DNA of 64,000 bases from Staphylococcus phage vB_SurM-PSU4: the sequence record OL436245.1; one strand, written 5' to 3'. The translations under genes and the position numbers were made by a program. Shown here piece after piece: positions 1-64,000 of the stretch (its first letter is position 1; every line of letters starts with the position of its first letter). The notes under the pieces are model-generated. The model worked only from the letters and a program-made list of their open reading frames with translations, did no database searches and was not told the origin of the DNA.

Positions 1-330
1 ATAGTTTTTTCTTTTAACATAATTTATTATTTCTACAATTACGTATCCTACAATTACACCTATAGATGATACAGACATAACAATCCAAATATCAATAAAA
101 TAACTGTAACGTGATGTATTTGAGACAGTATTTAGAATATCATACCTAATTAATGATGCTGTTTCCCTAAACATTATTGTTAAGTATACTGTTGATACTA
201 ATATTATAACATAAAATATTGAATCGAACAATATTGTTTGTTTAGGTCTAAATTGAACAATAATTATACCTAAGATAAGTAGAGAAGAAATAAAAGCTAA
301 AATTGACGTTACTAAGATACCTATATCCAT
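1..330 (-). CDS. Membrane protein (partial, extends past window start); start ATG at 328-330
   Basis: Open minus-strand frame from ATG 330 to the window edge, with an AGGTG RBS upstream. The translation (MDIGILVTSILAFISSLLILGIIIVQF...) is strongly hydrophobic with multiple predicted TM helices. Confidence 0.45.
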   Translation of the reverse strand, partial: MDIGILVTSILAFISSLLILGIIIVQFRPKQTILFDSIFYVIILVSTVYLTIMFRETASLIRYDILNTVSNTSRYSYFIDIWIVMSVSSIGVIVGYVIVEIINYVKRKNY

Positions 331-399
331 TTTATACACCTACTTTTTTAAGCTCTATAGTCTAATATATCAACGTTTATAAAATAAAAAAGAAGAGGT

Positions 400-1716
400 T
401 TATTCCTCTTCTTCTTCTTCTTCTGTTTGTTCTTCTTCTGTTTGTTCTTCTTGATATTGTTCTTGAGATTGTTCTGTTTGTTGTTCTTGAGATTGTTCTG
501 TTTGTTGTTCTTGAGATTGTTCTGTTTGTTGTTCTTGAGATTGTTCTTTAATTGCAGGTTCTAAAGGTACCATTGGAATAACTTCATTAGGTATTACAGG
601 TTCTAAAGGTACCATAGGTTGTTCTTGAGATTGTTCTGTTTGTTGTTCTTGAGATTGTTCTGTTTGTTGTTCTTGAGATTGTTCTTTAATTGCAGGTTCT
701 AAAGGTACCATTGGAATAACTTCATTAGGTATTGCAGGTTCTAAAGGTACCATAGGTTGTTCTTGTACTTTATTAGAAGATTCTAAAGTTACATCAGGTT
801 TTCTATATGGTACATTATTGTCATCTTCAATAGGTTGTTGAGGTTCTATAGGAACAAAAGACTCTGGAACTGTTTGATTATCTGTAGTATCTTGAGGTAC
901 CGTAGGTTCTTCCACAGGGTCTTGAGGTTCTATTGGTGTGTTAGGAAGAATTGGTTGTTCTATAGGTTTTTCAGATAAATTAGGTTGTTGTACTTGAGGA
1001 ACTTCGGGTGTTATAGGTTGTTGTACTTCTGGTTGTGCTTGAGGAACTTGTGGTTGCTCTACAGATGTAACAGGAGGTGCTTCTCCTTGATTATTACCTT
1101 GTGGTGGAACAATTGGTTCATTTTGTACTTGATTTCCTACAGGGTTACTTTGAGTTGGTTCTGTAGGTGTTGTAGGTGTATTATTAACACTTTCTACAAT
1201 ATCCTGTTCAGAACTATTTAAATCTTTACTATCTCCTTGTATTCCTTCTATAACTTTTTCCTTATCTATCTTATCTAACATACCTTTAGGAACTTCTACT
1301 TTCCCTATTCCGTCATCCCCTTGCACAATTCTAGGTTTATCAATCTTACTATTCTCTTTAATATCTTTACTAATTAGAACTAAGTCATCATACTTAGAGG
1401 AACCTTCATTATATTTATCTAATTGCTTATTCTGTTCTTTGGTACTTAATTCATTAAAACCTTTATAATTTGTTTCCTTCTTAACCTTTTTGATTTCTTC
1501 TTTCGCTTGACTTAATTTCTTAGCATAATTCTCAGAAATTTTATCATCTTTCTTATCTTCTTCTTTATAAATTTCTATTGTTCTTTCTTTTTCTTGTATC
1601 TCGTTTTGATACTCTTTGACTTGTTGATAGAAGATAATGAAACCAATCATAATTAAGATGATAAAGAATATAAAAATATTTAAGATTAAACTTTTACCAC
1701 TCTCTTTATTTTTCAT
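400..1716 (-). CDS. Membrane-anchored repetitive Pro/Gln/Glu-rich protein (N-terminal TM helix, coiled-coil, long low-complexity C-terminal repeats)
   Basis: 438-aa ORF with an N-terminal hydrophobic segment (LILNIFIFFIILIMIGFIIF), a K/E-rich coiled-coil, and PQ-rich and EQSQEQQT tandem repeats ending in a poly-E tail. Confidence 0.6.
   Translation of the reverse strand: MKNKESGKSLILNIFIFFIILIMIGFIIFYQQVKEYQNEIQEKERTIEIYKEEDKKDDKISENYAKKLSQAKEEIKKVKKETNYKGFNELSTKEQNKQLDKYNEGSSKYDDLVLISKDIKENSKIDKPRIVQGDDGIGKVEVPKGMLDKIDKEKVIEGIQGDSKDLNSSEQDIVESVNNTPTTPTEPTQSNPVGNQVQNEPIVPPQGNNQGEAPPVTSVEQPQVPQAQPEVQQPITPEVPQVQQPNLSEKPIEQPILPNTPIEPQDPVEEPTVPQDTTDNQTVPESFVPIEPQQPIEDDNNVPYRKPDVTLESSNKVQEQPMVPLEPAIPNEVIPMVPLEPAIKEQSQEQQTEQSQEQQTEQSQEQPMVPLEPVIPNEVIPMVPLEPAIKEQSQEQQTEQSQEQQTEQSQEQQTEQSQEQYQEEQTEEEQTEEEEEEE
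430..780. repeat. Intragenic tandem DNA repeats (24-nt unit ttgttcttgagattgttctgtttg in several copies, plus a ~100-nt unit repeated twice)
   Basis: Direct repeats visible at 451-560 and 631-700 (24-mers). The longer unit at ~537-640 recurs at ~675-778. At protein level these encode the QTEQSQEQ and MVPLEPAIPNEVIP repeats. Confidence 0.7.
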
Positions 1717-1731
1717 TGGGAAACCCTTTCT

Positions 1732-2082
1732 TTATTTAGTATTCCCCATAATATCTTTAAACTCCTTAAAATCAAAACTTTTACTCACTTTAAATATAAC
1801 ATTTATAATCGTTATATTTCCTTTTGAAGTTTTTTCTGTTGTATGCTCTAGGCTTACATTTATACCTGTTTCTTCTTTTCTATTGATTACACCTGCTAAT
1901 TTAATAAAACTTTTAGCTTCTTTTCTTGATTTTTCATCTTCCACAATGTCTACAAGAGGGTCTGAGTCATCAATTAACATATTGGGGATAGGGATAGCGA
2001 TTTCGTTAAATTCATAGTGTGTATCTTCAAAGTTAATCTTCTCAAGTTTCTTTTTCAATGAATCATAAAAACGATTACCCAT
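1732..2082 (-). CDS. Hypothetical protein
   Basis: 116-aa ORF whose start overlaps the stop of the upstream ORF (operon-like); no recognisable motif. Confidence 0.45.
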   Translation of the reverse strand: MGNRFYDSLKKKLEKINFEDTHYEFNEIAIPIPNMLIDDSDPLVDIVEDEKSRKEAKSFIKLAGVINRKEETGINVSLEHTTEKTSKGNITIINVIFKVSKSFDFKEFKDIMGNTK

Positions 2083-2572
2083 TATTTCTCTCCTCTAATT
2101 TTTGTTTTATTTTCTCTTCTGCCTCTTTTTCTTTTTGTTCTTTTTCTTCAAATAATGTTTTATCCATAAATGAAATTGTAAAATTATATTCATTACCAGA
2201 TAAAATATTACCTACTGCTGTATCTGTGATTTTAATATTTGAACCTAAAGGTAGTACATTTCCTTTTTCAACTTCTTCTCGGAACTTAACGTTAATCTCA
2301 TAAATATTTAAGTTATTATCAAAAGCTAACTTAAACATTTTATTGTGTTCTTCTGTAGTTAAAGGGTCATTTTGATGACTTTGGAAAAGTAATTGATGAC
2401 TGTAGTATTTCTGTTCTTCTGATTGAGGTGCTTGCCATAATACTTTATATTCAGAATAGAGATTATAAGCTACCTTAGATAAGTTTGTTACAAACTCTTC
2501 AACAGCCTTTTTCTTATTGTCTGAGCCCTTAATTAATGATTCTAATGTGTTATTGTTTAAAACTTTCTCCAT
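2075..2572 (-). CDS. Hypothetical protein
   Basis: 165-aa ORF immediately downstream of the terL terminator region on the minus strand. Confidence 0.5.
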   Translation of the reverse strand: MEKVLNNNTLESLIKGSDNKKKAVEEFVTNLSKVAYNLYSEYKVLWQAPQSEEQKYYSHQLLFQSHQNDPLTTEEHNKMFKLAFDNNLNIYEINVKFREEVEKGNVLPLGSNIKITDTAVGNILSGNEYNFTISFMDKTLFEEKEQKEKEAEEKIKQKLEERNNG

Positions 2573-2745
2573 AATAATAAATCTCCTTATTTTAGTTTTC
2601 TTTGTATATCTCTTAGTTTATATTCTATTTTCCCTTTTCTTTTAAGTTGTAATAGGTTTTTAAATAGAGTAACTAAAAAGATTAGTACAAAACCTATTAT
2701 ACACCCAAATAATATCAATGTCAACCGCCACCTAAATTTTTCCTT

Positions 2746-2777
2746 TATAAAAACCGTAAGCCTTAAACTTACGGTTT
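2746..2777 (-). terminator. Rho-independent terminator after terL (minus strand)
   Basis: Inverted repeat aaaccgtaag/cttacggttt followed on the minus strand by a T-rich tract (TTTTTATAAAGGAAAAATTT). Confidence 0.55.
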
Positions 2778-2781
2778 AGTT

Positions 2782-3546
2782 TTAATCATCTAAAAAGAAT
2801 TCGTTATTGTCTTCATAACTTGTGTTAATGAATACAGAATCAAATTCATTTTCATTATTTTTAATGTATAAGTCTTCTAGACGTGATAGACCAATTCTCG
2901 CATATATACTTGCTTGACTATAATGGTCATCACCTTTTCTCTTGATTACTTGATACATTTCTTCTGTCTTGCTATCTTCTTCATCTCTGATGACCACATT
3001 TTGCCAATGTTTAAGAAGTATAGCTTTATCATTATCATTTTCTTGGTAAATTCTTATTCTACCTGTTTTTAAATCTTGGATATAAATTTTGTTCTGCATC
3101 AATTTATCTACAGTAACAATATTTGAATTCTCGTTAAACACAGGTTTAATTTGTCCAGTAGATTTAGGAGATGATTTGTAAGTACAACCAAACACAATAT
3201 CTTCACCGAAGTATTGTTGGAGTCTTAGTAAGTTGTTTCCTGAATCTCCTGTATCTGCTACAATAATATCTGGGTTATACTTAGAAAATTCTACACGTAT
3301 TTTTTCTATATCCGATTCAACCATGTTAGGGTTTTTATTTCGTTTAACATTAAATAACCTAATGAGGTCTATCTTACCATCTTCAGTCATTCCATGAATT
3401 GTACAATAATGAATATTACCCCAATCCACTGATGCTGCGATAAATTTATAATCCCCTCTATTAAACATTTGTTTCTTAGCAATAGGAGATTGGTTGTTGT
3501 AAATATCTTCTTGTAATACTTTCATCTTCTGGTCTTCGTATGGAAA
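2782..3546 (-). CDS. terL: Terminase large subunit, last exon (C-terminal RNaseH-like nuclease domain); exon start approximate
   Basis: The translation carries the typical TerL nuclease motifs (FIAASVDWG, IVADTGDSG). The exon start at ~3546 is inferred by analogy to other intron 3' ends in this window (ggtagtaacg|tttcc). The ORF track lists 2782-3561 from a GTG start. Confidence 0.75.
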   Translation of the reverse strand, partial: FPYEDQKMKVLQEDIYNNQSPIAKKQMFNRGDYKFIAASVDWGNIHYCTIHGMTEDGKIDLIRLFNVKRNKNPNMVESDIEKIRVEFSKYNPDIIVADTGDSGNNLLRLQQYFGEDIVFGCTYKSSPKSTGQIKPVFNENSNIVTVDKLMQNKIYIQDLKTGRIRIYQENDNDKAILLKHWQNVVIRDEEDSKTEEMYQVIKRKGDDHYSQASIYARIGLSRLEDLYIKNNENEFDSVFINTSYEDNNEFFLDD

Positions 3547-4118
3547 CGTTACTACCGTCACTTTCGTGATATTTATATACGGACTAGACTATATCATATT
3601 CCTTATTTTTGACTAAGGAATCTCTACTTTACAGGTCGTTAACCTTCTCTTATAGTTCTACCTTACCTCATTTAGTAAGTTACCTATAAACTTAGTCGTT
3701 AGGCATTTATCTACTTTGTAGAATTTAGCAATTGATTGCCCTCATCTTTACATGTTAGGGGTTTCCAATTTTAGTAGAGTTATTCGATATACATTACTGT
3801 ATAAAGGGGCTATCCCGCTAACCCAGCGTGTAGTTGTAGAACAATTGAGTTGATTCAGTATTCATTTCTTTTTCTTTTAATTCACTAGCTGAAATCCAAC
3901 ATTTTTTTGTTACGATTGAGTTCGTTATTCTCAACCTTCTATATATCGCTATATAAGTTCAGACTATATCTTTACCTTATCAAATGAGACTTAGGTATCC
4001 TCTGTTTCGTGCTACTTAGCACTACTAATTAGTCGTTGCACGTTCTCTTATTACAAGAGCTTCGCTCATGATTATCTCTAATGAGAGACTTCCCATGAAT
4101 TAAAAGGACTTCACTCTA
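3547..4118 (-). mobile_element. ORF-less group I intron region in terL containing two P7-like cores; probably two introns flanking a cryptic ~100-nt micro-exon (~3821-3922)
   Basis: Two copies of the caacgacta...gatatagtct (P7 5'/3') motif pair are present. Between them, an open frame of 35 codons (NSIVTKKCWISASELKEKEMNTESTQLFYNYTLG) begins exactly at the predicted intron end. The same arrangement is seen in the tail-tube gene. Confidence 0.5.
3821..3922 (-). CDS. terL: Candidate terL micro-exon (cryptic, <60 aa, not in ORF track)
   Basis: The frame is open only in the exon-compatible phase. It is bounded by a ...gagaataacg intron-3'-like end and a gcccctttatacag intron-5'-like sequence. Inference only. 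Confidence 0.35.
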
Positions 4119-4499
4119 TACATTTCTATATAGAGGGGCTTGGTTAACCGCATTTAGCTGTGAAATAAAATAACCTCTTGTTCCTTTTCCACCTTTAGTT
4201 CTTTCAGGATACTTACAGTGCCATTCTCCGTTATACCATCTATCTAGAAGTTTACCACATTTTTGACAAACAAATTGGTAACTTCCTTCTTGCACTGTTT
4301 TAGCCATTTCGTCAACACCTTCAGGATTGACTAATAGGATATTTCCACTCTTCTCTAAGTTATCTGGGTCATAGTCTTCATAACTCATTTCATTTAAGTA
4401 ATCACAATGTGTACATCTATGACCATAATACCATTGGTCAGATTGCATATAGAGTTTATGAATTCCCATATTTGGAGTCGTCTTCAACATTACTATTTT
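4119..4499 (-). CDS. terL: Terminase large subunit exon (approximate boundaries)
   Basis: ORF 4116-4502 translates to ...YFISQLNAV..., lying between intron-like sequences. The putative upstream intron ends in ...gagatagtccattttattatg. Confidence 0.6.
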
Positions 4500-5691
4500 C
4501 ATAATAAAATGGACTATCTCATAATCCTTAGTTTTGGTTAAGGATTCTCTGCTTTACGATTTTATAAATAACTAAAAATAACTTCTTTTATTTCTTCATC
4601 TGTATAAGTATAGGGTATTCTTAATAAATCTATATTATTTTTTTCAGCATAATTATTTTTAATATTATCTCTTCTTTGTTGGTCTTTCAATTTTTTAGCC
4701 CCACCAAAAAATTCTACAGGTTTACTATGCTGAATTCCATCATATTCTATAAGAAGGTTTTTACTAGGAATATAAAAATCAAAAGGTAAGTATTTACCTC
4801 TAACTTTTAAATCTTCATATACTTTTTGTATTTCGTAAGTAACTTTATTATCTTTTAGAACTCTCTCTACTTTTCTCTCACCCTTAGATTGTTTACAAAA
4901 AGGACATCTATTACCATTTAAAAAATCTTTAGGTGTAACATAGTAATCAGAACCACAACCTTTATGATGAACAACAACATTTGACCTATTATTAATATAC
5001 TCAGATTTTAAAATAAATTCACCCTCACCTTTTTGTAATACCTCTTTTTTAAATTCCTCAGTAGTTTTTCTTCTATTACCAAAACAATAGGGGCATCTAT
5101 TACCTCTTAAGAAATCTTTAGGTGTCATATCAAAAATATTATCACATTTGAAATGTTTTATTTTTATCTTAGTAGTGCTTCTTCTATACTTTGTTAGTTG
5201 TTGATACTCTTCTTTTGCTATTTCTTTGAATTCTTTTTCAAAAATATAAGGATTTTTTCTTGTTGTGTTACATGAACATCTTCTATTATCATAGAAAAAA
5301 TGATTGGGTGTTGTTGTGAATATCTCACCACAATCAGTATGGAAAAAATCCATATTTACGTTACCTTTTATATATTCTGATTTAACCTTGTATTCTTCCC
5401 CTACTTTATTATACAATCTTTCTTTTATATCTTCTGTAGTTACTTTTTTAGTCATTTAAATCATCCTCTTATTAATATTTTATTCAATTATAACAAATAA
5501 ATATTAATAAGTCAATGATTATTTAAAATCTTTTATCTGATTCTACCTTACTCCTTTTAGTAAGTTACTCAGAAATTTAGTCTCTAGGCATTTACAAGTA
5601 TATAACTTGATTTAGCAATTGATTGTCTACAGCATTATCTGTTTAGAGTTTCCAATTTTAACAGAGTTTTTCAAAACAAATTACTTTGTTA
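4500..5691 (-). mobile_element. Group I intron in terL carrying a homing-endonuclease ORF
   Basis: The intron begins TAACAAAG right after exon ...CGTGGGGCT, giving an in-frame UAA. It has aattggaaac/gcaatcaattgctaaat family motifs and a 3' gagatagtcc core, and the 297-aa ORF sits inside. Confidence 0.65.
4562..5455 (-). CDS. Intron-encoded homing endonuclease, triple CxxC zinc-ribbon N-terminus plus Vsr/DUF559-like PD-(D/E)XK C-terminus
   Basis: The repeat C-x3-F-x3-P-x2-F-L-x-G-N-R-C-P-x-C occurs three times. The C-terminus reads LIEYDGIQH...FFGG...QQRRDNIKNNY...LLRIPYT and is shared with the ORFs at 6065-7048 and 27740-28675. Confidence 0.65.
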   Translation of the reverse strand: MTKKVTTEDIKERLYNKVGEEYKVKSEYIKGNVNMDFFHTDCGEIFTTTPNHFFYDNRRCSCNTTRKNPYIFEKEFKEIAKEEYQQLTKYRRSTTKIKIKHFKCDNIFDMTPKDFLRGNRCPYCFGNRRKTTEEFKKEVLQKGEGEFILKSEYINNRSNVVVHHKGCGSDYYVTPKDFLNGNRCPFCKQSKGERKVERVLKDNKVTYEIQKVYEDLKVRGKYLPFDFYIPSKNLLIEYDGIQHSKPVEFFGGAKKLKDQQRRDNIKNNYAEKNNIDLLRIPYTYTDEEIKEVIFSYL

Positions 5692-5997
5692 AGCCCCACG
5701 ATTTAACATAGGGGTACTCCAACGTCTTATAACCTTGAAAGGTGAACTTGACATTGATTCCATTGCTGATGATTCTGATGATGAAGGTACTCTATCATAT
5801 TCATCCAGTGACAAATAATCAATATCCACACCTTCTAAAGCTTTAGGTGTAGAACTTGTTCTAAAGAACATACTTGAATTTCTTATTTGTTTATATTTTA
5901 ATGAGTCATTATCTTGGTTAATGATGCTTGCAAAATAAGGTTGTTGCAATGTAGGGTTTATCCTACTTTGTACGAATTTCTGCATTTGGTCACTGGT
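5692..5997 (-). CDS. terL: Terminase large subunit exon (contains IDYLSLDEYD Walker-B-like motif); boundaries approximate
   Basis: ORF 5689-6000. A hhhhDE Walker B-like motif is followed by a Ser/Thr-rich segment. The exon is followed directly by an intron starting TAACAAAG. Confidence 0.6.
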
Positions 5998-7318
5998 CAT
6001 TTTTACCCCTAGTTTCCTAGTATTTAAAGGGATTAGACTATATCATAAGAATACATTTATATATTTAAATACGGACTGTATTCTTCTCTGCTTTACTTCC
6101 TAATAAGTATTTATCTTTTAAGTCTTCTAAGTAATTTATAAGTTTTATTCCTGCTATTGTGTAAGGTATTCTAATCATCTCAATGTTATTATCTTTAGCG
6201 TACTTATTTTTTATATCATCTCTTATTTGTTGCTTTTTGAAGGCTTCTAAACCTCCAAAATATTCTATAGGTTCATAATGTTGTTTCCCATCATATTCAA
6301 TAAAAAGCCCATTCTCACCATAATCAGGTATATAAAAATCAAACTTTAAAATGTTAATATATCTACAATCCTCAAATGATTTTTGAAACTCATATATTAT
6401 ACCTTCATCTTTTAAAAATCCCGCTATTATATCTTCGCCATTAGAAATACTACTACATTGAGGGCATCCTGTTAACCTTAAAACATGATTAGGTTCAGCT
6501 TTAAAAACACATTTACACTCATTACATTGGAAAGATGTTTTAGTATGAGTATTTACATAATCACCTATCAAACTTATTTTACCTTTGTGAAAATACTCTA
6601 ATTGTTCTTGAACAACATCTATCTTCTTACGTTGAGATTCTTTAACATTTTCTATGATACATTGAGGACATACATTCTTCCTTCTTTTACTTATCATATT
6701 TATAGGTGTATTATAAAAATAAAAATCATGTACATTACATTTTAATTTTATACTTTCCGAATATCCTGTATATTCACCAATAACAGAAATATTATTATTG
6801 TACTTTTTATTTATCTCATCTTTAAACGTATCTGTTGTTTTAATTCTTTTTTGATTATCACAATAATAACATCTACTATTTCCTGTTAGGAAATTATTTG
6901 GTTTTACAGACCATTCATTACCACAAATGTTATGTTTCATAAGTATTTTATCTCTAGTTCTTGTATACTTACCAATAACTGTGTATTCATTACCTACTAA
7001 ATCATATATTTCTCGTTCAAATTCTTCTTGTGTTTTCTTTTTAGACATTCTTATCCCCCTTTCTTATCTTTTTATACTTATTAGGTTTTCTTATACTATT
7101 TTCGTTATCTCCATTCAGATAACTATTAGTAAGTTTAGTCGTTAGACATTTATCCTAACATTACTATATCATATATAAATATAGTTGTCAAGAATTTAGT
7201 ACGGTAGGTTCCCACTATCTGTGTATAGTCAGAGTTAGGGTTTCTTACCAGTATATTGTTTATCTATACATTATTTTACTATGCCCGTTTAACAGAGTTT
7301 TAGTTCCCCACTCTGTTA
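5998..7318 (-). mobile_element. Group I intron in terL carrying a homing-endonuclease ORF
   Basis: The intron starts TAACAGAG directly after the exon codon ...ATGAAA. Its 3' end reads gatatagtctaatccctttaaatactaggaaactaggggtaaaaatg, and the 327-aa ORF sits inside. Confidence 0.65.
6065..7048 (-). CDS. Intron-encoded homing endonuclease (CxxC zinc-ribbon repeats plus Vsr/DUF559-like nuclease motif), paralog of 4562-5455
   Basis: Several CxxC/CPxC zinc-ribbon modules are followed by the C-terminus FIEYDGKQHYEPIEYFGG...QQIRDDIKNKY...MIRIPYT. Confidence 0.65.
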   Translation of the reverse strand: MSKKKTQEEFEREIYDLVGNEYTVIGKYTRTRDKILMKHNICGNEWSVKPNNFLTGNSRCYYCDNQKRIKTTDTFKDEINKKYNNNISVIGEYTGYSESIKLKCNVHDFYFYNTPINMISKRRKNVCPQCIIENVKESQRKKIDVVQEQLEYFHKGKISLIGDYVNTHTKTSFQCNECKCVFKAEPNHVLRLTGCPQCSSISNGEDIIAGFLKDEGIIYEFQKSFEDCRYINILKFDFYIPDYGENGLFIEYDGKQHYEPIEYFGGLEAFKKQQIRDDIKNKYAKDNNIEMIRIPYTIAGIKLINYLEDLKDKYLLGSKAEKNTVRI

Positions 7319-7473
7319 TTTCATAGGGAACGTGAACATACACTTGACAGAATCTTTACTATGTGTATCTGCAAAATGCAACATCTTATTGTATCCAACT
7401 TCACTTAATCCAAGTTGTCTCGATTTAAGTACTGCTATGTTAGGGTGTTTATCATTTATTATGGCAATCTGCC
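7319..7473 (-). CDS. terL: Candidate cryptic terL exon (~51 aa) with Walker-A-like SRQLGLS motif; not in ORF track
   Basis: The minus-strand translation is GQIAIINDKHPNIAVLKSRQLGLSEVGYNKMLHFADTHSKDSVKCMFTFPMK. It is flanked upstream by an intron 3'-end motif (...ctaggggtataaaacg) and downstream by TAACAGAG. SRQLG resembles the T4 gp17-type Walker A region. Confidence 0.45.
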
Positions 7474-7734
7474 CGTTTTATACCCCTAGTTTCCTAGTAT
7501 TTAAAGGGTTTGGACTATCTCATAGTTACTAATTTAGGTAAGTAACCCTCTTCTGTTACTTCTCTTAAAAAGAGCTTTCTTATACTGTTCTACACTCAAC
7601 CATTTATGAGCTTACCAGTAATTTTAGTCTCTAGGCATTTATGACTTATTAAGCCAATTTAGCAATTGATTGTCCTCGTCTTTACGTTAGGAGTTTCCAA
7701 TTTTAAGAAGAGTTTAAAGACCACAGCAAATTTA
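7474..7734 (-). mobile_element. ORF-less group I intron in terL (between exon 1 and the cryptic exon)
   Basis: It contains the same family motifs as the other terL introns (aattggaaactcctaacgtaaagacgaggacaatcaattgctaaatt ... gagatagtccaaaccctttaaatactaggaaactaggggtataaaacg). Confidence 0.5.
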
Positions 7735-7935
7735 TGGTCTATGAGCTTGAGCTTTACTTTTATCTCTATTTGGTATAGAAAAAGTAATATTATGCCCACG
7801 AATTAAATTGTGTTTCAACATATAAGCAGTAGTACTAGACATTGTTAATACATAATCTAATTGTTCTTGGGTAACATTTGTAGTTCCATATGTGGATATG
7901 AGTAAGTCTTTTAATTGTTTTCCATCCATTTTCAT
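7735..7935 (-). CDS. terL: Terminase large subunit, first exon (N-terminus); 3' boundary approximate
   Basis: The ATG at 7935 directly follows the stop of the upstream gene. The ORF closes at 7732 with TAA, and TAAATTTGC resembles the UAAC-type intron starts seen elsewhere in the gene. Confidence 0.5.
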
Positions 7936-7937
7936 AA

Positions 7938-8408
7938 TTAAAATGTCTCCGCATTTTGTTTATTCATAAGCTTCTCTTTTTCTGTAACCATTTCTGCTAC
8001 CTCATCGGCAGTCATTTCAGATAACTTATCTAAGTCCACATATTCATTTCCGTCTTCATCTACTTCACCTGTAGTTTCAACGAAGTTACTTAGTACAGCA
8101 CGTTCTTTTTCTCCTAATGCAGGTAGCGTACCCATACCACCTGAAGAGTTACCATTCATTTCACTAATTTGTCCGTACATGACTAATAATTTATAGATGT
8201 CGTTTGTGTCGTTTACATTGATTTCTCCACGCTCGACTTTATCTTCTAGTTTAATCATAAGTTTTTGTATGACACTTAAAAAACCATTGGATATAGCTTC
8301 ATTAGCATCTTCATTCTCTCGCTTTTTTTGCTTGAGTTGGTTTCTCATCGTATCTACTCTTGACTTCAAAAGTAAATCACTCCTCTTTCTTGTATTTATA
8401 ACAATCAC
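7938..8408 (-). CDS. Hypothetical acidic protein immediately upstream of terL (candidate terminase small subunit, unproven)
   Basis: 156-aa ORF with a basic N-terminus and acidic C-terminus. Only its position relative to terL suggests a packaging role. Confidence 0.4.
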   Translation of the reverse strand: MIVINTRKRSDLLLKSRVDTMRNQLKQKKRENEDANEAISNGFLSVIQKLMIKLEDKVERGEINVNDTNDIYKLLVMYGQISEMNGNSSGGMGTLPALGEKERAVLSNFVETTGEVDEDGNEYVDLDKLSEMTADEVAEMVTEKEKLMNKQNAETF

Positions 8409-8700
8409 TTAGTTTGTGACATATATCTAGTTGTAATACTTCACTGAAAACTAAGTGTAGGTGGTCATGCGAAGCAAAGGCTTTACCTGTTAGTTTATCA
8501 TATGTTGATAAGCTTCTCCCACAAATAGAGCATACCCTCGAAGAACTTGATATTCTTTTATCTCCTCTTTTTATATGTGTAACTTTAGATGCTCTTCTCT
8601 TTAACTTGTTCCTCGTCAGTTTTATCTTTTCTTTCAAGGTTTCTTCCACTCTCCTCACGAACTTTAGCTCGCATTCGAATCTCCTCTTTTGATATACCAT
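8377..8700 (-). CDS. Possible small Zn-binding protein (CSICGR...HDHLH); overlaps next ORF, doubtful
   Basis: 107-aa ORF overlapping 8585-8974 in another frame, with no clear RBS. Confidence 0.25.
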   Translation of the reverse strand: MVYQKRRFECELKFVRRVEETLKEKIKLTRNKLKRRASKVTHIKRGDKRISSSSRVCSICGRSLSTYDKLTGKAFASHDHLHLVFSEVLQLDICHKLSDCYKYKKEE

Positions 8701-8974
8701 ATTCTTCTATTAATTCTTTCATGACTTCTACTTCTTCAGATGTTTCTCTTGTTTTTCTTAGTATATATTCTGGTAGAGGGTCTTCTCTTCTCTGTATAAC
8801 TTTTTCGTGTATCTTATTACCTGTATAGTAAGCAAACACACCTACGCTCACGTAAACTAATACAGATAATGGTCGGATACTGAAAGTAAGAGCCATAATG
8901 TCAGCAAAGGATAAAAAGCATAATAACACTACCATTCCTAATATTAGTTTAAGAAAGAATTCATTCACTTTCAT
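8585..8974 (-). CDS. Small membrane protein (two TM helices, charged C-terminal tail)
   Basis: An AGGTGA RBS lies 10 nt upstream of ATG 8974. Two hydrophobic helices are followed by a highly charged C-terminus (holin-like topology, though the function is unknown). Confidence 0.5.
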   Translation of the reverse strand: MKVNEFFLKLILGMVVLLCFLSFADIMALTFSIRPLSVLVYVSVGVFAYYTGNKIHEKVIQRREDPLPEYILRKTRETSEEVEVMKELIEEYGISKEEIRMRAKVREESGRNLERKDKTDEEQVKEKSI

Positions 8975-9171
8975 ATTTCTTTTTCACCTAAATTCATTTT
9001 AATTTATGTGTGTCACACGTAAAAACTTTTAGTGATACTATTACTAATATAATAACACAATAGAAATAACACATACAATTTAGTTGTGCACTATTATATC
9101 GTTACTGTAATTAACTACTATGTTATATTATTACTAGGTATTTATACTAGACTAAGAATGGTGTGTTATGA

Positions 9172-9438
9172 ATGATATTAACAACCTCTATCTCTATAGT
9201 TATCATTCTCTTTTATCTTTATTGCCTTATCATTGTTACAAGGAATTTATCATCTTCTATATATTTCAAAAGAACAGATAATATTTTAAAATATGGGCTA
9301 ATTATTATAATAATATTTCTGTTCTATGTGTCCACTATAATATTAACTTTGCAAAATAATACTATAGCTTTACTATCTATCCTAACAATCTTACTTATAT
9401 CTCTTACTATTACTATTATAACATACTTTACGAGGTAA
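9172..9438 (+). CDS. Very hydrophobic small membrane protein
   Basis: 88-aa ORF that is almost entirely I/L/T/S-rich and is predicted to form 2-3 TM segments. Confidence 0.4.
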   Translation: MILTTSISIVIILFYLYCLIIVTRNLSSSIYFKRTDNILKYGLIIIIIFLFYVSTIILTLQNNTIALLSILTILLISLTITIITYFTR

Positions 9439-9469
9439 TACAAATTCAATTAATAGGGGGTTAGAACTA

Positions 9470-9793
9470 ATGACTAAATACAGAGATGTGTTGAAAGTAG
9501 AATTTAAAGATGCTATTAGGCACTTTCTCAGAAATCGTAATGTGTATCACATATACAGAATAAACCGTCTTATGTCTAATGGTACACTTATCAACTTCGA
9601 TTTTTATTTTTTACCTTCTCAAAACCCTGAGAGAGTAATACAAGAAATAGATTTAAAAGATTATGGTAAATTAACTTTTGAAATAGATGTTACTAATTCC
9701 TATGGAAAAATAATTAGTGATGATTACAATGATGTCATAAATAAATTTATAGAAAATTATGACGTAGAATCAAAACACCTTGGAAAGAATTAG
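9470..9793 (+). CDS. Hypothetical protein
   Basis: 107-aa ORF with an RBS-like GGGGG upstream. Confidence 0.45.
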   Translation: MTKYRDVLKVEFKDAIRHFLRNRNVYHIYRINRLMSNGTLINFDFYFLPSQNPERVIQEIDLKDYGKLTFEIDVTNSYGKIISDDYNDVINKFIENYDVESKHLGKN

Positions 9794-9805
9794 AGGTGTT
9801 ATATA

Positions 9806-10132
9806 GTGGAAAATTATGAAGACTTGTCACAAAAAGTAGAAACACTGAAAGAAAATATACAAGATAAAGGTTATATAGATAGTGCTACTTTTAAGGAGTT
9901 GGAAAATAGGGTTAATTTATTGAGTGATGCTGTAAAAGATTTGGATAAAGATATTGCTATTAAACAAGAAAAGCAAGCACAGATATATATTCAAATTGAT
10001 AGGTTAGATGAATTGATTAAAGAAATGAAAACCTCAACATCAACCAAAGAAGATAAAAAGAAAGACACTATCGAAAAAGTTTTACTTTTAATTATAGGTG
10101 GAATAATTTCTTTCGTGTTTAATAAATTATAA
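9806..10132 (+). CDS. Coiled-coil protein with C-terminal TM anchor
   Basis: 108-aa ORF with a heptad-rich acidic sequence and a C-terminal LLLIIGGIISFVF. Confidence 0.45.
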   Translation: MENYEDLSQKVETLKENIQDKGYIDSATFKELENRVNLLSDAVKDLDKDIAIKQEKQAQIYIQIDRLDELIKEMKTSTSTKEDKKKDTIEKVLLLIIGGIISFVFNKL

Positions 10133-10151
10133 TTGATAAGGAGAAAATGAA

Positions 10152-10355
10152 ATGATAGAGATAACTATGATTAGCGGAAAGATATATTATAAAAAAATGG
10201 AACAAAGTACAGAGAGAAGTAATGTAGGAGATATGCAAAAACTAATGTCAGGTAAGGGTAATGCTGTAGAAGCATACAGCACTGAAAGTTTTAACCAAGA
10301 AGATAAAGTATTTCTAAGTCCTTTTAATATTGAATCATTCCGTATTATCTTGTAA
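10152..10355 (+). CDS. Hypothetical small protein
   Basis: 67-aa ORF with an AGGAGA RBS. Confidence 0.4.
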   Translation: MIEITMISGKIYYKKMEQSTERSNVGDMQKLMSGKGNAVEAYSTESFNQEDKVFLSPFNIESFRIIL

Positions 10356-10373
10356 TATGTTAAGTAAGTAAGT

Positions 10374-10403
10374 AAGGGTAATTAAGTTTACCCTTATTTT
10401 TTT
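10374..10403 (+). terminator. Rho-independent terminator
   Basis: aagggtaa-ttaag-ttaccctt hairpin followed by a T-run. Confidence 0.6.
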
Positions 10404-10471
10404 ATATATTTTTACTTGCTAGAGAGAAAAAAGTATGATATAGTGTGAATATATAGAAAAATATAGTTAAT

Positions 10472-10500
10472 TTGATTTTACAAATTAGTAAAAGTATGAT
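10472..10500 (+). promoter_or_regulatory. Sigma-A-like promoter (TTGATT-17-TATGAT) reading into the ORF-less region
   Basis: The -35 element TTGATT is at 10472-10477 and the -10 element TATGAT at 10495-10500, with 17-nt spacing. A similar aaaagtatgatata element lies ~50 nt upstream. Confidence 0.45.
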
Positions 10501-11326
10501 ATACTATATTTAGTTAGAAATACATAACAATTAAATAAAGAGCTGATGAGTACACATAATGGTGAGATGTGTAGGAATAGCGACATTGAGGAAGTTAAAT
10601 CGGAGCTTCGAGCATCACCATGAAAATTCGATGGGTATATATGTAAATAAATAGTACAATGGTGCATATATTTCCAGATTTGGTGATGACTACCAATGTA
10701 CTAAAAAGGTCAGGGAGGTTTCTTGTTGTGCTTTGCACAGGGGAGCCTTGTTCCCATATACAGACTTCACGAGGGGCGGTAGCTATCCCCTCTTTAAACA
10801 TTATAACTAAAGGCTAAACGAAGTAGTATAGGTTGTTAGGACAAGAATTAACGTAAAACAAGGTTAGCACTAGACCGTAATCTATACATATTTTATACAC
10901 TATGATTATATCTTTCTAGTTACAATTCTGTTGTACCTAGGGGATAAGTCTACCCGTAATGCTACGCAAACCTAAACCAATAAAACACAAAACAAATAAC
11001 CTAAATAATTAATAACTTATTATTTACTGTAGACTTATCTAATAACTAAATAAATTAAATAATAAATATATAGACTTAAAAAAGAGAATAAGATATATAA
11101 CAAATTAGAGAGTATATAGAAAGTAACTAAATAATATATACAGTAAAATAAATAAATATACATAATATATAATTAAACTTAAAAGTATATAAATATATTA
11201 ATTTAAGTAAGTGATTGTAGTGAAGAATTAGAGCGAATCTTTATAACTTAATTATATACATATACATACATAAATATTTAGATATACTGGATAAATTAAT
11301 TTAGTATATATTTTTTTATATAAGTG

Positions 11327-11355
11327 TTGACATATTACGATTTATAAGATATAGT
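11327..11355 (+). promoter_or_regulatory. Strong sigma-A-like promoter (TTGACA-17-TATAGT)
   Basis: Consensus -35 element TTGACA at 11327-11332 and -10 element at 11350-11355, in an AT-rich tract. Confidence 0.5.
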
Positions 11356-11396
11356 TAAACTATACTAATTATTCAAGATATTAATTAAAAAAGTTA

Positions 11397-11425
11397 TTGA
11401 CAAACACTAATCAATATATTATAAT
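11397..11425 (+). promoter_or_regulatory. Strong sigma-A-like promoter (TTGACA-17-TATAAT) for the 11465 gene
   Basis: Perfect consensus -35 (11397-11402) and -10 (11420-11425) hexamers ~40 nt upstream of the RBS/ATG. Confidence 0.55.
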
Positions 11426-11464
11426 TAGATATATAAAATAAATTAAAGAAAAGGAAATGATAAT

Positions 11465-11674
11465 ATGAAAAAACAAGTAATGGTTTATAGTAAATTAGAA
11501 TGTCAAGAATGCGGAACTGATTTAAGTATTCCTAGAAAAAGAGCTAAGAAAAGAAGTGAAGGACACATTAAACATATGTATTGTCCTACATGCCAATCAA
11601 CAACAGGATTTGTAGAAACAAATAAAGATAAGTCATATGATTTTTGGGAACAATGGCAAGCACAATTTAACTAA
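11465..11674 (+). CDS. Small zinc-ribbon protein (CQEC...CPTC)
   Basis: 69-aa ORF with two CxxC pairs, driven by consensus early-type promoters. Confidence 0.5.
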   Translation: MKKQVMVYSKLECQECGTDLSIPRKRAKKRSEGHIKHMYCPTCQSTTGFVETNKDKSYDFWEQWQAQFN

Positions 11675-11688
11675 GGAGATGATAAAAG

Positions 11689-11991
11689 ATGAGTAACTAT
11701 ACAAGACATGGACAGAAAAGAATACGTAAAAGACAAGGTGTTAAAAAAAGTAATTTAGAAGATGAAATAGATAAAGTGTTAGATGAAGGGTTAAGTCATG
11801 GAGACTGTAAAGGAAAACTTAAGAAATACTTAGACAGATTATGGTTTAGTCATAAGAGTGGTTACTTCAGAGTATATAAATCTAACATTTATATATTTGA
11901 CTTTAATACAGATAGGTTAATTACAATGTATGCTCTTCCTGGACACTTAAATAAGATATATCAACAATGTTTAAAAAAGAAGTCAATTTGA
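11689..11991 (+). CDS. Hypothetical basic protein
   Basis: 100-aa ORF with an AGGAGA RBS, co-transcribed with 11465-11674. Confidence 0.45.
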   Translation: MSNYTRHGQKRIRKRQGVKKSNLEDEIDKVLDEGLSHGDCKGKLKKYLDRLWFSHKSGYFRVYKSNIYIFDFNTDRLITMYALPGHLNKIYQQCLKKKSI

Positions 11992-12139
11992 TTTTGTAGA
12001 AATGGACTTATGTGTTATAATGTACTTAAGTAGTTGATATACACTACTTAAACCACATACCCACCCTAAGTTCAGAGGGATTAAGTTCTCTCTGTTCATA
12101 CATAAATATTAGTGTATTGAAAGCACTTGTTATAATGAC

Positions 12140-12310
12140 TGAATAATGGTTTGGTATCCATAAGGTATAAGATAATCAAACGAACTAAAACTTATCGGAG
12201 ACATAATGCTCCACTAGTAGGTAACTTACTGGAAGGAGCTACAATTGTAATCGGTAGGATGAGTCGTCATTAGTATTGTTTAATACGATTGGTATACTTG
12301 GTACTTGATT
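12140..12310 (+). pseudogene. Decayed fragment of an endolysin SH3b cell-wall-binding domain
   Basis: The stretch 12205-12249 (aatgctccactagtaggtaacttactggaaggagctacaattgta) is ~80% identical to the lysin gene at ~15735-15780 (aatgctccagtaggaggtaacttaccagcaggggctacaattgta). The translation NAPLVGNLLEGATIV matches [15 protein letters not shown] and is followed by a stop. Weaker similarity extends upstream. Confidence 0.5.
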
Positions 12311-13424
12311 ATAAGGACTGTAGAGTATGATAACAGCTAGAGTTTAACTTCTTCTTAGGGTCTTAGCGGAATCCTATGAAGATACGCTATAACGACTTCT
12401 TGTAGTTGGAGCACAGAAATGTGTTTGATAATAGAGGTTATCAGTACAAGTAGCATAAATCTACATTTCAAAAGATATATTTGGTAAATATAAAAGTGAA
12501 ACCAAATAAATTATTTCTTCAACCATGTGAACGTTACTAACTATTATGTTAGTATCACATTATCCTTTTGGATTGCGTGAGATGGACTTAAGGTAGCTCC
12601 TTAATAGAGTCAATCGTAGTGATTCACTTAATAACAGGTCTTATAATCAGGTTCTCGGTGAGACGAGTTATAACAAGTGCTTTGATTACATTAGTAATCT
12701 AATAACAATAATTCCTTCGTTTTATTCCTTACATTTTTTATTGTTATATTAAGTCTTAGGTATATGAAAAGATATTGTAGTTATCAAAATTTAAATCATA
12801 TAAATCCTCCTTTCCCTTTGTTTTTTTGTATAGATTCATTCTACAGACAAATCGAAGTAATATACCTATAAACCCACTTTAAATAATTAGTATGGATGAA
12901 TAGTGGGCTCCATACTATACATAAACATTTTAACATATGACTGTTTTTTTAGACCTTACCCTGTTTTCCAGTATAAAACAATAACTAATGGTAAGGGTAT
13001 ATTTGAAATTTAGACTTTTCATTAAGTCTTTCCGTTCGTGAAAAATGATTGAGGGTTTTGAGAGTTCCCCTTGGCTAACAATAACTCTCTTTATATCCCT
13101 TAATTGTGTAAAACATGAGAGATACCATGTCATTAGGGAGTTTCGGCTGGTAACTTCTTCCAGTCCAGTATCTAAATAGCTTATGGTGAGCGTATACGTC
13201 AGAAAAGACGTTAAAAACTTAGGATGACATTGACTGAGTAGGAATAATATGTTACTCGATTTCCCCACACGAGTATAAATAAGCATTGGGGAGCATACAT
13301 AATAGTAATTGATATTGCCCCTGTTTCAATCTTTATCAATTCTTTTTTACATATATTAAAAGGATAAAATTATATGAATGTATAGGAAATTACATATAAC
13401 TTATCTGATGAGAGGGGATTTAAT

Positions 13425-13661
13425 ATGGATAAACAATTACCTAAGTTTAGTATATTTAAAGTAACTAAATATAAAAAAGTTTCTGATATTCAAGTAGATA
13501 ACTCGAAAGAAGAAGGAAATGTTTCTATATCAAAAGAAGAATATTACTTTAGCACTAAAGAATTAGCACAGAAATATATTAGTCAATATAAATATGTAAT
13601 TAATATTGATTGTAAATTAAAAGAAATAAAAGTGAATGAGGAAGTTATTTTAAATGGCTAG
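13425..13661 (+). CDS. Hypothetical protein
   Basis: 78-aa ORF with an AGAGGGG RBS. Confidence 0.45.
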   Translation: MDKQLPKFSIFKVTKYKKVSDIQVDNSKEEGNVSISKEEYYFSTKELAQKYISQYKYVINIDCKLKEIKVNEEVILNG

Positions 13662-13839
13662 TTATAAACAAACTAACTATGTAAATAGTTTAATTGTAAA
13701 AGGTTTAATGGAAGATAAAATTAAAGACAAACAAGACTTATTAGATAAGTTAGAAATCCTTGATGGGGTTAGTTTATCAGATTTTGATACAAAAGAGACT
13801 TCCGATATTATTAAAAAATTAAATACAATAGTAGAATAA
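13654..13839 (+). CDS. Hypothetical small protein
   Basis: 61-aa ORF whose start overlaps the upstream stop. Confidence 0.4.
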   Translation: MASYKQTNYVNSLIVKGLMEDKIKDKQDLLDKLEILDGVSLSDFDTKETSDIIKKLNTIVE

Positions 13840-13851
13840 AATTGCTATATT

Positions 13852-13890
13852 ATCCATTGAAGATTAAAAGTCTTTGATGGATTTTTTTAT
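13852..13890 (+). terminator. Rho-independent terminator upstream of lysis cassette
   Basis: 12-bp stem (atccattgaaga/tctttgatggat, 2 G-U pairs) followed by TTTTTTT. Confidence 0.5.
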
Positions 13891-13914
13891 ATAATATTAT
13901 AGGAGTGATAGATA

Positions 13915-14436
13915 GTGTCAAAAGATACTAACCAGAAAAAACCTAAAGTATTTTTAGGTCAAAACTTATCTACACGTGTACGTAGTCCTTATTTTTGGAC
14001 AGGTGTTGTAGGTATTTTAGGTAGTGCAGTTGTATCATTCGGTGGATTAATAGGTGTAGACTTATCAGCTCAAGTAGATAATGTCACAGCTAACTCAAGT
14101 AAAATTATTGAGTTTATTTTCTTAATCCTTGGATTGTTAGGTGTTTCAGTAGACCCTAATAGTAAAGGTAGAAAAGATAGTGAGATTGTGAGAACTAGTT
14201 ACAAAAAACCTAGAAATGATAAAGACCCTAACGAATTTGTTCAATGGCAAGAAAATGCAAAACAAACAAGTGCTTTTGAGATAGACGAATACGAAAACAA
14301 TGCAGAGCCTGATACAGATGATAGTGATGAAGTACTTGCTATCGAAGATGAGATTGATGGGGGCTCAGCACCTTCTCAAGAGGAAGAAGATACTGAGGAA
14401 CATGGTAAAGTATTTGCAGAGGATGAAGTTAAGTAA
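13915..14436 (+). CDS. Holin
   Basis: 173-aa protein with two predicted TM helices and a charged C-terminus. It starts at GTG with an AGGAGTG RBS and ends overlapping the endolysin start (ATGA). Confidence 0.7.
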
Positions 14437-15923
14437 TGACTAAGACTCAAGCAGAAATAAATAAACGTTTAGATGCTTACGCAAAAGGAACAGTAGATAG
14501 CCCTTATAGAGTTAAGAAAGCAACAAGTTATGACCCTAGTTTTGGTGTTATGGAAGCAGGAGCTATTGATGTAGATAAATATTACCACGCTCAATGTCAA
14601 GACCTTATTACAGACTATGTATTATGGCTAACAGATAATAAAGTTAGAACTTGGGGTAATGCTAAAGACCAAATCAAACAAAGTTACGGTACTGGATTTA
14701 AAATACACCAAAATAAACCTTCTACAGTACCTAAAAAAGGTTGGATTGCAGTATTTACAGGTGGTAGTTATTCACAGTGGGGTCATATAGGTATTGTATA
14801 TGATGGAGGTAATACTTCAACATTTACTATTTTAGAGCAAAACTGGAACGGTTACGCTAATAAAAAACCTACAAAACGTGTAGATAATTATTACGGATTA
14901 ACTCATTTCATCGAAATACCTTTAAAAGCAGGAACTACTGTTAAAAAAGAAACAGCTAAGAAAAGTGCAAGTAAAACACCCGAACCTAAAAAGAAAGCAA
15001 CATTAAAAGTTTCTAAGAATCATATTAACTATACAATGGCTAAACGTGGTAAAAAACCTGAAGGCATGGTAATACACAACGATGCGGGTCGTTCTTCAGG
15101 ACAACAATATGAGAATTCATTAGCTAAAGCAGGTTATGCTAGGTATGCTAATGGTATTGCTCATTACTACGGTTCTGAAGGTTATATATGGGAAGCAATA
15201 GATGCTAAGAATCAAATTGCTTGGCACACAGGTGATGGAACAGGAGCAAACTCAGGTAACTTTAGATTTGCAGGTATTGAAGTCTGTCAATCAATGAGTG
15301 CTAGTGATGCTCAATTCCTTAAAAATGAACAAGCAGTATTCCAATTTACAGCAGAAAAATTTAAAGAGTGGGGTATTACGCCTAACCGTAAAAGTGTAAG
15401 ATTACACATGGAATTCGTTCCTACTGCGTGCCCTCACCGTTCAATGGTTCTTCATACAGGATTTAATCCAGTAACTCAAGGAAGACCATCACAAGCAATA
15501 ATGAATAAACTAAAAGATTATTTCATTAAACAAATTAAAAACTACATGGATAAAGGCACTTCAAGTTCTACTGTAGTTAAAAAAGGTAAAACAAGTAGTG
15601 CAAGTACACCAGCAACTAGACCAGTTGTAGGTTCTTGGAAAAAGAACCAGTACGGAACTTGGTATAAACCAGAAAATGCAACATTTGTTAATGGTAACCA
15701 ACCTATAGTAACTAGAATAGGTTCTCCATTCTTAAATGCTCCAGTAGGAGGTAACTTACCAGCAGGGGCTACAATTGTATATGACGAAGTTTGTATCCAA
15801 GCAGGTCATATTTGGATAGGTTATAATGCTTATAACGGTAACAGAGTATATTGCCCTGTTAGAACATGTCAAGGTGTTCCACCAAACCATATACCAGGAG
15901 TTGCCTGGGGTGTATTTAAATAG
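14436..15923 (+). CDS. Endolysin, LysK-like: N-terminal CHAP, central amidase_2 (N-acetylmuramoyl-L-alanine amidase) and C-terminal SH3b cell-wall-binding regions
   Basis: 495-aa ORF whose regions were assigned by eye: a CHAP-like segment ([12 protein letters not shown] ... SQWGHIGIV), an amidase_2-like segment (MVIHNDAG...[11 protein letters not shown]) and an SH3b-like C-terminus. The length and order match phage K LysK. No intron is evident. Confidence 0.9.
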
Positions 15924-15933
15924 AAGTAAAGAA

Positions 15934-15966
15934 GAGAGACCTATTTACAGGTCTCTTTTTTTTTTA
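15934..15966 (+). terminator. Rho-independent terminator after endolysin
   Basis: agagacc-tatttac-aggtctct hairpin followed by T10. Confidence 0.7.
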
Positions 15967-16137
15967 TTTTTCTGTTATAATATTCTGAATAATTACATAC
16001 TGTAACTTTTGTAATCAAACCTTAATATTATTACACTATTTAGTGGTATATTATACCTTGTGAGAAAAGCATAAGTATGTTATGATTACTTATGTAATAA
16101 AAAATACATTAAAAAATATTAAGGAGTTTTAATAATT

Positions 16138-16881
16138 ATGAAGAAAACAATTTTTGCAACATTAGCATTAGGAGCAACGATTACATTTAGTGGGGTATCT
16201 AGTAATGAAGCTAGTGCTGACGAAATTGATTACAATAAATTAGCAGAACAAGCTAAAACAAATGCACCAGAAATTAATAATGAACCAATCCAAGAAGGAA
16301 ATTATGATTTCTCATTTAGTGATGGAGAATTTACTTACCATTTCTACAATTACAATGGTATCTTTGGGTATGAATATCACTATGGTTCAACACAAGTAAA
16401 TAATACAAGTTCACAATTAGCAGCACAAGAGCAATCTTATAATACACAATCATATAATGCACCTGAACAAAAAGTAGACCAACAACAAGCACAATTTGAT
16501 ACTCAAAATGAACAAGATACTAAAGACATAGTACAACCTAAGCAAGAAACTGTGCAACTGACATCAGTGTCGGCTCCAGTACAGAAAGAAACTAAACAAC
16601 CAACACAGTCTACAAGTAAATCAGGAGGTTCAATTGAAGCTCAAATATTAGCAGCAGGTGGAGACCAAGCGATGGTAGAAATTGCTAAACGAGAGTCTAC
16701 GCTAAATCCAAATGCTACAAATGCAAGCTCAGGAGCACAAGGATTGTTCCAAGGATTAGGAAAATCATGGGCTAATGGTTCGGTAGCTGAGCAGACTAAA
16801 GGTGCTAAACAATATATGATTGACCGTTATGGTTCAACAAGTGCAGCCCTTTCTTACCATGATGCTCATAACTATTATTAA
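16138..16881 (+). CDS. Secreted IsaA/SceD-like transglycosylase-domain protein (signal peptide plus C-terminal lytic-transglycosylase-like motif)
   Basis: The N-terminus MKKTIFATLALGATITFSGVSSNEASA is a signal peptide. The C-terminus SSGAQGLFQGLGKSWANGS resembles the staphylococcal IsaA transglycosylase-like domain. An AGGAG RBS is present. Confidence 0.6.
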   Translation: MKKTIFATLALGATITFSGVSSNEASADEIDYNKLAEQAKTNAPEINNEPIQEGNYDFSFSDGEFTYHFYNYNGIFGYEYHYGSTQVNNTSSQLAAQEQSYNTQSYNAPEQKVDQQQAQFDTQNEQDTKDIVQPKQETVQLTSVSAPVQKETKQPTQSTSKSGGSIEAQILAAGGDQAMVEIAKRESTLNPNATNASSGAQGLFQGLGKSWANGSVAEQTKGAKQYMIDRYGSTSAALSYHDAHNYY

Positions 16882-16885
16882 TATC

Positions 16886-16917
16886 TAAGACTAGGATAAT
16901 ATCCTAGTCTTTTTTCT
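16886..16917 (+). terminator. Rho-independent terminator
   Basis: aagactaggat-aat-atcctagtctt hairpin followed by a T-run. Confidence 0.65.
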
Positions 16918-16959
16918 GTATTATATTAGAAATATAATACATGAAAGGAGTATTGCTAT

Positions 16960-17394
16960 GTGAGAGACCACAACAAACGAGAAATTTACAATCTTGTCTA
17001 TTATTTATTAGATAATGGATATTTATGGCATATGCAATATGCAAATACTGTATTAATACCTAGTGAGGTACAAAAGATAATGAAAGAACGAGAAAAATTT
17101 AATAAAAGTATCTTAGAAAGGATTGACCAACTTTTGGGTAAAGAAGAGCCTAACCCTATAAAGTATATAGAAATATATACACAATCATGTATAGTTAATT
17201 TAAATAATGAACATTATACGAACGAACAACTTAATACTGTATTTAATCAATTAGAAGAAGGTAAAGATGTATACGTAGAAAGTGAATATAAAACAACATG
17301 TATTAAAAATTACACAGGATACCAAATAACATATATTAATGATTATGAAAAACATATGAGTAAACAAAATGAAAAAGATATTAACTTAGAATAA
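16960..17394 (+). CDS. Hypothetical protein
   Basis: 144-aa ORF with a GAAAGGAG RBS. Confidence 0.45.
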   Translation: MRDHNKREIYNLVYYLLDNGYLWHMQYANTVLIPSEVQKIMKEREKFNKSILERIDQLLGKEEPNPIKYIEIYTQSCIVNLNNEHYTNEQLNTVFNQLEEGKDVYVESEYKTTCIKNYTGYQITYINDYEKHMSKQNEKDINLE

Positions 17395-17397
17395 ATT

Positions 17398-17425
17398 GAC
17401 TACTATTAAAGTAGTCTTTTTTTAT
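17398..17425 (+). terminator. Rho-independent terminator
   Basis: gactactat-taaa-gtagtc hairpin followed by a T-run. Confidence 0.55.
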
Positions 17426-17581
17426 TTTGTAAAAAAAGGATTATATGCTATAATAAATGTATAGCAAATGTATAAGATAAATATACATAATAAAATCAAC
17501 AAGAAAGTTAATAATGTTATATTATGTAGAGAGTACACATATGTATTTGAAAAATATAACATAAGAGAGGTGTAAAACCTT

Positions 17582-18370
17582 TTGGAAGAGACAAAATTTA
17601 ATACTTTTGTTCCTTTAGATTTAGAGAAGTCTACAGAGGTAGAAAATGACACTAGAGAATTCTCTACAGTATCTGGTTGGGCTTCAACACCTAACTTAGA
17701 TTTACAAAATGATATTGTAAACCCTAAAGGGATAGATATAGAATACTTCAAAAAGCATGGATATGTTAACTATGAACATCAACCTGACCAAATCGTAGGT
17801 ATTCCTTCAGAAAATTGTTATGTAGATATGAATAAAGGATTATACATTGAAGCTAAATTGTTTAAAGACAATGATAAAGTTATTAAGATGTTAGATTTAG
17901 CAGAGAAATTACAAAAGACAGGCTCAGGACGTAGGTTAGGATTCTCTATAGAGGGAGCAGTTAAGAGTAGAAATGTTAATGATAATAGAATTATAGATTC
18001 TGTTATGATTAGTGGTGTAGCTTTAACTGCACATCCTGCAAATCCTGAAGCTACATGGGAGAAATTTGTTAAATCATTTGTTACAGGTTATGGTACAACA
18101 CCAGAAACACAACAAGATGCAGGAGCATTAAGAAGAGAACAAATTTCAAGTAGTATTACTAACCTAACATATTCTACAAGCCTTCAAAATCCTAAAGACT
18201 TAGATAAATTATGGAAAGATGTAGTTAATTACATGTCTAAAAATAATAAACTAGGTTATGAGGAATCTATTGTTACATTACAATTAGCAAAAGGATTATC
18301 AAGAAAAGATGCTGAAAAAGCAGTTTTAGATATAAGACGAAACGAATTAGATTCGGAAGGAGAAAAATAA
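17582..18370 (+). CDS. Prohead (head maturation) protease, HK97/U35 family
   Basis: The sequence FSTVSGWASTPNLDLQNDIVNPKGIDIEYFKKHGYVNYEH fits the prohead protease signature (G-[YW]-AS...D...D.I...G.......P.L..H). It uses a TTG start. Confidence 0.7.
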   Translation: MEETKFNTFVPLDLEKSTEVENDTREFSTVSGWASTPNLDLQNDIVNPKGIDIEYFKKHGYVNYEHQPDQIVGIPSENCYVDMNKGLYIEAKLFKDNDKVIKMLDLAEKLQKTGSGRRLGFSIEGAVKSRNVNDNRIIDSVMISGVALTAHPANPEATWEKFVKSFVTGYGTTPETQQDAGALRREQISSSITNLTYSTSLQNPKDLDKLWKDVVNYMSKNNKLGYEESIVTLQLAKGLSRKDAEKAVLDIRRNELDSEGEK

Positions 18371-19389
18371 TGGCTAGTACAGAATTTGATAATATTTTAG
18401 ATAAGTACGAAAATCTAAATAAAGAAGAGGTTACTAAGTCGGAAGACGTAACCAAAGCACAAGGTGAAGATGAACAAGTACCTGCTGATGCACAAGAAGA
18501 ACCTAAAGAACCTACTAAAGTAGAAGGTACTGAAGAGCAAGATAAGAAAAATAAAGAAGACCAAAAGAACTTAGAAGAACAACATGTTGAAGGTGAAGAT
18601 TCAGAAGAAGTAGAGAAATCTAAAAAAGAATCTAACGACCCAGTAGACCAAAAAGACACTAACACTGAAGACAAAGACAACAAGAAACGTAAGAACGAAA
18701 AAGATGATGAAGACTCTGATGATTCAGAAGATGAAGATTCAGAAGATAAAGAGAAATCTAAAAAAGAATCTAAAGACCCTGTAGACCATACAGATACTAA
18801 CACAGAAGATAAAGACAACGAGAAACGTAAGAACAAAAAAGAAGAAGCTAAAAAATCAATCTCTGATGAACAAGTATTAAAAGGATTTAATTCTATTCTT
18901 AAAAACTTAGAATCATTAAATGAAGATAGAAAAGAATTTGTTACTAAATCAGACTTAGAAAAAATTCAAGATTCTATTCAAGAGTTAAATGAAAAAATTG
19001 AAGCTAAAGAAGAAGCTCCAATTTCTAAATCAACTGACTACATGAATGAAGAATCTAATGAAGAAGATGTAGTTCAAAAATCAGCTACTGCTGAAACAGT
19101 TGCTAAAGGTGAAAAAGCTGAAGGTATTGTTTCTAAATCAGTAGAAGGAGATAGTGCTGTAGAAGATGCTCCACAAGAACAAGTTACTGAAGAACAAGCA
19201 CAAGATAACAAAGCTGAAGAAAATGCTAAACTTAGAAGTGCTTTCATGAAACAATTTACTGAACGTGCTTCAAAATCACCACGTAACAACGAAATTGAAA
19301 TTGCTCGTCAAGACTATATCAATTGGCAAAATGGTGTAGCAACTGAAGACCAAGTACAAAATATCAAACGTTTTGCAGGTTTAGAGTAA
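18370..19389 (+). CDS. Putative scaffolding protein (highly acidic, internal ~50-aa tandem repeat)
   Basis: It is extremely D/E/K-rich, and the SKKES(N/K)DPVD(Q/H)(K/T)DTNTEDKDN(K/E)KRKN block is repeated. It sits between the protease and the major capsid protein. Confidence 0.55.
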   Translation: MASTEFDNILDKYENLNKEEVTKSEDVTKAQGEDEQVPADAQEEPKEPTKVEGTEEQDKKNKEDQKNLEEQHVEGEDSEEVEKSKKESNDPVDQKDTNTEDKDNKKRKNEKDDEDSDDSEDEDSEDKEKSKKESKDPVDHTDTNTEDKDNEKRKNKKEEAKKSISDEQVLKGFNSILKNLESLNEDRKEFVTKSDLEKIQDSIQELNEKIEAKEEAPISKSTDYMNEESNEEDVVQKSATAETVAKGEKAEGIVSKSVEGDSAVEDAPQEQVTEEQAQDNKAEENAKLRSAFMKQFTERASKSPRNNEIEIARQDYINWQNGVATEDQVQNIKRFAGLE

Positions 19390-19474
19390 ACAGTAAAACT
19401 TATGTTATATTATAGTACGAAGTGAAATAAAATTTAAACTTTTAAAAAACATATAAATGAAAGGTGAATAATAA

Positions 19475-20899
19475 ATGACCGAAGAAAATAAAAACGGTTT
19501 TGAACAAAAGTTAAAACCAAGTCAACGTGAATTCGCTGAAAACTTGCAAGAACAATTGTCAAAATCATTCCAAACAGGATACGGAATTACTCCTGATACA
19601 CAAATTGATGCAGGAGCTTTACGTAGAGAAATTTTAGATGACCAAATTACAATGCTTACTTATACTAATGAAGACTTGATTTTCTTCAGACAAATTACTA
19701 AACGTCCAGCTCAATCAACAGTTATGAAATATGACGTTTACTTAAACCATGGTGAAGTAGGTCACTCAGGTTTCGTTCGTGAAATCGGCGTAGCACCTGT
19801 ATCAGACCCTAACATCCGTCAAAAGACCGTTAACATGAAATACGTAAGTTCTACTCGTAACATGTCAATCGCTACAACGTTAGTAAACAACGTTGAAGAC
19901 CCTGCTCAAATCTTGACAGAAGATGCAATTGTAACAGTTGCTAAAAATATTGAGTGGGCTTCATTCTATGGTGATGCTTCATTATCAAGTGAACCAACTA
20001 ACGAAGGCGGACTTGAATTTGATGGTTTAGTTAAATTAATTTCTAAAGAAAACGTAATTGATGCAAAAGGTAAAGCATTAGACCAATTATTATTAAATGA
20101 TGCAGCAGTTCACATTTCTAAAGGTTTCGGACAACCTACAGATGCTTTCATGCCTTTAGGTGTACATGCAGAATTCGTAAACGATATGCTTTCTAACCAA
20201 CGTCAATTAATGTCAGACAACAGTGGTAACTTAACAGCAGGTTACAACGTACAAGGATTTAACTCAGTACGTGGACACATTGCTTTACATGGTTCTACTG
20301 TAATGGAAAATGACTTAATTTTAGACGAATCAGTTCAACCAAAACCAAATGCACCTCAACCAGCTAAAGTAAGTGCTACTGTTCAAACAGACCAAAAAGG
20401 TAAATTTGACGACCCACAAGAAACTGAAGTTAACTACAAAGTAGTAGTAAACTCAGATGAAGCTAAATCTTATGCTAGTGAAGAAGTACAAGCACAAGTT
20501 TCAAATGCTACAGATGCAGTTGAATTAACTATTCAATTACAATCTATGTATCAATCTCAACCTCAATTCGTTTCTATTTACCGTCAAGGTAAAAACACTG
20601 GTTTATTCTACCTAATCGATAGAGTAGCAGTTTCTCAACAAAACGAAGAAGGAAACATTGTGTACTTAGACCGTAACGAAAACTTACCAGAAACAGCAGA
20701 CGTATTCGTTGGTGAATTAACTCCAACAGTAATTCACTTATTCGAGTTACTTCCAATGATGAGATTACCATTAGCTCAAATTAATGCTTCAATTACATTT
20801 GCAGTATTATGGTATGGTGCTTTAGCACTACGTGCACCTAAAAAATGGGCTCGTATTAAAAACGTTCGTTACACAGCAGTTAACCCATACGCACACTAA
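19475..20899 (+). CDS. Major capsid protein (HK97 fold)
   Basis: 474-aa ORF after the protease and scaffold, with an AAAGGTG RBS and a strong terminator downstream. The composition and position are typical of a Twort-like major capsid protein. Confidence 0.75.
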   Translation: MTEENKNGFEQKLKPSQREFAENLQEQLSKSFQTGYGITPDTQIDAGALRREILDDQITMLTYTNEDLIFFRQITKRPAQSTVMKYDVYLNHGEVGHSGFVREIGVAPVSDPNIRQKTVNMKYVSSTRNMSIATTLVNNVEDPAQILTEDAIVTVAKNIEWASFYGDASLSSEPTNEGGLEFDGLVKLISKENVIDAKGKALDQLLLNDAAVHISKGFGQPTDAFMPLGVHAEFVNDMLSNQRQLMSDNSGNLTAGYNVQGFNSVRGHIALHGSTVMENDLILDESVQPKPNAPQPAKVSATVQTDQKGKFDDPQETEVNYKVVVNSDEAKSYASEEVQAQVSNATDAVELTIQLQSMYQSQPQFVSIYRQGKNTGLFYLIDRVAVSQQNEEGNIVYLDRNENLPETADVFVGELTPTVIHLFELLPMMRLPLAQINASITFAVLWYGALALRAPKKWARIKNVRYTAVNPYAH

Positions 20900-20938
20900 T
20901 TTAATAAACACTTTAAATAACAATTTAATACAACTCAA

Positions 20939-20973
20939 TAAGCTAAGGTCATATAACCTTAGCTTTTTTTATT
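20939..20973 (+). terminator. Rho-independent terminator after capsid gene
   Basis: aagctaaggt-catata-accttagctt hairpin followed by T7. Confidence 0.7.
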
Positions 20974-20998
20974 ATAATAAAAGAAAGGATACTAATAT

Positions 20999-21292
20999 AT
21001 GCTAAAATATAAAGGCTCATTTAATAAAAAAGTTCAAACTGTAGTAGGAGAAGTTACAGTTGATGAATTTGGATTAGTTAAAGGATTAAAGAAAGCAGAT
21101 GAAGATATTCTTTTAAATGGATTTAATTTTGAACAAGCAGAAGAGTCAAAATCTACTAATAAATCACAACCTAAGTCAGAGAATAAAGAAGATTCTAAAG
21201 AAGAGGGAAAAACTTCAACAACTAAAAAGACAACAGGAACTACTAGAAAAACAACTGCACGTAAAACAACTAAAAAAACTGAAGAGAAATAA
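20999..21292 (+). CDS. Small K/T-rich virion-associated protein
   Basis: 97-aa ORF with an AAAGGA RBS and a low-complexity TTKKTTGTTRKTTARKTTKK tail. Confidence 0.45.
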   Translation: MLKYKGSFNKKVQTVVGEVTVDEFGLVKGLKKADEDILLNGFNFEQAEESKSTNKSQPKSENKEDSKEEGKTSTTKKTTGTTRKTTARKTTKKTEEK

Positions 21293-21304
21293 AGGTGATA
21301 AAGA

Positions 21305-22216
21305 ATGTCTAACCCTATGTTTGGCGGACATCTAGACCCGTATGAAACAACAGATAATTATGAGTATCCTTATCATCCAGCAGGTAATCCTAAGAAGATA
21401 GATAAATCAGAAGTAGAATCCTATACTCTAGCTGATTATGGATGGACACCTGAAGCTATCAAAGAGCATTACATGTATGGTATAAGGGTACAAAACCCTG
21501 AAACAGGTAAAGAAATGGATGATGCTTTCTATAACCATGTATTTGAAGTGGCTATAGATAAAGCAGAAAAAGCATTAGATATATCTATACTACCCGATTT
21601 CCAAGATGAGCAAAGAGACTATTATGAACAAGACTTTAATAGTTACATGTTTGTTCATGCTTATAAGAAACCAATACTCCAAGTTGAAGGATTACAATTA
21701 CACTTCAATGGTAGACCAATATATAAATACCCAGCTAATTGGTGGAAAGTACACCATGTAGATGGACAAGTACAGCTATACCCAACAGCTTTAATGCAAG
21801 TAGGTCAAGGAGCTAGTTATTCTAGTGCGGTAAGTGGTTATCCATACCTAGCAGGTATGATGCCACCTCAAGGTAATACTTATGCTCCTCAAATGATACA
21901 TTTAGAGTATATTTCAGGTATGTTACCACAGAAAAGAGCAGGGGTAACTAAACCATGGGAATGTCCTACAAGCTTACAACAATTAGTGATTAAATATGCA
22001 CTTAAAGAGATATACCAAGTATGGGGTAACCTTATTATCGGTGCAGGAATAGCAAACAAATCACTAGATGTTGATGGTATTAGTGAAACAATTGGCACTA
22101 CTCAATCAGCTATGTATGGTGGAGCTAGTGCTCAAATAATTCAAATAAATGATGATATTGATGAGCTATTAAAAGGTTTACAATCATACTTTGGTACCAA
22201 CATGGTAGCTATCTAA
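21305..22216 (+). CDS. Virion structural protein (head-tail region)
   Basis: 303-aa ORF in the structural operon between the capsid and sheath genes. Confidence 0.5.
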   Translation: MSNPMFGGHLDPYETTDNYEYPYHPAGNPKKIDKSEVESYTLADYGWTPEAIKEHYMYGIRVQNPETGKEMDDAFYNHVFEVAIDKAEKALDISILPDFQDEQRDYYEQDFNSYMFVHAYKKPILQVEGLQLHFNGRPIYKYPANWWKVHHVDGQVQLYPTALMQVGQGASYSSAVSGYPYLAGMMPPQGNTYAPQMIHLEYISGMLPQKRAGVTKPWECPTSLQQLVIKYALKEIYQVWGNLIIGAGIANKSLDVDGISETIGTTQSAMYGGASAQIIQINDDIDELLKGLQSYFGTNMVAI

Positions 22217-22229
22217 AGGAGGAATATAG

Positions 22230-23111
22230 TTGGAAAAGAGTTATAAATTAACAAGTAGTAGAGTAGATAAAGTTAATCCTTCTATAGATAATGATACTTC
22301 CTATTCTCCTTTAGAAAAAGAAGAACCTCAAACATCAACAACAAGATTAGAATTTGACACAAAAGAAATGCGTAGGTTTATGTATCATAGAGGTATAAAA
22401 GTTCTTTGGGAACAAGCATACCTCTGTCCTTGTTTAAATACAAAAACAGGAGCACCTAGAATAGATTGTCCAAGATGTCATGGTTCAGGTATAGCTTATT
22501 TACCACCTAAAGAGACAGTAATGGCTATTCAATCACAAGGTAAAGGTGTGAGTGTATTCGACTTAGGTATTATGGAAACAGGAACTGCTATAGGAACAAC
22601 ACAATTAGAACATAGAGTATCCTACAGGGATAGATTTACAGTTCCAGATGTAGTAATGCCTCAACATATGATTTTCTTAATAACAGAAGATAGAGTTAAA
22701 AAAGGAATATCATTAGTCTATGATACAAAAGAAATTATATATATAACAACAGATGAACGTGTCTTGTATGAAGAAGATTATACAGTAAAAGATAATAGAC
22801 TATATTTAGATAAATCATTTATAGGACAAAATGTATCTTTAAAAATATATATGACTTTAAGATATACTGTTTCAGATATACTTAAAGAAAGTCGTTATCA
22901 ATATACACAATTCAATGAACCTCAAACTAAATTTGAAAATTTACCACAAAAGTTACTCTTAAAAAGAGAAGATGTTTTTGTTAAACCAGAAGCATATAAA
23001 CCTAAAGATGGTATTAATGAGGATATACAAATAGATGATGTTATAGATGACCCTAAGTCTAAACCTACAAGTCAAGAAAATAAAGGTGGATTCTTTGGTG
23101 GTGTTTTCTAA
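22230..23111 (+). CDS. Virion structural protein (head-tail region)
   Basis: 293-aa ORF with a GGAGGA RBS. Confidence 0.5.
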   Translation: MEKSYKLTSSRVDKVNPSIDNDTSYSPLEKEEPQTSTTRLEFDTKEMRRFMYHRGIKVLWEQAYLCPCLNTKTGAPRIDCPRCHGSGIAYLPPKETVMAIQSQGKGVSVFDLGIMETGTAIGTTQLEHRVSYRDRFTVPDVVMPQHMIFLITEDRVKKGISLVYDTKEIIYITTDERVLYEEDYTVKDNRLYLDKSFIGQNVSLKIYMTLRYTVSDILKESRYQYTQFNEPQTKFENLPQKLLLKREDVFVKPEAYKPKDGINEDIQIDDVIDDPKSKPTSQENKGGFFGGVF

Positions 23112-23719
23112 TGTCAAAGAATAAAATACCTAAATTTTTAGCAAATCCTAGTGAATCATCTAGGAAGATTGCTAAAGGTTTAGAGAATGATGCTACAAAT
23201 GAATTACATTTACAAGCTCAACAAATCCAAATGGATATGGACGATGTAAAGGTAACTAGAGTTAATAACAGAATTCAAATAGAAAAGAAAATGGAAGAAA
23301 ACAATATCATTGACTTAAAACCATACTTTGCTAGGTCTTCTAAGAAGAAAGACAAGAAAGATGGGGGATGGTACTTAATAGTACCTATTCGTGTAAAAAC
23401 AAGTCAAATGAGTAGTAGAATGTATACAAAATTAAACAAGGTTCAAAAACAAGGTAAGTATACAAATACTTTAATAGATTATATAGAAGGTACTAGACAG
23501 AAAACAACAGTCCCTAGCTTAGCACCAAAACAAGCTAGTAAAAATATAACTAAAGTAGATAAACCTAAAAACAAATCTCATTATGTATTCTTCAGAACAG
23601 TTTCTGATACATCACCTCCAAACTCTTGGATAATAAACAGAGGAAATACTGAAGGGATGTCTTCAAGAGATAGAAGAGATATTGAATCATTAATGAGATG
23701 GAAGATGAACAACCTATAA
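23111..23719 (+). CDS. Virion structural protein
   Basis: 202-aa ORF whose start overlaps the upstream stop. Confidence 0.45.
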   Translation: MSKNKIPKFLANPSESSRKIAKGLENDATNELHLQAQQIQMDMDDVKVTRVNNRIQIEKKMEENNIIDLKPYFARSSKKKDKKDGGWYLIVPIRVKTSQMSSRMYTKLNKVQKQGKYTNTLIDYIEGTRQKTTVPSLAPKQASKNITKVDKPKNKSHYVFFRTVSDTSPPNSWIINRGNTEGMSSRDRRDIESLMRWKMNNL

Positions 23720-23735
23720 AGGAGAAAAGACTATT

Positions 23736-24578
23736 ATGGCTATCACTTCAACTGACTCATATTTACTAGAAGAAATAGAGCCTAGATTACAGACAGTGCT
23801 TAAAAATTGTTATATTATAGACGAGGTTTTGAAGGACTACAACGAATCCACAAGAGAGAATTTTAAAGAAGGTTTTTGTGGAGAAAATGCACCTTATGAA
23901 GTCACTATAAGTTTCAAAACACCTGAATTTAAAAATGGTACTAAAGCACATTATCTCATTCAACAAGGACAAGGCAGGGAATCAAATACATCCTTCTCTA
24001 ATATACAAGCTGATTACTTAGAAGCAAGTGGTAATACACAATCTGAATATAGTACAGTGTATAGAGATGGGGATAGATTGAAACTTAAAGTTTCTAAACC
24101 TATTCATGATGTATTAGTTGTAGAACATATTTCCTTTGCTGAGTTTGATGATTTGAAGTGGGAAGATAATGTTATTTCTTTTAGATATGATGGAAATGAA
24201 TCTTTAGAAAATTATCAGGCTATTGTTAAATATGTTGAAAAAACAGGTGATACCAAAGGTCTTGTAAAAGGTTTTACTGTTAGTGAACAAGTAACGATTG
24301 TTGGATTATCTGATAACGTAGATACAGCAAGGTGTTTAGATGCTATTTTAAAAATGATTTTAATATCAATGAGAGATAGCTTACAAGAACAACAATCTTT
24401 ACAATTACAAAGATTAGAGTTCGGAGATTTATCCCCTATAATTACAGAAACTGATTTTTATATTTGGGGTAGACCAACAATCATTTCATATGAAACATCT
24501 ATAGATATGGACTATACAATCACTCAAGACATCAACAAATTAACATTTAAAGGAAGGTATGACTATAACAATGGCTAG
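23736..24578 (+). CDS. Virion structural protein
   Basis: 280-aa ORF with an AGGAGA RBS. Confidence 0.45.
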   Translation: MAITSTDSYLLEEIEPRLQTVLKNCYIIDEVLKDYNESTRENFKEGFCGENAPYEVTISFKTPEFKNGTKAHYLIQQGQGRESNTSFSNIQADYLEASGNTQSEYSTVYRDGDRLKLKVSKPIHDVLVVEHISFAEFDDLKWEDNVISFRYDGNESLENYQAIVKYVEKTGDTKGLVKGFTVSEQVTIVGLSDNVDTARCLDAILKMILISMRDSLQEQQSLQLQRLEFGDLSPIITETDFYIWGRPTIISYETSIDMDYTITQDINKLTFKGRYDYNNG

Positions 24579-24786
24579 TAAAAAACCAACAACAAAACAA
24601 ACAAAACCTAAATTCACAGGATATGCTGATATAGATACTTTTATTAACTCAGCACAAACAGTCTTTAAATTCTCTGATGGAGAAGCTAAAGGATTTAAAG
24701 CTTTTATGGAAGGTAAATATTATCAACGTTCAGAACGTGATTTTATACCTTACTTAGAAAGTTATTTAGGTAAAAAATTAAAATAA
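24559..24786 (+). CDS. Small structural-module protein
   Basis: 75-aa ORF overlapping the upstream gene's end. Confidence 0.4.
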   Translation: MTITMASKKPTTKQTKPKFTGYADIDTFINSAQTVFKFSDGEAKGFKAFMEGKYYQRSERDFIPYLESYLGKKLK

Positions 24787-24807
24787 TAGATAGGAGACAT
24801 AAATAAT

Positions 24808-26577
24808 ATGGCTGAAAGTGTATTTCCAAGAATCCCTATCACCCGTCCACATACAGAAATAAATGTAGATACGTCAGGTATTGGTGGTTCAGCAAGTTCA
24901 AGTGAGAAGATTCTTTGCTTAATTGGACAAGCTGAAGGTGGGGAACCTAACACAGTATATGAATTACGAAATTATTCACAAGCTGAACAAATTTTCCGTT
25001 CAGGAGAATTAGTAGATGCTATTCACTTAGCATGGACTACAAACCCACAATTTACAGCAGGAACTATTTTAGCAATGCGTATTGAAGATGCAGAACCTGC
25101 AACACTAACTAAAGGTGGATTAACTTTTAAATCTAAAATCTATGGTGTAGACTCTAATGACATTCAAGTTGCTTTAGAAGAAAACACTATCACAGATTCT
25201 TACCGTTTGAAAGTTATCTTTGATAAAGACCGTATTCGTAACACTTACGATAATATTGGTAACATCTTCAAATTAGAGTATACAGGTGAAGGTCAAGGTA
25301 CTTATACAGTTAAACATAATAAAGAAACTGGTGAAGCTACAAACCTAATCTTAAGTGAAGATGGTTCAGAAGTAAGAAATTATGCACTAGGTGAAGGTGT
25401 ATATGAATATACGAATGACATCATTAAAGACGTAAACAACTTACCAAGCTTTAAAGCTACATTGTCACCATTCGGAAATAAAGACTTAGAAACTAAGTAT
25501 TTAGATGAAGCTAAAGATGTAGATATTAAAGTTGAAGATGGGGTTTATGTAACAGCAATCTTCGGAGATATTTTAAAACAAACTAAATATGACCAAGCAA
25601 TATCAATTGAACGTACAGAAGAACAACAAGATTCTCCAAGCGATGTAAGTGTAGAAGCAGGTGAAAGTAGTGCTGAAGTATCAGCAGGAAGTACTGTATC
25701 TGTACAAGACATTGAACCATTTGAATTATCTAACTTACAAGGCGGAACAAATGGAACACCTCCAAGCACTTGGTCAGAAAAATTAGATAAATTTTCACAT
25801 GAAGGTGGATACTACATTGTACCACTAAGTTCTAGACAATCTGTACACGCAGAGGTTGCACACTTTGTAACTTCACGTTCAGATGCAGGAGAACCAATGA
25901 GAGCTATTGTAGGTGCAGGAATTAATGAAGCAAAAGAACAATTAATTGGTCGTGCTTCAGCTCTAGTAAATCCTCGTGTTACACTTGTAGCTAACTCTGG
26001 TACATTTATGATGGATGATGGACGTAGAAACCATGTACCTGCATATATGGTAGCAGCAGCTATCGGTGGTTTAGCAAGTGGACTAGGTATTGGTGAATCA
26101 ATTACATTCAAGAACTTCCGTATTAATTCACTAGACCAAGTTTATGAATCAGCAGACTTAGACCAATTAAACGAAAACGGTGTAGTAACTATCGAATTCG
26201 TTCGTGACAGATTAAACACTCGTTTCCGTATTGTTGATGATGTAACAACATACAATGACACAAGAGACCCTGTTAAATCTGAAATGGCAATTGGTGAAGA
26301 AAACGACTTCTTAAGTTCTGAACTTAAAATCTTACTTGATGATAACTTCATCGGTTCTAGAACAACAGAAACAAGCCCTTCAATCATCAAAGACTTTATT
26401 CAGTCTTATCTTGAACGTAAAAAACGTGACCATGAAATCCAAGATTTCACACCAGAAGACGTACAAGTTATTGTTGAAGGTAAAGAAGCACGAATCTCAA
26501 TGACAGTATTCCCAATCAGAACATTGAAAAAAATTACTGTATCATTGGTTTACAAAGAACAACAATTACAAGCCTAA
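24808..26577 (+). CDS. Tail sheath protein
   Basis: 589 aa. The N-terminus MAESVFPRIPITRPHTEINVDTSGIGGSASSSEKILCLIGQAEGGEPNTVYELRNYSQAEQIFRSGEL and the C-terminus ...ISMTVFPIRTLKKITVSLVYKEQQLQA closely match what I recall of the Twort-like/phage K sheath. Confidence 0.85.
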   Translation: MAESVFPRIPITRPHTEINVDTSGIGGSASSSEKILCLIGQAEGGEPNTVYELRNYSQAEQIFRSGELVDAIHLAWTTNPQFTAGTILAMRIEDAEPATLTKGGLTFKSKIYGVDSNDIQVALEENTITDSYRLKVIFDKDRIRNTYDNIGNIFKLEYTGEGQGTYTVKHNKETGEATNLILSEDGSEVRNYALGEGVYEYTNDIIKDVNNLPSFKATLSPFGNKDLETKYLDEAKDVDIKVEDGVYVTAIFGDILKQTKYDQAISIERTEEQQDSPSDVSVEAGESSAEVSAGSTVSVQDIEPFELSNLQGGTNGTPPSTWSEKLDKFSHEGGYYIVPLSSRQSVHAEVAHFVTSRSDAGEPMRAIVGAGINEAKEQLIGRASALVNPRVTLVANSGTFMMDDGRRNHVPAYMVAAAIGGLASGLGIGESITFKNFRINSLDQVYESADLDQLNENGVVTIEFVRDRLNTRFRIVDDVTTYNDTRDPVKSEMAIGEENDFLSSELKILLDDNFIGSRTTETSPSIIKDFIQSYLERKKRDHEIQDFTPEDVQVIVEGKEARISMTVFPIRTLKKITVSLVYKEQQLQA

Positions 26578-26646
26578 TCTAGTGGAGTACCTAGATTAGG
26601 TACTCCTATTATGAAAAAGTTAAACAAAATAGGAGAGTGAATATAG

Positions 26647-26974
26647 ATGGCAAGTGAAGCTAAACAAAGTATTCACACTGGTAATACCGTCTATCTAATG
26701 GTTAAGGGTAAAATTGTAGGCAGAGCTCAATCAGCTTCAGGTACACGTGAATACGGTACTGAGGGCGTATATGAAATTGGTTCTATCATGCCACAAGAAC
26801 ACGTTTACCTTAGATACGAAGGTACAGTGACAATAGAAAGATTACGAATGAAAAAAGAAAACTTTGCAAAATTAGGATATGCTTCTTTAGGTGAAGAAAT
26901 CCTTAAAAAAGATGTTATCGATATTTTAGTTGTAGATAACTTAACTAAGAGTGTAATCATAGCGTATCATGGTT
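26647..26974 (+). CDS. Tail tube protein, exon 1
   Basis: MASEAKQSIHTGNTVYLMVKGKIVGRAQSASG... matches what I recall of the Twort-like tail tube. The unspliced ORF stops at 26985 after only 112 aa, and the exon is predicted to end at ...CATGGTT. Confidence 0.7.
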
Positions 26975-27275
26975 TAACTAAATAGACCCCTTGTACAGTG
27001 ATGTGCATTGAATAATACTTTAAATTGCTAGAACACCGTAAAGCTAACTTAACCACATAGGAATTGGAAACGATAAACTAGAAGGTCAGGAAACTAGAAA
27101 AAATAAGTTAGATGGTATATGGTTAAAACCTAAGTACTAATTAATCGGAAATTAGCATCGAAGCTCCTGTAAAATGGAGAACGTTCAACGACTATAATAA
27201 GTGAGTCTTAGTTACAATAAGATTATGGAATAGTCTAGTCCGTATATAAATATTGCGAAAGCAACGGTAGAATCG
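26975..27275 (+). mobile_element. ORF-less group I intron 1 in tail-tube gene
   Basis: It begins TAACTAAATAGACCCC like the terL introns. It contains gagaacgttcaacgactataa (P7 5') and ggaatagtctagtccgtatataaat (P7 3'), and ends ...ggtagaatcG. Exon 1 + exon 2 then read YHG-C-SANNY in frame. Confidence 0.65.
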
Positions 27276-27352
27276 GTTCAGCGAATAACTATGATGAAGA
27301 GATAAACACGAACGAAATGATAACTGAGAGCATAGAGTTTTCTTATCTTACA
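27276..27352 (+). CDS. Tail tube protein, micro-exon 2 (encodes CSANNYDEEINTNEMITESIEFSYLT)
   Basis: The frame is open only in the phase created by splicing from 26974. The peptide matches my recollection of the phage K tail tube C-terminal region. The exact 3' end is ambiguous within ~3 nt. Confidence 0.6.
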
Positions 27353-27616
27353 GCATTAAATTTCTAGTGCCCTTATACAGTAATGTATATTGAATAAATC
27401 CTCTAATTCAGGGAAACCCTAAACGAAATTAAGACGTAGGCAATCCTGAGCTAAGCCTGTAACATACAGGAAAGTGCAACGACTATCTCTACGGAGAGTA
27501 CGCTCAAGTGAGTGGAAATGGGGATTATCCTATAAAGTATAGGATAGTGATATAGTCTGGACATATATGGAAACATATAGAAGGTTAGGAGTAACGAACC
27601 TAATCGTAACACAATC
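27353..27616 (+). mobile_element. ORF-less group I intron 2 in tail-tube gene (or non-spliced 3' intron relic)
   Basis: gcccttatacagtaatgtatattgaataa...ggaaaccctaa...ggcaatc...gtgcaacgactat...gatatagtctgg is closely similar to the 3' half of terL intron 3. If spliced, the C-terminus becomes ...YLTADKAS*. If not, the protein ends ...YLTALNF* at 27367. Confidence 0.5.
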
Positions 27617-27634
27617 GCAGATAAAGCATCATAA
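27617..27634 (+). CDS. Tail tube protein, putative terminal mini-exon 3 (ADKAS-stop)
   Basis: gca gat aaa gca tca taa lies immediately upstream of a strong terminator. It matches the recalled K-like C-terminus ...SDKARQ. Inference. Confidence 0.4.
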   Translation, partial: ADKAS

Positions 27635-27648
27635 TAATTTAGTATACT

Positions 27649-27688
27649 TAAACCCAACTTTTATTGTTGGGTTTATTTTTTTTTAATT
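27649..27688 (+). terminator. Rho-independent terminator after tail-tube gene
   Basis: aaacccaac-ttttatt-gttgggttt hairpin followed by T11. Confidence 0.7.
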
Positions 27689-27689
27689 T

Positions 27690-27725
27690 GCTTTATCAGA
27701 AGCAGTATGTTATAATATAAATATA
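27690..27725 (+). promoter_or_regulatory. Promoter of the free-standing homing endonuclease gene (TTGCTT ... TGTTATAAT)
   Basis: A -35-like TTGCTT and an extended -10 TGtTATAAT are followed by an AAGGAGA RBS and the ATG at 27740. Confidence 0.5.
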
Positions 27726-27739
27726 AGGAGATGATATAA

Positions 27740-28675
27740 ATGAAACAAACAAACCAATTTACATTTAATAAAAAAGAAAGTCAGAAGATATGGGAAGAAT
27801 GGTGTATCAATCAGGGGTTAAAACCTTTAGTTACATATGAGAAATCTCAACAACCTTTTTATTTTGAATTTACTTCAGGTAAATTTAAAGGATTAGTAGG
27901 TAAAACATATTGGGCTAGTATAAAAAGAGGTTCAATAATGAGATTGAGTTGCTTAACAGAAGAGAGTAAAAATAAATATATTAAAGAATTAGGTAAAAGT
28001 AAAGGAATAGAAATTATAGAAGACTATAAAGGAGGTAGAAAAATAAAGCATAAGTTTATTTCAATAGATGGAAAATACAAAGGGTGTGAGGGACAAGTAA
28101 CCTTAAATGACTTAGAGAATATGAAATCTATAGATAATAGAAGTTTAACAATTAAAGGTAAAAAACAATATTTTGATTATAAAGCGAAACAAAGAGATTG
28201 TACAATACTAGAATATCCAGAAAATTATAATATAAAAACCAATGAAAAACTAATAGTAGAAGATAACAAAGGATTAAAACATGAGATAATAGTCCAAGAC
28301 TTTTTTGAGAAAAACTCTATATTAGAAGTTTCAAATTTTAGTGAAGGAGAAAAAATAGTTAAAGAAATACTTATAGAAAGAGGTATTGATTTTATCAAAG
28401 AGAAAGGATTTAAAAATAGTAAAGGTATAACACAGAGGTTTGACTTTTATATAGAATTAGGAGAAGAATTATTTGTAATAGAGTATAATGGTTCACAACA
28501 TTATAAAAAAGCAACGGGATACTTTAAAGATACATTAGAAAAAACTCAAAAAAGAGATGAGTTGAAAAGAGAATATTGTAAAAGAAATAATATATATCTT
28601 TTGGAAATACCTTATACTATTAAAGATAAAGAAAGTATAGACAAAGAGATAAAAGAATTTTTAGACCTAGATTAA
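27740..28675 (+). CDS. Free-standing homing endonuclease (zinc-ribbon repeats plus Vsr/DUF559-like nuclease motif), paralog of the two terL intron ORFs
   Basis: 311-aa protein with the C-terminus FVIEYNGSQHYKKATGYF...QKRDELKREYC...YLLEIPYT, very similar to the C-termini of 4562-5455 and 6065-7048. It has its own promoter and terminator. Confidence 0.65.
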   Translation: MKQTNQFTFNKKESQKIWEEWCINQGLKPLVTYEKSQQPFYFEFTSGKFKGLVGKTYWASIKRGSIMRLSCLTEESKNKYIKELGKSKGIEIIEDYKGGRKIKHKFISIDGKYKGCEGQVTLNDLENMKSIDNRSLTIKGKKQYFDYKAKQRDCTILEYPENYNIKTNEKLIVEDNKGLKHEIIVQDFFEKNSILEVSNFSEGEKIVKEILIERGIDFIKEKGFKNSKGITQRFDFYIELGEELFVIEYNGSQHYKKATGYFKDTLEKTQKRDELKREYCKRNNIYLLEIPYTIKDKESIDKEIKEFLDLD

Positions 28676-28696
28676 TTTCTAGGTCTTTTTTTTTAT
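28663..28696 (+). terminator. Rho-independent terminator after endonuclease gene
   Basis: agacctag-attaatttct-aggtct hairpin spanning the stop, followed by T9. Confidence 0.65.
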
Positions 28697-28826
28697 TCCT
28701 ATTTTGTTATATATATAAAATATGATATAATTAATATAAATAAGATAGAATAATATTATTGCGTGCTATATTAGATATGTAAAAGGAAAAAATTAATTAC
28801 TAAGAAGAGGAGAAAGTGTTTATATT

Positions 28827-29384
28827 ATGGCTGAAGAAAATAAAAAAGATTTATCTGAAATGACCGAAGAAGAGATAGATGAATTAAAATATAAAAAAGA
28901 TACTAAAGAAACAGAAGATAAAACAGAAGATAAAAAAGAAGAATCTAAAGAAGAGGATTCTAAAGAAAAAGAAGAAAAACAAAAACCTGTTTCTGAAATG
29001 ACTAAAGAAGAAATAGAAGAACTAAAATACAAACAAGAACAAGAAAAACAAAAAGTATTGGATAAAGTTATTAGGGGATATAATGATACGTTCATTAAAC
29101 ATTATGACTTTAGAGAATTAGGTTTAACATTCACAATTAAATTACACTTACCTAATATGATTGAACAAGGTCAAATTAATGCTCTACGCTCTAAATATCT
29201 TGGAGGTACGGATGTAGACCAACCTGCATATATTTATTATGCTTTTGAAATGTTAGCTACAATTCAAGTTGTAGGTGATGACGTTCCTAAGTATTTCAAG
29301 AATGAAGAAGACGTGTATAACCCTGCTCCATTAATTCAAATGTATAATGATTGGATGGAATTTCAATCAACCTTTCGTTACTAG
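28827..29384 (+). CDS. Tail assembly chaperone (upstream ORF of a frameshift pair)
   Basis: 185-aa acidic protein between the tail tube and tape measure genes. It overlaps the next ORF by 38 nt. Confidence 0.55.
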   Translation: MAEENKKDLSEMTEEEIDELKYKKDTKETEDKTEDKKEESKEEDSKEKEEKQKPVSEMTKEEIEELKYKQEQEKQKVLDKVIRGYNDTFIKHYDFRELGLTFTIKLHLPNMIEQGQINALRSKYLGGTDVDQPAYIYYAFEMLATIQVVGDDVPKYFKNEEDVYNPAPLIQMYNDWMEFQSTFRY

Positions 29385-29976
29385 AAGAGATATACAAGAA
29401 TTAGGTGGTATGAAGCATGTTGCGAAGAATAACTATGGACGTAACATGTGGAGAATCATGGATAAGTTCCAAGTACTACCTACAGATGAAAGATTCCAAA
29501 ATCTATCTCCTGACCAAATAGAGTACATATTTGCTAATATGGAAATGGATATGAAAGAACAACAAAGAATGGCTAAAGGACTTAAAAACACAGTTGAAGA
29601 TGATGATGATTCATGGTGGAATGAAGATTCTGAAACGTTTGACCCATTACGTGAAGACCATGATGAAGACGATTTAGCTAAACAAGTAGATGCTTTACTT
29701 TCTGAAACAGAAAGACGTAAGAAAGCAGAACGTATTAAAGCAGACGATTACTCAGAAGAAGAACAAGAAATGATTAAACAAAACCATCAAGATGAAGTTA
29801 GAGATTATATTAATAAACAACTCGAAGAACTTGATGATGAAGTAAGCAATGGAAAAACTAAAGAAGAAAAACCTTCTACAACAGTTCCAGAAGATATGAC
29901 TAAAGATGATTTAGAAAGTGCAATAAGCTTATTCAATGGTACAGAAGAAGAGACGGATGATTTCTTCGATATTTAA
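29347..29976 (+). CDS. Tail assembly chaperone extension ORF (probably expressed as a +1-frame fusion to 28827-29384)
   Basis: It has no RBS. It lies in the +1 frame relative to the upstream ORF, and that frame is open for more than 40 codons upstream of its ATG. The position is analogous to the gpG/gpGT pair. Confidence 0.45.
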   Translation: MIGWNFNQPFVTRRDIQELGGMKHVAKNNYGRNMWRIMDKFQVLPTDERFQNLSPDQIEYIFANMEMDMKEQQRMAKGLKNTVEDDDDSWWNEDSETFDPLREDHDEDDLAKQVDALLSETERRKKAERIKADDYSEEEQEMIKQNHQDEVRDYINKQLEELDDEVSNGKTKEEKPSTTVPEDMTKDDLESAISLFNGTEEETDDFFDI

Positions 29977-29977
29977 A

Positions 29978-30010
29978 GGTGGTGGTTAAAATCCACTACC
30001 TTATTTTTTT
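29978..30010 (+). terminator. Rho-independent terminator
   Basis: ggtggtgg-ttaaaat-ccactacc hairpin followed by a T-run. Confidence 0.6.
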
Positions 30011-30030
30011 AGAGAAGTGGTGGTAAACAA

Positions 30031-33000
30031 ATGGCAATGAATGAAACTTATAATTTAACCATAAATGGTGATGGTTCCAAGTTAAATAAGGAACTGGAGA
30101 CAATACTTACAAATTTAAAATCTATTGAAAATCAAAATATGTCTAAGCCTTTAAAAGACTATGAACAAAAGATTAGAAAAGCTGTAGATTTAAACAAACA
30201 ATTACAAAAGATAATGAGTAAAAACGAAGGTAATACAATTGTATCTTCTAAAGATATGAATAGTTCATTAAAGATAACACAAGAAATGACTAAACATATG
30301 AAAGACTTACAAGGTGTATTACAAGATGTTCAGAAGACTGGATTATCTAAAGGTATTAAAGCTGACTATGATATGTTGCATCAAACATTAAATGGTTTGA
30401 ATGGAACAATGAGTCAGACAATAAAACAACAAAAAGAGTTTAATAGTTTAAAAACAACAAGAGACCCTAACGTTCAAGCGATGATTAAAGATTGGGAACG
30501 TTTAGGTAAAATGCCTAAAGAATATAAACAGTCTATGAAAGAGATAGACAAAACAAAAGAAGCTAACAAGACTTTAAATAAACAAAGAAACAGAATTACA
30601 TCTGCAAATGAAAGAGAACGTAGAGATGGTAAATACTCTGCTAGAGATGGTGCAGAAGTAGCTAAAGCTTTAAACCAAGATTATGACCAATATAGAAATG
30701 AGCTTAAGAAAGCTAAAGCCTCTTTAAAAGAGTTAAGAAAAAAACAAGAAGATATTGCTAAAAATCAAGAGAAGACAAATACAGACTACTCAAGTAATAA
30801 AATTGGAAAAGAAGAACATAGAGAGCAAACAGCTTATAATTCTACCTTATCAAGTCAATACGATAAAGAAATTAAAGAGAGAGAAAAATATGTCTCTAAC
30901 TTAAAAAGTATGACTAACGACTTAGGTAAAACTGGAGCAACAAGACAACAATTTGAACAAGGAAGAGTAGCTAGAAGTCGAGATACGTTACTAGGTACTG
31001 CTTTAGAACGTGCACCATCCATCGCATCTCATGCTACTATGGGAGTAGGTGGAGCACTAGGTTTACAATACGCTCAAGGTAAAAGCTCTCTAGAAGGTAT
31101 TAGAGGGGAAGAAATAGCACTAGGACAACAAACAGGTGCAAGTGATTATTCTTCTCTAAGAAAAAACTTATTCCAAGCATCCGATGATAGAGGGTTAGGA
31201 TTTAAACCTTCTGAACTTGTTAAAATGTCTTCGCAAGCTATGCAAGCAATTGGAGATAAAGGATTACCAAACCAAGAAGAAATCACAACAGAACTAGCTA
31301 CAGGAGCTAGAGGTATGGGTGTAGCTGATACAGAATCTTACTTAAAATCTATGACAGATATTATGCACAGTGGTGGAATTGGTGATGATGTAGATTTAAA
31401 ACAATTCCAAAAAACAGTATCTGGCGGTATTAAAGAATCAGGTATGAAAGCCCAAGCAGATGAACAACTAAAAGCTTTATCTTCTATGTCTAATACAATG
31501 GGAGCTCAACGTGAACTTTCAACTGCTGATTTAAATTCTATTGCTAGTTTACAGGGTACTTTTGCAGAATCAGGTAATAAAGCATTACAAGGTGAAAAAG
31601 GTGCAAATGCTTTAAACCAAATCCAACAAGGTATTGCGGGAGCATACCAAGACCCTTCAATGAGAAATATAATGGGGTTCGGTTCTGAATACACAGGTGT
31701 TACAGGAGCATGGCAACAAAGAAAAGATTTAGGAGACCCTAGTAAACTAGGGGAGAACTTAAGTCAATTCATGGGATTCTATGGTACAGCAACACCTGAA
31801 CAAGAAGCTGCTACTGGTATGGGTCTCATGGATAATTTTGGACTTAGTGGACAACAAGCTGAAGAAATCATGAAGTTGTATGACAAAGGTGAATTATCTG
31901 AGGAAGAATTAGGTAAGAAAGTAAAAGAATACCAAGACTCTAGTGAGATAGACAAAAACAACAAAGACCAATCAGAACAACAACAAGGTAAAGATAACAC
32001 AACACAATCTAGACAAGAAGCTCAATCACAAGCTTTATATGAATCATTAGGAGCTTTAAGAAACTTCCAAGGAATGTTAGCTGGATTAAATCCAGTTTTT
32101 TATCAAATAATGGTTGCTGGAGAAGCACTAGCAGCAAGTATGGCTTCATCTGCTGCAATGATGGGTGGAGCTTATGGAATGAAACGTGCAGGAGGAGCAA
32201 TGAATAGAAGAGGTTCCTCTATGACTCGTCAAAGAGCAGATAAAGATAACAAATCAGGAAAAGGTACAAACTTAGGAGGTACTCCTAGAGGAAGAAAACG
32301 AGCAAGTGGAAAATCTGATGAAAAAAGCTCAGGTTCTAGTGGTATTGTAGATGGCGGAATGATGTCTGGAATGATGATGGGCGGAATGATGGGAAGCCCA
32401 TTTGGAGGTGGAGACACTCAAGAAGGTGGAAAACGTAAAGGTATGTTAGGTAAAATCGGTCAAGCAGGAGGACGAATGGCTAGATTTGGTATGATGCCTA
32501 TGATGATGGGTTCCATGATGAGTGGTGGACAAACCGATGGAGAAGGAAATCCTACAGGCGGTTCATCTATGGGTTCTATGGGTTCTATGATGATGCAAAT
32601 TATGGCTATGGAAGCTCTTATGAATGGTGGAATAGGTAAATTAGGAGACCTAGGTAAAAAAGGATTTGAAAAAGGTAAAGGTATCTATGGTAAAGGTAAA
32701 GACAGTTATAAAAAAGGTGGAACTAAACGACTAGGTAAAAGAGCTGGAATTAAATTCCTTAAAGGGGATAAAGCTTTAAGAGGATTCCCTAATATGGCTA
32801 AAGGTAAACTAAGTGATTTAGCTAAGTCCGAAAAAGTATCTAAAACTGAATCTATATTAGGTAAGGGTTTTGATAAATCTAAAGGATTTTCCCAAAAAGG
32901 ATTTGGAAAATTATCTAGCTTTGGTGGACAATCACCTACAGGTAATATGAGTAAAACTTTAGGTAAAGGTTCAGGTATGCTAGGTAAGCTAGGTAAGGTT

Positions 33001-34371
33001 GGTAAATTCGGTAAAGGAATACCTCTTGTAGGAGGAGCCTTAAGTGCTTTAGGAATTGGAAGTTCTTTAATGCAAGGAGATATGAAAGGTGCTAGTGGTG
33101 GTGTAGGAGCAACAGCAGGAGCTACTATAGGAGGAACTCTAGGTTCTGTAGTACCTGGAATAGGTACAGCTATTGGAGCGACTGCAGGAGGACTCTTAGG
33201 TGGTTCTGTAGGAAAACACGCTTATGACACTACTAAGAAAAACAATGAAGCTATTAAAAAAGGAAATATCGTTGGAAAAGGTGGACTTGTAGACTTTAGT
33301 TGGGGTAATGGAGATAAAGATGGTAAAGGTGGTTTCGGAGATTCTGTTGTAGGTAAACCTGTTATGGGAGCTATTAATGGAATCAAGTCACTCTTTGGTG
33401 GAGGAAATGAAGCTAAAGGTGGTGGCGGTGGAGGACAAGATTCCACTGGAATTGCAGGAGCTTATGATAATACTGAAAATTCAGGAGGACAAGAAAATAG
33501 TATCAAAGGCTCAGAAAATAAGAAGAAAAAAATGACTGCTGAAGAACTAAGACAGAAAAACAATAAATCTGAATCTGAGAATTTAAACATGTTCAAAAAC
33601 CTACTAACACGTTGGGAACAATCTATCCAAGAAGCTAAAGGTTTAGATGCTGGAGGAGATAGTGATTCAGAGGACTCAGGAGGCAGTGCATCAGACGTTG
33701 GAGGTAGTGGTTCTAAGAAAATATATAAATTCTTAAAATCTAAAGGACTATCTGATAATCAAGTAGGAGCTATTATGGGTAACCTAAAACAAGAATCTAA
33801 TCTTGACCCTAATGCTAAAAACCCTTCTAGCGGAGCTTTTGGTATAGCTCAATGGCTAGGTTCTAGAAAAACGGGACTAGATAATTTTGCTAAATCTAAA
33901 GGAAAAAAATCAAGTGATTTAGATGTTCAATTAGATTATCTATGGAAAGAAATGCAATCAGATTATGAGAGTAACAGTCTTAAAAATGCAGGATGGAGTA
34001 AAAATGCTAGTCTTGAGAAAAATACTCAAGCATTTGCTACAGGATTTGAACGTATGGGTGCACATGAAGCTATGATGGGTACTAGAGTTAACAATGCTAA
34101 ATCCTTTAAGAAAAAATATGGAGGTGGGGGAGGCGGTAAAGATTGGTCATCTGAACCATCTTACACAAATCGCTCCATGGCTACTTTACAAAGTCAGCAA
34201 GCAACAATGACTCAACCAACCTCAGGCAATACTGCTAACGTATCAGTAAGTATAAATATTAATGGCGGGGATAGTCCAGCAGAAACAGCACAAGCTGTTA
34301 GAGAGAGATTAGATAGTTACTTTGATTCAAGTGATTTTGATATTTTCCAAAATAACTATCGAAGAACATAG
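30031..34371 (+). CDS. Tail tape measure protein with C-terminal lysozyme-like (phage tail lysozyme/SLT-type) domain
   Basis: 1446 aa, with a coiled-coil N-terminus, a central Gly/Met-rich low-complexity region (GGMMSGMMMGGMMG...), and a C-terminal motif SSGAFGIAQWLGSRK typical of tail-associated lysozyme domains. Confidence 0.75.
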   Translation: MAMNETYNLTINGDGSKLNKELETILTNLKSIENQNMSKPLKDYEQKIRKAVDLNKQLQKIMSKNEGNTIVSSKDMNSSLKITQEMTKHMKDLQGVLQDVQKTGLSKGIKADYDMLHQTLNGLNGTMSQTIKQQKEFNSLKTTRDPNVQAMIKDWERLGKMPKEYKQSMKEIDKTKEANKTLNKQRNRITSANERERRDGKYSARDGAEVAKALNQDYDQYRNELKKAKASLKELRKKQEDIAKNQEKTNTDYSSNKIGKEEHREQTAYNSTLSSQYDKEIKEREKYVSNLKSMTNDLGKTGATRQQFEQGRVARSRDTLLGTALERAPSIASHATMGVGGALGLQYAQGKSSLEGIRGEEIALGQQTGASDYSSLRKNLFQASDDRGLGFKPSELVKMSSQAMQAIGDKGLPNQEEITTELATGARGMGVADTESYLKSMTDIMHSGGIGDDVDLKQFQKTVSGGIKESGMKAQADEQLKALSSMSNTMGAQRELSTADLNSIASLQGTFAESGNKALQGEKGANALNQIQQGIAGAYQDPSMRNIMGFGSEYTGVTGAWQQRKDLGDPSKLGENLSQFMGFYGTATPEQEAATGMGLMDNFGLSGQQAEEIMKLYDKGELSEEELGKKVKEYQDSSEIDKNNKDQSEQQQGKDNTTQSRQEAQSQALYESLGALRNFQGMLAGLNPVFYQIMVAGEALAASMASSAAMMGGAYGMKRAGGAMNRRGSSMTRQRADKDNKSGKGTNLGGTPRGRKRASGKSDEKSSGSSGIVDGGMMSGMMMGGMMGSPFGGGDTQEGGKRKGMLGKIGQAGGRMARFGMMPMMMGSMMSGGQTDGEGNPTGGSSMGSMGSMMMQIMAMEALMNGGIGKLGDLGKKGFEKGKGIYGKGKDSYKKGGTKRLGKRAGIKFLKGDKALRGFPNMAKGKLSDLAKSEKVSKTESILGKGFDKSKGFSQKGFGKLSSFGGQSPTGNMSKTLGKGSGMLGKLGKVGKFGKGIPLVGGALSALGIGSSLMQGDMKGASGGVGATAGATIGGTLGSVVPGIGTAIGATAGGLLGGSVGKHAYDTTKKNNEAIKKGNIVGKGGLVDFSWGNGDKDGKGGFGDSVVGKPVMGAINGIKSLFGGGNEAKGGGGGGQDSTGIAGAYDNTENSGGQENSIKGSENKKKKMTAEELRQKNNKSESENLNMFKNLLTRWEQSIQEAKGLDAGGDSDSEDSGGSASDVGGSGSKKIYKFLKSKGLSDNQVGAIMGNLKQESNLDPNAKNPSSGAFGIAQWLGSRKTGLDNFAKSKGKKSSDLDVQLDYLWKEMQSDYESNSLKNAGWSKNASLEKNTQAFATGFERMGAHEAMMGTRVNNAKSFKKKYGGGGGGKDWSSEPSYTNRSMATLQSQQATMTQPTSGNTANVSVSININGGDSPAETAQAVRERLDSYFDSSDFDIFQNNYRRT

Positions 34372-34418
34372 TAGGGTAAAACCTACTATGTATACATATA
34401 AAAAAGGAGTGACACTGA

Positions 34419-36857
34419 TTGACTAAAAGCTATCACGTAAGACGACCAAGATTCAGAGTAGAGGCTATTAACGATACTAATGCTGTATCTTTTGAATATG
34501 AAGCAAGAGCTTCAGCTACTGATAAAGAAAAAACAAGTCGTGCTATACAATTTCAAACAAAAAACTCAATGTCTGATGATAGTGCAGTATTCCAAATTAT
34601 CCTCTACGGAGATGTTCAATGGGATAGAGTGCTACAAGCAAATGATATTATTAAAATATACGTAATAGAAGATGAAACAATTATAGATGGAAAAGAGCAC
34701 TTAATACTAAACGGAATGGTAAGTCAAGTATCTACAGTTGGAGAACACTCTAATGATAAAGCAGTATACAGAGTAACAGGACAATCATTCTCTAAACCAT
34801 TTTTAAACTTTGGTTTAGGTATTATACAAGAAGTAAGTGCAGTTCTTTCTTCTAGTGTAGGATGGTTACCAGATGATAAAGAACATGGTATTGAATTTAC
34901 TGGTAAAACAGCAAAAGAAGTTATGAACTCAGCTTTAGATAGATTTTTAGAATATATGAAATATGATTACTCAGGTGAGAATGGTAATGTAGATAAAACA
35001 CTTAAGAGTAACTTTACTAGAAACTTAGCTAGTTGGGAAGAATATGAAAACTTACAAGACCATTCAAACTTAATTAATTTTGACGGTAATTTCAAACAGA
35101 TGTTAGATTTAATTACTTGTAAACCATTTAATGAATTATTCTTTAGAAATGGAGAAGAAGGCAAGTCAGAATTAGTATTAAGGAGAACTCCATTTGACCC
35201 AAGTGATTGGAGAAGTTTAGAAATTGTTCATGAAGACACTGGAAGATTAATTAATGAAGACTTAGGTAAATCTGATGTTGAATCATACGCAGTATTTAAC
35301 GTTGTAACACCACAACAAACTAAAGAATTATCTTCTACAGTATCTTCTAAACCACAAACTCATAGAGCTTTAAGAAATAGGTATGGATATAAGAAACTAG
35401 AAGCAGAATACATGTTCTTACCTATGACTGATTCAGATAGTAACTCTGAAGAAGGAGATAGTCAAGAAAATGACGATAAAGGTAATGTTGAAATAACATA
35501 CGACCAAATATTTAACGAACTTGAAGACTTAGGACAAAAACGTGTTTCTAGAGATAAAGATGGAATTGTCAAGAGAATGTCTTCTAAATATAGAGGATTA
35601 GATAAACCTAAAGCTAAGAAACTTGTAGAGAAATATATTAAAACAAACAGTTTACCTCCTGAATACTTCCAAGAAGTAACAGGAATAGACCCTAATAGAA
35701 AAGTAACTGAAGATGCAATTAGTAAATTCCCTTCAGCAAAAGACGTACAAAGTTTTGTAGAAGGTAAATATCCTCAAAGTAAATTCAAAGAAACTTTTAA
35801 AGAAGATAGTGATTATAAGAAATTAACTAAAGCAATTAAAGAAAAATACCCTATGATTAAAGAAACACATATAGCACAATTAACAGCAGATTTTAAGAAG
35901 AAAAAAGGTGCTTTAACTTCAGATGACTATAAGAAGTTTACAGATAGAGCTAAACAAAGAGTTCAAAATGCTCAAGAAACAGGAGCAGCTGCAGGAGATA
36001 ATGCTTTTTCTATATTCTCTAAAAAACTATTTAATTGGTATCATGCAAACCAAAACTTCTCTAACGGTACACTAACAGTATTAGGTAGTGGAGATTATGA
36101 CTTAGGTAAAAGATTAATCATGCACAATAGACAGAATAATGAACGTTGGGAATATTATATAGAATCTGTTGAACATAACTTTGATATGCAACAAGGGTAC
36201 ACAACAACTCTAGGAGTAACAAGAGGTTTAAGAATGGAACCTAATGATAAAAATGAATCAGGTTCATCTAATAGATTTGCTTTCTTATGGGGTCAAAGTG
36301 TAGATTTCCTAGGAGGGTACTTAGGAGAGAAAACTTTAACACAACTTAAAGAAGAAGGTGTAGCTTCTAAGAAGAAGAAATCAGGTGACGGAGACGGTGG
36401 AAGTGAACATGGAGGAGGAACACTAGCAGGACTTAAAAAATATAAAGGTAAACTACCAACACCTAAAAACAAATCAAATACCTCATGGACAGCACCAGGA
36501 AACCCTAATAGAGGACAGTGGGCTAGAGAATGTACTTGGTATTGTTATAATAGACGACATGAATTGGGGTTAAGCACACCATTTAATGGAGATGCTGCTG
36601 AATGGATAGGAACAGCTAAATCAGCAGGAGTTAAAACAGGAAACACACCTAAACAAGGTGCAGTTGCTGTTTGGCAAAGAGGGGTAAAAGGTGGTTCAGC
36701 TCGATATGGTCACGTAGCTTTTGTTGAATCAGTATCAAGCGATGGTAAATCATTTCATTTGTCTGAATATAACTATGACACACCAAAAGGTTATGGAGAG
36801 AGAACAATACAAATGAGTTCACCCGAAGGGAAAAATGCTAAGTTTATTTACGATTAA
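34419..36857 (+). CDS. Tail-associated peptidoglycan hydrolase (C-terminal CHAP domain)
   Basis: 812 aa. The C-terminus has a CHAP signature (QWARECTWYCYNRRHELG ... AVAVWQRG ... YGHVAFVESV). Position after the tape measure gene as in Twort-like phages. Confidence 0.75.
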   Translation: MTKSYHVRRPRFRVEAINDTNAVSFEYEARASATDKEKTSRAIQFQTKNSMSDDSAVFQIILYGDVQWDRVLQANDIIKIYVIEDETIIDGKEHLILNGMVSQVSTVGEHSNDKAVYRVTGQSFSKPFLNFGLGIIQEVSAVLSSSVGWLPDDKEHGIEFTGKTAKEVMNSALDRFLEYMKYDYSGENGNVDKTLKSNFTRNLASWEEYENLQDHSNLINFDGNFKQMLDLITCKPFNELFFRNGEEGKSELVLRRTPFDPSDWRSLEIVHEDTGRLINEDLGKSDVESYAVFNVVTPQQTKELSSTVSSKPQTHRALRNRYGYKKLEAEYMFLPMTDSDSNSEEGDSQENDDKGNVEITYDQIFNELEDLGQKRVSRDKDGIVKRMSSKYRGLDKPKAKKLVEKYIKTNSLPPEYFQEVTGIDPNRKVTEDAISKFPSAKDVQSFVEGKYPQSKFKETFKEDSDYKKLTKAIKEKYPMIKETHIAQLTADFKKKKGALTSDDYKKFTDRAKQRVQNAQETGAAAGDNAFSIFSKKLFNWYHANQNFSNGTLTVLGSGDYDLGKRLIMHNRQNNERWEYYIESVEHNFDMQQGYTTTLGVTRGLRMEPNDKNESGSSNRFAFLWGQSVDFLGGYLGEKTLTQLKEEGVASKKKKSGDGDGGSEHGGGTLAGLKKYKGKLPTPKNKSNTSWTAPGNPNRGQWARECTWYCYNRRHELGLSTPFNGDAAEWIGTAKSAGVKTGNTPKQGAVAVWQRGVKGGSARYGHVAFVESVSSDGKSFHLSEYNYDTPKGYGERTIQMSSPEGKNAKFIYD

Positions 36858-36869
36858 GGAGGTTAGATT

Positions 36870-37772
36870 TTGGATACAGATATTAATAAAATAGTAGAGA
36901 TGTATATTAAAAATATATATGAATATGAAAAAGATTTTGATGAAGACACAATATTTGATAAACAAAAAGAGTTAGAACAAATAGCAGAAACAGATACAGT
37001 AGATTCAGCTTCACATTTAAGACCTTACTCTAATGTAGTTCAACAAATGATAATAACAAACACTAACTATGATATAAAAGAAATACAAACAGGATTATAT
37101 GAAGTGAATATTAAGGTAAGAACCTTAACACATACTTATGATGGTAAGAAGGCTGAATCAGAGCATACTGAACAAATAAAAGTAGAAAGAACACTTAAAT
37201 CAAGTTACTTTATAAGTTCCTTATCTTCAGACATACAACAAATATATGCTACCTATATGGATTACGAAGACCCACAACCTGAACTTAGAAAGTCAGAACA
37301 AGCATATTATGAATATATGATAGGTAATGTTAATTTAGATAATATATATTACATGTATAAAGGTTACCCATTCCAAAATCCATTAGTGAATGATGATAAA
37401 CAACTCCCTTGTGATTCATATAACTTTATCTATTGGCTATATTATAATGTAGACGTAGAATTAGAATATCCATTAAGAAGTGTTGATGTCTTGACAGGAG
37501 AGAATTTTAATACTATACTAGAAAAAGGTCATAAATACAAAGATGATATTTCAAAAATTAATGAAGGAGATTTAATATTCTTTGGTATTAATGATGATAA
37601 TGTAGGTATTTATATGGGAGATGGAGAAGTAGCGACTATTATAGGTTACTTCCCTATAGACGAATCTGGAAGAGTGAGAACTTATAAGTTAGAAGAACTT
37701 TGGGAAGCTTTTAACGGAAGAGTCATGAGATATAAAGACCCTATATTTGATTTTTATGTGGAGGGTAAATAG
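36870..37772 (+). CDS. Tail/baseplate protein (possible NlpC/P60-like C-terminus)
   Basis: 300-aa ORF with a C-terminal GDLIFFG...GIYMGDGEVATIIG motif. Confidence 0.45.
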   Translation: MDTDINKIVEMYIKNIYEYEKDFDEDTIFDKQKELEQIAETDTVDSASHLRPYSNVVQQMIITNTNYDIKEIQTGLYEVNIKVRTLTHTYDGKKAESEHTEQIKVERTLKSSYFISSLSSDIQQIYATYMDYEDPQPELRKSEQAYYEYMIGNVNLDNIYYMYKGYPFQNPLVNDDKQLPCDSYNFIYWLYYNVDVELEYPLRSVDVLTGENFNTILEKGHKYKDDISKINEGDLIFFGINDDNVGIYMGDGEVATIIGYFPIDESGRVRTYKLEELWEAFNGRVMRYKDPIFDFYVEGK

Positions 37773-48606: not shown

Positions 48607-51600
48607 ATGGCAGTTAATTTAAGGACTTCTCCTTATAATGATAGATTTGACCCTAGAAAAGATAGGGTCAAGTTATTGTTTAATCCTGATAGACCATTAC
48701 AACAAGCTGAATTAAATGAAATGCAATCTATCATAGAATATTACCAAAAGAATTTTGGAGATTCAATCTTCAAAGACGGAGATATTCAATCAGGATTAAA
48801 CTTTACATTAACACAAGATAATGTCCTAACCTTAAACCCAGGTTATGTATATATAGGAGGAAGAATTCGTTACTATGATGGTGATGATTCTATTCAATTA
48901 TCAGGTGTAGGTAAAGAGACAATAGGATTGAAATTAACACAAACAATTATAACACCTGATGAAGATTCTAGTTTATTAGACCAAACAAATGGTGTACCTA
49001 GTTACTTCTCTAGAGGTGCTGATAGGCTCGAAGAAAAATTATCAATAGGACTTAATGACCCTACTTCAGCACCAATTCATGTTTTCCAAGATGGGAAATT
49101 ATATATTCGTTCACTTAACCCTGAAGCCGAGAAGTTCCATACTATACTAGCTGAAAGAACATATGACGAATCAGGTTCATATAAAGTAGAAGGATTTAAT
49201 ATATTCTCTGAGGAAAGACCAGAAGATAAAGGTAAAGATACTGTACCTGTAGTTATTGATGCAGGTAAAGCTTATGTAGAAGGTTTTAAAGTAGATAAAC
49301 CAACCTCAACTCGAATATCTGTACCAAAGTCTACAGCAACGAAAAAAGGTACAAATGAATCTACAGTATTTAATAAATCTGACAATAAAATCACTCTAGC
49401 AAATGCACCTGTTAAATCAGTAGATAGAGTATCTGGACAAGTATTAGTTACTAAAGAAGAAGTAGGTAGAGCAAGTGCAGGAGATAGTGCAGACTACCTC
49501 AAAAATAACACAGCTTTTGAAGTTGTAAAAGTATGGACAGAATCAAGCCCAGGTAATACACTTAAAGAATATAAACAAGGTCAAGATTATGTGTTAACCA
49601 ATGGACAAGAAATTAATTGGTCTCCTCAAGGTCAAGAACCTCAAGGTGGTACAAGTTACTATGTATCATATAAATATACAAGAACTATGCGTGAAGGAAC
49701 AGATTACAAAGTAGTCAATGTAAATGAAGGTGAAGGTGTATTAGAAAGAACATACTTAGACTTCAATCTAAATGGTGTTAAACCAATTGACCAATCCGTT
49801 ATTTTAGTAGACTATACTTACTACTTAGCACGTAAAGATGTTCTTATGTTAAATAAATATGGGGATATTACTAGACTTGAAGGTGAACCTGATATTCTAA
49901 GAATGGCAGTTGCACCACAACAAACAGACCCATTAAACTTAAAATTAGGTATCGTAACTGTATTACCTAATTCAGATGAAGCTTATTGTGAAGAAGATTC
50001 TGTTAAACGTTTATCAATGTCTGAATTACAGAAACTTAAAACAAGACTAGAAAACGTAGAATATAACCAAGCTGTTAATGCTTTAGACCAAGATGCAATG
50101 GAAGGGCAAGACCCTCTTACACTACGTTCTGTTTTCTCAGAAGGTTTTATTAGTCTTGATAAAGCAGACATCACTAATTCTAATTTTGGTGTATCCTTTA
50201 GTTTTGAAGATGCTGAGGCTACATTACAGTTTACTACAGCAGTTAATGAACCTAGTATTGACAAGAACAAAACAAATGCTCATATATGGGGAAGATTAGT
50301 TTCTGCTCCATTTACAGAAGAGAGGGCACTTTTCCAATCACAAGCAAGTGAAACAATGAACGTTAACCCTTATAACATTCCAAATAAACAAGGGGTATTA
50401 CGAATTACACCAAGTGAGGATAACTGGATTGATGAGGAACGTATTACAGTTACAGACCAAAAAACAAAAACAATGACCGTTAATCGTTGGTGGAGACACT
50501 TAGATGACCCTAACAGGTTCGGTTCTAATGAACAAGCAGCATTTAATAATATTAAATTAGATGCAGGGCAATCATGGGGTAACCAAGGACGAACAGCAGG
50601 TGCTGCTTACAGATATGATACTAAATATGGTCGTACTGGTACAATGCTTGAAGCAGGTGGAACTAGAACACTAGAAGAAGCTATTGAGTTTATTCGTGTA
50701 AGAGATATTAATTTTACAGTTACAGGCTTACATCCTAATGCTGATAACTTATACGTACTGTTCGATGGAATTCGTTGTCCTATTGTTCCACATACAGATA
50801 GAGGGTTCACAAAAGGTTCTGAATCTGGTACAATTAGAACAAATGCTAAAGGAAGAGCTGAAGGTCACTTTACAATTCCAGCAGGTGTACGTTGTGGTAC
50901 GAGAGAGGTTACAATAAGAAACGAGGAATCTGTAGCTTCTACTTCATATTCAGCACATGGACGTAAGAAAACAGTACAAGATGTTATTATTCGTACACGA
51001 GTTACAATTAACTTAGTAGACCCACTAGCACAATCATTCCAATTCTTAGATAATAGAACGATAAGTTCTCTAGGATTATACTTTGCTAGTAAAGGGGATA
51101 AGAATTCTAACGTAACAATTCAAATTCGTGAAATGGGAGACCAAGGTTTCCCAACAAAAGTAATTTGTGCTGAAACAGTATTAAATGCTGACGACATTAA
51201 AATCTCTAATGATGCAAGTGCAGAAACAAGAGTTTACTTTGATGACCCAATGATGGCTCAAGCAGGTAAAGAGTATGCAATTGTAGTTATTACAGAGAAT
51301 GATGATTATACTATGTGGATAGGGACAAGAACACAACCGAAAATAGATAAACCTAAAGAAACAATATCTGGTAACCCTTATTTAGAAGGTGTACTATTCA
51401 GTTCATCCAACGCAAGTACATGGTCTGTTCACCAAAACTCTGATATGAAATTTGGCGTATATACTTCTAGATATGAAGAAAACGGTACTATAGAATTTGA
51501 CCCTATTGAGAATGTAGAAGCAGATAGAGTAGTGCTTATGTCTTCTTATCTAACTCCAGAAAATACAGGTTGTTTCTGGGAAGCTAAGATTATTTTTGAA

Positions 51601-52104
51601 GACATGGATGAAGGTGTAACGTTCGATATGCTTACTTGGCAACCAATTGGTAACTATCAAGATATTGACTTAGGGGCAAAAGCTAGACAGATTAAACTTA
51701 GAGCTACATTTAAATCTAATAGATATATTTCCCCATTACTAAGCTCAAGTGACTTAACATTTACTACATTCTTAACTGAATTAACAGGTAGTTATGTAGG
51801 TAGAGCAATCGACATGTCAGAAGCACCATACAACACTATTAGAATAAGTTATGAAGCTTTCTTACCACAAGGAACAAAAGTAACACCTAAATATTCTACA
51901 GATAATGGTTCTACATGGAAAACGTTCACTGAGACACCAGATGTTAGAAGAGCAAACACAGAATTCTATAGATATGTTATAGAAGAAAAAGTTAAATCTA
52001 GTGGAACATATGATAACTTTAAAGTTCGTTTAGATTTAGAAACACAAAATAGCTTCTTAAGACCAAGAATTAGAAGACTTATGTGTACGATGAGAGAAGA
52101 ATAA
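48607..52104 (+). CDS. Adsorption-associated tail protein / tail fiber
   Basis: 1165-aa ORF with a terminator downstream. Large, beta-rich composition. Confidence 0.5.
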   Translation: MAVNLRTSPYNDRFDPRKDRVKLLFNPDRPLQQAELNEMQSIIEYYQKNFGDSIFKDGDIQSGLNFTLTQDNVLTLNPGYVYIGGRIRYYDGDDSIQLSGVGKETIGLKLTQTIITPDEDSSLLDQTNGVPSYFSRGADRLEEKLSIGLNDPTSAPIHVFQDGKLYIRSLNPEAEKFHTILAERTYDESGSYKVEGFNIFSEERPEDKGKDTVPVVIDAGKAYVEGFKVDKPTSTRISVPKSTATKKGTNESTVFNKSDNKITLANAPVKSVDRVSGQVLVTKEEVGRASAGDSADYLKNNTAFEVVKVWTESSPGNTLKEYKQGQDYVLTNGQEINWSPQGQEPQGGTSYYVSYKYTRTMREGTDYKVVNVNEGEGVLERTYLDFNLNGVKPIDQSVILVDYTYYLARKDVLMLNKYGDITRLEGEPDILRMAVAPQQTDPLNLKLGIVTVLPNSDEAYCEEDSVKRLSMSELQKLKTRLENVEYNQAVNALDQDAMEGQDPLTLRSVFSEGFISLDKADITNSNFGVSFSFEDAEATLQFTTAVNEPSIDKNKTNAHIWGRLVSAPFTEERALFQSQASETMNVNPYNIPNKQGVLRITPSEDNWIDEERITVTDQKTKTMTVNRWWRHLDDPNRFGSNEQAAFNNIKLDAGQSWGNQGRTAGAAYRYDTKYGRTGTMLEAGGTRTLEEAIEFIRVRDINFTVTGLHPNADNLYVLFDGIRCPIVPHTDRGFTKGSESGTIRTNAKGRAEGHFTIPAGVRCGTREVTIRNEESVASTSYSAHGRKKTVQDVIIRTRVTINLVDPLAQSFQFLDNRTISSLGLYFASKGDKNSNVTIQIREMGDQGFPTKVICAETVLNADDIKISNDASAETRVYFDDPMMAQAGKEYAIVVITENDDYTMWIGTRTQPKIDKPKETISGNPYLEGVLFSSSNASTWSVHQNSDMKFGVYTSRYEENGTIEFDPIENVEADRVVLMSSYLTPENTGCFWEAKIIFEDMDEGVTFDMLTWQPIGNYQDIDLGAKARQIKLRATFKSNRYISPLLSSSDLTFTTFLTELTGSYVGRAIDMSEAPYNTIRISYEAFLPQGTKVTPKYSTDNGSTWKTFTETPDVRRANTEFYRYVIEEKVKSSGTYDNFKVRLDLETQNSFLRPRIRRLMCTMREE

Positions 52105-52106
52105 TA

Positions 52107-52129
52107 AAAGGGCTATCAAGCCCTTTTTC
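52107..52129 (+). terminator. Rho-independent terminator
   Basis: aaagggct-atca-agcccttt hairpin followed by a T-run. Confidence 0.6.
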
Positions 52130-52162
52130 TTACATACAAAAAATACTTAAGAGGTGAAAGAA

Positions 52163-52333
52163 ATGCCTACAGAAAAAAGAGATTATTATTCAGGTGCATT
52201 ATTATTTGTACCTACACGAGAAGAAAGAACAACAAAAAAGCTTAAAGAAGATTTGAGAAGTGAACTAGACGAAGTTAAAAAAATAAAAGAAGAATATATG
52301 AAAGAATTAAACAAATTGAGAGAAGGTAAATAG
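52163..52333 (+). CDS. Small hypothetical protein (56 aa, below ORF-track cutoff)
   Basis: ATG preceded by a GAGGTGAAAG RBS. The charged helical peptide ends 3 nt before the next gene. Confidence 0.35.
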   Translation: MPTEKRDYYSGALLFVPTREERTTKKLKEDLRSELDEVKKIKEEYMKELNKLREGK

Positions 52334-52336
52334 AAT

Positions 52337-54319
52337 ATGGCATTTGAATTTAATAGCTTAACTGAAAAGCAATATTTATCTGATATGACTAAGGAAGTAA
52401 ATAAGGTAGGAGAATACCTAAAGAATGAACTAACTAAAGAAGATGTAGAGACCGTAGATTCTCCTGACTTTGAAGATATTTTAAAATATATAAATGTAAC
52501 AGGAAATTATTATGTAACAACCTCTAAAAACCAACCTAAAGATTCAAATTGGAATGGTTTTGTTTTCTTTGAAAAGAGAAATAATAACTCCTACAAAATA
52601 TATTTTAATCCTTATAATAATGAAAACTTATATTTAAGAACCTACCGTAATGGAGTACTATCTGATTGGAAAAAGTTTGTATTGGACGAAGAAACAAATA
52701 ATTGGCAAAAATATAAATTTACCAATGAACAAGGTCAATATACTACACAAGAAGATATAGATATTAGAGAATTAAATAATAGTAAAACAATATATGTTAA
52801 GAACTTAGTAGACCCTCCAAAACCTGAAATGAATGAAGGATGGTTAGAGACAAAAGTTCATGAGAATGGTAATACAAGTATCACAACATTCAATCCTGTT
52901 AATTCTACTACAACATATACAAAAATGCAAAAAAGAGCTAGGGAAGTACAAAACCCTAACTTAATTAAAGATGCTTTATTTACAAAAATACCTCAGAGGT
53001 ACACAGAAGAAACAGTAGATAAAGCTTGGAGCTCTCAAATAATTGGTGTATCAAGAGGCATAGATTTTGATACAGGAGTTAAATTTCAAGGTCAAAAAAC
53101 AGTAGGTATTTCGGATACTACTTCATATAATCATCCATTAATAAGAAGTAATTATTTAGAAGTAGGTAAAGATGTTAAAGTGGGAGACGAAATTACGTTC
53201 TCTTCTTACGTTATGGTTGATAATGTAGATGCTATGAAAGATAACTGGGTTTATATACAAATTGCTAAATATGATAGTATAAATTCAGACATAAATAATC
53301 AAATAGGTAGTGCTACAACGGTTAATGGAACTAATGCTATAGAAATAATTAAACCAGGTGAGTGGGTAAGAATAACCAATACACAAACAGTTCCTTCAGG
53401 AGTTAAGTACATTACAGGTAACTTAAGAGGGAATTTAACTAGAACAGCCCCATCAAACAGTTGGACAGCTTATTTCGCACTACCTAAATTGGAAAAGGGA
53501 GATAAAGTTACCCCATTTATTACACATGTAGATGATAAGAAACAATTTGATGAAATCTATACAAATTGGTTAGAAAACCCTGATGAACAATCTATATTAA
53601 ATAACTACCCAACAGATATTAACAATGATAACTATTTCAAATATACGTTTTGGAAGAACGAAGTAGGAAATATGACTTTACAAGATTTAATACAAACACT
53701 ACCTCAAGGTTTCCATACTTTTTACGCTCAAGGTGGTATAGAAGGGACTCCAAAAGGTAATTCTGTAAGAGGGACAGTTCAAGTAGATAATGATAATGGA
53801 GATACAAAATCAGGTCGTAAGTTTATTAATGCACAATTTACAGATTACGATGGGTTAAACTATAATTTGTATTACGATGATAATAGATTCAGTGAAGCAG
53901 ACAGTCAAGAAGGGTGGTCTCCTTTAAGAAAGACAGAACAAGCAACATACTTGTGGGATGGTACCCTAGACTTAGGAGAAATAGGAGCTAAAGTTAAATT
54001 ATCTGATAGTATACACAATTATGAGTTTTTAGATGTAACTTATTATACAAATGCAGCAGGGCATCTTGCTACTAGAAGAGTTAGAGTTTCTCCTGATTTC
54101 TCTGAATACTATTATATAAGAGACTTTAACTTAAGTAATAGTTCTACAGGAACAGGATTCGGTGCTTTCGAGGGCTATTTTATTGTATCTAATGATAATC
54201 CTATAGAGGCTGTATCTGGAATGTCTAAAAATTTAAGTGTTACAGATAAAAAAGTAAATAGATTTAATGAAAAAGGTGATATATCAATAAAACGTATAAC
54301 AGGAATTAATACATTGTAG
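52337..54319 (+). CDS. Receptor-binding protein / tail fiber
   Basis: 660-aa ORF whose N-terminal ~40 aa are paralogous to 54747-56147 (MAFEFNSLTEKQYLSDMTKEVNKVG vs MAVEFNRITETDTFLKYTEELNKIG). Confidence 0.55.
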   Translation: MAFEFNSLTEKQYLSDMTKEVNKVGEYLKNELTKEDVETVDSPDFEDILKYINVTGNYYVTTSKNQPKDSNWNGFVFFEKRNNNSYKIYFNPYNNENLYLRTYRNGVLSDWKKFVLDEETNNWQKYKFTNEQGQYTTQEDIDIRELNNSKTIYVKNLVDPPKPEMNEGWLETKVHENGNTSITTFNPVNSTTTYTKMQKRAREVQNPNLIKDALFTKIPQRYTEETVDKAWSSQIIGVSRGIDFDTGVKFQGQKTVGISDTTSYNHPLIRSNYLEVGKDVKVGDEITFSSYVMVDNVDAMKDNWVYIQIAKYDSINSDINNQIGSATTVNGTNAIEIIKPGEWVRITNTQTVPSGVKYITGNLRGNLTRTAPSNSWTAYFALPKLEKGDKVTPFITHVDDKKQFDEIYTNWLENPDEQSILNNYPTDINNDNYFKYTFWKNEVGNMTLQDLIQTLPQGFHTFYAQGGIEGTPKGNSVRGTVQVDNDNGDTKSGRKFINAQFTDYDGLNYNLYYDDNRFSEADSQEGWSPLRKTEQATYLWDGTLDLGEIGAKVKLSDSIHNYEFLDVTYYTNAAGHLATRRVRVSPDFSEYYYIRDFNLSNSSTGTGFGAFEGYFIVSNDNPIEAVSGMSKNLSVTDKKVNRFNEKGDISIKRITGINTL

Positions 54320-54333
54320 AAAAGGAGAGATTT

Positions 54334-54747
54334 ATGATGACTAAAACAATTGAACCTAGTTTTAGAAATGTAGACTATAGAAATAATGATAATATAACCT
54401 TAAACGTTGATACTGAAACAGGGATTATTACAGGGTATACAACATTCGGAGGTATAACAGGAGAAGATGACCCTAGAAGTTTTTACTTTGAAAATGCAAG
54501 CCTACTTTTACCCGATAATTTCTTTAAAGACTATGATACAGATAGGTTTGTTTTACTTACAGAACCTTACGAGGTTAGAGAAAATACCGAATATGGGGAA
54601 ATTGTAAAACGTAGAGAAGAAGAACAACGTAAAAGAGAAGAACAACAACAACAAGTTGAAACAGTATCTAGAGAAGAATATGATAAATTAGCTAAAGAAT
54701 TAGAAGAACTTAAAAAATTAATATTAGGTAAGGGAGAATCTAAATAA
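54334..54747 (+). CDS. Tail fiber-associated protein (possible chaperone/linker)
   Basis: 137-aa ORF with a coiled-coil C-terminus (EEEQRKREEQQQQ...). Confidence 0.45.
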   Translation: MMTKTIEPSFRNVDYRNNDNITLNVDTETGIITGYTTFGGITGEDDPRSFYFENASLLLPDNFFKDYDTDRFVLLTEPYEVRENTEYGEIVKRREEEQRKREEQQQQVETVSREEYDKLAKELEELKKLILGKGESK

Positions 54748-56147
54748 TGGCTGTAGAATTTAACAGAATAACAGAAACTGATACCTTCCTTAAATACACA
54801 GAAGAACTTAATAAAATAGGTGGGGAGTTGTCTAAATCAGGCAATATCTTCACCCAAGTTAATGACTTAAAATCTTCTTTAGGAAACTCACAAAGATACA
54901 AACTAACAACAGATACAGGATTAGCTTTAAGCAAGACAATAAGATACTTGTCAGACTTAACTCAAGCAGGTACTTATTATGTGACAGCATCTGTATTAGC
55001 AACATTACCAGATAAACCTAAATCTCTAATTACAAGTGATTCTATTATAGAAATAAAACCTACAAGAAGAGAAGCTGAAGTTATTCAGCAAATCACAACA
55101 TTAGGTAAAAACTTAGAAGATGGTAAAGTTGTTTATAGGTTTATTACACAAGAAGGTAACTCAGAGTGGGTATACTTTAATGCGTTATCTAATAATAGAT
55201 ATTTTAGTAAGTCTTTAGACTTATCAAATACAGCTGAACCTGGTACTTATTTCTTAACAAATAATAGTACTGGTTTACCTGAAGAAATTAAAAATCCTGA
55301 AGGTGTTGTTAAAATATTTGTAGATAACAATAATAATAAATACTATGAATATTATAATAATGAATTAGGAATGTTCTATACAGGGTATAAAACTTCATCT
55401 CAATCATCAATAGGTTGGAAGACAAATAAAACAGATGCAAGTGAAATACAGAACCTCTTATTAGGGGATGTAGGTGTTACAGAGACAGGTAAAGAGTATT
55501 CAAACTTTGGTCTATTTGTTTATAAGTCAGATAATATTGATTGGGAAACAGCAGTATTAAATAAGTTAAAAACAGGTAAAACAATGTTTACCTTCTATTG
55601 TCAAGGTGGTGTAGATAAATCACCTGCTGGTAAGTATAGTAGCCGAGGAATGGTAATTTCTGATACACCAGAAGGTGGTTACGGTATTTATTACGCAATT
55701 ACCAATGGTGGGAGATTATTTACAGGAGCTATAAGTAGTTCCACTTTCACCCCTCCAAATACTACACCAAGTGGAAATGTCCTATGGCAAGGTGCTTTAA
55801 ACTTTAAAACAGTTAATAAAACTCAAAAAATGAGAGACACAATTAATAATTATGAATATGTTGAAGTATATACTAAAATGAGAACCTTTAAAGAAACTAA
55901 AGGAAAAGACCTTATTCAAAATATAGCACATAAATTCTATAGAGATGGAGAAACTTATTTTGTATGTACAGGCTCTATACTAGGTGGAGAGTTTGATGGA
56001 AGTAAAAATGTTCCTTCTCAAGATGTATACAGAGTAAGTTTAGAGTTTAAAGGAGATACCTTCCAACTTAAAGATAGTGCAATAAATAGTGATAAAACTC
56101 AATATGTAACCAGAATCATTGGTTATAATATGATAGATGCCTTTTAA
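54747..56147 (+). CDS. Receptor-binding protein / tail fiber (paralogous N-terminus)
   Basis: 466-aa ORF sharing an N-terminal anchor domain with 52337-54319. Confidence 0.55.
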   Translation: MAVEFNRITETDTFLKYTEELNKIGGELSKSGNIFTQVNDLKSSLGNSQRYKLTTDTGLALSKTIRYLSDLTQAGTYYVTASVLATLPDKPKSLITSDSIIEIKPTRREAEVIQQITTLGKNLEDGKVVYRFITQEGNSEWVYFNALSNNRYFSKSLDLSNTAEPGTYFLTNNSTGLPEEIKNPEGVVKIFVDNNNNKYYEYYNNELGMFYTGYKTSSQSSIGWKTNKTDASEIQNLLLGDVGVTETGKEYSNFGLFVYKSDNIDWETAVLNKLKTGKTMFTFYCQGGVDKSPAGKYSSRGMVISDTPEGGYGIYYAITNGGRLFTGAISSSTFTPPNTTPSGNVLWQGALNFKTVNKTQKMRDTINNYEYVEVYTKMRTFKETKGKDLIQNIAHKFYRDGETYFVCTGSILGGEFDGSKNVPSQDVYRVSLEFKGDTFQLKDSAINSDKTQYVTRIIGYNMIDAF

Positions 56148-56166
56148 TAAAGGGCATCTTTTTTTG
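56135..56166 (+). terminator. Rho-independent terminator
   Basis: agatgcctttt-aataa-agggcatct hairpin spanning the stop, followed by T8. Confidence 0.6.
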
Positions 56167-56214
56167 ACTTAATTTAACTTATATGGTATAATAAATACAT
56201 GGTGGGTATGAATA

Positions 56215-57975
56215 TTGAAAGGAGAACAAATGAAATTATATTTGCAAAATATTTATACTTACGTGGAATTTGGTGGTAACGAAGAAACGTTAAGGGAGGT
56301 TTTTAGGAAGAGGGTGCATACACATATAGGTGTAAGAGCACAAGGTTATCAATTTGTTAAAGCATTTAAACTTAAGAAATGGGATGGATATACAGACTTC
56401 TATGAATTCGATAAAGATAGATTTCCTAGTGGGCTTTTAGAACAAGTAAAAGAATTATTATACGATTTACAGAATAGGTATACATTCCAATTTGATGTTG
56501 TAGATGAAAGAAGTGAAGCTTTCTTAGAACCAGAAGATATAACTAAAGAAATAAAGTTATTAGATAACAAGATAGGAACAATTACGCTAAGAGATTATCA
56601 ACAAGAAGCTGTAGAGGAATCTCTAGTTAAGTATGATGGGCTTGTAAATATAGCGACTAATGGTGGAAAAACAGAAATCGCTAGTGGTATTATACAAGAA
56701 CTTCTACCTTACTTAGAAAAAGGAGAAACGATTGCTTTCTTCACACATAGTAAAGAGATATTCCATCAAACAGCAGATAGAATGAAAGAGAGACTAAACA
56801 TTCCTATAGGTAAAATAGGTGCAGGTTCATTTGATATAAAACAAGTAAACGTGGTAATGATACCTACAGTTAATGCAAACCTTAAAGACCCTAGCGAGGG
56901 TGTAACTTTAACTCAGAAACAAATGATATATAAGAAAGTTTCTTTACATGTATTACCTAAACTATCTACAACACCTAACAAAAGAACAATGTTATTCTTA
57001 ATGTTAGAACAAATGAAAGTTAAAACAAAAGCAGACCAAGCATTTAAAGAAGAACTAACTAAAATATATCAAGAACATAAATCAGATTCAGAATTAATGA
57101 TGAAATTAAATACGTATAATGTTAAGTATCAAGAAATCCTTAGAAAGAAAAATGAAAAGAAGTATGATAAGTACTACAAGATGAAAGACTTCTTACAGAG
57201 TATTGTATGTTTCATTGGTGATGAATTCCATCATGCTAAATCTGATACTTGGTATACAAGTTTATTACAATGTGAAAATGCTTTATACAAAATAGGACTA
57301 ACAGGTTCTATTGACCACAGTGACCCTCTAACAGTACAGAGATTAAAAGCGATATGTGGAGAAATACTTATTAAAGTATCTAATGATTATCTAATAGAAA
57401 GAGGAATATCAGCTAGACCAACAATCAATTCAATACCTATAGCTAACCCAACTGACTTAGAGGAAGAAAATCAATACCAAGTAGCATATGATAAAGGTAT
57501 TGTGAATAATGAATTTAGAAATACATTAGTTGCAAAAATAACAGAAAAGTGTTATCATGATAATAAAGGTATTTTAATTATTGTTAATTTCTTACAACAT
57601 GGTAATAATATATCGGAATTACTAGAAAGTTATGATATTCCTCATGAATTTATTTACGGTGATTTAGAAACAGATAAACGTAAACAGTATTTATCTGATA
57701 TGAAGTCAGGTAAACTTAAAGTTCTTATTGCTACTTCACTTATAGATGAAGGTGTGGATATTTCTGGAATTAATACTTTAATTATTGCAGCAGGAGGAAA
57801 ATCCTTAAGACAGGTATTACAAAGAATAGGTCGTGCTTTAAGACGTAAAGAAGAAGACAATACAACACAAATATATGACTTTATAGATATGACTAATAAA
57901 TTCCTCTATAAACATTATTTAGAGAGAAGAAGTATTTATGATAACGAAAACTTTGAAGTAAGAGAAATAAAATAG
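56215..57975 (+). CDS. SF2 DNA helicase (DExH box)
   Basis: It has Walker A-like ATNGGKTEIASG, a DEFHH motif (DExH), and C-terminal helicase motifs (QRIGRALRR). Confidence 0.7.
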   Translation: MKGEQMKLYLQNIYTYVEFGGNEETLREVFRKRVHTHIGVRAQGYQFVKAFKLKKWDGYTDFYEFDKDRFPSGLLEQVKELLYDLQNRYTFQFDVVDERSEAFLEPEDITKEIKLLDNKIGTITLRDYQQEAVEESLVKYDGLVNIATNGGKTEIASGIIQELLPYLEKGETIAFFTHSKEIFHQTADRMKERLNIPIGKIGAGSFDIKQVNVVMIPTVNANLKDPSEGVTLTQKQMIYKKVSLHVLPKLSTTPNKRTMLFLMLEQMKVKTKADQAFKEELTKIYQEHKSDSELMMKLNTYNVKYQEILRKKNEKKYDKYYKMKDFLQSIVCFIGDEFHHAKSDTWYTSLLQCENALYKIGLTGSIDHSDPLTVQRLKAICGEILIKVSNDYLIERGISARPTINSIPIANPTDLEEENQYQVAYDKGIVNNEFRNTLVAKITEKCYHDNKGILIIVNFLQHGNNISELLESYDIPHEFIYGDLETDKRKQYLSDMKSGKLKVLIATSLIDEGVDISGINTLIIAAGGKSLRQVLQRIGRALRRKEEDNTTQIYDFIDMTNKFLYKHYLERRSIYDNENFEVREIK

Positions 57976-57991
57976 AAAGTGGTGGGTTAAT

Positions 57992-59536
57992 GTGGATAAG
58001 CAAGAAGTACTTAAATATTTAAAAGAAAACAGTAAGCAAAGATTATTTAATATAAGAACTAAGAAATTACTAGCTGAAAAATTAAGTATCTCTATACCTA
58101 TATTAAATAGTAGACTAAAACAACTAGAAGAAGAGAATAAGATTAAAGTAGAAAAGAAGAAACAAGGTTTAGATATTATTATTAATACAGAAGTAGACCT
58201 TCAATATTTTCTCAATACTAATGAAAATATTATCGAATCTGATAGTGATTATGCAAAAGACTTGAGGTCTAGGGTATTTTACAGAAAAGAGAATAAGAGA
58301 ACACCTAAAGAACAAGTTGTCTTTGATTCGATTACAGATGAGGAAAGAAAAATAATTCAAGAAATGAACTTTAGAATGAGATATAGTAGATTTCCAACCA
58401 AAGAAGTCTTTGAAGTATCCTCTGACCCAGAGAAACATTTTAAGACTTATATACTCTCGAAAATATATGATAAACTTTGTACAATACACTTAAAGGTTAG
58501 AAAAAGAAAGTTTAAAGAACAAACAGAGAAAGCAATTAAGAATAATGAATCACCAGAATACATTTCTTCTTTAGAAGCTAAATCTAATTATTATGCAAAA
58601 CAAGTTGTTAAGTACGAAAGACAACAAACTCTTAATGATGATTTCTTTGGTAACACAACTTATGGTTATTTCCTATACCTGTATCATCTATCTTATGAAA
58701 TAGATATAATTAAATTTATGATAAATGTATTTAGTACACATAGTTTTATGTTTGAGCAAGGTAAAGAAGATAAACCTGTACCTCAACCTGTAGAGTTTAC
58801 AGAACAAAGAAAGATAGATAATTATTATAAATATCTGGATGCAATTAGAAATCGTATGAATAGTGATAATAGACAACTCACTAACTACACACAACGAATG
58901 AATAGTGAAGTTGAATATAATGAAGATACAATCTTACAACAATTAAAGCTATTATTAATTAAAGACTATCATCATTTAACTTATGATATTAATACAGTAT
59001 TTAATGTAGCTATGGATTTAGAAGATTATCAAATGGGTTTAATCGAGCAGAAACAACAACACTTACTTAATTATTACCAAACGTTCAAAGAAGAAATAAA
59101 ACAATTTGAACAAGAGGACAAAGAAAAGATAGATAGGTTTGTTAAGCTACTAATTATAGATAGTTATGCACCTAAAACAATTACTAATACTTATAGATTA
59201 TCTATGTTCCCTCTACAAAGAATGTATTTAATTGATTTAATTCTTTCAGAACAAACTAGAGCTTTATCTGTAGCACATCTAAGAAGGATAGGATTAATCC
59301 GACCTCTTAATAACAACGTCTTAGAGATTGAAGGTTTGACTGATACTGAAGCAGATATACGATTAGGAGCAGACTTTGTAAATGCACATAATGATATTAT
59401 AGACTATAATACTTTAAGGATGTTTGGTTACTACACAGGGTTAGATATAGATATGAGAGAAATAAAACACATACTGGAAAAATATAATAAAAAACATTTG
59501 ATTCCACTTACAAAGTATGGTATGTTAAATATATAG
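57992..59536 (+). CDS. Putative replication-associated protein (N-terminal wHTH-like)
   Basis: 514-aa ORF between the two helicase genes; no catalytic motif recognised. Confidence 0.4.
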   Translation: MDKQEVLKYLKENSKQRLFNIRTKKLLAEKLSISIPILNSRLKQLEEENKIKVEKKKQGLDIIINTEVDLQYFLNTNENIIESDSDYAKDLRSRVFYRKENKRTPKEQVVFDSITDEERKIIQEMNFRMRYSRFPTKEVFEVSSDPEKHFKTYILSKIYDKLCTIHLKVRKRKFKEQTEKAIKNNESPEYISSLEAKSNYYAKQVVKYERQQTLNDDFFGNTTYGYFLYLYHLSYEIDIIKFMINVFSTHSFMFEQGKEDKPVPQPVEFTEQRKIDNYYKYLDAIRNRMNSDNRQLTNYTQRMNSEVEYNEDTILQQLKLLLIKDYHHLTYDINTVFNVAMDLEDYQMGLIEQKQQHLLNYYQTFKEEIKQFEQEDKEKIDRFVKLLIIDSYAPKTITNTYRLSMFPLQRMYLIDLILSEQTRALSVAHLRRIGLIRPLNNNVLEIEGLTDTEADIRLGADFVNAHNDIIDYNTLRMFGYYTGLDIDMREIKHILEKYNKKHLIPLTKYGMLNI

Positions 59537-59551
59537 GAAAGGAGTACTAAG

Positions 59552-60997
59552 ATGAGTAAAACGATTAAAGATTCTATCTTAAGTAAATCTATTAAAGATA
59601 TTGGGTTTGCGAAGGATGTTCTTACAACTTTACCTGGTAAGCTATTTACAGATAATGATAATATGAGTACAATATTTACAGTTCTTAAAAGAAATGCTGT
59701 GACTAACTCTGAACCATTATCTCAGCAAGCATTATCAGCTAAGATTGAAGAACTATTAGATAGAAGTAAAAAAGACCCTGAAGAAGTAACACAAACAATC
59801 CAATATTTAGATGGCTTATATAATGTTGAAGTAGATAGTCAAGATAAAGGATTAAATAAAGAGATAGAGAGATATGTTAAAACAGAATTATCTAAAAATG
59901 CTCTAGCTAAATTCTTATCTGAAAACAAACAAGAAGATTCAGAGAACTTGAATGAACTTATAGATGAGTTAAAACAAATAGACATTAAAGATATAGCAGG
60001 AACAAATGGTTCTTTTATTGACTTCTTTAATGATGTAGATAAAAAACGTGAACTATTAAATACAATCAATCAAAATAAATTCTCTACAGGTTATCATGCT
60101 TTAGATAGAGAAATCGAAGGTGGGATTGCAAGAGGGGAAGTTGGAGTATTCATTGCACCTACAGGTAAAGGTAAATCTTTCTTTGCTTCTAACTTAGCAA
60201 GAAATTATGTTAAGCAAGGACTTAATGTTTTATATGTAGCATTAGAGGAATTAGAAAACAGATTAGTACTAAGAGCAGAGCAACAATTTGCTGGTATAGA
60301 TAAGAAGACTTTAATGAACTCTGAGATGCAACTGAACGAAGACTTATTTGAAGGTATCCAAAGTATTTATAAAAGAGATGGACATATGTTTGGTGATTAT
60401 TATATTGCTAAATACCAACCTAATGAACTTTCAATTGGTAACTTGGAACAATTGATTATAGATACAACGATTAAAAAAGGTAAAAATATAGATGTAGTTG
60501 TAATTGACTATCCTAAACTTATGAGAAACCAATTTGATAGATACTATGATATAAGTGAGTCAGGTGGTAAGATGTTTGAAGAAATACGAAGTCTAGCACA
60601 GAAATATGATTTTGTATGTTGGACACTAGCTCAAACAAATAGAACTGCATATAGTGCAGAAGTAATTACAAGTGAACATGTAGAAGGTTCTAGGAAAATA
60701 CTTAACACTGTAGAAGTAGCTTTAGTTCTTAACCAAACAAGTGAGGAATTTAAATCTGGATTTATGAGACTTTATCTAGATAAAGTTCGTAACGGTACAA
60801 GAACAGGAGACCCATTCGTACATCTGAAAGTAGAACCAGAGAAAATGAGAATTAGAGATGAGACTGAAGATGAATTAATTGAACATAAATCCTTAATTAA
60901 TGATTCAGACAGCAAACCGAATAACAGTAAATTTGAGAAGACTGAAAATAAAAGAGAAGCTTTAAATAATAAATTCGGAGGTATGTCCATTGGATGA
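59552..60997 (+). CDS. DnaB-family/RecA-fold replicative helicase
   Basis: It has Walker A GVFIAPTGKGKSF, Walker B VVVIDYPKLM, and a C-terminal RecA-like region. Confidence 0.65.
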   Translation: MSKTIKDSILSKSIKDIGFAKDVLTTLPGKLFTDNDNMSTIFTVLKRNAVTNSEPLSQQALSAKIEELLDRSKKDPEEVTQTIQYLDGLYNVEVDSQDKGLNKEIERYVKTELSKNALAKFLSENKQEDSENLNELIDELKQIDIKDIAGTNGSFIDFFNDVDKKRELLNTINQNKFSTGYHALDREIEGGIARGEVGVFIAPTGKGKSFFASNLARNYVKQGLNVLYVALEELENRLVLRAEQQFAGIDKKTLMNSEMQLNEDLFEGIQSIYKRDGHMFGDYYIAKYQPNELSIGNLEQLIIDTTIKKGKNIDVVVIDYPKLMRNQFDRYYDISESGGKMFEEIRSLAQKYDFVCWTLAQTNRTAYSAEVITSEHVEGSRKILNTVEVALVLNQTSEEFKSGFMRLYLDKVRNGTRTGDPFVHLKVEPEKMRIRDETEDELIEHKSLINDSDSKPNNSKFEKTENKREALNNKFGGMSIG

Positions 60998-61262
60998 TTT
61001 TAAAAAGATTTATAAAAAAGCAAGACGTATATTCACAAGACACAAAGCAACATGGGAAGATAAAGGGAATATTAAAGCTTTTTATTTAAAAGGTACAAGT
61101 ATAGGAGTAATTGACTTAGATGAGTCGGCTAAACTACAAGGTAAAGAAGGGAACCCTTCAGGTTATAAATACAATGTTATGTCTGATAAAAAGCCTGCAA
61201 TACCTTGTAATTCTCTAGATGAGGTAATAGAAGCTATAGAAATAAAATTAAAAGAAAAATAA
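60990..61262 (+). CDS. Hypothetical protein
   Basis: 90-aa ORF overlapping the upstream stop. Confidence 0.4.
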   Translation: MDDFKKIYKKARRIFTRHKATWEDKGNIKAFYLKGTSIGVIDLDESAKLQGKEGNPSGYKYNVMSDKKPAIPCNSLDEVIEAIEIKLKEK

Positions 61263-61265
61263 TTT

Positions 61266-61296
61266 AAACTACCTATTGACTTAGGTAGTTTTTTAT
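61266..61296 (+). terminator. Rho-independent terminator
   Basis: aactacct-attgactt-aggtagtt hairpin followed by a T-run. Confidence 0.6.
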
Positions 61297-61336
61297 TGTA
61301 TAATGATATTATAAACAAATAAAGGAGAAGTTATAT

Positions 61337-61675
61337 ATGGATATTACTTACATAAAAGAATTACCAGAGGAAAGTATCGAAAGTTTGATAGAAACATTAG
61401 AAGGTGCAATTGATATTGTACTAGACGAACAAAAAGGTGAAGAGGATGAATACAATTTAGTAAAACTAGAAATGACAATTAAAGTATTAGAAGGTATTAA
61501 AAAAGGAGAAGACTTTGTTGATACATGGTATACAGAAGGATGGGAATATGCACACTTTGTACCTAGAGTACTAGATGAAATGGGGATATTCCACTTGGAA
61601 GAAAAACTAAATAACAGTTCAGAAACAATTGTATGCACAATGTATTTAAATATTGACAATGACCAAGTATTATAG
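61337..61675 (+). CDS. Hypothetical acidic protein
   Basis: 112-aa ORF with an AAGGAGA RBS. Confidence 0.45.
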   Translation: MDITYIKELPEESIESLIETLEGAIDIVLDEQKGEEDEYNLVKLEMTIKVLEGIKKGEDFVDTWYTEGWEYAHFVPRVLDEMGIFHLEEKLNNSSETIVCTMYLNIDNDQVL

Positions 61676-61680
61676 TATAC

Positions 61681-61995
61681 TTGGTTTACAAACAAAAAAA
61701 GGAGAGATTTATAATGAGAAATTTTGACCCAATAATTAACTTTAGATTTTTTAATAGTAGTAAACCAGAAGGATATGTAGTATTTCTAACAAGTGAGTCA
61801 GAAAATAAAGGGATGACAATTGAAGTAGCAAGTCCAGAAGATAGAGTGTTTGAGCTTGAATATAAACCAAATACAATTATTTTAACAGATAACAATAATA
61901 AAATAACTACTTATGTAAATGATGTAGATACTTCATCTGACGAACTAGAAAAACATATACACAAACTTGTTGAAGAGGATTTGGAGGATAAATAA
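61681..61995 (+). CDS. Hypothetical protein
   Basis: 104-aa ORF whose stop overlaps the next start (ATAATG). Confidence 0.4.
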   Translation: MVYKQKKERFIMRNFDPIINFRFFNSSKPEGYVVFLTSESENKGMTIEVASPEDRVFELEYKPNTIILTDNNNKITTYVNDVDTSSDELEKHIHKLVEEDLEDK

Positions 61996-63020
61996 TGAAA
62001 TTTATATTTTTTACTGATAGTCATTTTCATTTATTTACAAACTATGCAAAACCTGATGAATATTATGTAAATGATAGATTTAAAGAGCAAATAGAGGCAT
62101 TACAGAAAGTGTTTAATATTGCTAGAGAAGAAAAAGCTAAAGTTATATTTGGAGGAGATTTGTTCCACAAACGTAATTCAGTAGATACTAGAGTGTATAA
62201 CAAGGTCTTTGAAATATTTGCTAATAATCAAGACATTAAAGTTTATATGGTTAGAGGTAATCATGATGCTGTAAGTAACTCACTATACACTGATTCAAGT
62301 ATAGATATATTTGAAACTTTACCTAATGTAGAAGTAGCTAAAACATTAAGAAGTGAACCTTTAAGCTCAAAGGTACAGTTAACGATGTGTGCTTATGGGG
62401 ATGAGACAGAAGAGATTAAAGAATTTATTAAAGATAGCTACCAAGAAGGTAAAGTAAATATTCTAGTAGGACACTTAGGTGTAGAGGGTTCTCTGACAGG
62501 AAAGGGTTCACACAGACTTGAAGGTGCATTTGGTTATCAAGACTTATTACCTGATAATTATGCTTTTATTCTATTAGGTCACTACCATAGAAGACAGTAT
62601 TTCATTAATCCTAATCATTTTTATGGGGGTTCTTTATTACAACAATCCTTCTCAGATGAACAAGAGTCTAATGGGGTACACTTAATAGATACAGATAAAT
62701 TAACTACTGAATTCATACCTTTAGATACACGTAAGTTCATTACAATACAAGGAGATAATGTTCCTGATAATATTGATGAGCTTGTAGAAAAAGGAAACTT
62801 TATTCGTTTTATAGGGACACCTGAACAAGCTAAACAAATTAATTTAAATAAAGAACAAGAAGATAATATTGAAGTTCAAGTTAAAAAAGAGTATACCGTA
62901 GAAAAACGTATTGATAGTGATGTATCAGATGACCCATTAACAATTGCAGAAGCATATGCTAAACAATTCACACCAGAAGCTAAGAAAGAAATAATAGAAT
63001 GTCTTAAGGAGGTTCTATAA
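61995..63020 (+). CDS. sbcD: SbcD/Mre11-family exonuclease subunit
   Basis: It has the calcineurin-like phosphoesterase motifs FTDSHFH, GGDLFH, GNHD, GHLG and GHYH. Confidence 0.75.
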   Translation: MKFIFFTDSHFHLFTNYAKPDEYYVNDRFKEQIEALQKVFNIAREEKAKVIFGGDLFHKRNSVDTRVYNKVFEIFANNQDIKVYMVRGNHDAVSNSLYTDSSIDIFETLPNVEVAKTLRSEPLSSKVQLTMCAYGDETEEIKEFIKDSYQEGKVNILVGHLGVEGSLTGKGSHRLEGAFGYQDLLPDNYAFILLGHYHRRQYFINPNHFYGGSLLQQSFSDEQESNGVHLIDTDKLTTEFIPLDTRKFITIQGDNVPDNIDELVEKGNFIRFIGTPEQAKQINLNKEQEDNIEVQVKKEYTVEKRIDSDVSDDPLTIAEAYAKQFTPEAKKEIIECLKEVL

Positions 63021-63382
63021 TGAAAAAATATATTAATGGTTTAGAAGAATATAAATTGGATAAAGATGATTTAACTCAAGACTTAATTGACTATGTAGAA
63101 AATACAAGACCTAAAACGAATTATTTAGATATTAGAAATGTATATCAAGAAGACTTATTCTTAAATAAGTCTATCTTACAATTTGAAGAATCAGACGGAA
63201 GTAGAGTAAATATATGTAATGTTATAGATTTAGAAGATGGAATGAATAAAATGAAAAAGATTTTCAAAGATAGTGGTTTTGAGAAAAACTATTACAATAG
63301 AATTATAGAATATGATGATTACTATAAAATTGATTATGGTTCTCACCGATGTTTCTTTATTGTGACTAAGGAGGTTCTATAA
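63020..63382 (+). CDS. Hypothetical protein
   Basis: 120-aa ORF, translationally coupled (ATAATG). Confidence 0.4.
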   Translation: MKKYINGLEEYKLDKDDLTQDLIDYVENTRPKTNYLDIRNVYQEDLFLNKSILQFEESDGSRVNICNVIDLEDGMNKMKKIFKDSGFEKNYYNRIIEYDDYYKIDYGSHRCFFIVTKEVL

Positions 63383-64000
63383 TGGTTCGATTTAAAAAAG
63401 TTGAGATGCAAAACTTCATGGCAATTAAGGAAGCTACTTTAGAATTAGATAATAGAGGTTTGATTCTAATAGAAGGTGAGAATAAAACAAATGAATCCTT
63501 TCATTCTAATGGGGCTAGTAAATCATCTTTAGTATCTTCTATTACTTATGCTCTTTATGGTAAAACAGAAAAAGGTTTAAAAGCAGATGATGTTGTAAAT
63601 AATAAGATAGGTAAAAACACATATGTTAAACTTTACTTTGATATTGGAGAAGACCATTATCGTATTGAAAGATACCGTAAAGATAAAGAAAATAAGAATA
63701 AAGTTAAACTATTCCTAAACGATAAAGATATTACAGGTTCTACAAATGATGTGACAGATAAACAAATACAAGAATTATTTGGTATAGATTTTAATACTTA
63801 CCTTAACTCTATCATATATGGTCAAGGGGATATTCCTATGTTTTCTCAAGCCACTGACAAAGGTAAAAAGGAAATTTTAGAATCTATTACTAAAACAGAT
63901 ATTTATAAAGAAGCTCAAGAAGTAGCTAAAGAGAAATATAAAGAAGTAGAAGAAAAACAAAACAACCTAGAACAAGAAATTGAAAAAGTAGGTTATAAAA
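63382..64000 (+). CDS. sbcC: SbcC/Rad50-family ATPase, N-terminal part (runs off window end)
   Basis: It starts MVRFKKVEMQNFMAIKEATLELDNRGLILIEGENKTNESFHSNGASKSS (AAA/SMC N-terminal Walker A region). The frame is open to the end of the window. Confidence 0.65.
   Translation, partial: MVRFKKVEMQNFMAIKEATLELDNRGLILIEGENKTNESFHSNGASKSSLVSSITYALYGKTEKGLKADDVVNNKIGKNTYVKLYFDIGEDHYRIERYRKDKENKNKVKLFLNDKDITGSTNDVTDKQIQELFGIDFNTYLNSIIYGQGDIPMFSQATDKGKKEILESITKTDIYKEAQEVAKEKYKEVEEKQNNLEQEIEKVGYK

Follow-up and report, generated by a model that had tools for sequence, protein, structure and literature searches.

A free-standing EDxHD-type homing-endonuclease gene beside ORF-less group I introns in the tail-tube gene of Staphylococcus phage vB_SurM-PSU4: a candidate for trans or collaborative homing

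Near its 3′ end, the tail-tube gene of Staphylococcus phage vB_SurM-PSU4 is interrupted by two predicted self-splicing group I introns that lack ORFs, and it is followed directly by a free-standing gene whose product is a predicted EDxHD (Vsr-like) homing endonuclease. Comparison of this locus with its counterparts in related phages suggests that, on balance, the ORF-less introns are likely to be co-converted by the activity of the nuclease, through trans or collaborative homing; we infer cleavage, the position of the target and immunity from sequence comparison. The window analysed here is the whole 64,000-nt stretch of record OL436245.1, and the features of the locus are listed in Table 1.

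How ORF-less group I introns spread and persist in phages has, to our knowledge, been explained experimentally in few systems, namely cyanophage psbA, the T3/T7-like DNA polymerase gene and T4 nrdB. For this question, therapeutic and culturable Staphylococcus phages provide a natural test set at the tail-tube locus: among close relatives, two to three introns occur in all combinations, both with and without the nuclease gene, and silent markers in the exon are usable to score co-conversion.

Table 1. Features of the tail-tube and nuclease locus, in window coordinates
Feature	Coordinates	Strand	Details
Tail-tube exon 1	26647..26974	+	codons 1-109 and base 1 of codon 110; spliced alignment
Group I intron 1	26975..27275	+	301 nt, phase 1, codon 110, 3′-terminal G
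Tail-tube exon 2	27276..27356	+	81 nt
Synonymous 'recoded' block in exon 2	27276..27337	+	cDNA positions 329-390
Group I intron 2	27357..27617	+	261 nt, phase 1, codon 137, 3′-terminal G at 27617
Tail-tube exon 3	27618..27634	+	17 nt, CA GAT AAA GCA TCA TAA -> ...SDKAS*
Intrinsic terminator 3′ of the tail-tube gene	27649..27685	+	hairpin 27649-27675 and T-run; terminator scan
Promoter	27688..27716	+	-35 TTGCTT (27688-27693), 17-nt spacer, extended -10 TGtTATAAT (27708-27716)
Free-standing homing-endonuclease-like gene	27740..28675	+	311 aa, ATG start
Resident intrinsic terminator	28663..28696	+	hairpin 28663-28686 and T-run; overlaps last nuclease ORF codons

Splice Map of the Tail-Tube Gene

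The splice map comes from spliced alignment in which the base preceding the 5′ splice site had to be U and the last base of the intron G. Exon 1 is collinear with intronless Kayvirus alleles and with the allele of JDF86, from which intron 1 is absent and whose frame runs exactly through the insertion site; its 3′ end is a U that pairs with a G of the intron guide sequence. Both introns obey the rule of U at the 5′ exon end and G at the intron end, and their excision restores the conserved frame, giving a tail-tube product of 141 aa with the C-terminus ...EFSYLTASDKAS*. Intronless alleles from Kayvirus, which end ...EFSYLTASDKART*, align collinearly with it, and the real tail-tube stop is therefore the codon at 27632-27634. 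The gene is commonly annotated, wrongly, as encoding a 112-aa truncated protein, and orthologues of the downstream nuclease are mislabelled 'intron encoded nuclease' in database records, making annotation of this locus a practical issue.

The original prediction described the tail-tube introns as lacking ORFs, and the ORF scan agrees, with no positive-strand ORF of at least 40 aa in either intron of the window; the tail-tube introns, 250-400 nt in length, contain no ORF trace. Intron 2 scores 95.5 bits against Rfam model RF00028 (gathering score 50) and has orthologues at site 137 in JDF86, L006, SscM-1 and a Silviavirus (83-97% identity), as well as in Twort (121-nt local match). Intron 1 scores 33.2 bits (E = 3.8e-6), under the gathering score of 50, and shares 87% identity with the intron that SA11 has at codon 110. 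These scores derive from a regional scan; the scan of the whole window at the gathering threshold was empty, which was read as a filter miss, and misses of this kind were also seen for L003 and L013. In the family of intron 1, represented by seven sequences at sites 110, 114, 123 and 134, compensatory changes occur in 29 of the 61 predicted pairs, and reading of the alignment indicates that the guide sequence tracks the exon, with GGUU/AGACC at site 110 and CCUU/AGAGG at site 134. By these sequence features both elements are group I introns, and self-splicing is predicted.

Two gene structures suggested by spliced alignment in relatives were rejected as artefacts: a 4-aa 'exon' 3′ of the nuclease ORF in L003, where DNA alignment puts exon 3 before the ORF, and a split into two introns in L005, which really has one intron of ~307 nt.

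The Downstream Nuclease Gene and Its Expression Signals

The nuclease ORF begins 105 nt past the tail-tube stop, close to the 100 nt estimated originally, and lies outside both introns. The database labels on its orthologues would agree with an alternative in which intron 2 spans the ORF and its 3′ splice site lies further downstream; this is very improbable, however, given that exon 3, following the terminal G at 27617, restores the conserved C-terminus, that intron 2 and exon 3 are present in JDF86 without the nuclease ORF, and that the tail-tube gene and the ORF are set apart by a terminator and a promoter. Moreover, the sequence 3′ of the ORF holds a terminator, a promoter and the start of the next gene, with no tail-tube coding sequence. 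On the exact splice map and the arrangement in JDF86, the nuclease gene is free-standing, as had been predicted, with putative expression signals of its own.

Comparison with the empty insertion junction of L001, L007 and L009, which in L006 is occupied by a different nuclease, places the start of the inserted cassette at ~27650, 15 nt past the tail-tube stop, with an intrinsic terminator as its first element. The hairpin at the other end of the ORF is the terminator of the tail-tube gene in cassette-less relatives. Hairpin terminators had been proposed on both sides of the nuclease gene, and both were recovered, each with a T-run; the terminator scan returned three terminator-like sites in the region where 0.6 were expected. 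The promoter that had been attributed to the gene was read directly from the sequence as an extended -10 promoter, the consensus scan having missed it because the -35 hexamer matches at just 3/6 positions. Conservation of this promoter 5′ of the orthologous ORF extends to three further phage lineages; it is conserved in L003, L004, L005 and L017, with a remnant in SA11, and is followed by an AAGGAG ribosome binding site at 27725-27730.

The N-terminal part of the 311-aa protein consists of three repeats of ~55 aa (residues 11-63, 74-127 and 138-190), each forming a helix plus three strands in the predicted model, and the C-terminal part (~200-308) is an EDxHD/Vsr-like domain with a Vsr-like fold. 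Residues 1-195 gave no Pfam or NCBIfam match, and no NUMOD or helix-turn-helix assignment was obtained there. E204, D235, H254 and D273 are invariant across 19 homologues, with N250 at the variable position. The prototype of EDxHD (Vsr-like) homing endonucleases, I-Bth0305I, has the residues E170, D196, (N208), H213 and D222 (PMC3239194); profile alignment to 3r3p pairs E204, D235 and N250 with the corresponding residues, and D273 is equated with D222 by order and spacing only. Sequence similarity alone between the window nuclease and I-Bth0305I is not significant (E = 0.079). By its domain and conserved residues the protein is of the EDxHD (Vsr-like) homing-endonuclease type, consistent with the identity first assigned to it, and cleavage activity is predicted.

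It is also the third such copy in the window, as previously recognized, with paralogues at 4562-5455(-) and 6065-7048(-) whose C-terminal domain shares 33-39% identity. Intron-associated paralogues carry treble-clef zinc-finger motifs where the 311-aa protein has its repeats. No intron core was found by Rfam around the two paralogues in the window, and the suggestion that they interrupt a lysin gene was ruled out, the flanking ORFs being fragments of the terminase large subunit.

The nuclease gene is under purifying selection (dN/dS 0.09-0.25), with a divergence similar to that of the sheath gene and hence the appearance of an old resident. Recent transfer of the nuclease between genera was ruled out by its synonymous divergence (pS about 0.6), which equals that of the sheath gene. 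Such long-lasting purifying selection, as strong as on a structural gene, together with apparent vertical descent in Twortvirinae and a conserved promoter of its own, would suit a co-opted or non-homing nuclease involved in competitor exclusion or DNA processing, with its position beside the introns being incidental. We consider this improbable, however: the nuclease family is represented at the identical site by eight or more lineages or architectures that substitute for one another, and presence or absence varies among near-identical phages, a pattern typical of homing genes, and the exclusion of competitors by cutting of their tail-tube gene would be mechanistically homing.

Co-Occurrence of Introns and Nuclease Genes

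The co-occurrence of nuclease and introns, which the original prediction had proposed as a check, was assessed across 66 non-identical Herelleviridae tail-tube loci, counting as nuclease the EDxHD-type family only. Introns and nuclease occur together in 16 loci, introns alone in 4, the nuclease alone in 6 and neither in 40, a strong association with kinship ignored (odds ratio 27, p = 2.6e-7). Without L021 and L026, whose introns were not confirmed by Rfam, the association has p = 1.5e-6. Within the Bacillus-phage clade alone the counts are 3/0/2/33 (both, introns only, nuclease only, neither; p = 0.001), and within Twortvirinae alone the association is not significant (p = 0.11). The start of the nuclease ORF always lies 29-181 nt past the tail-tube stop in the 66 loci. 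The distance to the next conserved gene was tried as a proxy for insertion and dropped, as extra small genes intervene across genera.

Related phages with introns but no nearby nuclease gene had been named as evidence against the original prediction, and such phages exist: JDF86, L007/L008, phiSA_BS2 (L009) and SA11 bear tail-tube introns but are nuclease-less. Of the codon-110 and codon-137 introns, JDF86 has just the latter, and phiSA_BS2 and the L007-type phage have neither. The four intron-only and six nuclease-only configurations indicate that neither element requires the other to persist.

Silent-Change Blocks and Cassette Exchange

Nuclease-bearing alleles repeatedly contain purely synonymous blocks in the final 50-125 nt of the tail-tube gene. 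The exon-2 block of the window has 13-16 silent differences, and no amino-acid change, relative to four close relatives without this nuclease gene; compared with L007, 16 of 62 nt differ within the block and 7 of 364 elsewhere (p = 7e-10). This recoded variant is seen only in two database phages, both with this nuclease gene. Over the locus as a whole, Golestan101-M and RSM-J51Sa share 97.7% and 97.6% identity with the window, respectively. Similar silent blocks without amino-acid change distinguish L027 from L029 (36/127 within versus 2/296 outside), L043 from L041 (20/127 versus 1/296) and L071 from L070 (25/123 versus 1/300), the last of which starts at the intron site.

Larger exchanges are also seen. 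L014 and L017 have flanks that are 99% identical, between which the segment from codon ~130 to the end of the gene, with or without the intron at 134, is swapped along with the nuclease type; on the left, the exchange begins 12 nt upstream of the site of intron 134. SA11 and JS1 are 96% identical over 469 nt against a background of 79%, and the nuclease-type terminator and promoter fall inside this segment, as does an intron with 100% identity. Although the nuclease ORF is missing from SA11, this terminator and promoter remain, and the phage looks like a deletion derivative. The sequence comparisons support inheritance of the introns, the 3′ end of the gene and the nuclease gene as one tract. 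Intron 2 and exon 3 of the window are nearly identical to those of nuclease-less JDF86, so that the locus in the window is a mosaic too rather than a single clean tract.

A hot spot of ordinary recombination could also produce mosaic tracts, and the introns and the nuclease might be independent selfish elements that each colonise such a spot in the tail-tube 3′ end, which is conserved and highly expressed, and are co-exchanged only by homologous recombination. The occurrence of both intron-only and nuclease-only configurations is consistent with this. Identity between genera is 80-87% for same-site introns, 71-75% for the nuclease gene and about 70% for the sheath gene, so that the introns may have a transfer history of their own, and related introns occupy different nearby sites (codon 110 versus 134; Twort 129 versus 137) with guide sequences that fit each. 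Independence of this kind is nevertheless unlikely, as three distinct clades show sharp silent blocks adjoining the nuclease gene and genomes that are 99% identical have exchanged whole cassettes; both patterns are predicted by break-induced co-conversion and are unexpected under uniform recombination.

In a strict form of collaborative homing, the nuclease would cut exactly at an intron insertion site and the intron would confer immunity. The most plausible site is the junction at codon 134/137, which lies some 32-40 bp away from where the cassette is inserted. In all lineages that carry the window-type nuclease (the window, L003, L004, L005, L017 and the SA11 remnant), codon 137 or 134 is interrupted by an intron. 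The spliced junction of the window is the same as the uninterrupted sequence in cassette-less L007 and L009, leaving the intron as the only difference; the L014/L017 block edge falls close to the intron-134 site, and I-Bth0305I cuts beside its own intron insertion site (PMC3239194). We regard this strict form as possible but doubtful. Introns at codon 137 also accompany other nuclease lineages, and JDF86 has one without any nuclease gene. Co-conversion of an intron should leave a block edge close to it wherever the cut falls, and in intronless nuclease carriers the recoding extends over 50-125 nt instead of marking one defined site. The codon-137 junction also contains a 6-bp inverted repeat, the pseudo-palindrome TTATCT-N9-AGATAA. 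It was considered as a possible dimer target and rejected, as Kayvirus alleles do not conserve it and its chance occurrence in AT-rich DNA is not improbable.

Proposed Mechanism

Under nuclease-driven co-conversion, the reading favoured here, a terminator-promoter-ORF cassette encoding the predicted endonuclease would have inserted 15 nt past the tail-tube stop. During mixed infection, the enzyme would cut cassette-less tail-tube alleles at some point within the final ~120 bp of the gene or a short way past its end, and the break would be repaired off the cassette-bearing genome, transferring the nuclease gene together with neighbouring exon sequence and the ORF-less introns, which are just 32-113 bp from the cassette in spliced coordinates. 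Being immobile alone, the introns would hitch-hike with the nuclease, and both they and the silent recoding of the adjoining exon probably also shield the carrier genome from cleavage. A looser trans-homing model fits the data as well as collaborative homing does. Of the collaborative-homing arrangement originally proposed, the layout is upheld and linked inheritance is supported by synonymous blocks and cassette swaps, whereas the existence of intron-only relatives speaks against it.

More speculatively, the last ~30 tail-tube codons and the 15-nt spacer might constitute a contest zone common to the family Herelleviridae, with introns serving as 'armour' as well as passengers, although our confidence in this extension is low. 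If true, free-standing endonucleases of the EDxHD type, from eight lineages or more, displace one another at one landing site, and ORF-less introns, at no fewer than eight insertion sites and up to four per gene, would pile up there along with silent recoding because both disrupt endonuclease target sites.

Comparison with Known Systems

The layout of this locus is not new, having already been described for kayvirus 812 and its relatives. Kayviruses 812, A3R, 676Z, Fi200W and P4W carry two non-coding tail-tube introns and an adjacent putative endonuclease gene, and phage K and 812a mutants are without both the introns and the adjacent gene (PMC6445280). The tail-tube gene of Twort, orf142, is reported to have three introns with demonstrated self-splicing (cited in PMC11878797); the homologous nuclease ORF of Twort lies 72 nt past the tail-tube gene and encodes 443 aa by ORF call and 437 aa in the database record. 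The window resembles the 812 group and Twort in having several ORF-less group I introns in the tail-tube 3′ end and a putative endonuclease directly downstream, but the phage belongs to the Baoshanvirus group, with a distinct intron set (codons 110 and 137) and a 311-aa nuclease with N-terminal repeats, compared to a 1404-nt gene in 812 and the 443-aa ORF in Twort. In the literature searched, the tail-tube locus was not found to be called collaborative homing.

Collaborative homing was reportedly described by Zeng et al. in 2009 and Bonocora and Shub in 2009 for F-CphI and the psbA intron of cyanophage S-PM2 and for a free-standing endonuclease and the DNA-polymerase intron of T3/T7-like phages, systems in which the cut at the intron insertion site is said to be proven experimentally. 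The window locus shares their layout of ORF-less introns in a gene adjoining a free-standing endonuclease gene. However, a cut at the window locus is predicted from sequence, and each of those systems involves one intron, whereas tail-tube loci have two to four at eight or more sites across relatives. F-CphI has an Endo VII-type motif (PMC6083498), in contrast to the EDxHD domain of the window nuclease. I-Bth0305I, which shares that domain type, differs in being encoded inside a recA intron and in its NUMOD/helix-turn-helix N-terminus, while the window protein is free-standing and has three ~55-aa repeats.

The T4 nrdB intron is mobilised in trans by the adjacent free-standing MobE, through co-conversion that depends on proximity (Wilson & Edgell 2009, PMC2790892). 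MobE is an HNH enzyme and the nrdB intron holds a defunct endonuclease ORF, whereas the tail-tube introns are without ORF trace; nonetheless, the MobE/nrdB system fits the tracts at the window locus with no need for a cut at the intron site.

Tail-Tube Gene and Its Introns

The source of the window is a Staphylococcus phage, Twort-like and a member of the Baoshanvirus group; its tail-tube locus shares 97.7% identity with that of vB_SsapH-Golestan101-M and 97.6% with that of RSM-J51Sa. Naive ORF calling recovers a tail-tube protein of only 112 aa (26647-26985), and the GenBank records of relatives are truncated alike. Spliced protein-to-DNA alignment, in which every 5′ splice site had to be preceded by U and every intron to end in G, produced the exact splice map added here; the boundaries of intron 1 are fixed by JDF86, in which the first junction is uninterrupted. 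The spliced protein of 141 aa (C-terminus ...EFSYLTASDKAS) is collinear throughout with intronless Kayvirus alleles (...EFSYLTASDKART). As originally predicted, both introns are ORF-less, the window ORF call finding none within either.

With the region scanned alone, intron 2 matches RF00028 at 95.5 bits and is clearly of the group I type; intron 1 reaches only 33.2 bits against this model. Compensatory changes affect 29 of 61 predicted pairs in the intron-1 family (sites 110, 114, 123 and 134; five phages), whose guide sequence, in our reading of the alignment, appears to vary in step with the paired exon. Despite the regional score of intron 2, Rfam gave no match on the whole window at the gathering threshold; similar misses occurred for two collected loci (L003 and L013), and negatives on long inputs are unreliable here.

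Exon 2 is 81 nt long and both introns are in phase 1, so exon 1 could join exon 3 in frame; from coordinates alone, skipping of exon 2 would remove 27 residues and leave a protein of 114 aa. Such skipping is reported for the homologous Twort gene (cited in PMC11878797). An antisense 68-aa ORF across intron 2 (27451-27657, minus strand), composed wholly of intron and terminator sequence, is probably spurious. In L020, a single metagenomic Twortvirinae contig, a RAGATH-18 RNA match (3889-3973; 55.7 bits, gathering score 44.9) lies approximately 20 nt 5′ of the tail-tube start.

Features of the tail-tube and terminase regions in the window, with two related loci
Feature	Coordinates	Strand	Remarks
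Tail sheath gene	24808-26577		Upstream neighbour of locus
Tail-tube exon 1	26647-26974		Spliced alignment
Tail-tube intron 1	26975-27275		Spliced alignment
Tail-tube exon 2	27276-27356		Spliced alignment
Tail-tube intron 2	27357-27617		Spliced alignment
Tail-tube exon 3	27618-27634		Spliced alignment
Cassette terminator hairpin	27649-27675		Followed by T-run
Cassette promoter	27688-27716		TTGCTT, 17-nt spacer, TGtTATAAT
Cassette RBS	27725-27730
Nuclease ORF	27740-28675
Terminator hairpin	28663-28686		Entered by last codons of nuclease ORF
Tail-assembly gene	28827-29384		Downstream neighbour of locus
Terminase large subunit, Terminase_6C fragment	2782-3561	minus
Terminase large subunit, second GpA_ATPase fragment	4116-4502	minus
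Paralogous EDxHD-type nuclease ORF	4562-5455	minus	Among terminase pieces
Terminase large subunit, GpA_ATPase fragment	5689-6000	minus
Paralogous EDxHD-type nuclease ORF	6065-7048	minus	Among terminase pieces
Nuclease-type terminator/promoter region	SA11 (L013) 5029-5125; JS1 (L005) 3296-3398

Downstream Nuclease Cassette

The nuclease gene had been predicted to lie outside the introns with its own promoter and a hairpin terminator on either side, an arrangement that was borne out. The cassette begins 15 nt past the tail-tube stop codon, its promoter and RBS follow its own terminator hairpin, and the hairpin into which the ORF runs is the one that ends the tail-tube gene in relatives without the cassette. 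The order terminator, promoter, RBS and ORF is kept in Sciuriunavirus SscM-1, a Silviavirus and phage JS1; clean empty sites are present in JDF86, L007 and L009 (phiSA_BS2), and L006 carries a different nuclease gene at the identical junction. Judged from this sequence context, the nuclease ORF is free-standing, and the public-record label "intron encoded nuclease" is a misnomer. The stem of the cassette terminator is identical in the window and L006 (approximately 5283-5309), with mutually reverse-complementary loops (CTTTTATTG and CAATAAAAG, respectively); relative to each other, the two cassettes seem to carry the loop in opposite orientations.

PHROGs assigns the nuclease to families whose annotation reads intron-encoded or homing endonuclease, and Pfam returned only a sub-threshold match to DUF2726. 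The AlphaFold2 model (mean pLDDT 87.9) predicts three N-terminal repeats and a C-terminal α/β domain, with weak Foldseek matches, mostly to nucleases of the restriction-endonuclease fold. Residues E204, D235, H254 and D273 are invariant across 19 homologues. With dN/dS values of 0.09-0.25 the gene evolves under purifying selection, and its divergence from orthologues of other genera approximates that of the sheath gene, suggesting that it has resided, and been maintained, at this locus for a long time.

The terminase large-subunit gene is fragmented (2782-7048, minus strand), and both nuclease ORFs among its pieces carry N-terminal treble-clef zinc-finger/CapR motifs. Short stretches within 3543-4073 share 78-87% identity with the tail-tube introns; no intron core was detected by Rfam in this region.

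Association of Introns and Nuclease Genes

The sample comprised 80 tail-tube loci from IMG/VR and five from GenBank, with introns classed by spliced alignment (many Rfam-confirmed) and nuclease homologues sought by tblastn. At least eight intron sites lie within the stretch from codon 110 to codon 137, and a single gene holds up to four introns. Among 66 non-identical loci, 16 have introns and the nuclease gene, 4 introns only, 6 the nuclease gene only and 40 neither (odds ratio 27, p = 2.6e-7; p = 1.5e-6 minus two unconfirmed intron calls; shared ancestry uncorrected). The Bacillus-phage clade alone gives 3 / 0 / 2 / 33 (p = 0.001, likewise uncorrected), and the association is not significant in Twortvirinae alone (p = 0.11). 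The co-occurrence check proposed across relatives gives a positive association, with the four intron-only loci as exceptions.

The nuclease ORF starts 29-181 nt past the tail-tube stop in all positive loci, and this single site is shared by one nuclease family in no fewer than eight lineages or domain orders. Placement is alike in S2G3 and Enterococcus phage 156, two additional genomes from GenBank; Bacillus phage CM1 has its homologue elsewhere in the genome.

Signs of Co-Transfer and Proposed Homing

The C-terminal third of the tail-tube protein is identical throughout the Baoshanvirus group. In a comparison of the window and Golestan101-M with four relatives, the RSM-J51Sa locus being left out, the first 62 nt of exon 2 contain 13-16 purely silent substitutions versus 7-17 differences/364 nt in the remaining cDNA (p = 1.6e-5 to 7e-10). 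These two are the only examined group members with intron 110 and the window-type nuclease gene, and their exon-2 variant is absent from all other database phages. Such silent blocks recur in further clades between nuclease-bearing and nuclease-less alleles, with differences at the 3′ gene end and upstream of 36/127 and 2/296 (L027 and L029), 20/127 and 1/296 (L043 and L041), and 25/123 and 1/300 (L071 and L070), and with all of these differences silent; in L071 the intron site at codon 110 marks the start of the block.

Larger exchanges are also apparent. L014 and L017 share 99% identity over 4 kb on the upstream side and 2 kb on the downstream side of a swapped segment. The segment starts near codon 130, takes in intron 134 and stops where the nuclease gene ends, the type of nuclease differing between the two. 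The flanks of SA11 and JS1 are approximately 79% identical, versus 96% across a 469-nt stretch in which intron 134 is 100% identical and which also holds the terminator and promoter of the nuclease type. SA11 lacks the nuclease ORF, and there the promoter has become joined to the RBS of the following gene, so that this locus, with introns only, looks like a deletion derivative. Across genera, introns group by insertion site with 80-87% identity, higher than that of surrounding genes. Ordinary recombination at a hot spot is a possible explanation for exchange at this locus. The best reading of these sequence patterns, and in our view a reasonably probable one, is a homing endonuclease cassette that would carry the adjoining ORF-less introns along through break and repair. 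In an allele lacking introns and cassette, 32-113 bp separate the intron sites from the point of cassette insertion, well within the range of co-conversion reported in phage homing (PMC2790892).

Carriage by homing could be either strictly collaborative, with cleavage at the intron insertion site, or trans homing, with cleavage nearby and co-conversion of the introns. The strict version is hinted at by the codon 134 or 137 intron that always accompanies the window-type nuclease, and by the window's spliced junction, which matches the uninterrupted sequence of cassette-less relatives. However, genomes with introns only or nuclease only caution against over-reading, as does the window locus itself, which is mosaic because its intron 2 and that of JDF86, a phage with no nuclease gene here, share 97% identity. 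The strict version seems less likely than not.

Comparison with Known Systems

Collaborative homing and trans homing are established concepts. No paper in the searchable literature ties the tail-tube locus to either, and key reviews of Staphylococcus phage introns, which lie outside it, may do so. The three introns of Twort orf142 are the classic case (cited in PMC11878797), and introns with an adjacent nuclease gene have been described in kayviruses, where the two are reported to be jointly present or jointly absent (PMC6445280). Besides the splice map, the present analysis adds the family-wide intron/nuclease association, the silent-change and cassette-swap evidence, and a putative EDxHD assignment. 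The profile of nuclease homologues has as its sole PDB match 3r3p (E = 0.079), the structure of I-Bth0305I, prototype of the EDxHD (Vsr-like) homing endonucleases (PMC3239194); at this E-value, its published active-site residues E170, D196, N208 and H213 align with E204, D235, N250 and H254 of the window nuclease. Same-site nucleases of L006 (5378-6643) and L014 (4995-5933) have an N-terminal catalytic domain, and that of Twort (L016, 5365-6696) a mid-protein one, each with a long C-terminal extension, a domain order opposite to that of the window nuclease.
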